NCBI RefSeq assembly: GCF_028641065.1
Contig: NC_073378.1
Span: forward strand, 83,142,001-83,206,000
Source: Leucoraja erinacea
Lineage: Eukaryota
Length of the DNA stretch: 64,000 nt
Direction: 5' to 3'
Part shown: piece by piece, positions 1 through 64,000 of the stretch
How the letters are laid out: every line of letters starts with the position of its first letter
Numbering within the stretch: position 1 is the first letter of the stretch
The notes under the pieces: generated by a model
The model's database searches: none
What the model saw: only the letters and a program-made list of their open reading frames with translations
What the model was told of the DNA's origin: nothing
Position numbers and translations under genes: made by a program

Positions 1-125
1 TGGTATAATTGTACATTGTCCCTAGTGTGTGTAGGGTAGTGTTAGTGTGTGTGGATAGCTGGTCAGCACGGATTTGGTGGGCTGAAGGGCCTGTTTCCAT
101 GCTGTATCTCTGAACTAAACTAAAA
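1..125 (+). mobile_element. 3' part of HE1-like V-SINE
   Basis: gtgggctgaagggcctgtttcc...tatctctgaactaaactaaa tail, matching the end of the full copy at 22068-22378. Confidence 0.8.
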
Positions 126-1589
126 AAAAGCCTAAGGTACAATTTTGGATAGTCCACTATCCTCTTCCACTGGAGGAGCTCTGATATTTTCCTTGTTTTT
201 TGAATAGTGTTGTGGGATATTTGACTGATACCCAGTTTTTCATAGGTGGAAGGGGTTTACATTGGAATGGACGTCAGGGAGTTCAATGCCCCCTGCTACT
301 GTGCTGGGTATTAGCCTTCGTTGTGTGCTCTATCCCATGATGTGAGGTTTGGATCCACAATCGTGGGTATGATGTTCTCCAACTGAAGACTATCTTTCGT
401 TTTTGCATTGAATTTTATTTCTGTGCTAATTTCCTCAGCTGAGAAGTTATAAAAAAATAAAGAAGGCATGAAACAAGCAAGTAACTGATGTTTGTCCTAT
501 TGATATCTAACATTCTCTCTTCTGCGTCCACTGAATCACATTAGGCTAGCAACCTGACAAGTGCGGATTTTCAGTTTTTATCCAGTTTGCCTCGTGTATG
601 TTGATATATGCTTTGCGTAAGTAAGTTGTGGTTGTCTGTAATTTTGTATAATTTTTCCATTACAAAAAAATCACTAAAAACAATCAATATATGTCTCTGA
701 AATACTGGATTCATTTGCTCGAAAATCTTAAGAAATATGATTATAGCACACTGCTCGGTCTTCAGTGTAATGCATGTTTATTAAAAGGAATACGATTAGC
801 CTCACAATGAACTTTTTTAAATGGTAACTTCACAGGAAATATATATTGAATCTCATAACTAACGTGTTGGTTAGAATACGGTCATTACTTACATTACAAC
901 CATTTTATTTTTTTGCTCCTGATGATTCATTTCAGGCTTGAATGTTTTCAAATCTTGCCATGCAGTGATTTGACATAATGAAATAGTTGAGCCTTCAAAG
1001 TGAAACAAAATGCACAACTGTAAAATTAATTATGGAGATTTTTTTCACTGGTGGGTTATCAACCTAACCATCTGAATGCTTCATGCGTTTATTTGTTACT
1101 GCAAAAGTAATTTCTAATGGGCTTCGTGTCAACATAAAAAGAGTGAAGAAAACCATCCGTGTGAGCAACCAATGTTTTGACTGCAGCTGAGAAAGGATGG
1201 CTTATTTTCCACTGTTAGTACTTTTATGTGATTGAATGGCAAACAGGAAACAAGTAAAATATTAAATTTTGTAATTGCTTGGCATGCAGGGTGATACCAA
1301 AGAACTGTTAGAAAGGTTTTGATAGTCACTAAAATATAGGTATTAAAATGTTTTATTTGTGAAAAAAATTAAGCGTGGTTTGCTTACTGAGAGTTTGAAT
1401 GATAACGTATCAAGGGCAAATAGCACAAGGTGTAAGCAATCATTTAATCTAATGGTAAGATTTATACTTTGTTTGCAAATGATCCTTCTTGTATTCTCCC
1501 CTGTTATAGTCTATTTATTTTAATCACTTCTCACTTCTCTGATTTTCCTGCATCGTTAAACCTGCTTTACTTCTAACTTTTAAATAATA

Positions 1590-1775
1590 AGCTGCTGATG
1601 CTGGATATTGGAAATAAAAAGAGAAAGTGTTAGAAATTTTCAGCAGGTCAGGCACCATCTGTGAAAAGAGAAATGGTCAATGTTTCAACTCCAGAACAAC
1701 TTCATCAATGTCTTCATTATTGCTCTTTCCACAGAGGCTGACTGACCTGCTGAGTGTTTATAACACTTTCTGGTT
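1590..1775. mobile_element. Old palindromic Penelope-like pLTR derivative
   Basis: cagcaggtcaggcaccatctgtg ... cacagaggctgactgacctgctg inverted arms, similar to 6085-6248 and 52565-52620. Confidence 0.6.
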
Positions 1776-1814
1776 TTACGTCTAACTTTATTTCAATTTG
1801 AGGACTGGGAGAAG

Positions 1815-2043
1815 ACTATCTATCTATATCCTGATCTATTGTCTACCTCATTGGTGACTCACGGACTATTTTTGATCGGACTTTACTGGCTTTATCTTGC
1901 ACTAACGTTATACCCTTGTCATGTATCTGTACACTGTGAGTGGCTTAATTGTAGTCATGTATTGCCTTTCTGCTGATTGGTTAGCATGCAACAAAAGCTT
2001 TGCACTGTACCTCGGTACACGTGACAATAAACTAAACTCAACT
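1815..2043 (+). mobile_element. LINE 3' UTR tail (Rex1/Babar-like)
   Basis: Ends cactgtacctcggtacacgtgacaataaactaaactcaact; similar tails at 48525 and (reverse) 63225. Clade assignment is from recall. Confidence 0.6.
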
Positions 2044-2247
2044 TGAAGAGATGATCAGTGGGAGAAGTTTTAGAAGAAGGTCAGATGGACTGAGAAGGAG
2101 ACTGGAAGACTGGGCTAAAAGTGAGAAGTCAGTGAAATGAATCTGAGAGTTCACAAGAATAGCAACAGAGCCAAGGGCGGGAGCAATCACGAAGGAACCT
2201 ACCTGATATAAGAGCAGCACCTTTGTCATCCCAGAAGAGGCAAAAGA

Positions 2248-2605
2248 GAACTGTACAGCACTGGAACAGGCTCTTCGGCCCACAATGTCCGTGCCAATCA
2301 TGATGTAAAGATAAACTAATCACATCTGCCAGCACATGATCCATATCCCTCAATTGTATGCATACTCATGTGCCCATCTAAAAGCCTCTTAAACGTCACA
2401 ATCGTATCTATCTCTACTACACTCCTTGTCAGTGAGTTCCAGGCATCCACCACCCACTGTGTACAAACAAAACTTGCTGTGCACATCTCCTTCTAAAATT
2501 TGCCCCTCTCACCTGAAAGCTACGTTCTCTAATCTTTGATATTTTCACCCTGGGGGAAAAAGGTTCAGTCTGTCCACTCTAACTGTGCCTTTCATAACGT
2601 TATGA
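2248..2605 (-). mobile_element. CR1/HER1 LINE 3' fragment
   Basis: Reverse complement of the CR1 ORF2 C-terminus/3' UTR (aacaggctcttcggcccac; gagttccaggcatccaccacc). Confidence 0.75.
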
Positions 2606-2708
2606 ACTAAGGCTCATTTAACTACTGGTAGACCTAGCTTCAATTTTTCCACTTTTGCATTCACTGTTGACATTTGTACAAGTAACATCAGCTGAGCCAT
2701 GATCGATT

Positions 2709-2797
2709 AATGTGATCAGCCATGATCACATTAAATGGCGGCGCTGGCTCAAAGGGCCTAATGGCCCACTCCTGCACCTATTGTCTATTGTCTATTG
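2709..2797 (+). mobile_element. Short CR1 3' tail with (tattgtc)n end
   Basis: gatcagccatgatcacattaaatggcggcg...ctcctgcacctattgtctattgtctattg; splits the host CR1 motif gatcgatt|ggccagg. Confidence 0.75.
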
Positions 2798-3313
2798 ATT
2801 GGCCAGGTGGGCTGAGGAATGGTTGATGGATTTTAATACAGAGAAATATGAGGTGTTGCATTTTGGGAAGTCTAACATGGGCAGGACCGACACAGTGGAT
2901 GGTAGGCCTCTGGGGAGTGTTGTAGAGTAGAGGGATCTAGCAGTGCAGGTGCATGATTCCATGAAGGTGGAGCCACAGGTAGATAAGGTGGTCAAAAAGG
3001 CTTCTGGCACATTGGCCTTCATCAGTCAGAGAATTGAGTATCAAAGTTGGGAGGTCATGTTGCAGTTGCACACGACTTTGGTGAGGCCGCATTCACAGTA
3101 TTGTGTTCAGTTCTGAGCACTATGTTATAGGAACGATGTTGTCAAGCTGGACAGGGTACTGAGAAGATTTACGAGGATGTTGCCAGGATTAGAGAGGGTC
3201 TGAGCTACCTGAGGACATAAGTTTATGGTGAAGGGGAACACATTTAATAGGAATCTGAGGGGTAACGTTTTCACACAAAGAGTTGTGGGTGTATGGAACA
3301 AGCTGCCAGAGGA
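2797..3313 (+). mobile_element. CR1/HER1 ORF2 fragment (decayed)
   Basis: Homologous to 8350-9010 and 54820-55640 (ARWAEEWLM, VWNKLPEE-type motifs). Confidence 0.85.
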
Positions 3314-3321
3314 GCTACAAG

Positions 3322-3425
3322 TGAGTCTGAAGAAGAGTATTGACCCCAAAACGTTACTTATTCCTTTTCTCCAGAGATGCTGCCTGACCCGCTGAGATCC
3401 TCCAGCATTTTGTGTCTATCTTCTG
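3322..3425 (+). mobile_element. Penelope-like pLTR fragment with degenerate hammerhead core
   Basis: gtctgaagaagagtattgaccccaaaacgttac...agatgctgcctgacccgctgag. Confidence 0.7.
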
Positions 3426-3469
3426 TGAATTAGATATCTTTGTGGCAGGGTAATCACTTCCCACTCAAT

Positions 3470-3665
3470 GCCAGAGGTGAGGGTTTTCTCCAGGTGCTCT
3501 GGATTCCACCCACACTCTAAAGACCTCTAGGTTTGTATGGTAATTGGCTGTGGTTAAATGTTCCTTAGTGTGTAGGATAGTGTTATGTATGGGTGATCGC
3601 TGGTCAGCGCAGACTCGGTAGGCCAAAGGGCCTGTTTCTGCTCTGTATCGCTGAAGCCTAAAGTC
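3470..3665 (+). mobile_element. HE1-like V-SINE, internally deleted
   Basis: V-domain piece (gggttttctccaggtgctctggattcc) plus the aagggcctgtttc tail. Confidence 0.75.
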
Positions 3666-4924
3666 TGAAATAAAACGTGGGAGTGCTATAAAAGGGAATA
3701 AAGGCATTTTTGAATTCTTTATGTAATGTTTTTGATTAAAAAAAAGTGTCACAACATGCCTGACTTTTCAAGCAAACCCTCGTCAATGAATTTGTGAATC
3801 CATTTTTTTTATAGGCAGAATCTTTTTTTCCACTTTGGGGGAACTTTGCTCAATGTGTATGGGTGCAGATTGTGGAGAAGGGCCATCACTTGTGAACATT
3901 ATGCATCATTCACCAATTGCTCCAGATACCATTCAACTGGACAAATACATGTAAATTTAGCAGCTTCTCCTATCATGTATAGATAGATATGCATAGAGAA
4001 GAGGGGCAGGGCTCACTAATAAAGCTTTGAAGGGTTTAAAAATCCATTACTGTTCAAATATGAGAGTAATGATCCAAGAATTACTGAAATATTACCACAG
4101 TAAGCATAAAAATGTTATCACAAGATCTTACCAATAAAAATAAACGTTCTGTATTCACAGCATTAGTTCCCTTTTACTATTTAGGATTATAAATTTATGA
4201 AGTTGTCACATTGTATAACACGTGCTGCGATAAAAAACTTCAGAATTACACAAACTTTGTCCCAACATTACTTTAAATTGCTCTTGGAGCAACATGTTTT
4301 ATTTTAGGTCTGAAATGTTTTGGAAATTTTCCTTCAATAATACCAACATTTGGGAAAATTTGATTGAGTTCCTAAAGACTAACGATAACCATGCAATAAC
4401 TGGACACACCACACCTCCTGTGGGACCGGGTGGAGAAAATTTCAACCATTACTTGCTTCCATGATGTGATGGTTTGGAGAGGATGAATGATTTTTTTTTT
4501 TTGATACTTTCATTTTGACCACTAATGCAAATAACATGAAATATTACTGTGGCATTAGCCAAAACAGCATGAATCCAAGCACTTTGGCAATTTGTAAATT
4601 TGAATTATGTTTGAAAATAGCGAGTTCTTCATTTCAGAGACAAAAGACTGGTAATCTAATATGCAACCATGAAGCTACTGGATTTGATGTCGAGTCCAAC
4701 TGCCTCACTAATGTTCTATCAGAAAGGGAACGTATTCTTCACCAGGTCTGGCCTGTACATAACTCCAGTCCCACCACATGAACAAGCCTGTCAAATGTAT
4801 CAAGCAACTATCCAGTGAACAGTCCACCTCCATTGCATCAGAATTAGCACCAACTGCTTGTGTTGCTTGCAATTCCACATCCCGAGAATGAAAACTAAAT
4901 TAGTGTTTTGATGATTGAAACACA

Positions 4925-5963
4925 TAGAAACATAGAAACATAGAAACATAGAAATTAGGTGCAGGAGTAGGCCATTCGGCCCTTCGAGCTTGCACCGCCA
5001 TTCAATATGATCATGGCTGATCATCCAACTCAGTATCCCGTACCTGCCTTCTCTCCATACCCCCTGATCCCCTTAGCCACAAGGGCCACATCTAACTCCC
5101 TCTTAAATATAGCCAACGAACTGGCCTCACTACCCTCTGTGGCAGAGAGTTCCAGAGATTCACCACTCTCTGTGTGAAAAAAGTTCTTCTCATCTCGGTT
5201 TTAAAGGATTTCCCCATCCTTAAGCTGTGACCCCTTGTCCTGGACTTCCCTAACATCGGGACAATCTTCCTGCATCTAGCCTGTCCAACCCCTTAAGAAT
5301 TTTGTAAGTTTCTATAAGATCCCCTCTCAATCTTCTAAATTCTAGAGCGAATAAACCAAGTCTATCCAGTCTTTCTTCATAAGACAGTCCTGACATCCCA
5401 GAAATCAGTCTGGTGAACCGTCTCTGCACTCCCTCTATGGCAATAATGTCCTTCCTCAGATTTGGAGACCAAAACTGTACGCAATACCCCAGGTGTGGTC
5501 TCACCAAGACCCTGTACAACTGCAGTAGAACCTCTCTGCTCCTATACTCAAATCCTTTTGCAATGAAAGCTAACATACCATTCGCTTTCTTTACTGCCTG
5601 CTGCACCTGCATGCCTACCTTCAATGACTGGTGTACCATGACACCCAGGTCTCGCTGCATCTCCCCCCCTTTCCCAATCGGCCACCATTTATATAATAGT
5701 CTGCTTTCCCGTTTTTGCCACCAAAATGGATAACCTCGCATTTATCCACATTATACTGCATCTGCCAAACATTTGTCACCCAGCCTATCCAAGTCACCCT
5801 GCAGTCTCCTAGCATCCTCCTCACAGCTAACACTGCCCCCCAGCTTAGTGTCATCCGCAAACTTGGAGATATTGCCTTCAATTCCCATATCATTTATAAA
5901 TTGCTAGCTGGGGTCCCAGTACTGAGCCTTGGGGTACCCCACTAGTCACTGCCTGCCATTGTG
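4925..5963 (-). mobile_element. CR1 LINE, 5'-truncated, (catagaaa)n tail
   Basis: ORFs 5250-5741 and 5621-5893 give CR1 ORF2 (LYRVLVRPHLGYCVQFWSP, YNVDKCEVIHFG); flanked by aacaca. Confidence 0.92.
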
Positions 5964-6084
5964 AACACAAAATAAAATGCAAAAAAATTGCTGAAATGAT
6001 TTCACTTTTACAACCTTACTAAGCTGAGAGAAATGTGTGGCACAATACTTTTGTTGAATAAGTGCTCTCTTGTTTATTTACAAA

Positions 6085-6248
6085 AGGACACAAACTGCTG
6101 GAGTAAGTCAGCAGGTCAGACGGCATCTCATGAGAACAGAGATAGGTGATGTTTCGGAGTGAGGCCTTTCTTCAGACCTGAAACGTCAACTGTCCATGTT
6201 CTCCAGAGATGCTGTCTGACCTGCTGAGTTATTCCAACATTTTGAGTC
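6085..6248. mobile_element. Palindromic Penelope-like pLTR derivative
   Basis: tgctggagtaagtcagcaggtcagacggcatctc ... gagatgctgtctgacctgctgagttattccaaca inverted arms meeting at cttcagacctgaaacgtc. Confidence 0.75.
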
Positions 6249-6728
6249 ATTTTGTTTATTAACCAGCAGCAGCCAGCTGCAGGTCAGATAAGGTTGTTGT
6301 AGGAGGGGATTTTAACTTTCCCAATATAGACTGGGGAAATCATAGTGTTAAGGGTTCAAATGGAGTGCAATTCCTCAAAAGTGTTCAGGAGAGATTTCTT
6401 AAGCAGTATGTAGAGGCCCACACACATGAGAGGGCAATGCTGGATCTAGTATTGGGAAATTGGGAAGGGCAGGTTAATGAAGTGTTTGTGGAGGAGCCTT
6501 GGGACCAGTTACCACAGTTCGATTAGGTTTAAGATAGTGATGAATAGGGACGGAGAGGGTCCACATGTTACCGAAAAGGGTAACTAGCGAGAGAGTGGGA
6601 CCTCTTAGGAATCAAAGCGGTCACCTCTGTGTGGAGCCACAGGAGATGGGCAAGGTCCTCAATGAATATTTCTCCTCTGTATTTACCAAGGAGAAAGACT
6701 GTAGGATGGAGGAACTTGGGGCAGTCAA

Positions 6729-6959
6729 GAGACAATAGACAATAGGTGCAGGAGTAGGCCATTCGGCCCTTCGAGCCAGCACCACCATTCAATGTGATCA
6801 TGGCTGATCATCCCTAATCAGTACCCCGTTCCTGCCTTCTCCCCATATCCCCTGACTCCGTTATTTTTAAGATCCCTATCTAGCTCTCTCTTGAAAGCAT
6901 CCAGAGAACCTGCATCCACCGCCCTCTGAGGCAGAGAATTCCACACTCGCCACTCTCCA
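6729..6959 (-). mobile_element. CR1 3' fragment nested in CR1
   Basis: gacaatagacaatagg tail; flanked by direct repeat cagtcaa (6722-6728, 6960-6966). Confidence 0.85.
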
Positions 6960-7668
6960 CAGTCAATGGAAGTGTCTTGAGAGCAGTCAGTGTTACCGCT
7001 GAAGAAGTACTGAAGGTACTATTGTGTATGCAGGTAGACAAATCTCAAGGGCTAATTAGATATATCCGAGGACATTGCGGGAAACTAGAGTGGAAATTGC
7101 AGGAGCCCCAGTTGAAATTTACGAGTCGTTCTTAAATACAGGAGAAGTCCCGGAAAAATGGAGGGTGGCAAATGTTGTGCCTCTTTCCAAGAAGGGCTGC
7201 AGGGAAAATGCTGGGAACTATAGGCCTGTGAAAAGTCACTAGAGAGTATTCTGAGGGATAGGCTATTCAGGCATTTGGATGGGCATGGGCTGATTAGGGA
7301 CAGTCATTATGGTTTTGTATGTGGGAAGCTCACAAATCTGATTGATTTTTTAAGATGTGACCAAAAAGGTCGATGAGGGTAGAGCTGTAGATGTCGTGTA
7401 CATGGATTTCAGTAAGGCATTCAACAAGGTTCCGCATAGTAGGCTGCTCTGGAAGGTTAGATCACATGGGATCCAAGGAGAGATAGCTCTCATGAGAGGA
7501 ATAGATCAGGTAGGTGCACAGTCTCTTGCCCAGAGTAGGGGAATCGAGGTCCAGAGGACATAGGTTCAAGGTGAAGGGGAAAAGATTTAATAGGCTCCAT
7601 GGAAGGAAGCAGAGGATGATGATGGAAGGTTGCTTGTCAGACTGGAGGCCTGTGATTAGTGCTGTGCC

Positions 7669-8189
7669 TAGAGATGCCAACTTCCTCACTCCCAAACAAG
7701 GGATAAAAGGTCAAAATAAGGGACAAATTCCCGTCGGCAATTCGTTGAGCGACTCGGCCGTGCTTGGGTGAATGATGTGTTGGCCTAGGTGCTGGACTGC
7801 ATACAAAACCCATCCAGCGGGCCAACTGAGGAGTTTTGGCCTGGGCGCCGGACTTTGAGCAAAGTCCGGCACCCCAACCAACTCATGAACCGATGATCAG
7901 CCATGAGAAGGAGGGGTGATGATGGCGGTTGTAACCGAAGGTCCGAAGGTCAGACAGCTGGCCGGGCTACCGACCAATTGTGCCAAGGGCAAGGTGCTGC
8001 TGCTGCACTCCATGGGCTGCACTACAACGGGCCGGGTGAGGCAGGGTCGGACGCGGCGCTCCAACCTGACAGTCCCCTCGACCCGAGCAGCAGCAGTCAA
8101 ATACAGGACAAAGCGGTCATGTATGTGACAAACAAATTTATCCCAATATATGGGATGTCCTGGCCAATACGGGACTGTTGGCAACCCTA
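7669..8189. mobile_element. Non-autonomous hAT-type MITE nested in CR1
   Basis: TIRs tagagatgccaac / gttggcaacccta; 8-bp TSD gctgtgcc / ggtgtgcc. Confidence 0.85.
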
Positions 8190-11100
8190 GGTGTGCCTCA
8201 GGGTTCAGTGCTGGGCCTGTTGCTGTTGTTATCTACGTCAATGATTTGGATGAGAACATACAGGGCAAGATTAGCAAGTTTGATGATGATACAAAAGTGA
8301 GCGGTTTGCAGATAATGAAGATGGTTGTGAAAGATTGCAGCAGGATCTGGATCAATTGGCCAGGTGGGCGGAGGAATGGTTGATGGAATTTAATACACAA
8401 AAATGGGTTTTGTTGCATTTTGGGACGCTGAACAAGGGCAGGGCCTACACAGCAAAAGGTAGGCCTTTGGAAAGTGTTGTAGAGCAGAGGGATCCAGGAG
8501 TACAGGTGCATGGTTCCTTAAAGGTTGAGTCACAGGTGGGTAAGGTGGTCAAAAAGGCTTTTGGCACTTTGACCTTCATCAGTCAGAGTATTCACTATAG
8601 TTGGGAGGTCATGTTGTAGTTGTATAAGACATTGGTGAGGCTGTATTTAGAATAGTCTGTTCAGTTCTGGGTACCATGTATTAGGAAAGAAATTGTCAAT
8701 CTTGAAAGGGTCCTGAAAATATTTATGAGGATGTTGCCAGGATTAGAGGTTTTGAGCTATAGGGAGAGGTTGAATAGGTTGTGTCTCTATTCCATGGAGC
8801 GCAGGAGAATGAGGGGTGATCTTATAGAGGTGTACAAAATCATGAGAGGAATAGATCAGGTAGGTGTACAGTCTCTTGCCCAGAGTAGAGGAATCGAGGA
8901 CTAGAGGACATAGGTTCAAGGTGAAGGGGAAAAGATTTAATAGGAATCCGAGGGGTAACATTTTCACACAAAGGGTGATGGGTGTATGGAACAAGCTGCC
9001 AGAGGAGGTAGTTGAGGCTGTGACTATCCCATTGTTTAAGAAACAGTTAGACAGGTACATGGATAGGACAGATTTGGAGGGATATGGACCAACCACAGGC
9101 AAATGGGACTAGTGTAGCTGGGACCCTTGTTTCACTCTATAACTCTATCTGCAGTTCCTTGTTTCCACCCTCTGATGTTTATTATTCATTTCTTGCCACA
9201 TTTGGGAGAACCTCACATTTTGTACTCTCTGTCACACCCAATTGGGTTCCCTTAACCGCAGGTTAGACAACAGCAGCGGTGGACTGAGATTTGGCCACTA
9301 GATTTGCTTGGTACCTTTTTCAATAAGACTTCTGTGTGGAGTTACATGTTTAAACAGCTTTTAAATCCCTTGCCTTCTCCCACGAAGAAATGGATGGGGT
9401 GGGAATGGGGAAGGGGTGAAAACTAGGTCATGTGGATTATAGCAATAATTTCTAGTATTTCAAGATTTTGTCGAGACCTGGTTTTGCAAATGGGACAGCT
9501 TTCAATTTATCCAACGCAGAAATTACATGATTAGCACCTGATTTAATGCTTATGTTCTCACTGGACATTAAATCCTTTTCATAATAAGCAATTGATGTTG
9601 TGTCACAATACAAGCAGAGGGCTCAAAGGTTGCAAGAGCATAGCAACTAGTTGTGCACACATTCGCACATTTGCTTCCATTGATATCTTTGGAATTAACA
9701 TCAGGAGGTGAGTGCAGTCCCATGTGTATTTAGAGTTATTGACTGAGGCAAATTTTTGCCTCCTATTTTTTTTGTACAGCTCAGATTGTATGGTATAATA
9801 CTGAAAGCAGTTCTTTCTGCAAACCCTTTTGTCAATGAGGAAAGGGATTTAAAAAAAACTTGAGATGTTAATAAAGGTAAAAAAAAAACGATCATATCAA
9901 TCTCCAAGGCAAGCTGCGCCAGGAATATGTGAATAAAGAGAAAGAAAATTATAACAATGCTCTTAAATTGTGCATCAGGGTGAAGAAAAAAATCTACTGT
10001 AATCCCCATTAGATTAAACAGCCCAAGCAGTTATATAAAAGAACTGGAAGATATATTCTAGGCAGGTATTTCATTACAGCCGTAGCAAATTAAAACACAA
10101 ATAGGATTAGAAAAGAATAATGTAACAATCTTCCACTGTATTCCCTGGAGCACTTAGTCATAAATTGGGTTTGCATTTAGTGGTGTGGGGAGTGCTGAAT
10201 ACAGGTAAAGTGCTGCAGACTGGAGATAAGGCATTCTGGGCAACTGACCAACTTTAACAAAGCTAAGCAGTTATTTCTGAGTGATCTCCTAATTTAACAC
10301 CGTCATTTGTTAACTCTATCTTATGTGTTACAGGATTTTACTGAAATACCTCCTCAAAACTCAAATGCATTTGATCAAAAGGTGGCATAAATCCTCTGAT
10401 TGGAAACATTTTTATTTTGTTAATTTTAATTGCTTCCATTTTTAATTGTAACAAAAATATTTTTCCTAAGACGGAAATATTTCATGTTGACATCAGTGAT
10501 ATAAAGCTGTTTATGATTGTTCCAATAATAAAATATTCTGAACCAAAGAAGGGAATTAATTTATATATATTTTAGGAATAACATCTATTGAACCCTAAGG
10601 GACAAATTTGGGATTATGCTATTTTGCAAACTGCAATATGTTGACACACAATTACTTGATATTCTAAAGGGTTTGTCCTCGTAGTATAAGATCATGTTTA
10701 TTTTGTTATGATGAAAATACATTTTTTAACATATCAAATTTCCAATTATTAAAATTAATTAAATGTCTATTTTGCATTTATGTATTATGGATGATGCTGT
10801 ATAGTCAGCAAGTAAAACATTTAATATTTCCACAGTCTAATGCTCAGAGCTACTAAAGACAGTTTGTATTCTGGAGGATTACTTAACTTGTTGTTTCAGG
10901 GGTATTAGAAACTTCTGCACACAAAAATTCTGGCCAAGTATTGTTCAAAGACCATAAAATATTATTTCATGGCAATCTGTCGGTATGATTGCGTGAAGAA
11001 GATATTGGAGTGGGATTTCTGACGAGTATATGATAGCAATCCAAATTAAAGTTTCAGCAAAATATGCTAACATTAGGAAGAGGGTTTTTTTTTCCTCAAG

Positions 11101-12519
11101 AGTGCCAAAATTCATTTGCACATTGCACAAACAACACAATTGACAAATCTTTCATTTTTTAAATTGCTTTTATGAATTGGTTAAACTTGTGTTAAATTTA
11201 AGATTGAATCTTAGTGTAGTTTGATGAAATCAGCAAAAAAAAGTTGTCAAAAATGATTAAAAACATATATATATATTCAAAAGCTTTTAAAATGTACCTA
11301 TTAATGTCCTTATGCTCATAAAACAGCTTAATTTTAAGAGCCTCCTTGAAGGCTCACAAATGAGTGTGATTAGTTGAAACTCCCAAAGGGGATTAATTTG
11401 ATCTGAGGTGTGACCAGCTTCCTGGGCACAGTCTTTTTCCAATGGATGTTCTTTTGAATGTTCTTTTGAAGGATGTTGCGGAAAGACTGTATGACGCTCA
11501 GAAATAATTTTTTTCCTGCCGCTTTGTGATGGCTCTGGAGATTGATGAAGAAAGTGTTCCAAGTTCTACCGTCCTTTTAAAGGAGTGGATCAGATAGAAG
11601 ATATGCAGGTGTTTAGTACAGGTGACAATGAGGCTTAATATGGATCAGATAATTCTTGTAGAGGTCTTGCAGGTGTGGACCAATAGTTGTCCACAACTGG
11701 TCAGAGTGTCCGCAACTGGATTAAAAGATGACTAGACAGATAATTTGCATTAAATATTTACAGAAGCTTTGATTTACAATAGGTTTCATGAAGGATTAAG
11801 ATGGATCTGTCCTGTTTTTTCCTGTCTCATGTGGGGATGATCTAGGTCTCCCATAGTTCAGATGGGGATGTAATCATGGTTTGGTGCAGGCCTGGATCCT
11901 ATGATTGAATAATGTTGGCTGTGATACCAATCCAGTCGTCTCTGCATTCTTAAGTGTACGGTTTTTGGCATCCAGTCTTTTAATTTGTTCTATGGTTGAT
12001 CTCCAGTCTGTGTTAAGTGGCACTATACTGAGGGCTGCTGGCTTTGGTCTACAATATTTGGTTTCCTGTTCCTCATTCCCATATGGTGATACTGCAGTAG
12101 AAGTGAGCCAGTTCAAACCATGAACAAAGGAAGATTTGCGTTAAGGCACTTGATTTTTCCAGGGCATCCTGCTCCCTCCCATTGGTACGGAACATTTGCA
12201 TTTTTCAGCTTGAAATTGTGCAATATGGTGCATACTGTAGCCAGTCTTATAATTTACACTTGAATGCAATATATATATGCTTTAAATTGGATTGGAGCAT
12301 TTTTGAAAGGGGGGAGGCTGTGCGATCACTGATCACTGGTCTTAGGGGTACCCGGTGAGAGAGTGGAGCAACCGAGTGGGGAGAGGTTGTGGAAGAAGGG
12401 TGTGTCCCCCTCCCAGGGTAGGAACTTTTTGAAATTTGATGTATTAAAATCATGTTTTAGTGCACTGTAGAAGTATGATTTCAATGTATTTTGTATGGAG
12501 TGATTTTAAGAGGTAACTT

Positions 12520-12750
12520 TTTAAGGGGTAACTTTATCCACACAAAGGGTGATGGGTGTATGGAACAAGCTGCCAGAGGAGGTAGTTGAGGCAGGGACCA
12601 TCCCAACATTTAAGAAAAAGTTAGACTGATACATGGATAGGACAGGTTTGGAGGTATGAACCAAAAGCAGGTAGTGTAGCTGGGACATATTGGCGGGTGT
12701 GGGCAAGTTGCGCCGAAGGGCCTGTTTTCACACTGTATCACTCTATGACT
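12520..12750 (+). mobile_element. CR1/HER1 3' end fragment
   Basis: gggtgtatggaacaagctgccagaggaggtagttgaggc ... gccgaagggcctgtttt. Confidence 0.85.
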
Positions 12751-12819
12751 ACATTATACCTCCACCATGCATGAATGCTTCAAAATCAAGTGATCGAGTT
12801 TTATTGCCATATACTCAAG

Positions 12820-13280
12820 CATAGAAACATAGAAAATAGGTGCAGGAATAGGCCATCGGCCCTTCGAGCCAGCACTGCCATTCAATATGATCATGGCTAT
12901 TCATCTAAAATCAGTACCTCTTTCCTGTTTTTTCCCCGTATCCCTTGATGTCGTTTGCCCCAAGAACTAAATGTAACTCTCTCTTGAAAACATCCAGTGA
13001 ATTGGCCTGCACTGCCTGCCTTCTGTGGATGTTTTTTCCCCGTATCCCTTGATGTCGTTTGCCCCAAGAACTAAATGTAACTCTCTCTTGAAAACATCCA
13101 GTGAATTGGCCTGCACTGCCTTCTGTGGCAGAGAATTCCACAAATTCACAACTCTCTACGTGAAGAAAGTTTGTCCTCATCTCAGTCCTAACTGCCCCCC
13201 CCCCCCCCCTCCTTCTCCCTTCTTAAACTGTGACCCATGGTTCCGAACTCCCCCCAACATCGGGAACATTTTTCCTGCAG
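12820..13280 (-). mobile_element. CR1 3' fragment with an internal ~100-bp tandem duplication
   Basis: catagaaa tail; LWNSLPQKAV motif; 12926-13028 is repeated at 13030-13128. Confidence 0.85.
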
Positions 13281-13339
13281 TTACAGTAAGTGAAAATCTA
13301 GCAGGCAAGCAGGATGCTTTCCCCCCTCCAACCACCCCC

Positions 13340-14165
13340 ATTTGAAGTCCCACTATCTTCCACTGTTCTCTACCCCCTCGGTACTAACTACTTCCTTTCC
13401 CAGCCACTCCCCCTGGTCGGCCTCCAGGATGCACCGAGCCTCCCAGCCTGATCCATGCCGGTCACCTGGGCAAATCTCTCGACACAGAGACTCTCTCTCT
13501 CTCTTTCCCCCCCTCTCTTCCGCTCTCCCCCTCTCCTCTCCAACTCATTTCTCCCTCCTCTCTCTTCCCCTTCTCTCTCTGTCCATTCTTTCTCCTACCC
13601 TCTCCTCCCTCCCCCTCCACCCCTCTCTCTCCTCTCCCCCCCCTTCTCTCTCTCTCTCCCTCTCCTTCACTCTCTCCCCCCTGTCCCTCTCACCCCTCTC
13701 TCTCTCCTCTCCCCTCTTCTCCCCCCCCCCTCTTTCTCTCCCCACTGTCTCCCTGTCTCCTTCCCCTCTCTCTCTCACTCTCTCCATCTCCCTTTGAGAG
13801 TCTGTCCCTTTGAGAGACTCTCGCGGCAGCGGCGCAACGCTTCCGACGCCACCGACGCCCGGGACACTCGCATTGTCCGGAGTGCTCCATGGCCGGAGCT
13901 GCAGCGAGCGACACCCTGGCCCCGGCAAACACTCGTCCATCCCGGCTCCCCGCATCTGTTCCAGCCGCTGGTTCTGCTCCCACCCCTCCCGCAGCCCAGG
14001 CTCTCCAACACCCGCGGACCATGCAGTTTATCCGAGTTTTGAAATTTTCGTTGATCACAAAATTTCTCACCTCTGAGCGTGAGAAATTTCTGACGAGCGT
14101 GAGGGCGTGAGAGTTTGCTTGAGGGCGTGAGTCTCACGCTCAAAGCGTGAGAGTTGGCAGCCCTG
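13340..14165. mobile_element. hAT-like element remnant (right TIR only) with CT-rich tract
   Basis: Ends gcgtgagagttggcagccctg (cagggctgccaac-type TIR) with subterminal gcgtgag repeats; left end not found. Confidence 0.55.
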
Positions 14166-14166
14166 G

Positions 14167-14242
14167 TGTTGGTCAGCTGTGGACTCAGTGGGCCAAAGGG
14201 CCTGTTTCCACTCTCTAACTAAATTAAACTAAACTAAACTAA
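14167..14242 (+). mobile_element. SINE/LINE 3' tail
   Basis: gtgggccaaagggcctgtttcc + (aacta)n. Confidence 0.7.
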
Positions 14243-17017
14243 GTGCTCATTAATAACCATTTCCAACAAGTGAGAGTCTGAAACCATTAATTGATTGTAA
14301 TTTAAAGAATGTTTGTTTCCTCTGGCGTTATTAACATGAGTGCTATTTAATAATCATTTCTGACAAGAGAGGGAATCTTATCTTTCACATTCAGTGTCAT
14401 TGCCATCCCCATCCTCATCCTCATCTTGGGAAAGACCTGTGACCAGAAACATCTGCATTTGCTTATGAATACCATGAGAACAAGACCTGGTCAGGGGCTG
14501 AGTTTCCTTCCAGAAACGGTGCACATCCTAGCTCCCTAAAATTTTCCATCGCTTACAAGGCAAATGTCAAGAGTGTATTGGGGTATTGTTGTCAGGGTAA
14601 ATACAGCTCCATCAGTAGTCAACCTTTTCAGTGGAAAAAACGCAACCTGCTCAGTTGGCAACCGAGCATCAACTCCCAATGTCTGCTTTGTCCACCACCC
14701 ACAGATCTTGGCTACAGTGGGCTCCATCGATAAAATGGTTTACACCTTATTTCAGGTGATTCTGGGATAGATTTGCAGTGCAGGGATTTGAATATAAACC
14801 ACTAAAACATGAGCCACTTTTGATAGTCATTAGATCAAGAAGTCGTTCAACTCATTAGTCTGGGCTAGATTCACAGCTAAGTCCCAAAGGGGAAATGTTT
14901 GAGTTATAATTCACTACATTACATTGTCCCAGCTAACTATGAAATGTTAAACCATTTTACATCTTGCCAGGCAGGTTTTACCAAAAGTAATGACATATTG
15001 GGGATAAAGTGTGATTCTTCTACGTAGAAAGTCTGTTGCCTTATTTGAGTCTGAGTCTGCCTTATTTTAAATGTATGTTTTGCCATGAGATTTTTTTTAC
15101 TGATGAGTTAAAAAGTACGGCAACATGTTTATTTTGTCATGTTTATTCTCAGTTAATAGTCGTATTCAAATTTAACACAACAAACTATTATAAGCTTAAA
15201 TGCACTCTGCTCAATTAAACCGGTTATTTATCAATATGCATTGTTCTATTTTTATGTCAGATTTTAACACCCAGAAGCTTGGCGTCTTGCACTTCCAACA
15301 ATATGACAAGATTAAAAATTAGAGTGATCATCTGCATTTGCTTTATGCGTATTGGGTGATGCCGAATGATACCTTCATATTTTCTGCACCTTTTCTGAGG
15401 TGTGCAATGCGCACAAATGCGTACAATGTGGAATGCACAAAGGCCTTCTTCCTGTTAGGTCTCCATCAATGAGTGGAAGAAACTGACCTGCTTCTATGTG
15501 GCTGCTGTCATTGTTGGCTGTCATCCTTGGCACTACCTGTGGGATATCAGACTGCCTAAAGGGGCACTAAACCAGTTTAAAATTAAAAAAAATCTAGATC
15601 CTCGGGATTCAAATTGGTGGCCCAGCTGTGAAAGAGTGCCAGGAGTAAGTTTCACTGTATTTCTTTAAGACTGATAGATGTAGGGATACCTTCCTTCAAA
15701 ATAGATTGGCCTCCCAAAGTCTGGTCAACAAAAAACCCATCCCCTTTTCTTATTTAAGTGAAAAATATTTTTTTCTTTCACTTAAGTGAAAGCCTAATTT
15801 CCTCTGGATCTCTGCGCTAGTCTGTTTGCAACGGCAATCATTCATTCATGTTTAAAAACATTTTGTATGGAGAAGTCTTTACATCAACAGAAATATTTTG
15901 GTTCTTTTGGTGTAAATTTGGAAATATTTGCTTGGTTCGGTGTTGTTGGTTTGGTGTTGTTTCCCCACCGTAAGAATGGCGCAACCATAATTTCTCAACT
16001 AGGCTTATCAAAGGATGTGTCACGAAAGGAGGTGTTAATTTTCAGCCAGGAAGCTACAAAAATTGGTAAACATTGCAGTCTGTTGAGATCAGAGTAGGGA
16101 CTGGAGAATAAACAGCTTGAGAAAGTTGGGATTGGCTTCAGTGAACATAATACAGGCAGGCCACCTTTACTGTTACCAAGTTATAGCCTGGAAATGAAGA
16201 AATGCTCATTGACTTTTTACATTGTGATGGATTATGGCAGTTTGATTTGTGTCATAGTTTGATGTTAGATTTCAGATTAAAGCTGCCACTGAAATGTCTG
16301 TTTCTGTAAATCAGCAGTGTGACATCAATCAATGTTTAGTTGCTTGTGGCTGCAATTTGAAATTATCTCTTTAGAACACAAAGGATCCACAAGAAAAAGA
16401 GGCAATGTTTCATTTTGTCCTTTGCGCTGTTCATGAATCATTCCATAGTCATAGGCCTAAAGTAGAAGCCGGTGAAGTGTAAACAACATTACTGCCACTA
16501 TAGTGAGAACTTTAATGTCCTTTGTGTCCTCAGACGCATAGACATTAATGATCGTGGTGGTTACAACTGCAGGATTTGTTTTGGTTTGTTGAGAACCAAT
16601 ATTATAAAAAAAGTCAAAAATCAAATGTACAAAATATTTTCTTCAATATTCCACTGTGTACTCATAAAATGCCACACAGAAATTTCTGGAAATCATAGAA
16701 CTCCTATGAAGTAATTTTTCACTTTGCCATGAATAAGGAGCTGTCACATAACCTACCATAAATATTGTGTTTGCTTTCCTCCTTTAGGATAAAATTATAT
16801 TAAAAAAACTACCTGGAAATTGGTCGAGGAAAGGGAGGAAAGGATATATTATGTATTTATTTAATTTCATGTGTGTATGACACAAAATATGATAAATGCA
16901 AGTGAACATCTATAGGGTGAGAATGAATAAATTTGAGAATTCCGGATCTGGATGTGTCTGTAAATATGATCACATCAGGAAAAATCAGTGTGCATAATCA
17001 ATACATTTATAACACAA

Positions 17018-18170
17018 CTAGACTAAGTGGGACCCGTTGGGTCCCTGTCACACGGGAGGCCTGATCCCCCAATGCAACCCGTTCCCCCAACACAATATTC
17101 CACCACTCACCCATAGCCCCCAACTGTGCAGGTGTGGCTAATTTCCCCTCATCCCCAGCACTCCCTCCCTCTCTTCTTCATCCTCCCACTTCTTTCCCCT
17201 CTCCTCCTCCCCTTCCCAATCCCTCCTCACCTTTTCCTCCCTCTCCTTTTCCTCCCTCTCCTTTTCCTCCCTCTCCTTCCCCTACCCTCAGTCACTCCCT
17301 CCTTCACTCCTCTCCCCTCCCAACCCCCGTCTTATCTCTCTATTCCCCACTACGCACCTCCCCCTAACTTCCCCACTATACCTCTTCCCCTCCCCCACTG
17401 CCCTCCTCTCCCTCTATTTACCACTCCCTACCTCCCCCACTCCCTCTCCTCTCCCTCTATTCCCCCTCTTTCCCCCCTCTCCCCGACCTCGCCTCCCCCA
17501 CTCCCCCCCCTCCCTCCCTCCCTACCCCCTCCTCTCCCTCAATCCACACACACTCGCCCTCCTCACCTCCCCAGGTTCACGAGGTGCTGCTCCTTTCCCT
17601 CCTTGCGTGCCCGGAGGAGCAGCAGCCATCGGCCTCAGAGCCAGCCTCAGCGCCCAGGCCCCGGATCGTTAGTGTGGCCTCTCCCCGCCCCTGGAATCGC
17701 CCGCTGCCGCCCGCAGACCCAGCCCAAGCCTCAGCGCCAAGGCGGCAGATCCCTGCAGTCGGCGCGTCCTCTTTCTGCCCCCAGAGCCGGCCATTGCCGC
17801 CCGCAGACGCAGCCCCAGCCTCAGAGCCAAGATGGCAGATCTATGCGGGCCAGGAGCAACAGTAAAATGGAAGTAATGTTACCCGTGTCGCTGTTGTGAA
17901 AAAAAGATGGTGATCTGAAATCTGGAAAGACCCAACTGCGCAGGCACAGCTCAGGACCTGTTGTCTGCCCTTTGCAACACCAGTAAAGATGCGCACAGGA
18001 ACTCTCCCCCAACTGCGCATGCACGGGTGGGGGCGCTGCTTTAAGTTAATTTAAAAAAAAAATGTTAATAACTTTTAAAATATACCATCAACCTGAACAA
18101 AACTTATTTCATTTACAGCACAGGACAATGGTGAGTAAGGTGGGGCAAAAATTGTAGTGCTATCGTGTAC
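17018..18170 (-). mobile_element. Non-autonomous Helitron (3' end intact, 5' end lost at the CR1 junction)
   Basis: Minus strand ends gggacccaacgggtccc hairpin + acttagtCTAG followed by T; 18060-18170 resembles the 5' module at 26295-26405. Confidence 0.75.
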
Positions 18171-18171
18171 C

Positions 18172-20255
18172 ATTCATCCCCAATCGGTACCCCATTCCTG
18201 CCTTCTCCCCATATCCCCTCACTCTGTTATTTTTAAGAGCCCTATCTAGCTCTCTCTTGAAAGCATCTAGAGAACCTGCCTCCACCGCCCTCTGTGGCAG
18301 AGAATTTCACAGACTCACCACTCTCTGTGAGAAAAAGTGTTTCCTCATCTCCATTCTAAATGGCTTAATCCTTATTATTAAACTGTGGCCCCTGGTTCTG
18401 GACTCCCCCAACATCGGGAACATGTTTCCTGCCTCTAGCGTGTCCAAGCCCTTAACAATCTTACATGTTTCAATGAGATCCCCTCTCAACCTTCTAATCT
18501 CCAGAGAGTACAAGCCCAGCTGCTCCACTCTCTCAGCATATGACAGTCCCGCCATCCCAGGAATTAACCTTGTAAACCTATGCTGCACTCCCTCAATAGC
18601 AAGAATGTCCTTCCTCAAATTAGGAGACTAAAACTGCACACAATACTCCAGGTGTGGTCTCACTAGGGCTCTATAGAACTGCAGAAGGACCTCTTTGCTC
18701 CTATATTCAATTCCTCTTGTTATAAAGGCAAACATGCCATTCGCTTTCTTCACTGCCTGCTGTGCCTGCATGCTTACTTTCATACTGATGAACAAGGATC
18801 CCCAGAACCCGTTGTACTTCCCCTTTTCCCAACTTGACTCCATTTAGATAGTAATCTGCGTTTTTGCTACCGAAGTGGATAACCTCACATTTATCCGCAT
18901 TAAACTTCAGCTGCCATGCATCTGCCCACTCCCCCAACCTGTCCAAGTCACCCTGCATTCTCATAGCATCCTCCTCACAGTTCACATTGCCACCCAGCTT
19001 TGTGTCATCTGCAAATTTGCTAATGTTACTTTGAATCCATTCATCTAAATCATTGATATATATTGTAAATAGCTGTGGTCCCAGCACCGAGCCTTGCGGT
19101 ACCCCACTAGTCACTGCCTGCCATTCTGAAAAGGACCCGTTAATCCCTACTCTTTGTTTCCTGTCTGCCAACCACTTCTCTATCCATGTCAGCACCAAAG
19201 ATCTTAGAGCGGAGCAAGATGGGTTACTCTCACGCAAACGCGTAGTACGCTCATGGGCGGATTCATGGGTGAGTATAAGACCCATTCATCAGTTCATCTT
19301 TGGATCAGAAGAAATATAATTGTGTGTGTTATATGATTATATACATTTATATCACATTCATGTATGTGTGTTTATAAACATTTTATTCTTTAACAAGAAT
19401 TAACAGAATTATGAACTAACAGAATTATGAATCTAACCCTATATCACACACAAAAACTTCCCCCACAATGTCAATTACCCTGCGAGTCGGGTCGGTTCCG
19501 GTTACTACAAAATCAACTCAAACACTGCTTGTGAGCCATTTAAATCGAAATGATTTAAAAAACATTAAAAAAGACAATTACCAGAGTCAAATTTTATTCT
19601 TCACAAGAAGTATGAACTGACAGAATTATGAATCTAACCCTATATCACACACACAAACTGTTGCCCCGCAACATTGATTACACTGCGAGTCTGGTCGGGT
19701 CAGGTAGGCTCCGGTTACTAAAATGGGCGGGGAAAATGCCCAGGATCCCCTCCATAGCGTACTACACGTCAGCCCATTGTATTTCGCAGGAGAAGCCCAT
19801 CTTGCTCTGCTCTAAGATCTTTGGTCAGCACTCTACCCCCTAATTTTGCCCACTAATCTCCTATGTGGGACCTTATCAAATGCTTTCTGAAAGTCTAGGT
19901 ACACTACACCCACTGGCTCTCCCTTGTCCATTTTCCTAGTTACATCTTCAAAAAATTCCAGAAGATTAGTCAAACATGATTTCCCCTTCGTAAATCCATG
20001 CTGACTCGGACCGACCCTGTTACTGCTATCCAAATGTTCGGCTATGCCATCTTTTATAATTGACTCCAGCATCTTCCCCACCACCGATGTCAGGCTAACT
20101 GGTCTATAATTCCCTGTTTTCTCTCTCCCGTATTTAAAAAAATTGGGATAACATTAGCTACCCTCTAATCCACAGGAACTGATCCTGACTCTATAGAACA
20201 TTGGAAAATTATCACCAATGCATCCATGATTTCTAGAGCCACTTCCTTAAGTACC
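18172..20255 (-). mobile_element. CR1 LINE ORF2 remnant (RT)
   Basis: SGVPQGSVLGPQLFTIYINDLD...KFADDTK (18707 ORF), QHGFTKGKSCLTNL..VYLDFQKAFDKVPH (19833 ORF). Confidence 0.93.
19196..19823. mobile_element. MITE with 8-bp TSD (hAT-like) nested in CR1
   Basis: TIRs caaagatcttagagcggagcaagatggg / cccatcttgctctgctctaagatctttg; perfect TSD gtcagcac (19188-19195, 19824-19831); internal ~120-bp direct repeats. Confidence 0.9.
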
Positions 20256-20577
20256 CTTAAGTATACTACAGATATATATAGACAGATAGAAACTGACACA
20301 TGACAATCAGAATACACTGGTTACCCTATGATCTTATTGATGCTGTTTTATTTAAGCTTTGAAATATTAAAACAATGTAAATCCTTAAAGGATTCAAATG
20401 AACACAGCCACCTCTTGCATCCTGGATTGAAATAATATTCTGGTTTATCACCAGAAAAGATGGGGATAAATGTATTGCTTCCACTGTGCAATGCTCTATA
20501 TGAAAGACAGTAAATGAACTCAATTTTCAAGGACACACTAAATATAAACACAAGTAGACTAATAAATTGTGCTTTAT

Positions 20578-20770
20578 TATTCAGATTCAGATTCAATTTA
20601 AATTGTCATTGTCAGTGTACAGTACAGAGACAACGAAATGCATTTAGCATCTCCCTGGAAGAGCGACATAGCATATGATTTGAATAAATAATAATAAGTG
20701 TCCGGGGGGGGGGGGTTGGGGGGGGGGGGATGGGGGTGGTGATTGGCAGTCACCGAGGTACGTTGTTGAA
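20578..20770 (-). mobile_element. LINE 3' tail (Rex1-like), (tgaatc)n end
   Basis: attcagattcagattcaatttaaattgtcattgtc...gagacaacgaaatgc, comparable to the tail at 49610-49675. Confidence 0.55.
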
Positions 20771-22067
20771 TAAATTAAGTTTATTTAATGAAGTAGTTGC
20801 ATTTTATATCGCCATTTTATTGAAGATGGGCAAGGGTGTGTTGAAATGATTAGATATCACGTTCGGAAAATGGTTTCAGATATTCTAATACTGCATCAAT
20901 ATTCTCACTGGAAGTAGCAAGTTATAAGGTGAGGACCTAACACAGATGGATGAAATTGACAAGTGGCTTGGTCTGACAGCATTGATCAGTGACAGCACAG
21001 CAGAGTGTAGAGTGTAGTTATAAGCAGACCTCCCAGTAGTTTAGCTTTTCATGTCTTGTGTTTGAAGGACCATTGTGGACAGCTCCTACAGGGAATCTGC
21101 AAATTCAGGCAGAGCTCCTCACACTGGTAATAGTGTCCGCTGTAGCCATTGGTTCCCTTCTGAATTCTGGAATAACCTCCTGAGTTCCATCATACATATT
21201 AACAAGTACAATACTCCAGATGAGCAACTTGAATATAAACACAAGCTTGTCATGAGGGCTTTCACTAAATAATGTCTTTGCAATGTGAGATCATGGCTTC
21301 AAGTTCAAAATGGTTATGTCAGATGGACAAACACGTCTGTTGGCTAGTCCTCGTCGAGTCAGATTTATCCTTTCGGACAGCAAACATCATTTATCTTGTT
21401 CATGCCTGGAGAAAGATAACATGCAGCAGCAATAATTCAAATAGCAGAACAAAACACACTGACATTCTGCAACAGCTAAAATGAAGTGTCTGAATTTTAT
21501 TTTCAAATTGCTCAGTGGATTATGCTGCAGTTAATAGGAATATAGGATACTCCCACATAACTATGAATGGCTGGATGAAAATCATGAGCTTCTGTGGATT
21601 GTTAAGGCAAAACTGGCTTTGTCATTATCCTTTGGGCATACTGTATATTCAAATATGAATATTTCCTTCCTTACGATAATATTCTCCCTTTCATTGAGAA
21701 AGAACTTCTGAACTAAAATTCAATAAGTTTTAGGTTGAGATAGGAATACACTGCAATGTACAAGTGACTGAAATGTGTTACATTCTTTGCTTGGACTGAA
21801 ACGAGGATTAAATATTTTTGAATAGATACTGCATTTTTTGTTGAGTGTATGTGATGGAATGAGAAAGGAAACAAGCCAGTTTTCTGTTAAATTTATCCAG
21901 TTCATGAGAGTTAGGGACTAATATTGGGACATTGAAGCAAAGCATAACTGAAAAAGATGCAACTCACAGGCAAGGTAAATGTCTCTTGTTCATTATTTCA
22001 TGGTATTTTCTTTAATTGTACTGTTGTGATCTTTGCTTGCTACCAGTTTTGTTAAGTCCTCGCCTTA

Positions 22068-22378
22068 GGGCGGCATAGTAGCGCAGAGGTAGAGCTGCTG
22101 CCTTTCAGTGCCAGAGACCCGTGTTTCATCCTGACTATGGGTGCTGCATGTACAGAGTTTGTACAATCTCCCTGTGACCATGTGGGTATTCTCCAGGTAC
22201 TCTAGTTTCCTCCCATATTCCAATGAAGTAGGTTAATTGGCTTCTGTAAATTGTCCCTAGTGTAGAGTAAATTGTCTCTTGTGCAGAGTAGAACTAGTAT
22301 ATGCATGATTGCTGGTTGGCATGGAGTCTGTGGGCTGAAGGGCCTGTTTCCACGCTCTATCTCTGAACTAAACTAAAA
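22068..22378 (+). mobile_element. Near full-length tRNA-derived V-SINE (HE1-like)
   Basis: A/B-box-like head (tagtagcgcagagg; gtgtttcatcc), V-domain (gagtttgtacaatctccctgtgaccatgtgggt...tttcctccca), CR1-type tail + aactaaactaa. Confidence 0.85.
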
Positions 22379-25086
22379 AATCTATTTTATATGTAGCTTG
22401 AACACCATAAATTATTAATTTTCCATTGATGGTTTTTGTTGATAGACTAATTGAAAATTAAATTGTTGTCTTAATATCTTTTAAGTTTGGTTAATCTTCT
22501 GTACTTAATATTTTAAAGACAAAAATAAGTAGATTGGGATTGATTTGAGAGATGCCATGACAATTATTACAATGCTACAGATGAATTGAGCACATTATTT
22601 TGATAAATTTACAGAAATTGAATTTGGAAATACTCAGGAGTGCGGTAAGGACACCATTAATCTACACTGCAGCACTTGGTGGAATGCAGATCCTATGGCT
22701 TTTGGCTCAGTAGCATTCATGACCAATTTCTGCTGCAGTCAAAATTACAGATGCATGTTATTATGCCTTTGCGTAAATCATTTTTCCCTTCAGACAAAAT
22801 AATATTTTGCAGGTTACTAATAGATAGAGCAAATATCTGCAAGATGTTCTCAGACTAAATGTGCAAGCAGCAATAAACTGAAAGCAGAGTATGTTTTCTT
22901 GTTTCCTTCTGTGGAAATATCTTTATGGTTTCCAGCACCACTTACTAAAAAAAGGTGTAAACTATTTTTCAGTTCGCTGAAGTCCGACCAAGTAACCAGA
23001 GAGTCCAAATTAAGATAATCTATGATTACAGTATATCATTAACATTAAAAAGTTTTCCACAACTTATTTCAAATGCTTTTGTTAGGATCTAAACAGATAA
23101 TAAAACTAATACAAACATGTAGCTTACAATGTAGCTTACAATGTTCAGAATTGTTACAAAGTTCACATTTTCTTCTTCATTTCAAACACATAAATATGTG
23201 TGCATTACCATTGGGGATAAATGGACTGTTATGTGTTACAAACTATTTCAGTGCGTGGTCACTATGATATGTTTAATGGATAACAACTCCTCTCTCAGGC
23301 AATCTTCTGAACAAATGCATATCTAATGACATAAAGTACTTTTGAGTTGATCAGAATATTTATTCAAACACAAAGCTACACAAAAATGAATTTAGAAGTG
23401 ATCATTTAAAGCAGAACTCACAAGCAAAATTAAAAGTGCCTTCAGAAGCAGGATTCAGATACCAGCAGTAAGATCGTTTACATCACCATAGTTTAACAGC
23501 GGTACTTATAGCTTCAGCATTACCACGACTCAGTAACCAGAACTTAATGTTTCAGTGTAATCAGATAGCAGCAAGCAGCAGTGAGAATTGTTGCAGCACA
23601 GAGATTCAATGAGCACTATAGACAGCTTTCTTATAACCAAAGCACTGTTAGTTGTAGTGGGAGCTGCTCCATAATCACAAATGATTGCTGTTCGGGGAGT
23701 TTTTACATAACCAGACTGAGACAATTACATTGTAATGTCATGTTTTTGTTGTAAAATTTGCTGAGTTTATGTTCTTTTTATTCTTTTTCAAAACTAAATT
23801 AGTGATGCTGATTTAAGATGATTTTAAATACAGCCAGATGTCCTAATCTTCCATGCAAGATCCATATTTTTCTTGGGTGTATATACTGTAAAATCAAAAG
23901 TTATGATAGTCTGGTAGGCTGTGGGCCGAGGAGCTTTTTCGTTCAAGTTCGTAACCCAACTCACGGAACTACCTGAATTTTTAATATATTGTGTAAAAAT
24001 ATTATATAAATCATACCTGAAACTCGTGAAGACCAAAACCTGCACATTTTTTTGAAATATGAGAAAAATCTCCAATTTACGGTGTAGTGATTGTCCAATC
24101 AATGCACATTTAACATTGAGGTCGGACGCAAATTGACCAATCCCGCGCTTTGTTTTATGGTCGCTAGGCAGCGAGGACCCTGGGATCATGGCTGCCTCCT
24201 AATTACATCAAAACAATTACAAGGTTTCTAAGGAATAAAGGTAATGCTAACCTTGCTGATAATTTTGTTTTCAATTGATTTATCTTTATAAAGTTATGAC
24301 GTGAACTGTTAAATAAAAATGATGAATAACAAATGTAGAGTTAGGATTAAGGTTAAGGTCAGTCGGTCGGTCGGTCGGGCTTGTCGGTAGGACGGTGGAT
24401 GCTGCAAAGGGTCGGTCGTGTTGTCGGTAGGACTGGTGGATGCTGCGAGGGTCAGTCGGGCAGTTGGTAGGCCGGTGAGTGCTGTGAAGAGGTCGGTCAG
24501 GCTGTTGGTAGGCCGAGTGCTGCGAAGGGTCGGTAGGCCTGTGAGTGCTGCGAAGGGTCGGTCGGGCTGTCGGCCGGCCGGTGTTGCAGCGAGCATGCAG
24601 GTGGACTGACAGAGCCGGCGCTATGGGGGTGCTGAAGGCGGCCCGGGTGCCGTGCAGGGCAGTGCTGCTCCCCACCAGCATCACCACGATGATCCAGAAG
24701 GGCATGCTGGACGAGGTGAACCTGTCTTCTTTCCAAAACCTCTTTCGAGATCTTAACCAAAACTTCTGTCTCACTCTCTGTAACTGCCATTCACCCCCCG
24801 TCAGAGGTATCCTTTGACTTAATGGCTCCAGCTCCGGCCGTGGGCAGCTCTGGATGGGGGGGCGAGTTAGGGTTAGGGTTAGGCATTTTCCTCTCAGTGG
24901 AAGATGCCTTAGCCTTCCCCCAGTCCCACTATGGCCATGACCCCCACTCTGCACACTGGCACTCAGTGGGGTTCAGTAAATGGGGGAACCTACAGGAACT
25001 GCCCTCACCCATTAATTAGGCTGGTTCAGGAGCCGGACATCTGCGGCAGTCTCATTCAAAAAACATACTCACAATTATATTAATTA

Positions 25087-26470
25087 CTAGACGAAGTGGG
25101 ACCTGTTGTGTCCCAGCATCACACGGTACAATATTCCACCTCTCCACCAATTCCAATTTTGGTGGCCAGTGGGTGGGGAGGGCAGGGGGCTTACTGGAGC
25201 GCTAGTATGGGTGTTGTGGGCTGAAGGGACTGGTTTCCAGAGGGCTAGTATGGACATTGTGGACCTAATGGTTTCTTGGGCTGGTGGTTTAGTCATTCAA
25301 GGCTGTTGTTGGGCTGGCAGTTGACTCTTGGCTAGTCCTTGAAATTCCATTTTAAGCAGGGTGCAAGGCTACCAAATTCAAGTGCAGTTTCTTACCACTT
25401 CAAGTAGGGTGCAAGGCCACCAAATTCAAGTGCAGTTTCATACCATTTCAAGCAGGGTGGAAGGCCACTAAAGACTGCGAGTCGTGACCTCTCCCACCTC
25501 CATCTTCCAGAGACTGAGCCACGACCACACTTCTGGGTTTTACAGTCCCTCCCCCCTCAACTTCCCACAAGAAGGGGCGTGGCCTTCATAGCATGGTTGA
25601 CAGGAGAGAGAATCTCAACATTTTTAAAACACTAATAACTGTTTTATTTTTCATCGAAGGGAAAATCCTCGGCAGCTGATGAGCAGAGAGGGACTGAGTA
25701 AGATGGCCAAAGATCACAGCCGTACGTGGTAGCATTTTTTTCTGAAATCAATATAAAGCGCAAACAGGAAGTGGTCAAGATTAGACTTTTAATTATATAG
25801 AAGGCAAGGCAAATTTTAATTAGGCAAGGCAGCTTTAATTAGGCAAGGCAACTTTAATTAGGCAAGGCAACTTTAATTAGGCATGGCAACTTTAATTAGG
25901 CAACACAGCTTTAGCATTTCCAAACCAAATGCAACACAGCTTTAGCATTTCCAAACCAAATGCAACACAGCTTTAGCATTTCCAAACCAAAGGCAACACA
26001 GCTTTAGCATTTCCAAACCAAAGACAACACAGCTTTAGCGTTTCCAAACCAAGGGCAACACAGCTTTAACATTTCCAAACTATATTTTCAAACCACATTA
26101 AGGGCACTGACATGTCAGTAAAACCACTCACAGTTTAGTAGACATGTGTTCAATGTTATTAACACCTCAGACTGAGAGACGTGACCCCCTCGCTCCCCCA
26201 TCTTGCAGAGACTGACTGAGGCACAACACTTCGAAGATTTATAGTCACTCCGGAAGGGGCATGGCCTTCAGGAGAGAGAATCTCAACATTTTTTGAACAC
26301 TAATAACTCTTTTATTTTTCATCGATGGGAAAAATCCTCTTGTCCTGCGCAGCGGAGGGGGACTCTGAGTAAGATGGCCAAAAATTACAGCCGTAATTGG
26401 CAGCATTTTTTCTAAAATCAATATACAGAACAACAGGAAGTGGTCAATATCAGACATTTAGTAATATAGA
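25087..26470 (-). mobile_element. Complete non-autonomous composite Helitron
   Basis: Minus strand 5' A|TCTATATTACTAAA at 26470, 3' hairpin + CTAG|T at 25087, no TSD; second internal 5' end at 25801. Confidence 0.8.
25802..26080 (+). repeat. Two adjacent minisatellites inside the Helitron
   Basis: About 5 x ~19-20 bp aggcaaggcaactttaatt, then about 6 x ~30-31 bp gcaacacagctttagcatttccaaaccaaa. Confidence 0.9.
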
Positions 26471-26517
26471 TATTATTTTTATATAATACAATTATACATA
26501 ATTATCTATGATTACAG

Positions 26518-26518
<1 letters not shown>

Positions 26519-26561
<43 letters not shown>

Positions 26562-38154: not shown

Positions 38155-39405
38155 GGAAAGGAGAAATTGTAATTGTTAACTTCCAGTACTAAGTGCCATT
38201 ATAACTCGTTTAATTGTATGTTAATTGGAATTGTTGTGGGGGTCATAAACATTTGTAGAAAATTCCCCTGATGATTTTACCTGCATTTGCCATTGAAACA
38301 AAAACATATTTCTAGCAAGATGTCAGCAAAAACAGATATGAAAGGAAAATTAATATTTTGTATTTTTATTAATATTCAACAGAGGTGATTTCTTGTGTAA
38401 CCATATTTAGCAATGTTTTCAACAAGCAGAGTAAATTTCCTTTATTTGCTTGATGTTTCTAGCAAAATTAGAAATGTCTTATTTTTGAAGGTGATTACAA
38501 TTTCATTAGAAATACCAATGAGAAGGAAATGTTTCTGCATTTGTCATGAGGTTGCTCTGCACAGCAGCCAAAGGAAATCATCCTCATTGGCTTTTGCTGT
38601 TAATTGTCATGCTGTTTCTTCTTGTTTGCCTGAGGCATAAACATCACAAAACAAAATGCCATTTATATCTTCTATAATGTACAAAAAGGTGCAAGATTGG
38701 AATATAGTTGTGCCAAATGTCTCTTTTTTGCTTTTCATTTCCACTGATCAAACCTGGTAATAGCAATTCCTGACAAAATAAATCGTGCATCAATATGTTA
38801 CCAAAATAATTAATGGAATTTGTATCAACAGACACGTACGAGAATGGATTCAAACTTCTAAGGATTTTACGATGAAAGGAACTAGCAGCATCTTAATTTG
38901 AGGAAATTGGCAGAATGAAGTGCACATTCTCATCTGGTCCTGAGTTTTATATTTCTTTACGAGGATGAGAAAAAGTGAATAGCTAATATCTAATTAAAAT
39001 GTCAAAGGAAGAAAATATTGTATAGGCATAACATGCAACCTTCAAAACAGTGTGGAATATAATTTAATTAAAAGATAGTGTACGATTAGCAATATTTTAA
39101 TTGTTGCATGAGCACGTACACTCTGGGTGTTTGGATTTAAGATTTAATTTGAGTATTTACTCGGAAACTGGCTTCATGGAGTATCAGTTAATAGAACTGC
39201 ACTTTCCAACAGCAAACCAATAGGGCTATGAAAAATGTATAATAGCAAGAGTATAAAAGATGAATTGTAGGTTATGTATTTTCAATGACTCAAATAGGCC
39301 TGGAGTGCTATTAACTATTTTGATAGAAACGGATCCAAATTATTTTGAATTGGCATTTATTGTGTGTCATGAACAATTCTGTTTTCAACTAAACGTCAAG
39401 CTTAT

Positions 39406-39692
39406 AAGCCCTGTCCCACGGTACGAGTTCATTCCAAGAGTTCTCCCGAGTTTGCCCTGATTCGAACTCGGAGATTTACGGTAATGGCCACTCGTCGGTA
39501 CTCGGGGCTCTCGTGGACACTTTTCAGCATGTTGAAAAATCTTCACGAGTCTTCCCGTGCTTACCTGCCGTTAGCGAGTCTTCCCGAGTACTGACGTACC
39601 CGCTACGTTCATTCTCCGTGCTTACCACAAGTTTGATTTTTTTTTAACTCGGGGAAGCTCTTGGAATGAACTCGTACCGTGGGACAGGGCTT
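39406..39692. mobile_element. PIF/Harbinger-like MITE
   Basis: ~35-bp TIRs aagccctgtcccacggtacgagttcattccaagag; AT-rich 3-bp flanks. Confidence 0.85.
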
Positions 39693-41159
39693 TAAGTGAG
39701 TTGCAAGACTGAGCAGTTCTATGATAATATATTATTGCTGTCTATATAGATCCAATTATTTTAGTGAAAAACCTGATTTGAACAGGGGTCTGAAAATATA
39801 TTTTTATTTTAATTTTGTATTTAATTTTGTGCCAATTTGATCTTGCATGTGGAAATCTGAGCATTAAGGAATTGTTCTGTTCTGTACAATTTTCCACATG
39901 TTTTCACGTGGGAATTTGACTATATCATGCAATGGTAAAGCACATCTACACTCCAGTAGTTCAGAGTATGATCTGTGGCCGACGTACAATCTAAACTGTT
40001 AGAACAAATGGTAACTATTGGGAGGTTGGGATGACTTCATAAAACAGTGCAATACTTTAGTGCTTTATTAATGGGCATTAGCTCCAAGACATTAATGATT
40101 TTTTTTCATGTTTTACATTTACAGTCTGTAAACCCTACACTATCTACTGTGAAACTCTGCTAACAAAAACCTATGACTGTGTAGAGTTTCATGTTGATGA
40201 AAAGCCTTGGCTACACTTTAATGACATCATTTGACAATTGACACCATCAGACCACAAAGTCTGAAAGTAGATGTGGGGATATCTAATTGAATGATACAGC
40301 ATAATAAAGTCTGCAAGAGACACACAGTTGTAACATAAGTAAACAAATACACACAGATCAGAATAAACAGGAACATTTTCAATGAAGTTCAAAACTCCTC
40401 TGACCATGGTCGAAGCCCAGTCTTATGCCCACATATTTTTTATTTTCATTTAAAAGACACAAATTAATAATTTCTCTTCTGAAGTTTCCTTTATTTCATT
40501 GCCACAATCAATTGAGGAAATAAGCAAAATTTATAATTGAAGTTGTGTAATATTGCCATTTATGAGAAGAAATACCACTTGTTCTCATCAGCAAAGCATT
40601 CCATTATATATGATGCTGAGCTTTGTGTGCTCATGACTTTGCTATGTCCAAACTGAATGTTTTGAATTTGTTGCTGATTTAGTATGTTAAAATTCACATC
40701 ATGCTAATTTTCATTTGTTTAGATTTCCTATGTGACCCTATGAGGATAAAAATCATTCTCTTTAAATTGTTTCCAAATAAATGGTGATGTCATCCTTCAT
40801 TTAATTACATTGCTTTGTAAAATGAGCTATTATTATCATCTTTTTGTTTTTTTCTTCACTGAAGAGTGGTAACTGGTAGCGGGTATAGGTTTTGAACTTT
40901 CAGTCTTTCCACATTATAGGCTGATCTACAGTACTTCCATAATTACCGCAGTTAAAATCTCAAAGGGTCCACATTTCTGAAAACTATTTTCTTTGAGTAC
41001 TTCAAGCATTATAAGCAAGAAAAAATAATGAGTTAGCTGACTTTCTTTGTAGGGCTGTTGGCCCCAGAGTAAGGTACACCAGCCTTATCAATTAATGAGG
41101 ATAAGGGGCTCATTCAGTGTGATAGGAGCTCGATGCATGAGATAGGTCTTTGCTATTAT

Positions 41160-41600
41160 CAGATAAGGCCTTTAACAGATTTCCACATAGCAACTTGTCC
41201 AAAGGATAAGAGCCCATGGGGTCTAAGGCAATTTGGATGTAAAATTGTCTTGGTATAAACAACCTGGATGAGGGTGTCGGAAGCAGAGAGTGATGGTTGT
41301 TGTTTTTTTGTTGTTCTGTTGATCAGAAGCTTGCGAATAGTGGTGTAACCCTTATATACAAATGGCCTGGGTGTGACGTTAGTAAATATGATCAGTAAGT
41401 TCACAGATGCCACAGCAGCTGGTGGTGTTATGGACAGTGAGGAGGGTTGTCTTCAGTTGTTGAACAATATTGATCAGTTAGGAAGGAAATTGGCTGATGG
41501 AATTTAATTCTTTAAAAATGTGAGGTGTTATATTTTGAAAGGACCAGTAAGATAAAGCAAGGCAGGACTCTGAATAATTGAGGGTCAGAAGGAACTTGAT
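41160..41600 (+). mobile_element. Old CR1 RT fragment
   Basis: aaggcctttaacagatttccacat (KAFxxxPH-like); atcagtaagttcacagatgccaca (ISKFxDxT-like). Confidence 0.6.
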
Positions 41601-41608
41601 GTATTTAA

Positions 41609-41975
41609 AGGGCCTGTCCCACCAGCATACGACTGCATGAGGCAAGCGCGACCAAGCCGGAAGCGGGGGCCGCGCGGAGGTCGAGTGAGTGACGTGAAGT
41701 TCGAGCGAAGTCTGCAGGAAGTTCGCGTGTGACGTACGGCGTCAAGACGCTGCGTATGCCCGTCGAGACAGCTGCGATCCGGCAGGCTGTTGCCGCGCAG
41801 AATTTTTGAACACTGTCAGTTTTCCGGAGCCCCGCGCGATGTCGAGACCAGCCCCGCACAACTCCATACGGCTCCGGCGATCGAAGTGGGAACGGCCTTG
41901 CAAGGCCATACGGCTCAAGCCACCACGTTAGGTTGCGCTTGCCACATGCAGTCGCATGATCGTGGGACAGGCCCT
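41609..41975. mobile_element. PIF/Harbinger-like MITE
   Basis: TIRs agggcctgtcccaccagcatacgactgcatg / catgcagtcgcatgatcgtgggacaggccct; taa/tta flanks. Confidence 0.85.
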
Positions 41976-41980
41976 TTATA

Positions 41981-42206
41981 TTTCTTAGAGATACAACATG
42001 GAAACAGTCTCTTCGGCCCACCAAGTCCACATGGACTATCAATCACCCATTCACACTTGTTCTATGTCACTCCACTTTCTCATCTGTTCCCGACTCAAAG
42101 GGCAATTTACCAAAGCCAATTTAACCTACAAACCCACATGTCTTTGGGATGTGGGAGGGAACTGGAGCACTCACGTGGCCACAGGGAGAACATACAAACT
42201 GCACAC
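41981..42206 (-). mobile_element. HE1-like V-SINE fragment
   Basis: Reverse complement of the tail and V-domain. Confidence 0.75.
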
Positions 42207-43415
42207 TGGGATAGAAGGCAGAGTGTGTGGAAATGCGATTAATATGCATGGGTACTTGACAGCTGCCATGGACTTTGCAGGCAAAGACGCTGTTTCCAGG
42301 CTTTATACTCCATGGCTCTATTATGTAGATTATGCTAACAAGCTTTCAGAAGCCAGTCATGATAAGCATTCCTTCACAATCCTTAGCATCTATCCTATGG
42401 GGTAAAAATTCTGCATAACTTGATCCAACCTAAGATTCTACCCTATCAGTTGCTGGGATGTGACTTTACAATCTCAAACTCGCCAAACCCACGAATAAAT
42501 CTGCAGATTTTTATATGATTTGCCATTCTCTCGTATGCTAATTATGCAGCTACATAAAAAGGTGGCTGCGAAGGAGAGAGATGAACTTGTCCAGAATATC
42601 AATATCACATCATTTATCCTATTTCTAGGCATATCCCTTAAGTGTGAAATTCAATTTGATGACCTCTATGCATGAAGTGCAGTCAGATAAATTTTTCTCT
42701 TCTGATTTTTAAAACCCAATTCTTGTATTTCCTGGTAGTCATGACCCTGCTCGTATTGTAAGTTATTAATGATTTACAATAGACTTTAAAGATTTATCTT
42801 GTGGTTATACAAATATTGTAGAATTCATAAGCATCTAAGTCCAGGTTTATATAGAACAGACTTTTTACATCGCGCTTTCACAAGCATTTGTGTCCACTGA
42901 TACTGGTGAATGGCATGACACATTGTAGAAGTTATGTCCATCTCCAGCTTAACTATATACTTATATATTGCTATCTCTTCCCCATAACCTTGTATTTCCA
43001 TGTTGAGTGGAAATCTATCCATCAAAACACTGAAATCTGTGCAATGATTCTTCCTCTGCAGCTTCTTGTGTTAGAGAATTCCAAGGATTTGTGATGATCA
43101 GAGGGAAGGTGGTCATCTCTGATAGTCATCACTACTTTTTTTGGAGGGCCTTAATGCACAAGATGTCGCTTTTCCCTCCCTTCCATGCCATCTTGACTAA
43201 GACCCCTCTCCACTGTGATCTCATGCTACCTTCAACTGAGAACTGGAGACCCATCTCAGTTTCTTTCTTCACTCTGCAATGGTGGAGATGGGGAGAATTG
43301 GCCTTTGCACGCACAAAGTGTTAAAGGACAATTGTATTGTGCATGGTACTTGGGCCTCTTGTTCAATAGAATATTGCAATAAAGAGCCATGTTGAAAACT
43401 GTGATGTTTCACCAT

Positions 43416-44858
43416 GCGTGCGGGTAGTGAGCAGCGTGTGGGTAGTGAGCAGAGTGCGGGTAGTGTGGGTAGTGAGCAGAGTGCGGGTAGTGAGCAGAGT
43501 GCGGGTAGTGAGCAGAGTGCGGGCAGTGAGCAGCGTGTGGGTAGTGAGCAGCGTGTGGGTAGTGAGCAGAGTGGGTAGTGAGCAGCGTGTGGGTTGTGAG
43601 CAGTAGGCAGTGTGCGGGTAGTGAGCAGAGTGCGGGTAGTGAGCAGAGTGTGGGCAGTGAGCAGAGTGCGGGTAGTGAGCAGAGTGCGGGTAGTGAGCAG
43701 AGTGCGGGTAGTGAGCAGAGTGTGGGTAGTGAGCAGAGTGTGGGTAGTGAGCAGAGTGGGAGTGAGCAGAGTGGGTAGTGAGCAGAGTGCGGGTAGTGAG
43801 CAGAGTGCGGGTAGTGAGCAGAGTGCGGGTAGTGAGCAGAGTGCGGGTAGTGAGCAGAGTGCGGGTAGTGAGCAGAGTGCGGGAGTGAGCAGAGTGCGGG
43901 TAGTGAGCAGAGTGGGAAGTGAGCAGTGCGTGGGTAGTGAGCAGAGTGGGTAGGGTAGTGAGTAGTGTGGGGTAGTGAGTGCGGGTAGTGAGCAGAGTGC
44001 GGGTAGTGAGCAGAGTGCGGGTAGTGAGCAGAGTGCGGGTAGTGAGCAGAGTGCGGGTAGTGAGCAGTGTGCGCGTAGAGAACAGAGTGCGGGGAGAGAA
44101 GAGAGCGGGTAGTGAGCAGAGTGCGGGTAGTGAGCAGAGTGGGAGGTGAGCAGAGTGCGGGTAGTGAGCAGAGTGCGGGCAGTGAGCAGAGTGGGAAGTG
44201 AGCAGAGAGCGGGTAGTGAGAAGAGTGCGGGTAGTGAGCAGAGTGCGGGTAGTGCGGGTAGTGAGAGAGTGCGGGTAGTGAGCAGAGTGCGGGTAGTGAG
44301 CAGAGTGCGGGTAGTGAGCAGAGTGCGGGTAGTGAGCAGAGTGCGGGTAGTGAGCAGAGTGCGGGTAGTGAGCAGAGTGGGTAGTGAGCAGAGTGCGGGT
44401 AGTGAGCAGAGTGCGGGTAGTGAGCAGAGTAGTGAGCAGAGTGTGGTAGTGAGCAGAGTGCGGGTAGTGAGCAGAGTGCGGGTAGTGAGGAGAGTGGGAA
44501 GTGGGCAGCGTGCGGGTAGTGAGCAGAGTGGGTAGTGAGCAGAGTGCGGGTAGTGAGCAGAGTGGGAAGTGAGCAGAGTGCGGGTAGTGAGCAGAGTGCG
44601 GGTAGTGAGCAGAGTGCGGGTAGTGAGCAGAGTGGGAAGTGAGCAGAGTGCGGGTAGTGAGCAGAGTGCGGGTAGTGAGCAGAGTGGGAAGTGAGCAGAG
44701 TGCGGGTAGTGAGCAGAGTGGGTAGTGAGCAGAGCAGAGTGCGGGTAGTGAGCAGAGTGCGGGTAGTGAGCAGAGTGCGGGTAGTGAGCAGAGTGGTAGT
44801 GAGCAGCAGAGTGCAGAGGGTAGTGAGCAGAGTGTGCAGAGTGCGGGTAGTGAGCAGT
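43416..44858 (+). repeat. 18-bp minisatellite GGGTAGTGAGCAGAGTGC, roughly 80 units
   Basis: Read directly; 16-bp variant units are interspersed. Confidence 0.97.
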
Positions 44859-44859
44859 G

Positions 44860-45736
44860 TGCAAGCTGCTTCTGCAGCGACCAGCGCGACAAGCCAGAAG
44901 CTGTTAAGTTGAACCAGAGGCCTCTGAGTAAAGTTGGAGGGGTACTGGGAGCTGCTGCATGGGGCCGAAAGCTGAAGGTGCGGGGTGAGCAGAGTGTGGG
45001 GTGAGCAGAGTGCGAACTGTGTCTGCTGCGATCAGCCCCCCCCCACACAAGTTGAACCCCCCTGAGTAAAGTTGGAGTGGTACCCCCCCCCACCCGAAAC
45101 CACACCCCCAGTGTGGGGTGAGCAGAGTCCCCCTCCCTCACACCCCCCCCCCACACTGCCCCCACCCCCCTATCCCACCCCCCCTTCCCCCATACCCCCT
45201 TCCCCACATCCCCCTCCCCCACACCCCCCCCCCCCCCTCCCCCGCCCCCCCCTATCCCACACCCCCCTCCCCCATACTTCCCCCCCCCCCACACACACCC
45301 CCTCCCCCATCACCCCTCCCCACACCCCACTCCCCCTGCCCCCCACCCCCCCCCCCCCACACTCCCCCCCCCCCACACACCCCCTCCCCATCACCCCCCC
45401 CCACACTCCTCCTCCCCCACCCTCCCACACACCCCCGCCCCCACATACCCCCACCCCCCCCACACACCACGCTCTGCCCCCACCTCCACCCCCCTGCTCA
45501 CACACACACCCACACCCCTCCTCCCCTCCAATACATGGAGAGGAAGGGCGGAGGAGTGCTGGGGGATGAGGGGAAATGAGACGCGCCAGCGCAGTGAGTT
45601 GTGGAATATTGCTTTGGGGGAACGGGTTGCGTTGGTGGAACAGGTGAGTGGTGGAATATTGCGTTGGGGAATGGGTTGCGTTGGGGGGACCAGGCCTCCC
45701 ATGTGACTGGGACCTAATGGGTCCCACTTAGTCTTG
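44860..45736 (+). mobile_element. Helitron 3' portion
   Basis: 45590-45736 is the reverse complement of 17018-17125; gggacctaatgggtccc hairpin + acttagtCTTG (CTAG variant); left boundary uncertain. Confidence 0.6.
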
Positions 45737-46439
45737 TTGTATTTCAAAACAGGAAATCTATGATACCTGAGAGCTTTTGTTCTGCGATATAAAGTCATGT
45801 TTGATTCTTTGAGAGTCCTGAGCTGTGAGGTGTATATTGCCCTCTTACTAAGTGTGATCAGTGAAACCGTGGTTAATCATCTACTGATGCCAGATAGTTC
45901 CCGGGCATTATAAAAGAGCAGCAATAAAAGTGTCCATTATGGAAAGAATTCTAGTCTGACTGATTCACTCACCTATGGCTCTGTTTCAGTGGCCATAACC
46001 AGTAATTGATTAGTTTATTATTTTAGTGGAACAGAGCAGAGCACTTTCACAGCCTAACACAATCAGACCCCTATCTATTGGGACCATGGAAGCATCTGTA
46101 ATCTCTTATCAATTATTTATGTCCTCTTCCTAATTTTTCCTTTGTTTTTATAATTCCTTTCCCTGTATGACTGTTCCAATGTGACGCTACTGTATTTGGA
46201 ACTGTAAGAGGGTGAATTGTCCATGATTTCCTCCATAATCCCTGATGCCTATGTGTTGCTTTAGAAATCAGAGCAGAACCTACTGAGATCAGGACAATCT
46301 GGATGGGCCATTAGTACAATCAGTTGTGTGATAACCTACTAGCCAGGTAAAAATGCCAAGGTAATGTGAACTTGCCATGTCACTCTATAGTCAAAATTGA
46401 TCCTTCTTTGATGTTTAGTTTTGTTTAAAGAATTATATG

Positions 46440-46701
46440 TTTAAAGAAAGAAGGAGGCATATCCTTTTCAATTTCTCTCTTTTTTCTCTTTTTCTCTCCT
46501 CTATTCTTTTTCTTTTTGCTTATTTCACATCACCTTGTTTTCTTTTTCGAGCTATATAATATTTTCTCTATATATATATTTCTTGCTTTTCTTACTCTTC
46601 TTTTCTATTATTAAATTTAAAATAAGAAGTTGTACATGAAATGTAATATGTTATTTATCTTATTATTGTACATCACTTCTAATAAAAATATTTAAAAAAA
46701 A
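46440..46701 (+). mobile_element. 5'-truncated poly(A) retroposon (L1-like 3' UTR)
   Basis: AATAAA + A tail; 13-bp TSD aaagaattatatg (46427-46439, 46702-46714) at a TT|AAAG site. Confidence 0.8.
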
Positions 46702-47992
46702 AAAGAATTATATGCATTCGTATTTTTAAATATTCCTTATATTAAGGGTTAAATTATTGAATTATTGGTTTAGTGATTATGTACTTGTATTTAGTACAGG
46801 ATTTATTAGTAATATGTTGGTTCAGTGATATGTACAGGTATTTAGAATATAATTTGTAAACTATATTCAGTGAGGATTATATGTAACATTAAGCAGTGAT
46901 TGAGGCTGAGGGCTGAAGGGCACGATTGAATCAGGAAATATAGGCTTTACTGACAGCACAGTCTGTCTGACCCCCTGACTTTGGATTTTACTATCCATAG
47001 GGTCAGGTATGAATGCTGCAAACAATTCTTACTTCAATGCAGTCCGGTATACAGGCTGAAATTTATTTAAAAAGCGTTTTGATCCATTTTTGTACAGGCG
47101 GACATTATGATGTCATATCTGTCTCTGTTGCTACTGACATCACTCACTATAGACTGGCTCCCACTGATGTTAATTAGAGACAGATAATGAAAACCATCTT
47201 CTCACATGTGACAGCTCTTCAACCCGATCTGAAAAATATGAGCAATTAAATGTGGCGGCACCCACTATATTATTTATAGTTTAACTGTGGTGCTGCTGAA
47301 TTGGAGGTGCTTATTAGCTGTATTATTTGGCCTTGTAATTAGCTTTACTCAACTGTATCGGCTAATTAATGGGTCAGCTTCTTTGGTAGCACTCTTGCTT
47401 CTAAGTTAGGAGGTAATGGGTTCAGCTCCCACGGCTGGATTTTTTTAAACATAATTCACGCTGACATTGTTGGTGTATCTATACGCTAGGCCAGTCACTG
47501 GGAACTAAACAAAGGAGCCCTCAAAAATGGCTATGGAATAAGAGTGTGCAATTGCTCCATGCCTATACAAAAGGTTTACAGGCAGCACACCATCTTTGTG
47601 CTGCCTGCTGTTTTTATGATTGATATGTGCTGCAAAGGAAAAGTGGCTCTTTTGTCTGCATACATCAACCATGAGCTGATATCATTAGTTCCTATAGTTG
47701 TTTTAAGCCGTTAAAATCTGCTGTACTTTTCAGCGCGAATATGCACAGTAATTACTGGAGATGCTAACTTTGTGCTGGACAGTGCAGTGCAGCATAAAAA
47801 TAATCAATGGCTGACTGTTGAAGAGAAGGTACATGGAAATTTTACTACACTAAACTTGATGAAGGTGGAGAAATATCCAGTCTCCTTAGGGAAGTGCAAG
47901 ACTCTCCAAGTAACCTGTGTGAGTGGGAACAGAGAGCCACACTAGTTAAATACTAGTTATAAGGCCTTAGACTTGTATGCAGCTTTATAAAA

Positions 47993-48572
47993 TCGGCAGT
48001 GGTGGATCCTCGGAAGCAGTGAAGCAGCGGTGATGCCTCAGCAATGGCAATGGGGCCTTGTCGACAGCAGTGAGGCCTCAGCAGGGGTGGTAAAGCCGTG
48101 GTAGGAATGGTGACGCCTTGGCAGTGGCGGTGAGATCGCGCAGCGATGAGACTTCAGCAGCAGCTGTGAGGCCTTGGTGGCGGCGGTGAAGCTTTGGCGG
48201 CAGTGACGGTGAAGCTTCGGCGGCGGTGGTGGAGCCTCGGAACGATGGGACCTCGGCAGTGGTGAAGCCTCGCGGTGGCGGCGAAGCCTTGTGGGTTGGC
48301 CCGCAGTCGGCGGTCGATGAGAGCGTGGGGGGACCACTGTGAGGGAGGGGGAAGAGCAATGGGGAGTGAGGGAGGGAGGATAATGGAGGCTTGGGGGAAC
48401 CGCAATAGGGGAATGGGAGTAGGAGAGACGGAGAAGAACAAAGGAGGAGCCGGCGTATTTTGTAACTTTGTCAGTGCCATAGGTGGCCACTATTTGTATA
48501 CCTTGGATATGCAAGCAAAGAATTTCACTGTGCCTTGTCACATGTGATAATAAAGTATTCCTTCCCATTCCA
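47993..48572 (+). mobile_element. GC-rich short retroposon with Rex1-like tail
   Basis: Degenerate ~21-bp gcggtgaagcctcggc repeats, then aatttcactgtgccttgtcacatgtgataataaa. Confidence 0.55.
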
Positions 48573-49094
48573 TTGCAAAATGTTTAATAACTGAATTTGG
48601 CGAGTAAGGACTCATAAATGCCTTGTGCTAGAAATTGCATTTATAGCCCTGTGCCTTGCCCACTCGTCCATCACCCACCTACTGGAAATATCTATCAAGC
48701 AGAATCATCCACACATCTGCCAACAGCTAAATCAATCAATCAATCAATCATATTCCATGGTATTCACCATATGTTTCCCTCAAAAAAAATTAATGTACAG
48801 GAGCCAGGAACTATCTGGAGAGCAAGAGACATGCTTGCATGTCACTATCCCCATGGGGCAGATGAAGCTGGCTGCCATTAGTAGACCCATCAGTTCAGCT
48901 ATGGTTAATAGAGAGGCTGACTACATTAAAAGTAACCAAATCCTCTTATCTCATCCTCCTTCTCAGTGTCTCACTTCTTTCTCATTCAACAGTTTATTTT
49001 GATATACAAGCTGAAGATGGTGTGAGCTTCTAATTTCCTCCTTCTGCCCTTCACAAACTTATCCGTGCCTCCTTTCCTTGGCCAATACCCAGGC

Positions 49095-49675
49095 ATGCTG
49101 ACGGGGCTGGCGATGCATTACCGGGGATCGCCGTCTAGAGCCCGGAGTGCTGGGCCTGCGGCACCGACATCCTGGAGCTGTGGTTCGCGGAGCTCCCAAC
49201 GCGGGCGGCGCTGACAAACATCGTGAGGTCCTGCGACTCTGCCCGGCTCGGCCTGCGGACTCGGGAGCTGCGGACTCCGGTGGGAGGCGGCTGATCGGGA
49301 GGTTCGGGCCGCTGAGGAGGATTTTCACCATCGGGGTTTGGCGGCGACGTTCCATCAGCCCGGCCAGAGGGCCTGAGCATCGGGCCGCCCGGGGTGGCGA
49401 CTGCAGGTGCTCGGAAGGCCCCAACCACGGGTGAACATCTGGGAAGATCGGAGGGGAGGCTGGCTGGACTATGGTGCCTTCCTCACCTTGGTGCCATTGT
49501 GTTATGTTGTGTTGTGGACTTTCTGTGCTTTTTTAAAAAATTCTATCTTATTTTTAATATGTTTTATTATTTATATATTTATTTATTTTTATGATACTGA
49601 CTGTAAAGGGAAATTCATTTTGTTGTCTCTAATTGAGACAATGACAATAAATTTCAATACAATACAATACAATAC
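49095..49675 (+). mobile_element. GC-rich short retroposon with (caata)n tail
   Basis: CpG-rich body, then ttgtctctaattgagacaatgacaataaa + caatacaatacaatac. Confidence 0.55.
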
Positions 49676-49722
49676 ATATCAGGAAGGAGAAGGCAGTAGT
49701 GATGGAGATGCACCATCACTGA

Positions 49723-49996
49723 TTTTAGTTTTGAGATACAGTGTGGAAACAGGCCCTTCAGCCTTTCGAATTTGCTCTGACCAGTGATAGTTCTATGCTG
49801 AACATTAGGGGACAATTTACAGAAACAAATTAACCTACAATCCTATATGTCTTTAGTGTGTGGGAGGAAACTAGAGCACTCAGAGAAAACCCACACAGTC
49901 ACATGCAAACTCCATACAGACAGCACCTGTAGACTTAGTCAGGATCGAACCCCTGTCTCTGGTGTTGTAAGGCAGCAATTCTACAGTTGCGCCACT
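49723..49996 (-). mobile_element. HE1-like V-SINE
   Basis: B box (ggatcgaacc on plus), V-domain and tail, all in reverse. Confidence 0.8.
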
Positions 49997-51994
49997 CGCA
50001 TCCCATCGTCCGTACTGGTACCGGCGCTGCACCAAATGTAGAGAATAGAATTAGATTTTCACAGACAGACTATGGAAGATATTAAAGGGTCAGCAAAATA
50101 AAATAGATGGTGCATTAGGAATCTTGCCAGAAAGCTTGAATTCAATGTCACGGAGCCTGGAGAAGTCCAAAAGTAATTTGGCACTGGATTTGGATTGTGA
50201 CACAAAGGCTATCTATCCTACTATTACATTGTGACCAATGTTATCAATGTACTTGTGAATCTAATCACAAAGTGGATTCTGATAAGTTCTCTATCTGTAT
50301 GGTGAAATAAAAGTATCAAGTTTCTTGTCACCTTTGACGGTGCCCCCTCCCTTGGATGTTGCTCTGATCCCATTCACTGGCTGACTGACCATGGAGAGGC
50401 CAATCCCCATCATCACTGTTAATAGCTGCCTCCAATTAGCTGGCATTTGTTTGGCCAATTGAACCTTGTCAGCCTACTTCCTATTAAACCCAGACATGCT
50501 GGCCGGAGGGAAGCAGGGGTGGTGGACAATGTGGTAGTGTGTCCCTGCTAGCTGTGTTCTCCTATTGCAGATTTGAGGAAGAATGAACCACTTGGACAAA
50601 CATAAGACCACCAGTGCCACTGTGTAGTGAAGATTATGTTGCTGGGAAGTAACCCTAGCCACACAGTGGCTCTACTGAGGCTAAGACTGAGTGGCTGAGG
50701 CAGGCTTGAAATGCCACAACTTCTTCCTGCTCTCAGACAATGAGGGACTGGACCCACACAGAGGCAAAGGATGGCCTCCGGGATAATCCAGAGACTGTCA
50801 GTGTCACCTCTTCAAGCCCAAAGCTGAGCTGCCAGGAAGAAAACTGAGACTGCCAGTGCCTCCACTCAAGGCAAGGGTGAGCTGTCGGGAGAAATCTAAG
50901 ATTGTCACTCCTCCTTTGAAGACCAGGACTGAGCTGCTGGGGCAATTCTGAGATTGCCATTGTCACTGCACATGGTCTATGACAGTGATGGACAGTGCCC
51001 TTATGTGGTCCTCAACTTTCTGACCATTGTAAATAAAATATCATGCCAGTTCACCCGCGAGTGCGGTGAGGGGCGGTGTGGTCATTGCCGAACCCATCAT
51101 CGACCCTGATGCCACACACCACATATGTAATATTACTGACAGTGCGATTTATAAGATTGGCTAGGGTTCTGACAATCCTACAGAACAAATTGCACAAATT
51201 CTTGTTAATGGAATAAATGTTGTATGGAGAATGATACAGAGAAAGCTTTTTAGTGAATGCTACAGCAAAGGTTGATCCAGAGAAATTTGTTCCTACGGGG
51301 AAATTCTATGAAAGGATTGTGAACTGTGCAATAGATGTACAACATCTAGAAGTGTATAGTTCATATGAAGACAGATATCTGAGTGGAGGCTGCTTCCATT
51401 TCTCATTAAATTGTTGAGGCATGAATGTTTAAGGAGGTGGTTCAAGAATTTGAAAATTAATTGGAAACTCACTTTAGACCTTTTGGCTTGGCCAGAACTG
51501 ATTGAAATAGACTGGGAGGAAGCCCGTTCAAGCAATTTTGTTAAGAGAGTGTGCAGATTGTAATTTAAAAAAACTATTTGAAATAGAAAGCATAAAGAAA
51601 GAGGGTGATTTTCTCAGATTTACGCACCTTCTAATCCCCAAATTAATTGTCAATAATAGTGTTCTGCAGAATAACCAAAGAATGCGAATAAAACCAGTAT
51701 TTAATTTCAATTTAAAATATATTCTATTTTTCTAGAAATTTACTTTGTCTTTGCCTCTAATTGCGTTGTCAAGAAAAGGGGGATATTTGAGGTTATTTTA
51801 TGATGTATAAAACCAACAGAGCTGAAACTTATTTAAGAGACACATTTTGTTTTAGAGATACACGAAGGACTACCTGAATGAAAATGATAAGTTAGTTGCA
51901 GTTTTATGAAAATAGATAAACAGCGATGGTAACACCACACAAGTGTTTTCTTCTTATAACATGCTTCAACCAAGACATTAAACAATGCTGCACA

Positions 51995-52790
51995 GACTGT
52001 ACATTGGGGAGTCCAAGCGTAGTCACGGCGACAGTTTAGTCAAGCATTTGAGTTCGGTCCACCAAGGCCTACTGGCTCTCCCAGTTGCTGACCATTTTAA
52101 CTCTTCCCATTCCCATTCTGTCCTTTTAGTCCTAGGCCTCCTCCATTGCCAGAGTGAAGCCACATGCAAATTGGGTGCTTACAACCTAACGGTACAAACG
52201 TTGAATTCTCCATTCTTGGGTAACCTCAAAACTCCCTCCCCTCCTCGCTCTCCCCTTTCTTTCCCCTCGTCCGATCAGGACTCGAACATATTTCTTCCCT
52301 TCGTCTTCCCATCCCTATCCACCTACATTCCTTCTTCTGGCTTCACAATTTACAACTCTTGAATCCTTTTGTACCTCGTCAGTTTTATAATCTCTCTCCT
52401 TCGCCTATATTCAGCTATTACCTGTCTCTCCCCTTCCTTAACCCTCTAGCTGTCTCCTCCCACCCTCCCATCCGCCCGCCCTCGGGCTCCTCCTCCTCCC
52501 CTTTTCCTTCCTTCTCCGCACCCACCCCCCATCAGTCTGAAGAAGGGTTTTGGCCCGAAACGTCGCCTATTTCCTTCGCTCCATAGATGCTGCTGCACCC
52601 GCTGAGTTTCTCCAGCAATTTTGTGTACCTTCAGCTATTACCTGCCTGGCTTTGTCCTGCTCCTCCCTCTCTTCCAGCTTTCTCTCCCCTACAATCCGTC
52701 TGAAGAGAGCTCCTGACCTAAAACGTTGCCTATCCATGTTCTCTGGGGATACCTTCAGACCGGCTGAGTTACTTCAGCACTTTGTTTCTT
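51995..52790 (+). mobile_element. Penelope-like element 3' remnant: GIY-YIG endonuclease fragment plus pLTR
   Basis: LYIGESKR..H...PVADHFNS.HSH..L.VLGL.HCQSE in ORF 51985-52362; pLTR with degenerate hammerhead at 52700-52727. Confidence 0.85.
52535..52566 (+). ncRNA. Minimal type I hammerhead ribozyme motif (Penelope type)
   Basis: CTGAAGA-A-GGGTT TT GGCCC-GAAAC-GTC; predicted cleavage after 52564; stem I only ~2 bp. Confidence 0.7.
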
Positions 52791-52799
52791 TATCTGTGT

Positions 52800-53110
52800 G
52801 TTTGTTTTTTAAAGCCTTCAGAAAATACATCACATCCATCAGATCCTCCTCATCCTCAACCAGATATATTCTCAAAGGACTCCAATACATTAGTCAAACA
52901 TGATTTTTCTTTTATAAATCTGTGATGATTCAGCTCAATCATATTATTATGTTCTATCATATCTTTTATTCTAGCAACTGACATCAGGATAACTGAGCAA
53001 TGGATCCCTGTTTCATCTTTTCTTAATTTCTTAAATATTGAAGTCACATTTGCTCCCCTCAATCAGCACAACTGTCCCAGAACCTATTGTATTTCGGAAG
53101 ATGGCCATGG
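52800..53110 (-). mobile_element. Old CR1 RT fragment
   Basis: ORF 52856-53062: ANVTSIFKK...HHRFIKEKSCLTNVLESFE. Confidence 0.7.
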
Positions 53111-54239
53111 GAGCATTCATTTTCAATTATCCATCACCTTCAAAACTATAGGATTTAGAACATAGTTATTTTTCATTTTCAGTGTACTTTAGTAGAATGT
53201 TTTCTGCTAACAATTTATTTTACTGCCTCATTTGACCTGGACCTTTGGTCTGTTGTTTTTTGGGGAGATTTTTAGTGTCAATTTCTATGGCATACCCCTA
53301 GAAGCTTTTAGAGTCTTTTTATGTTTCTCGCAAGCTTACTCACATTCTATTTTCCTTTTCTGTTTCACTTTCTTGGTTACCCTTTGCTCAACTATGAAAT
53401 GTTCCCAGTGGTCAAGCTTCTTGACAACTTCACAAGCCTTTCCTTCCATTTTAAACCTTCTTTAGTTTCTCCTGTAAATCTGAAGACAATTTCTTTTGCA
53501 GCTATGTGGCTTAAAATAATATATATTTGCTCCAAGTCATGTATTATTATTTCTTGAAATGCCTGGCATTGCCTGCCCACTTTAAAGTAATTTCACCACT
53601 CTGATCCAGCCAGTCTGCTTCTCTTACTTTCAGAGTTTACAGTGTGAAGATTGAAAATAATGTTTTCAGATTGAACCAGGTTATTTTAATGTAAATGTTA
53701 GACTACTTGTTCTTGAGGGCCTGCTTACAATGAGATTATTAAGTAAACTGTTTTTGTTACATCAGACTACATCTACAATAGACTAAGTTCTAGTCACTTT
53801 ACATACTGATGAAGATATCAATTTAAAATGCATTTTTGGAATTTACCATTGATTATAATGTTGTATCCACCATGATTACTACATTATCTCTGTCACATGT
53901 CTTTCTTGTACTGAGACTGACAGAATAACAATTATTTGTATTTCTCTCATGTTTTCTGCACCATGCTTCTTCTTATCCCACCTGAACTGATTCTAAGTCT
54001 ATCATGAATTATTAAGTCAAGATTATTTCGAACTGATGTCATAGCTTATTCATAGTGCTTCCTGACCTGAATATTTAGGTCTTAGTCTCGGTCACTCTGC
54101 CACCACCTTTCTCAAACAGCAACTAGATCAAATCTATTTACAACTAATCCAGGGGGAGACATAGCTGAATGGATAGCAAATTGGCTCCATGGTGGAAGGT
54201 TGTTTCTCGGACTGAAGGCCTGTGATTAGTGGTGTGAGT

Positions 54240-54656
54240 CAGGCATGGGCGGAAATCCTGGGGGAGTGGGGGATGGGGGGGACAACCCCCCCATGTTTAG
54301 TAATCCAGACTTTATCAGATGCTTTCTAAGGACTGAATCGGCCCGTTCGCAGGACATTTCAGGACCTTTCGCCCGGCGCTGCTTAAAGTCAAACTGCTGC
54401 ATCGAGGCGATCGAGGCTATTGAGGCTCCCGATGTTGAAGCCCTCGCCGGCTGATGAAAGACCCCGCAAACAGGCCGATTCAAGCCCCACGATTCTGGGC
54501 AGACGAAGCTGCTGTTGCTGGAGTTTGGAGTTGGTCACCAACCAGGTCAGCCTCCAATGTTACCGTCCTCAGGGCCCACGGCCGAAGCCTCGCGTGTGTG
54601 CGCGGCCACCAAGAAATTGTGTCCCCGCCATGTTTTGATAGCAATTTCCGTGCCTG
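54240..54656. mobile_element. Non-autonomous DNA element nested in CR1
   Basis: Imperfect TIRs caggcatgggcggaaat / atttccgtgcctg; interrupts ggtgt|gcctcaggg; no clear TSD. Confidence 0.6.
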
Positions 54657-55163
54657 GCCTCAGGGTTCGGTGCTTGGCCCATTACTGTTTGTCATCTACA
54701 TTAATGATTTGGATGAGAACATACAGGGCAAGATTAGCAAGTTTGCTGATTATAAAAAAAGTGAATGGTTTTGCAGATAGTGAAGATGGTTGTGAAAGAT
54801 TGCAGCAGGATCTGGATCGATTGGCCAGGTGGGCTGAGGAATGGTGGATGGAATTTAATGCAGAGAAATGTGAAGGTGTCGCATTTTGGGATGTCTAACA
54901 AGGGCAGGATCTATACAGTGATAGGTCGGCCTCTGGGTAGTACTGTAGAGCAGAGGGATCTAGGAGTGCAAGTGCATAGTTCCTTGAAGCTTGAGTCGCA
55001 GGTAGATAAGGTGGTGAAAAAGACTTTTGGCACTTTGGCCTTCGTCAGTCAGAGTATTTAGTATAGAAGTTGGGAGGTCATGTTGCAGTTGTATAATACA
55101 TTGGTGAGACTTCATTTAGAATATTGTGTTCAGTTCTGGGCACCATGTTATAGGAAAGATATT

Positions 55164-55308
55164 CTTCTTCTTCTTCATCTTTCGTGTGGCGTGCACAGCC
55201 TAAAGTTGTAGGACAAATTGTTCTATTTGATCTTCTGTTTGTGCACGTCGAGTTGATTGCATTAGTCGAAACAGTGCGGACCACGTGAAGGTTGCAATCT
55301 TCCACCCC
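55164..55308 (-). mobile_element. 145-bp non-autonomous retroposon with (GAA)n tail
   Basis: 14-bp TSD ataggaaag[a/g]tatt (55150-55163, 55309-55322) in the CR1 host. Confidence 0.9.
55255..55308 (-). ncRNA. Minimal HDV-like self-cleaving ribozyme (predicted)
   Basis: P1 GGGGUGG/CCGCACU, P2 GAUUGCA/UGCAAUC, P3 ACC/GGU, L3 UUCACGU, P1.1 G, minimal P4 U(UUCG)A, J4/2 CUAA. Confidence 0.8.
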
Positions 55309-56589
55309 ATAGGAAAGGTATTGTCGAGCTTGAAAGGGTTCAGAGAAGATTTACAAGGATGTTGCCAGGACTAGATTGTGCAAGCTATAGGGAGAGGTTG
55401 AGTAGGCTGGGTCTCTATTCCTTGGAGTGCAGGAGATTGAGGGGTGTGCTTATAGAGGTGTATAAAATCATGAGAGAAATAGATCGGATGGATGCACAGA
55501 ATCTCTGTCCTAGTGTAGGGGAATTGAAGACCAGAGGACATTGGTTCAAGGTGAAGGGGAAAAGGTTTAATTGGAATCTGAGGGGAAACTATTTCACACA
55601 CCGGGTGGTGGGTGTATGGAACAAGCTGCCAGAGGAGGTAGTTGAGGCTGGGACTATCCCAATGTTTAAGGAAACCTTTATACAGGTACTTGGATAGGAC
55701 AGGTTTGGAGGGATATGGACCAAGCACAGGCCGGTGGGACTAATGTAGCTGGGATATGTTGCCCGCTGTTCGGCAAGTTAGACCGAAGGGCCTGTGTCCA
55801 CACCGTATTACTTTATGACTTTATAACTATGTGTGTCCTTAATTCAATCACCTTACTGTTGATTTGTGTCTCTTCAATTTGCTCCATTCTATTTCTGTTG
55901 ATCTATGGCCTTGGGAATAACCCGGTTGTTAATCTCTTTGAAATCCTATCTTTCAGTTTCTTTCCTCGGTCCCTAAAATCTGTGTAGGACCTCATCTCTC
56001 CATCCACCCATGTTGTTGGAACCAATATGAAGCTTGCAATCTTGCTCTTTGCACACTTATTTCAAGATGCTCTGCAGGTATTCAGTGATATCCTCGATAT
56101 TAATGGACACAAAGATATTGAATTCATAATTTGCCATTGGGAAATTATTAGGCAAAGTTTGGTGGCACTGTTTCTCTTCCTAAGGGAGTAGTAGTATAAA
56201 TATGTACACATCACAACATTAAAGCAACCCAACAAGGGATGGAACACTTTGTTGCAACTCCAGCAGTTACATAAACATTAAGTATTACTAAATTGTAAAC
56301 ATGGGGCATTCTGAACAATGAGAAAAATTAAATACAAATGAATAAGGCAGGAGACATTTACTCTGCTGTTCACAAGCTCAGTATTATCGCTCTCAAGGTT
56401 GATATTATTAAACATATACTGAACATTGTACCAGAAGTATATTTAAAAGCTGGAATTTATCAGATTTAATTTTGTGCCACATAGGTAATATAAAGAAAGG
56501 TAATGATAAATTAGCAAGAATCTGACTAAGATCCATGTGATGGTCTATTAACGCACTTCATAATTATCCCTCGATAGGTGTGATTAATA

Positions 56590-56810
56590 AGGTGAAGATA
56601 CTGAAGATGGTTATCAAGAATTACAATGGGATCCTGATTAGCTGGGTAAGTGGGCTGAGGATTGGCAAATGGAGTTTAATTCCGATAAGTTTGAGATGTT
56701 GCATTTCGGAAAGGCAAACAAGGGAAGGAACTTCACATTGAATGGAAAGGCTCTGGGGAATGTTGCAGAGCAGAGAGATCGAGAAGTGCATAATTCCTTA
56801 AAAGTATCCA
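56590..56810 (+). mobile_element. Old CR1 fragment
   Basis: gctgggtaagtgggctgaggattggcaaatggagtttaat (LGKWAEDWQMEFN). Confidence 0.7.
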
Positions 56811-56938
56811 AGCACCAGATAAGATTTTAAAATTCTGGACACTAATGTCTGCAACCTGTATGCAGAGCAGGGAGTTTTCGATATCTGTTATTAGCAAGTG
56901 TTCTCTGGGACTGCAGATAGGATGGGAGAATGAACATG

Positions 56939-58093
56939 GAGTAGCAATGTTACAACATTTTGAGATTTAAAAAATTCAGTCTGCAATTTATCCCATCAGA
57001 TAAAGCATAAAAGGAAGTTTAATTTGACACCTAATTCACTTTCATATCTTCAGTATTAAAAAAGTTATGGCCATTTTCATACTCTGAAATTAGCATCTTG
57101 TTCCCTATTGCTTTTCCATTGACCTCAAAAGCTGTGATCGAGGACAGTCAAAAGCCCATAACTTTCTTAAAAATTAAGAGAACTGAATGAAATTTTCAGT
57201 TATTACAGATTGAAGCATTCTGAAACAAATGTGAAACAATCTTACTTGGATGACCTGAAATTAAAGCTTATAATTAGTTAGTTACATATTTGTAGCTAAT
57301 TACAAAATTCAATTACTAGATCTAAACATCTATCTATTTCTTAAGAAAAGGTTAACATTTTTAAATAGCTTGTATCCAAATAACATTCACACAAGAATTC
57401 ACAATATACATAGAAATAGATTTTGAGTAGGCCAATCGCCCATTGTCCATGATTTTATATGGCTGATCATGGAAGGAATTTACCTGTGTTTAATGATCCC
57501 CCAATAAATTAATGGGCTTAAATATAGCCAATTTCAACTATCCTCTGTGCAGAAGTCCAGGGTTTTTGTGTGAAAAAACGTGATCGATTGTCATGAAACG
57601 TTCGAATTTGCGGTTAATTTAAATTAAACCATTTTAATATCTTGCGAGTGGTTTTTTTGTGGAACGCGATCGAAAAACACGGTTTGCGGTGTTAAACCCC
57701 ATATCGGCCAGGAATGCCGGTTCGTATGGGGCCCAAATCACATTTTCACGACGTGAAATTTTGATTAAAGTAATCAAGTTTATATGTAAAATAAACGATT
57801 TACCTTATGTTTTGTCCCGTATGTGAGATCCGTTCCGTTGCCTGCGTTGACGGCGTTAGAAGTTGCTTTTTATTTCACTCCAGCGCTGAAATTGTCCCGC
57901 GGTTTAAAAAAAAAAATTCTGAGAACGGCAATTGGAGCGAATTTGCAGCATCAGGTAGAAGCCCAAGAAAATATATCTTGGACAGGCAGGAGAAAACGGC
58001 ATTGTAATCCCGCCCAAAGGCCCCAAAGTCGCGCACACGGCCAGTGACAGAACTGCAGCACCGCTGAAGGTAAGTTTTGTAACATACCTACTG
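56939..58093. mobile_element. Non-autonomous DNA transposon, unclassified
   Basis: Imperfect TIRs gagtagcaatgttacaaca / ttttgtaacatacctactg; atg on both flanks. Confidence 0.6.
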
Positions 58094-58853
58094 ATGGAGC
58101 AGCGCAGCCACTGCAAGGAAGAGGAGAATGGCTCTCCAATTGGTGAAATTAGGCAGTAAATTCCTTCCTGGATCTCAATGAGCAAAAATGCATGTGAATT
58201 GTGTGCATCATTCAGGACATTCTTCCTAAACCATGCCACCTGCTGCAGGGTACACTGCGGCCTCAGGGTAGGTTATGGCTACTGTCTGCACTGCAACAGT
58301 CTACAGAGCAGGTATGTGATTTACAGTGATCTGTTTTATGTTGTACCTTCTGGCCATTAGAAAGACTGAGGCTTTGCCACCACCAGTAACATGCACAGTT
58401 TGGAGATCATGAGAAAGAGGACCAAGAGGAATGAGAAGGAGTGAAGAAGATATAAACAGCCTATTTCTGGCCCAGTAGTAAGTGATCAACCCATCCAACA
58501 TTGCTCTGAATCCAACCCCAATTTCTCATTCAAACCAACTGACCATCTTACCGTCCCTCTGTTTTTGGCCATCACTGTGTTTGCATGGAGTCCTGTTATT
58601 TGCATAACATTTTCTAAGACTAATGTACTTGCAAACCTGCTGCTATTACAGCTTGAAATAATGATGTTTGGATTTTAAGACAAACAAATCCTTGCCCATC
58701 ACAGGCTCAGAACCAAAATGCTGGAGATGTAAGAGGCTGCTGCAAGCATAAGTTCAGGGGCCTTTCAGCTCCTTAACATTCAACTGGATTGCAGCTGATC
58801 TGTATCTCAATTCATCCTACTAGCTGGAGTTCAACAACTTTTATTCTTAAGAT

Positions 58854-59027
58854 AGACACAAAATGCTGGAGTGACTCAACGGGTCAATAGACAACAGGTG
58901 CAGGAGTAGGCCATTGAGCCAGCACGGCCATTTACTGTGATCATGGGTCAGGCATCATCTCTGGAAAAAAGGAATAGGTAATGTTTCGTTTCTCCAGAGA
59001 TGCTGCCTGACTCGCTGAGTTACTGCA
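58854..59027. mobile_element. Palindromic pLTR derivative containing a 58-bp CR1 tail
   Basis: Arms ...actcaacgggtca[insert]ggcatcatctctgga / tccagagatgctgcctgactcgctgagt; insert 58887-58944 flanked by gggtca. Confidence 0.7.
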
Positions 59028-59984
59028 GTTCCTTCCTACACAACTTTTATACCTTACAAAGAAATATTGTTATTGAAATGTTCAGCCACAATGTTTGAGA
59101 AAAATAATTCCATATTTCACTATGTTATCCTGTACTGTTTAGTTTTAATTTAATAAAAGTAGTCCTCGTTCACCATGTCCCCCTTCAGAGGAGCTAATTT
59201 CTTTCTCTCTACCGTCATAAATTGTCTAAAAAAAACACAACCAAATTCCGCTATTTGTGTCAGCAAAATACAGACAGAATCAGCAAAATCAGCTCAAATA
59301 TTCATGGAATTTTAAAAGCAAATGAGCTATACCCAAAACTATTTAACTTTCTGCAAACTATTATTCTGGTTCAAAGAAAAAGCTGCTTGAATTAGTTTCC
59401 ACACCAGAATAGGCCTCAATATGAAACTTCAAAATTCCCTTGACAAGAGCCTATACAAGTGGTATTCGTTTTCATGGCTGCATTGGCATTAGTGAGCATT
59501 TTTAAAGGTTTTCTCATATCAAAAATGCTTAATTTAAGAGGGAATCGATTATTATGCACAAATGGTACTGATAGCTTAGTTCATATTCAGTGAATACAAC
59601 TCTCAGAGATGAATTACTGGACACAGTTATTGACAATGCAATTTTGCAGGCAAATCCATTTACAGATTACGACTCTTAAATACAAGAAGGAATAACTTTG
59701 AATGGAAAGGAAATAAATAAACGCTGCTGTTCTAATCCACTGCCCAATTGGAATAGTTCTTGGAAGAATTTATTGTTGTAATGAAGCAGGTAATTTTAGC
59801 AGGAATTTAAAGCCTGACCTTGGCGATATTGATTGAGGACTATAAATCATTTCAAAGGAGAAAGCATATTCCAGGTAGTTCTTGGACTGAACCTGTATAT
59901 CTTGAATTAAGGAACAGCAGAAAAAATATTTAAATAAATTGCTGCATGCTTTATGGTGTTCGTCTATGTAGCCAAATATCAAGA

Positions 59985-60970
59985 TGTTTTCCACTAGCGG
60001 GAGAGCCTCGGACCAGAGGGCACAATAAATGGGCTTCAGAAATCCTCAGAATAAAAGGACGCACCTTATGAAAGAAGATGAGGAGGAATTTCTTTAGTCA
60101 GAGGGCAGTGAATCTGTGGAATTCATTGCCACAGGCAATGGTGGAGGTCAAGTCTATGGATATTTCGAAAGAGGAGATTGACAGATTCTTGGTTAGTAAT
60201 GGGCCTGTCCCACTTAAGTTGATTTATCAGCGGACTGCAATGAACAGGAAGGTTGGCGCTGTAAAAAGACGGCTAAAGCACAGTGTACTATAAGTCATTT
60301 AAAGGAGGGGGGAGAGAGGGTAGAAGGGGGGAGAAGGAGTGGAGACAACTTTTAAGAAGCCAGAGATACACGGCTGTGAAGTTCGGCGGACATTTAACTT
60401 TACCGGTCGGCTATCCATGGTTCTGAAAACTACTACTTACCTTTTTTTTTCCCAATGAGTCAATGAAATTCACCGGTCAGCACCGGCAACAACCTACGAG
60501 AACCCCCAATAACCTTTGACCTCCTGGCAACCCATTAGGACCACCTGGCGACCCACCTATGGCTTGAGAATTCTTGTTACTCTCCATGGCGGCTTAATTC
60601 TGGTTGCCGCTAATTTTTCAACGTTGACAAATTCAGAGACCATATTGAGGCCGCGACTAGTTCCCAGAATGCAGGAGCTCCTCACAACCATGAAGGCAAC
60701 TCCCGCGAACATGTGGCGACTGCATAGTTTCCTGCAGTTGCCTAAAAAGTCGCCTGTGGGACAGGCCCATAAGAGTCAAGTCAAGCCAAGAGAGTTTATT
60801 GTCATGTGTCCCAGATAGGACAATGAAATTCATGCTCGTGTCAAAGGCTATGGGGAGAAGGCAGGACAATGGGGTTGAGAGGGAAAGATAGATCACCCAT
60901 GATTGAAAGGCAGAGTAGATTCAATGGGCCCAATGGCCTAATTCTGCTCCTATGACTTATGAACATATGA
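59985..60970 (+). mobile_element. CR1 3' fragment interrupted by a MITE and a LINE tail
   Basis: RRNFFSQRAVNLWNSLPQA; resumes at ~60838 (gtcaaaggctatggggag); reverse tail at 60773-60832. Confidence 0.8.
60200..60769 (+). mobile_element. PIF/Harbinger-like MITE
   Basis: TIR tgggcctgtcccac / gtgggacaggccca; TAA TSD. Confidence 0.88.
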
Positions 60971-61698
60971 AATTGTGGTTTGGAGCTATGATATAAAAAT
61001 CATGGTAGCCAATCTCTACCCAGCCTGTTCCCATAGACAACCACGTGACCAAGCAGTTTTTGCAAAGAAACAACAAGGGACAAAATTGCTCTAGACTGTG
61101 TGACTCTACTACTCTATAACTCAACCAATGCAATTTAAGATGAATTGTGTGTCATTTCCCAGATTGTACACAAAATAAAACTCTGCTTCTTTAACTGCTT
61201 CACCCTATTGTGGTGAAATCGTGATGGATCACCTCAAAGTCAAACGTGCTTTTTGTGTGGTACCAAGAACTTAAATGCAGTTCCTCAGATATAATGTCAG
61301 CTAAAAATGTCTGATGAAATTAGTGGCAGGTACAATTAAAACATATTTGCCCAGGTTCTTGGATACGGCAAAACTGAAGGAAATGGAACTGGTGAGGATG
61401 GACATCTTGGTTGTTGTGAACAAGTTGGGCCAACGAGCCTGTTTTTGTGCTGTGTGATTCTGTGAATATGTGAACATTTCACACTCTGTATTCCAGAATA
61501 GTTGACATATAGGCTAACATCCATTTCATATTTTAAAATACATTTTGTACTTCCCCTTTAGCTTTTATTATCTAAAATCTCACTGTTTAACCATTTATAA
61601 TAAATTTTGTCTGCCAGAGATTTGCCATTTTATTTACTCTGTGAAAGTCTCTGTGCAACCTTCTTCTCCCATCCACACTGACAATGCCACCTAACTGA

Positions 61699-62376
61699 TG
61701 GGTCTGTCCCACTTAGGCAACTTTTAAAGCTAGTGCAGGAGACTCTGCGCTCGCCACATGGTCGCCACATGTTTGCCACATGTTTGCTGGTGGTCTCTGG
61801 TGAGTCTCCTTCATGGTTGCGAGGAGTTCCCGCATTCTGGGAACTAGTCGCGGCCTCAGCATGGTCGCCGCAAATTTTTCAATGTTGAAACATTTTCTGC
61901 GACCAAACATTGGTCGCCATGGAGATAATCGATAATTCTGTAGTCGTAGGTGCAGTTGTAGAGGGGTCGCCATGTAGTTATAGGTGATTTTCATTGGTTC
62001 ATTGAGGAAAAAAACGTAAGCAGGAGTTTTCAGAACCAAGGATAACTGACTGGTAATGTTAAATGTCTGCCGAACTTCACAGCTGTGCATCTCTGGCTTA
62101 TTAAAAGTTGTCTGGCTTCTTAAAAGTTGTCTCCACTCCTTCTCCCCTCTTCTCCTCCCCCTCTTTTATAGGACTTACCGTACACTGTGCTAGCCATCTT
62201 AATTACAGCTCCAACCTTCCTGTTCATCGCGGTGTATGTCTGTATCACCTTGGCTTTGTACCTTATGAATTTCAGACAGCGCTCCCCCGCTTGCCCTGGT
62301 CCCCGCCTTTAAGATGTGTTTGTGTGTGACAGTCACCGGCAGTCCACTGAAAAATCGCCTAAGTGGGACAGGCCCA
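61699..62376 (-). mobile_element. PIF/Harbinger-like MITE, same family as 60200-60769, inverted
   Basis: TIR tgggtctgtcccacttagg / cctaagtgggacaggccca; interior is the reverse complement of 60300-60750. Confidence 0.88.
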
Positions 62377-63220
62377 TTAGTGTCATCAACAAACAGAGTG
62401 AAAAGCTGGGGCTCCAGTCACTCTCTGCCCTTAGAAAGATGTTGCAACTCCACAATTATTCCACACCTACTTATTTATCAGAAGAACAAAAGAAACCCAC
62501 AAGGACAGAAACCTCCTTCCACAAACCACAAGCTCTCCTTCCCTGGACTGCTTGCAGCAGTGTTCAGGAGATTAACTTCACACTGTGCACAATTTAGTAT
62601 CTTTGGCCTTACTAGTTACTGTGAAGTTTACCAGCACTCCATATTTTCATGGAACTACTACCTATAACACTGTGCGTTGATCTCACATTGGATGCATTGT
62701 GGACCCTGGAAGGGCTTTGCTGAATGAAGCTGGACACAGCAGTGGAAGTTTATTGATTACATGGCTTTATATAAGCAGCTTCTGAGCTCATTTTATCCTG
62801 TAATGTGTAGTTGATCTCCAGGTTAAGAATGATTGGTGTTTTCAGGAAGATTAATGGCTTTTCCATTTTCTTTCAACTGGATTTTAAATTGAGAAGCAAA
62901 AAAATAAGGAAGTAAAAAAAACTCATCGTGCAGGACACCATCAAAGCTGGAAATGAGTAAAAGTGTTTATATCTTTGCAACAGCAAGGATTTACGTTCCG
63001 CTTTGGATGGCTTGCCCTGCATTGACAGCTGCTGCTACTCCTGCTGGGCATGTGCTTGTTGCTAGCTCAGTTCTAAATTACAATAATGTTTCCAAGTAAT
63101 GTTGCTGTGTTTTTATTGCCACTTACTGACTGGGCAGGAAATCAGTGTTAAAAGTTTTCTGGCACTCACCCAGAATTACCATCAAATATGACCTGATCTC
63201 TTTTGGTACATATAAAAATC

Positions 63221-63318
63221 TAGTTTAGTTTAGTTTATTATTGTCACGTGTATAACGATGCAGTGAGAAATCTGTTCTGCATGCTATCCAGTCAAATCAT
63301 ACTATATATGAGTACAAT
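63221..63318 (-). mobile_element. Rex1-like LINE tail
   Basis: tagtttagtttagtttattattgtcacgtgta..., the reverse of 1950-2040. Confidence 0.6.
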
Positions 63319-64000
63319 AGATCCTCGTCTGGAACAGCACACAAGGAGACGCCACATAAATTGACGTGAAATATTTGAATGAAGCAGAATTTTGAATCCC
63401 AAAATATTTCATACACTAAATCAATCAATTACTTGCGTGGAAATGGTTGTAATATTTAAAGCCCTGTTTATCTACCACAGACACTGGTCAGATACATTCA
63501 GAATTGCTTGTTAATAATGATATTTGTCATGGTGTTTGCCATTTATATTTCCTCTATCCTCCCATAAAACTGCTTAGGTAAAAAACACATGGAAATACAT
63601 CAAAAAGCAAACGGGCACATCTAAAAGTAGCTAACGATTGTGCATGTGTTTCCATGGTCACTGACAAAGTAAAATTCAACACTTTAAGTTAAGCTCCTTG
63701 GGATAGGTTTTATGCATCTGTGTCATTGGCATTGCCTTGCTTGGTCAGCTACATGGAAGATCGGGCATATCGTACTTGGCTTCTGAAAGTCATTCTGTTC
63801 AATTAATGTACAAATGAGGAATCTCACACGGAAAAAGATGGTTGTGGTTGTCAGAGGAGAGATTCATTACCTCAGTCCCAACACATCATGACAGGAATTC
63901 CACATAGCTGAGCAGTAACCAAGGCTCAACCATCTTTCACAGTTACATCCGTGATGTTCTCAACATATGCACAGCTCGACACCAAACTATTGTAGCGTGT

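Follow-up and report, generated by a model that had tools for sequence, protein, structure and literature searches.

A predicted P4-less, HDV-like ribozyme at the head of bipartite, Vingi-like retroposons in the genome of Leucoraja erinacea

A short minus-strand insert in the window, as we call the whole 64,000-nucleotide stretch of Leucoraja erinacea DNA analysed for the current report (contig NC_073378.1, positions 83,142,001 to 83,206,000), belongs to a dispersed family that we interpret as an internally deleted, non-coding form of a Vingi-like LINE. A P4-less ribozyme predicted at the 5' end of the element likely cuts its RNA just before the first G (G1), and the RNA is likely copied by the APE-RT protein of the LINE. 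We put the probability of this reading at roughly 0.8. It draws on the ends that the element and the LINE have in common, the copy number of the family, target-site duplications (TSDs) that abut G1, pairing maintained across families and RNA ends that lie at G1.

The window copy, its predicted ribozyme and its family

The features of the window copy are collected in Table 1. The initial annotation had described a 145-bp minus-strand insert with a GAA tail, bounded by a 14-bp TSD with one mismatch, and re-derivation of the coordinates gave the same result. It had also named the interrupted host a CR1 copy. That the host is an RT-bearing LINE holds, since a single RT-like frame continues from one side of the insert to the other and a weak match to Pfam RVT_1 (E 4.6e-4) lies upstream of it; that this LINE is of the CR1 type is our assumption.

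Exactly one HDV-like parse was found in the 64-kb window with a nested double pseudoknot descriptor that allows one mismatch in P1, and it reproduces, element by element, the HDV/CPEB3 order of stems first proposed for the head of the insert, including the P1 mismatch and the catalytic C. A strict descriptor, with no P1 mismatch allowed, matched nowhere in the window; it misses the window copy because of the mismatch at 55275. As to the chance level, none of 3000 dinucleotide shuffles of the element gave a parse, and six shuffles of the whole window gave 0.17 matches per 64 kb when one P1 mismatch was allowed. The expectation that P1 would be restored in other copies was borne out (C at position 34 in 60 of 65), and intact copies give a strict parse of the nested double pseudoknot (P1 of 7 bp, P2, P3 of 3 bp and P1.1). 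The CPEB3 ribozyme is reported to be sensitive to mutation in P1 (PMC9901934), and the window copy, with its private mismatch in that stem, is therefore probably weak or impaired. An Rfam search of the window copy returned no ribozyme and only two chance matches. An intact copy scored 16 bits against the HDV family model RF02682, which includes P4, and so fell short of its gathering cut-off of 44 (E 0.77), with match borders at exactly the 54 nt of the predicted ribozyme; the focal head had no match to the CPEB3 model (RF00622) at E 10.

Table 1. Features of the insert and its surroundings (window positions)
Feature	Positions	Strand	Basis or remark
Whole non-autonomous element	55164..55308	-	145 bp with tail; younger subfamily B
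(GAA)n tail	55164..55183	-	sequence inspection
TSD abutting G1	55309..55322	+	14 bp, 1 mismatch to partner copy
TSD beyond tail	55150..55163	+	14 bp, 1 mismatch
Host: decayed RT-bearing LINE interrupted by the insert	54601..55550 (borders approximate)	+	RT-like frame and weak Pfam match
Predicted P4-less HDV/CPEB3-like ribozyme	55255..55308	-	descriptor scan; first 54 nt of element
Ribozyme P1 (predicted)	55308-55302 / 55279-55273	-	descriptor parse
Ribozyme J1/2 (predicted)	55301-55300	-	descriptor parse
Ribozyme P2 (predicted)	55299-55293 / 55261-55255	-	descriptor parse
Ribozyme P3 (predicted)	55292-55290 / 55282-55280	-	descriptor parse
Ribozyme L3 (predicted)	55289-55283	-	descriptor parse
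Ribozyme P1.1 (predicted)	C55287-G55272	-	descriptor parse
Ribozyme mini-P4 (predicted)	55271-55266	-	descriptor parse
Ribozyme J4/2 (predicted)	55265-55262	-	descriptor parse
Predicted catalytic C, position 44	55265	-	C in 59/65 copies, 13/13 of subfamily B
Private C>A breaking P1 pair 4-34	55275	-	C in 60/65 other copies
Homology to 5' end of family-1 Vingi-like LINE (positions 1-79)	55230..55308	-	72/80 columns identical to copy L157
Element-specific junction (positions 80-97)	55212..55229	-	not found in four LINE copies
Homology to LINE 3' end (last codons, stop, 3' UTR)	55172..55216	-	41/45 identical to copy L063
5' arm of predicted end-to-end stem (positions 62-69)	55240..55247	-	pairing and folding
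3' arm of predicted end-to-end stem (positions 112-119)	55190..55197	-	pairing and folding

A first look at the genome (2.19 Gb) yielded 2174 candidate members of the family, and a 22-mer specific to the element has 4838 exact genome matches (control, 0), a lower bound on the number of copies; by our estimate, a divergence of ~4% points to some 10,000. All of the 30 best-scoring copies begin their alignment at the position of G1. They are selected by score, and for that reason the first 70 matches to the 22-mer in position order were used instead: 59 start at positions 1-3, six at positions 4-11 and five later. Exact TSDs of 6-13 bp ending at the base before G1 flank 38 of 65 near-full-length copies, versus 4 of 65 in a swapped-flank control. 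When both copy sets are pooled, 61 of 79 copies beginning with GG have an exact TSD of at least 7 bp, which abuts G1 in 49, leaves one extra base in eight (T in three, A in three, G in two) and more than one in four. The expectation that other copies would start at G1, the predicted cleavage site, was also borne out. The base just before G1 is most commonly T (26 of 57, from the 70 ordered copies).

Two subfamilies can be distinguished. Subfamily A (46 of 65 copies) mostly has CGAA in J4/2 and a median non-CpG divergence of 4.1%; subfamily B (13 of 65), which contains the window copy, has CTAA there and a median of 2.5%. The differences sit in J1/2, in the second base of J4/2 and in a U-A/U.G exchange in P1. 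Conservation within the family was dropped as a sign of selection, since the copies decay neutrally. With its TSDs, simple-repeat tail and many copies, the family shows the marks of independent spread by target-primed reverse transcription (TPRT). Four of the copies (L031, L038, L040 and L041) are split by later insertions of other repeats, with 500-700 bp separating head from tail, and L039 and L052 represent minor short variants in which a longer part of the LINE 5' UTR, with its T4 run, has been retained, probably through separate deletion events. In 20 sequencing runs (12 studies; eight organisms and one metagenome) 90-100% of sampled words of the element are present, and the element is therefore common to several species.

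Ends shared with a Vingi-like LINE and pairing across its sister families

The relationship between the element and its putative parent was traced with a tail pattern designed not to match the letters upstream of the tail in the element itself. This pattern had 45 matches, and among the 30 examined there were two LINE ends, one of them with a long coding stretch. A walk from there in the 5' direction drew on 673 candidates for the 3' end, 89 for the middle and 35 for the 5' end of the LINE. The head of the element also stands at the start of two full-length copies flanked by TSDs, L124 (~2.8 kb between the TSDs) and L157 (which carries an insertion). What the LINE has in common with the element is ~79 nt at its start, with the P4-less ribozyme, and ~45 nt at its end, which correspond to positions 1-79 and 93-137 of the element. 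The ribozyme motif occurs in 17 of 30 LINE 5'-UTR loci; many loci are without the first few bases or inverted. Copies whose ribozyme head is inverted against the body (5' inversions) are numerous among the LINEs (L121, L125, L201, L214 and L221-L225). The segment between the two shared ends had no convincing match in four LINE copies; it looks as if it had been produced by a short duplication together with the inverted copying of the 3' segment. In intact copies it forms a hairpin of 7 bp, in which the window copy has a G>T change at 55217.

The two ends held in common with an autonomous LINE, together with the lack of an ORF, are those of a bipartite non-autonomous LINE, or SIDE. The suggestion that this is a SINE-like family with no tRNA head is accordingly kept in part: ARAGORN reports 0 tRNA genes and Rfam no tRNA match in the element, and the head is the 5' end of the parent LINE itself rather than a borrowed one, which supports an internally deleted LINE over a SINE with a borrowed head. 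A tRNA-derived SINE was ruled out on the same two grounds. Independent bipartite copies of family 2, described below, and of an older family also exist (L207:1512-1790 and L212:1512-1800; ~265-300 bp, with TSDs); the first ~46 nt of L212 are, by eye, very close to the CPEB3 consensus, and its J4/2 and P2 are decayed.

We refer to the parent LINE as family 1. The family-1 copies examined are broken, and none has an intact ORF, but the family (~2.8 kb) is collinear with a younger Vingi-like LINE of ~3.1 kb, family 2, the coding pieces of which match Exo_endo_phos_2 and RVT_1 (APE then RT). The 346-aa C-terminal part of family 2 has no domain match, and nothing in it is RNase H-like. Its relatives are single proteins, mostly of 800-1000 residues, an Anolis protein being 51% identical; family 1 is only 36-38% identical to this family 2/Anolis group. 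Vingi elements are described as compact, with a single ORF, APE then RT, and no RNase H (PMC13708176), a plan that the parent LINE matches, family 1 doing so by way of the collinear family 2. The head of family 2 resembles, by eye, the 5' end printed for Vingi-2_Gav (PMC5786205, supplement). We therefore describe the parent as Vingi-like, on the strength of its structure and of this likeness of heads; the name Vingi is carried by none of the protein database matches, and an RT tree built without named Vingi, Ingi or RTE references, which was poorly resolved, with saturated outgroups and family 1 on a long branch, was set aside as support. As regards the partner first expected, an RTE or Vingi/Ingi element with a GAA tail, a LINE sharing both ends was found and is Vingi-like, which made an RTE partner unnecessary.

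It is possible, although we consider it doubtful, that the younger subfamily B, including the window copy, switched to the younger family-2 LINE as its partner. Both tail changes of B go towards the family-2 tail, and none of seven family-1 LINE ends with the first change also has the second; median non-CpG divergences (4.1% for A and 2.5% for B, against 5.3% for family-1 5' ends and 1.3% for family 2) would fit such a switch. On the other side, just two positions are involved, the 3' end of B is identical to family 1 at 41 of 45 positions, and the top-scoring family-1 3' ends are young too (3.1%), the LINE samples being biased by score.

A genome search with the Rfam CPEB3 model (RF00622) scored 59 candidates, 48 of them above the cut-off; the best score in the sister families was 64.9 bits against a cut-off of 35. 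Of the 30 matches retrieved (L197-L226), 19 stand at the start of family-2 elements and 11 at the start of members of older families, in which adjacent Vingi-like coding pieces were detected by tblastn for eight of the 11. A search for 3' ends downstream of these older heads found none; several were inverted upstream instead.

Covariation of the stems between families, proposed at the outset as a check, was examined in 11 hand-picked natural copies, which are related to each other and include one row that is off by one base. In this set, 94.4% of cells are paired, as compared with 39-52% in slid controls, and both partners have changed in 11 of the 18 pairs. The covariation score was 0.637, versus 0.211 +/- 0.032 for shuffled alignments; three of five measures exceeded all 500 shuffles, and two failed to beat them (44 and 249 of 500), figures that are not probabilities, since the rows are related. 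Compensatory changes occur across families in P1, P2 and P3, as illustrated by the P2 strands of family 1 (GATTGCA/TGCAATC), family 2 (GGTAGAA/TTCTACC) and family 3 (AGAAGGA/TCCTTCT). The pair at position 1 is G.U in 10 of 11 rows and G-C in one, and G1.U, L3, the single P1.1 pair and C-N-A-A are largely kept across families, with P4 ranging from 6 to about 30 nt.

RNA 5' ends and a possible mode of spread

Indications of where the RNA begins were drawn from four raw-read runs (X21 and X22, single-cell; X23, bulk; and X24), 1-5% of each run being read and aligned to copy L025; the runs come from one organism, which may not be the species of this genome. Loose ends that precede G1 occur in 1228 reads of X21 and 1077 reads of X22, and their consensus is a 30-nt template-switch oligo (agreement 0.68 and 0.63) identified in a resource table (PMC11239685). 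The agreement values imply that the oligo would be borne by roughly half of the loose-end reads. In the bulk run X23 there is no oligo before G1, only flank. The loose-end consensus of X24 has a partial resemblance (agreement 0.40) to another oligo.

In the junction consensus of X21 and X22 the oligo lies directly on G1, with no extra G. Such junctions are reported to have no extra base for uncapped RNA and one for capped RNA, and uncapped ends that start with G are reported to switch most readily (PMC6885630), so that the capture of ends of this kind is favoured. Strand invasion by the oligo at the GGGG run was ruled out: the loose part ends in three G beyond the four of the element, which indicates the end of a template rather than invasion. 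The RNA 5' ends lie at the predicted cut site, G1, but RNA that begins with a triphosphate at G1 or with a cap at G2 would give the same picture. Sense reads exceed antisense reads ~3-fold across the head. The change G25A is found in 2.8-3.0% of sense and 5.3-5.8% of antisense reads, and a few loci dominate among the rows listed. Poly(A) loose ends at the tail in X21 and X22 were set aside, because oligo-dT can prime on the A-rich tail.

These ends might also arise if the head were mainly an internal promoter (Pol II or Pol III) starting at G1 or G2, with an inherited ribozyme that may work but is not the source of most 5' ends. This is the main rival to our interpretation, and we regard it as unlikely. 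Template switching cannot separate a 5'-OH from a triphosphate, and the main form of the element is without the T4 run found just downstream in the LINE 5' UTR, an absence that Pol III would need; moreover, GTTTCGA in the mini-P4 is B box-like, with two mismatches to the consensus. Pr77 of the related L1Tc/ingi group is both promoter and ribozyme (PMC4035085). However, there is no tRNA-like head, and the A-box-like match (by eye) is a poor one that lies just some 23 nt away from the B-like motif. Few genomic junctions have an extra G (2 of 61), the oligo junction consensus has none, and the fold, G1.U and the catalytic C are kept across families.

We find it very improbable that the fold is a relic, i.e., that it worked in an ancestral LINE and was killed by the shrinkage of P4, the elements being full length merely because 145 nt are easily reverse-transcribed. 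It is true that truncation is rare in short elements, that P4 is at most a single pair and that decay after insertion is neutral, so that conservation within the family proves nothing. Nevertheless, ribozymes without P4 have activity in other settings (PMC10879173), this minimal head was carried by the autonomous parent as it spread, and the RNA ends at G1 would still want a cause.

Under the preferred reading, that of a self-cleaving, internally deleted LINE, a copy in a transcribed region would be read through by host transcription, and the predicted ribozyme would likely cut the RNA just before G1. The freed RNA would then likely be taken up by the LINE protein, which may recognize a stem joining the two ends of the element together with the GAA tail. 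Primed at a nick by target-primed reverse transcription at that tail, the RNA would be copied by the endonuclease-reverse transcriptase of the LINE to leave TSDs mostly of 9-13 bp.

The stem invoked here is predicted from complementarity between a 30-nt stretch that follows the ribozyme and a 32-nt stretch that precedes the tail, its 5' arm starting 4-7 nt past the ribozyme. Each copy was compared with 5000 shuffles, in windows chosen after the match was seen. Family-1 copies form stems of 10 bp (L171; reached by 0 shuffles), 8 bp (L025; 10), 7 bp (L157; 111) and, in the decayed L124, 5 bp (2065). Family-2 copies, with unrelated letters, form 9 bp (L228; 1), 9 bp (L232; 0) and 6 bp (L227; 181), and these carry most of the weight, since the core of the family-1 stem is palindromic and the windows are post hoc. 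A family-3 copy (L214) has, by eye, a 9-bp stem that includes one G.U pair. The stem is also predicted by folding, at a modest z of -1.4 to -2.2 for the 3' domain; folding energy alone is unremarkable (z +0.44 for the whole element). A stem that joins the post-ribozyme and pre-tail sequences would explain why both ends of the LINE have been retained.

Relation to the CPEB3 ribozyme and to known ribozyme-headed elements

The mammalian CPEB3 ribozyme (RF00622) resembles the focal head in topology, in its 7-nt L3, in the single-pair P1.1 and in the 2-nt J1/2; it differs in being a single intronic locus with a full P4, and the two differ in all P3 and most P2 letters. The 5' end printed for Vingi-2_Gav of the gharial shares, by eye, 52 of the 54 letters of the Rfam CPEB3 consensus that lie beyond the interior of P4 (PMC5786205, supplement). 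This identity includes the letters of P2 and P3, which vary freely between families, and thus points to descent rather than constraint. The mammalian CPEB3 ribozyme likely arose from a Vingi element, the direction from element to gene being suggested by the wide spread of the element. In the same supplement, the body of the alligator SINE2-1_AMi also shares, by eye, the P4 stem and ends in a family-2-like tail. In a wider reading, which we hold to be reasonably probable, Vingi LINEs may share an RNA design in which a CPEB3-type ribozyme at nt 1 precedes a short arm pairing to the pre-tail sequence, so that the two ends of the RNA are joined. The focal family would be the smallest version of this design that processes itself, and the mammalian CPEB3 ribozyme would be the domesticated 5' end of a Vingi element of this type.

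Our literature search found no paper naming both CPEB3 and Vingi. Among the texts on the CPEB3 ribozyme, for which a link with memory has been reported (PMC10919898), the terms 'transpos' and 'origin' do not occur in the accessible part of an evolution study (PMC8233481), and term searches of the accessible parts of PMC5753468, PMC8782182, PMC10919898 and a 2026 preprint found no such link.

Ribozyme-headed deletion derivatives are already known as a kind. The R2 SIDEs and R2/R1 SIDEs of Drosophila likewise combine a 5' HDV-like ribozyme with a LINE 3' end, are non-autonomous and spread by TPRT, but these are specific to rDNA, use R2 or R1 proteins and have a long ribozyme (PMC3414825), whereas the focal elements are dispersed, number in the thousands, derive from a Vingi-like parent and have a head of 54 nt. 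NARTc, RIME and SIDER of trypanosomatids are ribozyme-headed deletion derivatives of L1Tc/ingi; L1Tc itself has an RNase H and a 77-nt head of proven promoter activity (PMC4035085), in contrast to the focal system, which lacks both RNase H and P4 and resides in an animal. Bipartite non-autonomous Vingi elements, in which 5' and 3' parts are joined by internal deletion, have also been described (PMC5786205). The minimal P4-less HDV-like and theta ribozymes share with the focal one a P4 that is a short loop and a catalytic C that is first in J4/2, but they are reported to come to about 99% from gut phages, and to lie beside tRNAs (PMC10879173), whereas the focal one heads an animal retroposon. 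SINEs with HDV-like ribozymes are mentioned in a review (PMC6765202).

In the literature on Vingi, non-autonomous elements and HDV-like ribozymes with SINE (Repbase, Dfam and patents lay outside the search), we found neither a Vingi ribozyme nor the focal family. The literature searched likewise yielded no P4-less ribozyme in an animal retroposon, no end-to-end stem such as is seen here in three families, and no Vingi origin of the mammalian CPEB3 ribozyme. For RNA gene writing, Vingi-1 is employed as a tool whose donor carries both UTRs (PMC13708176). Of the six ribozyme passages in the accessible text of that review, four deal with R2, one describes an HDV ribozyme in a template for R2 and one belongs to an abbreviation list; none concerns Vingi.

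If the interpretation given here is true, Vingi joins the LINE clades that bear ribozymes, and the P4-less HDV-like ribozymes gain a place and a function in an animal genome, where their natural variants number in the thousands and their RNA ends can be mapped. It also offers a testable origin for the CPEB3 ribozyme, and a self-cleaving head combined with an end-to-end stem would bear on the design of Vingi-1 donors.
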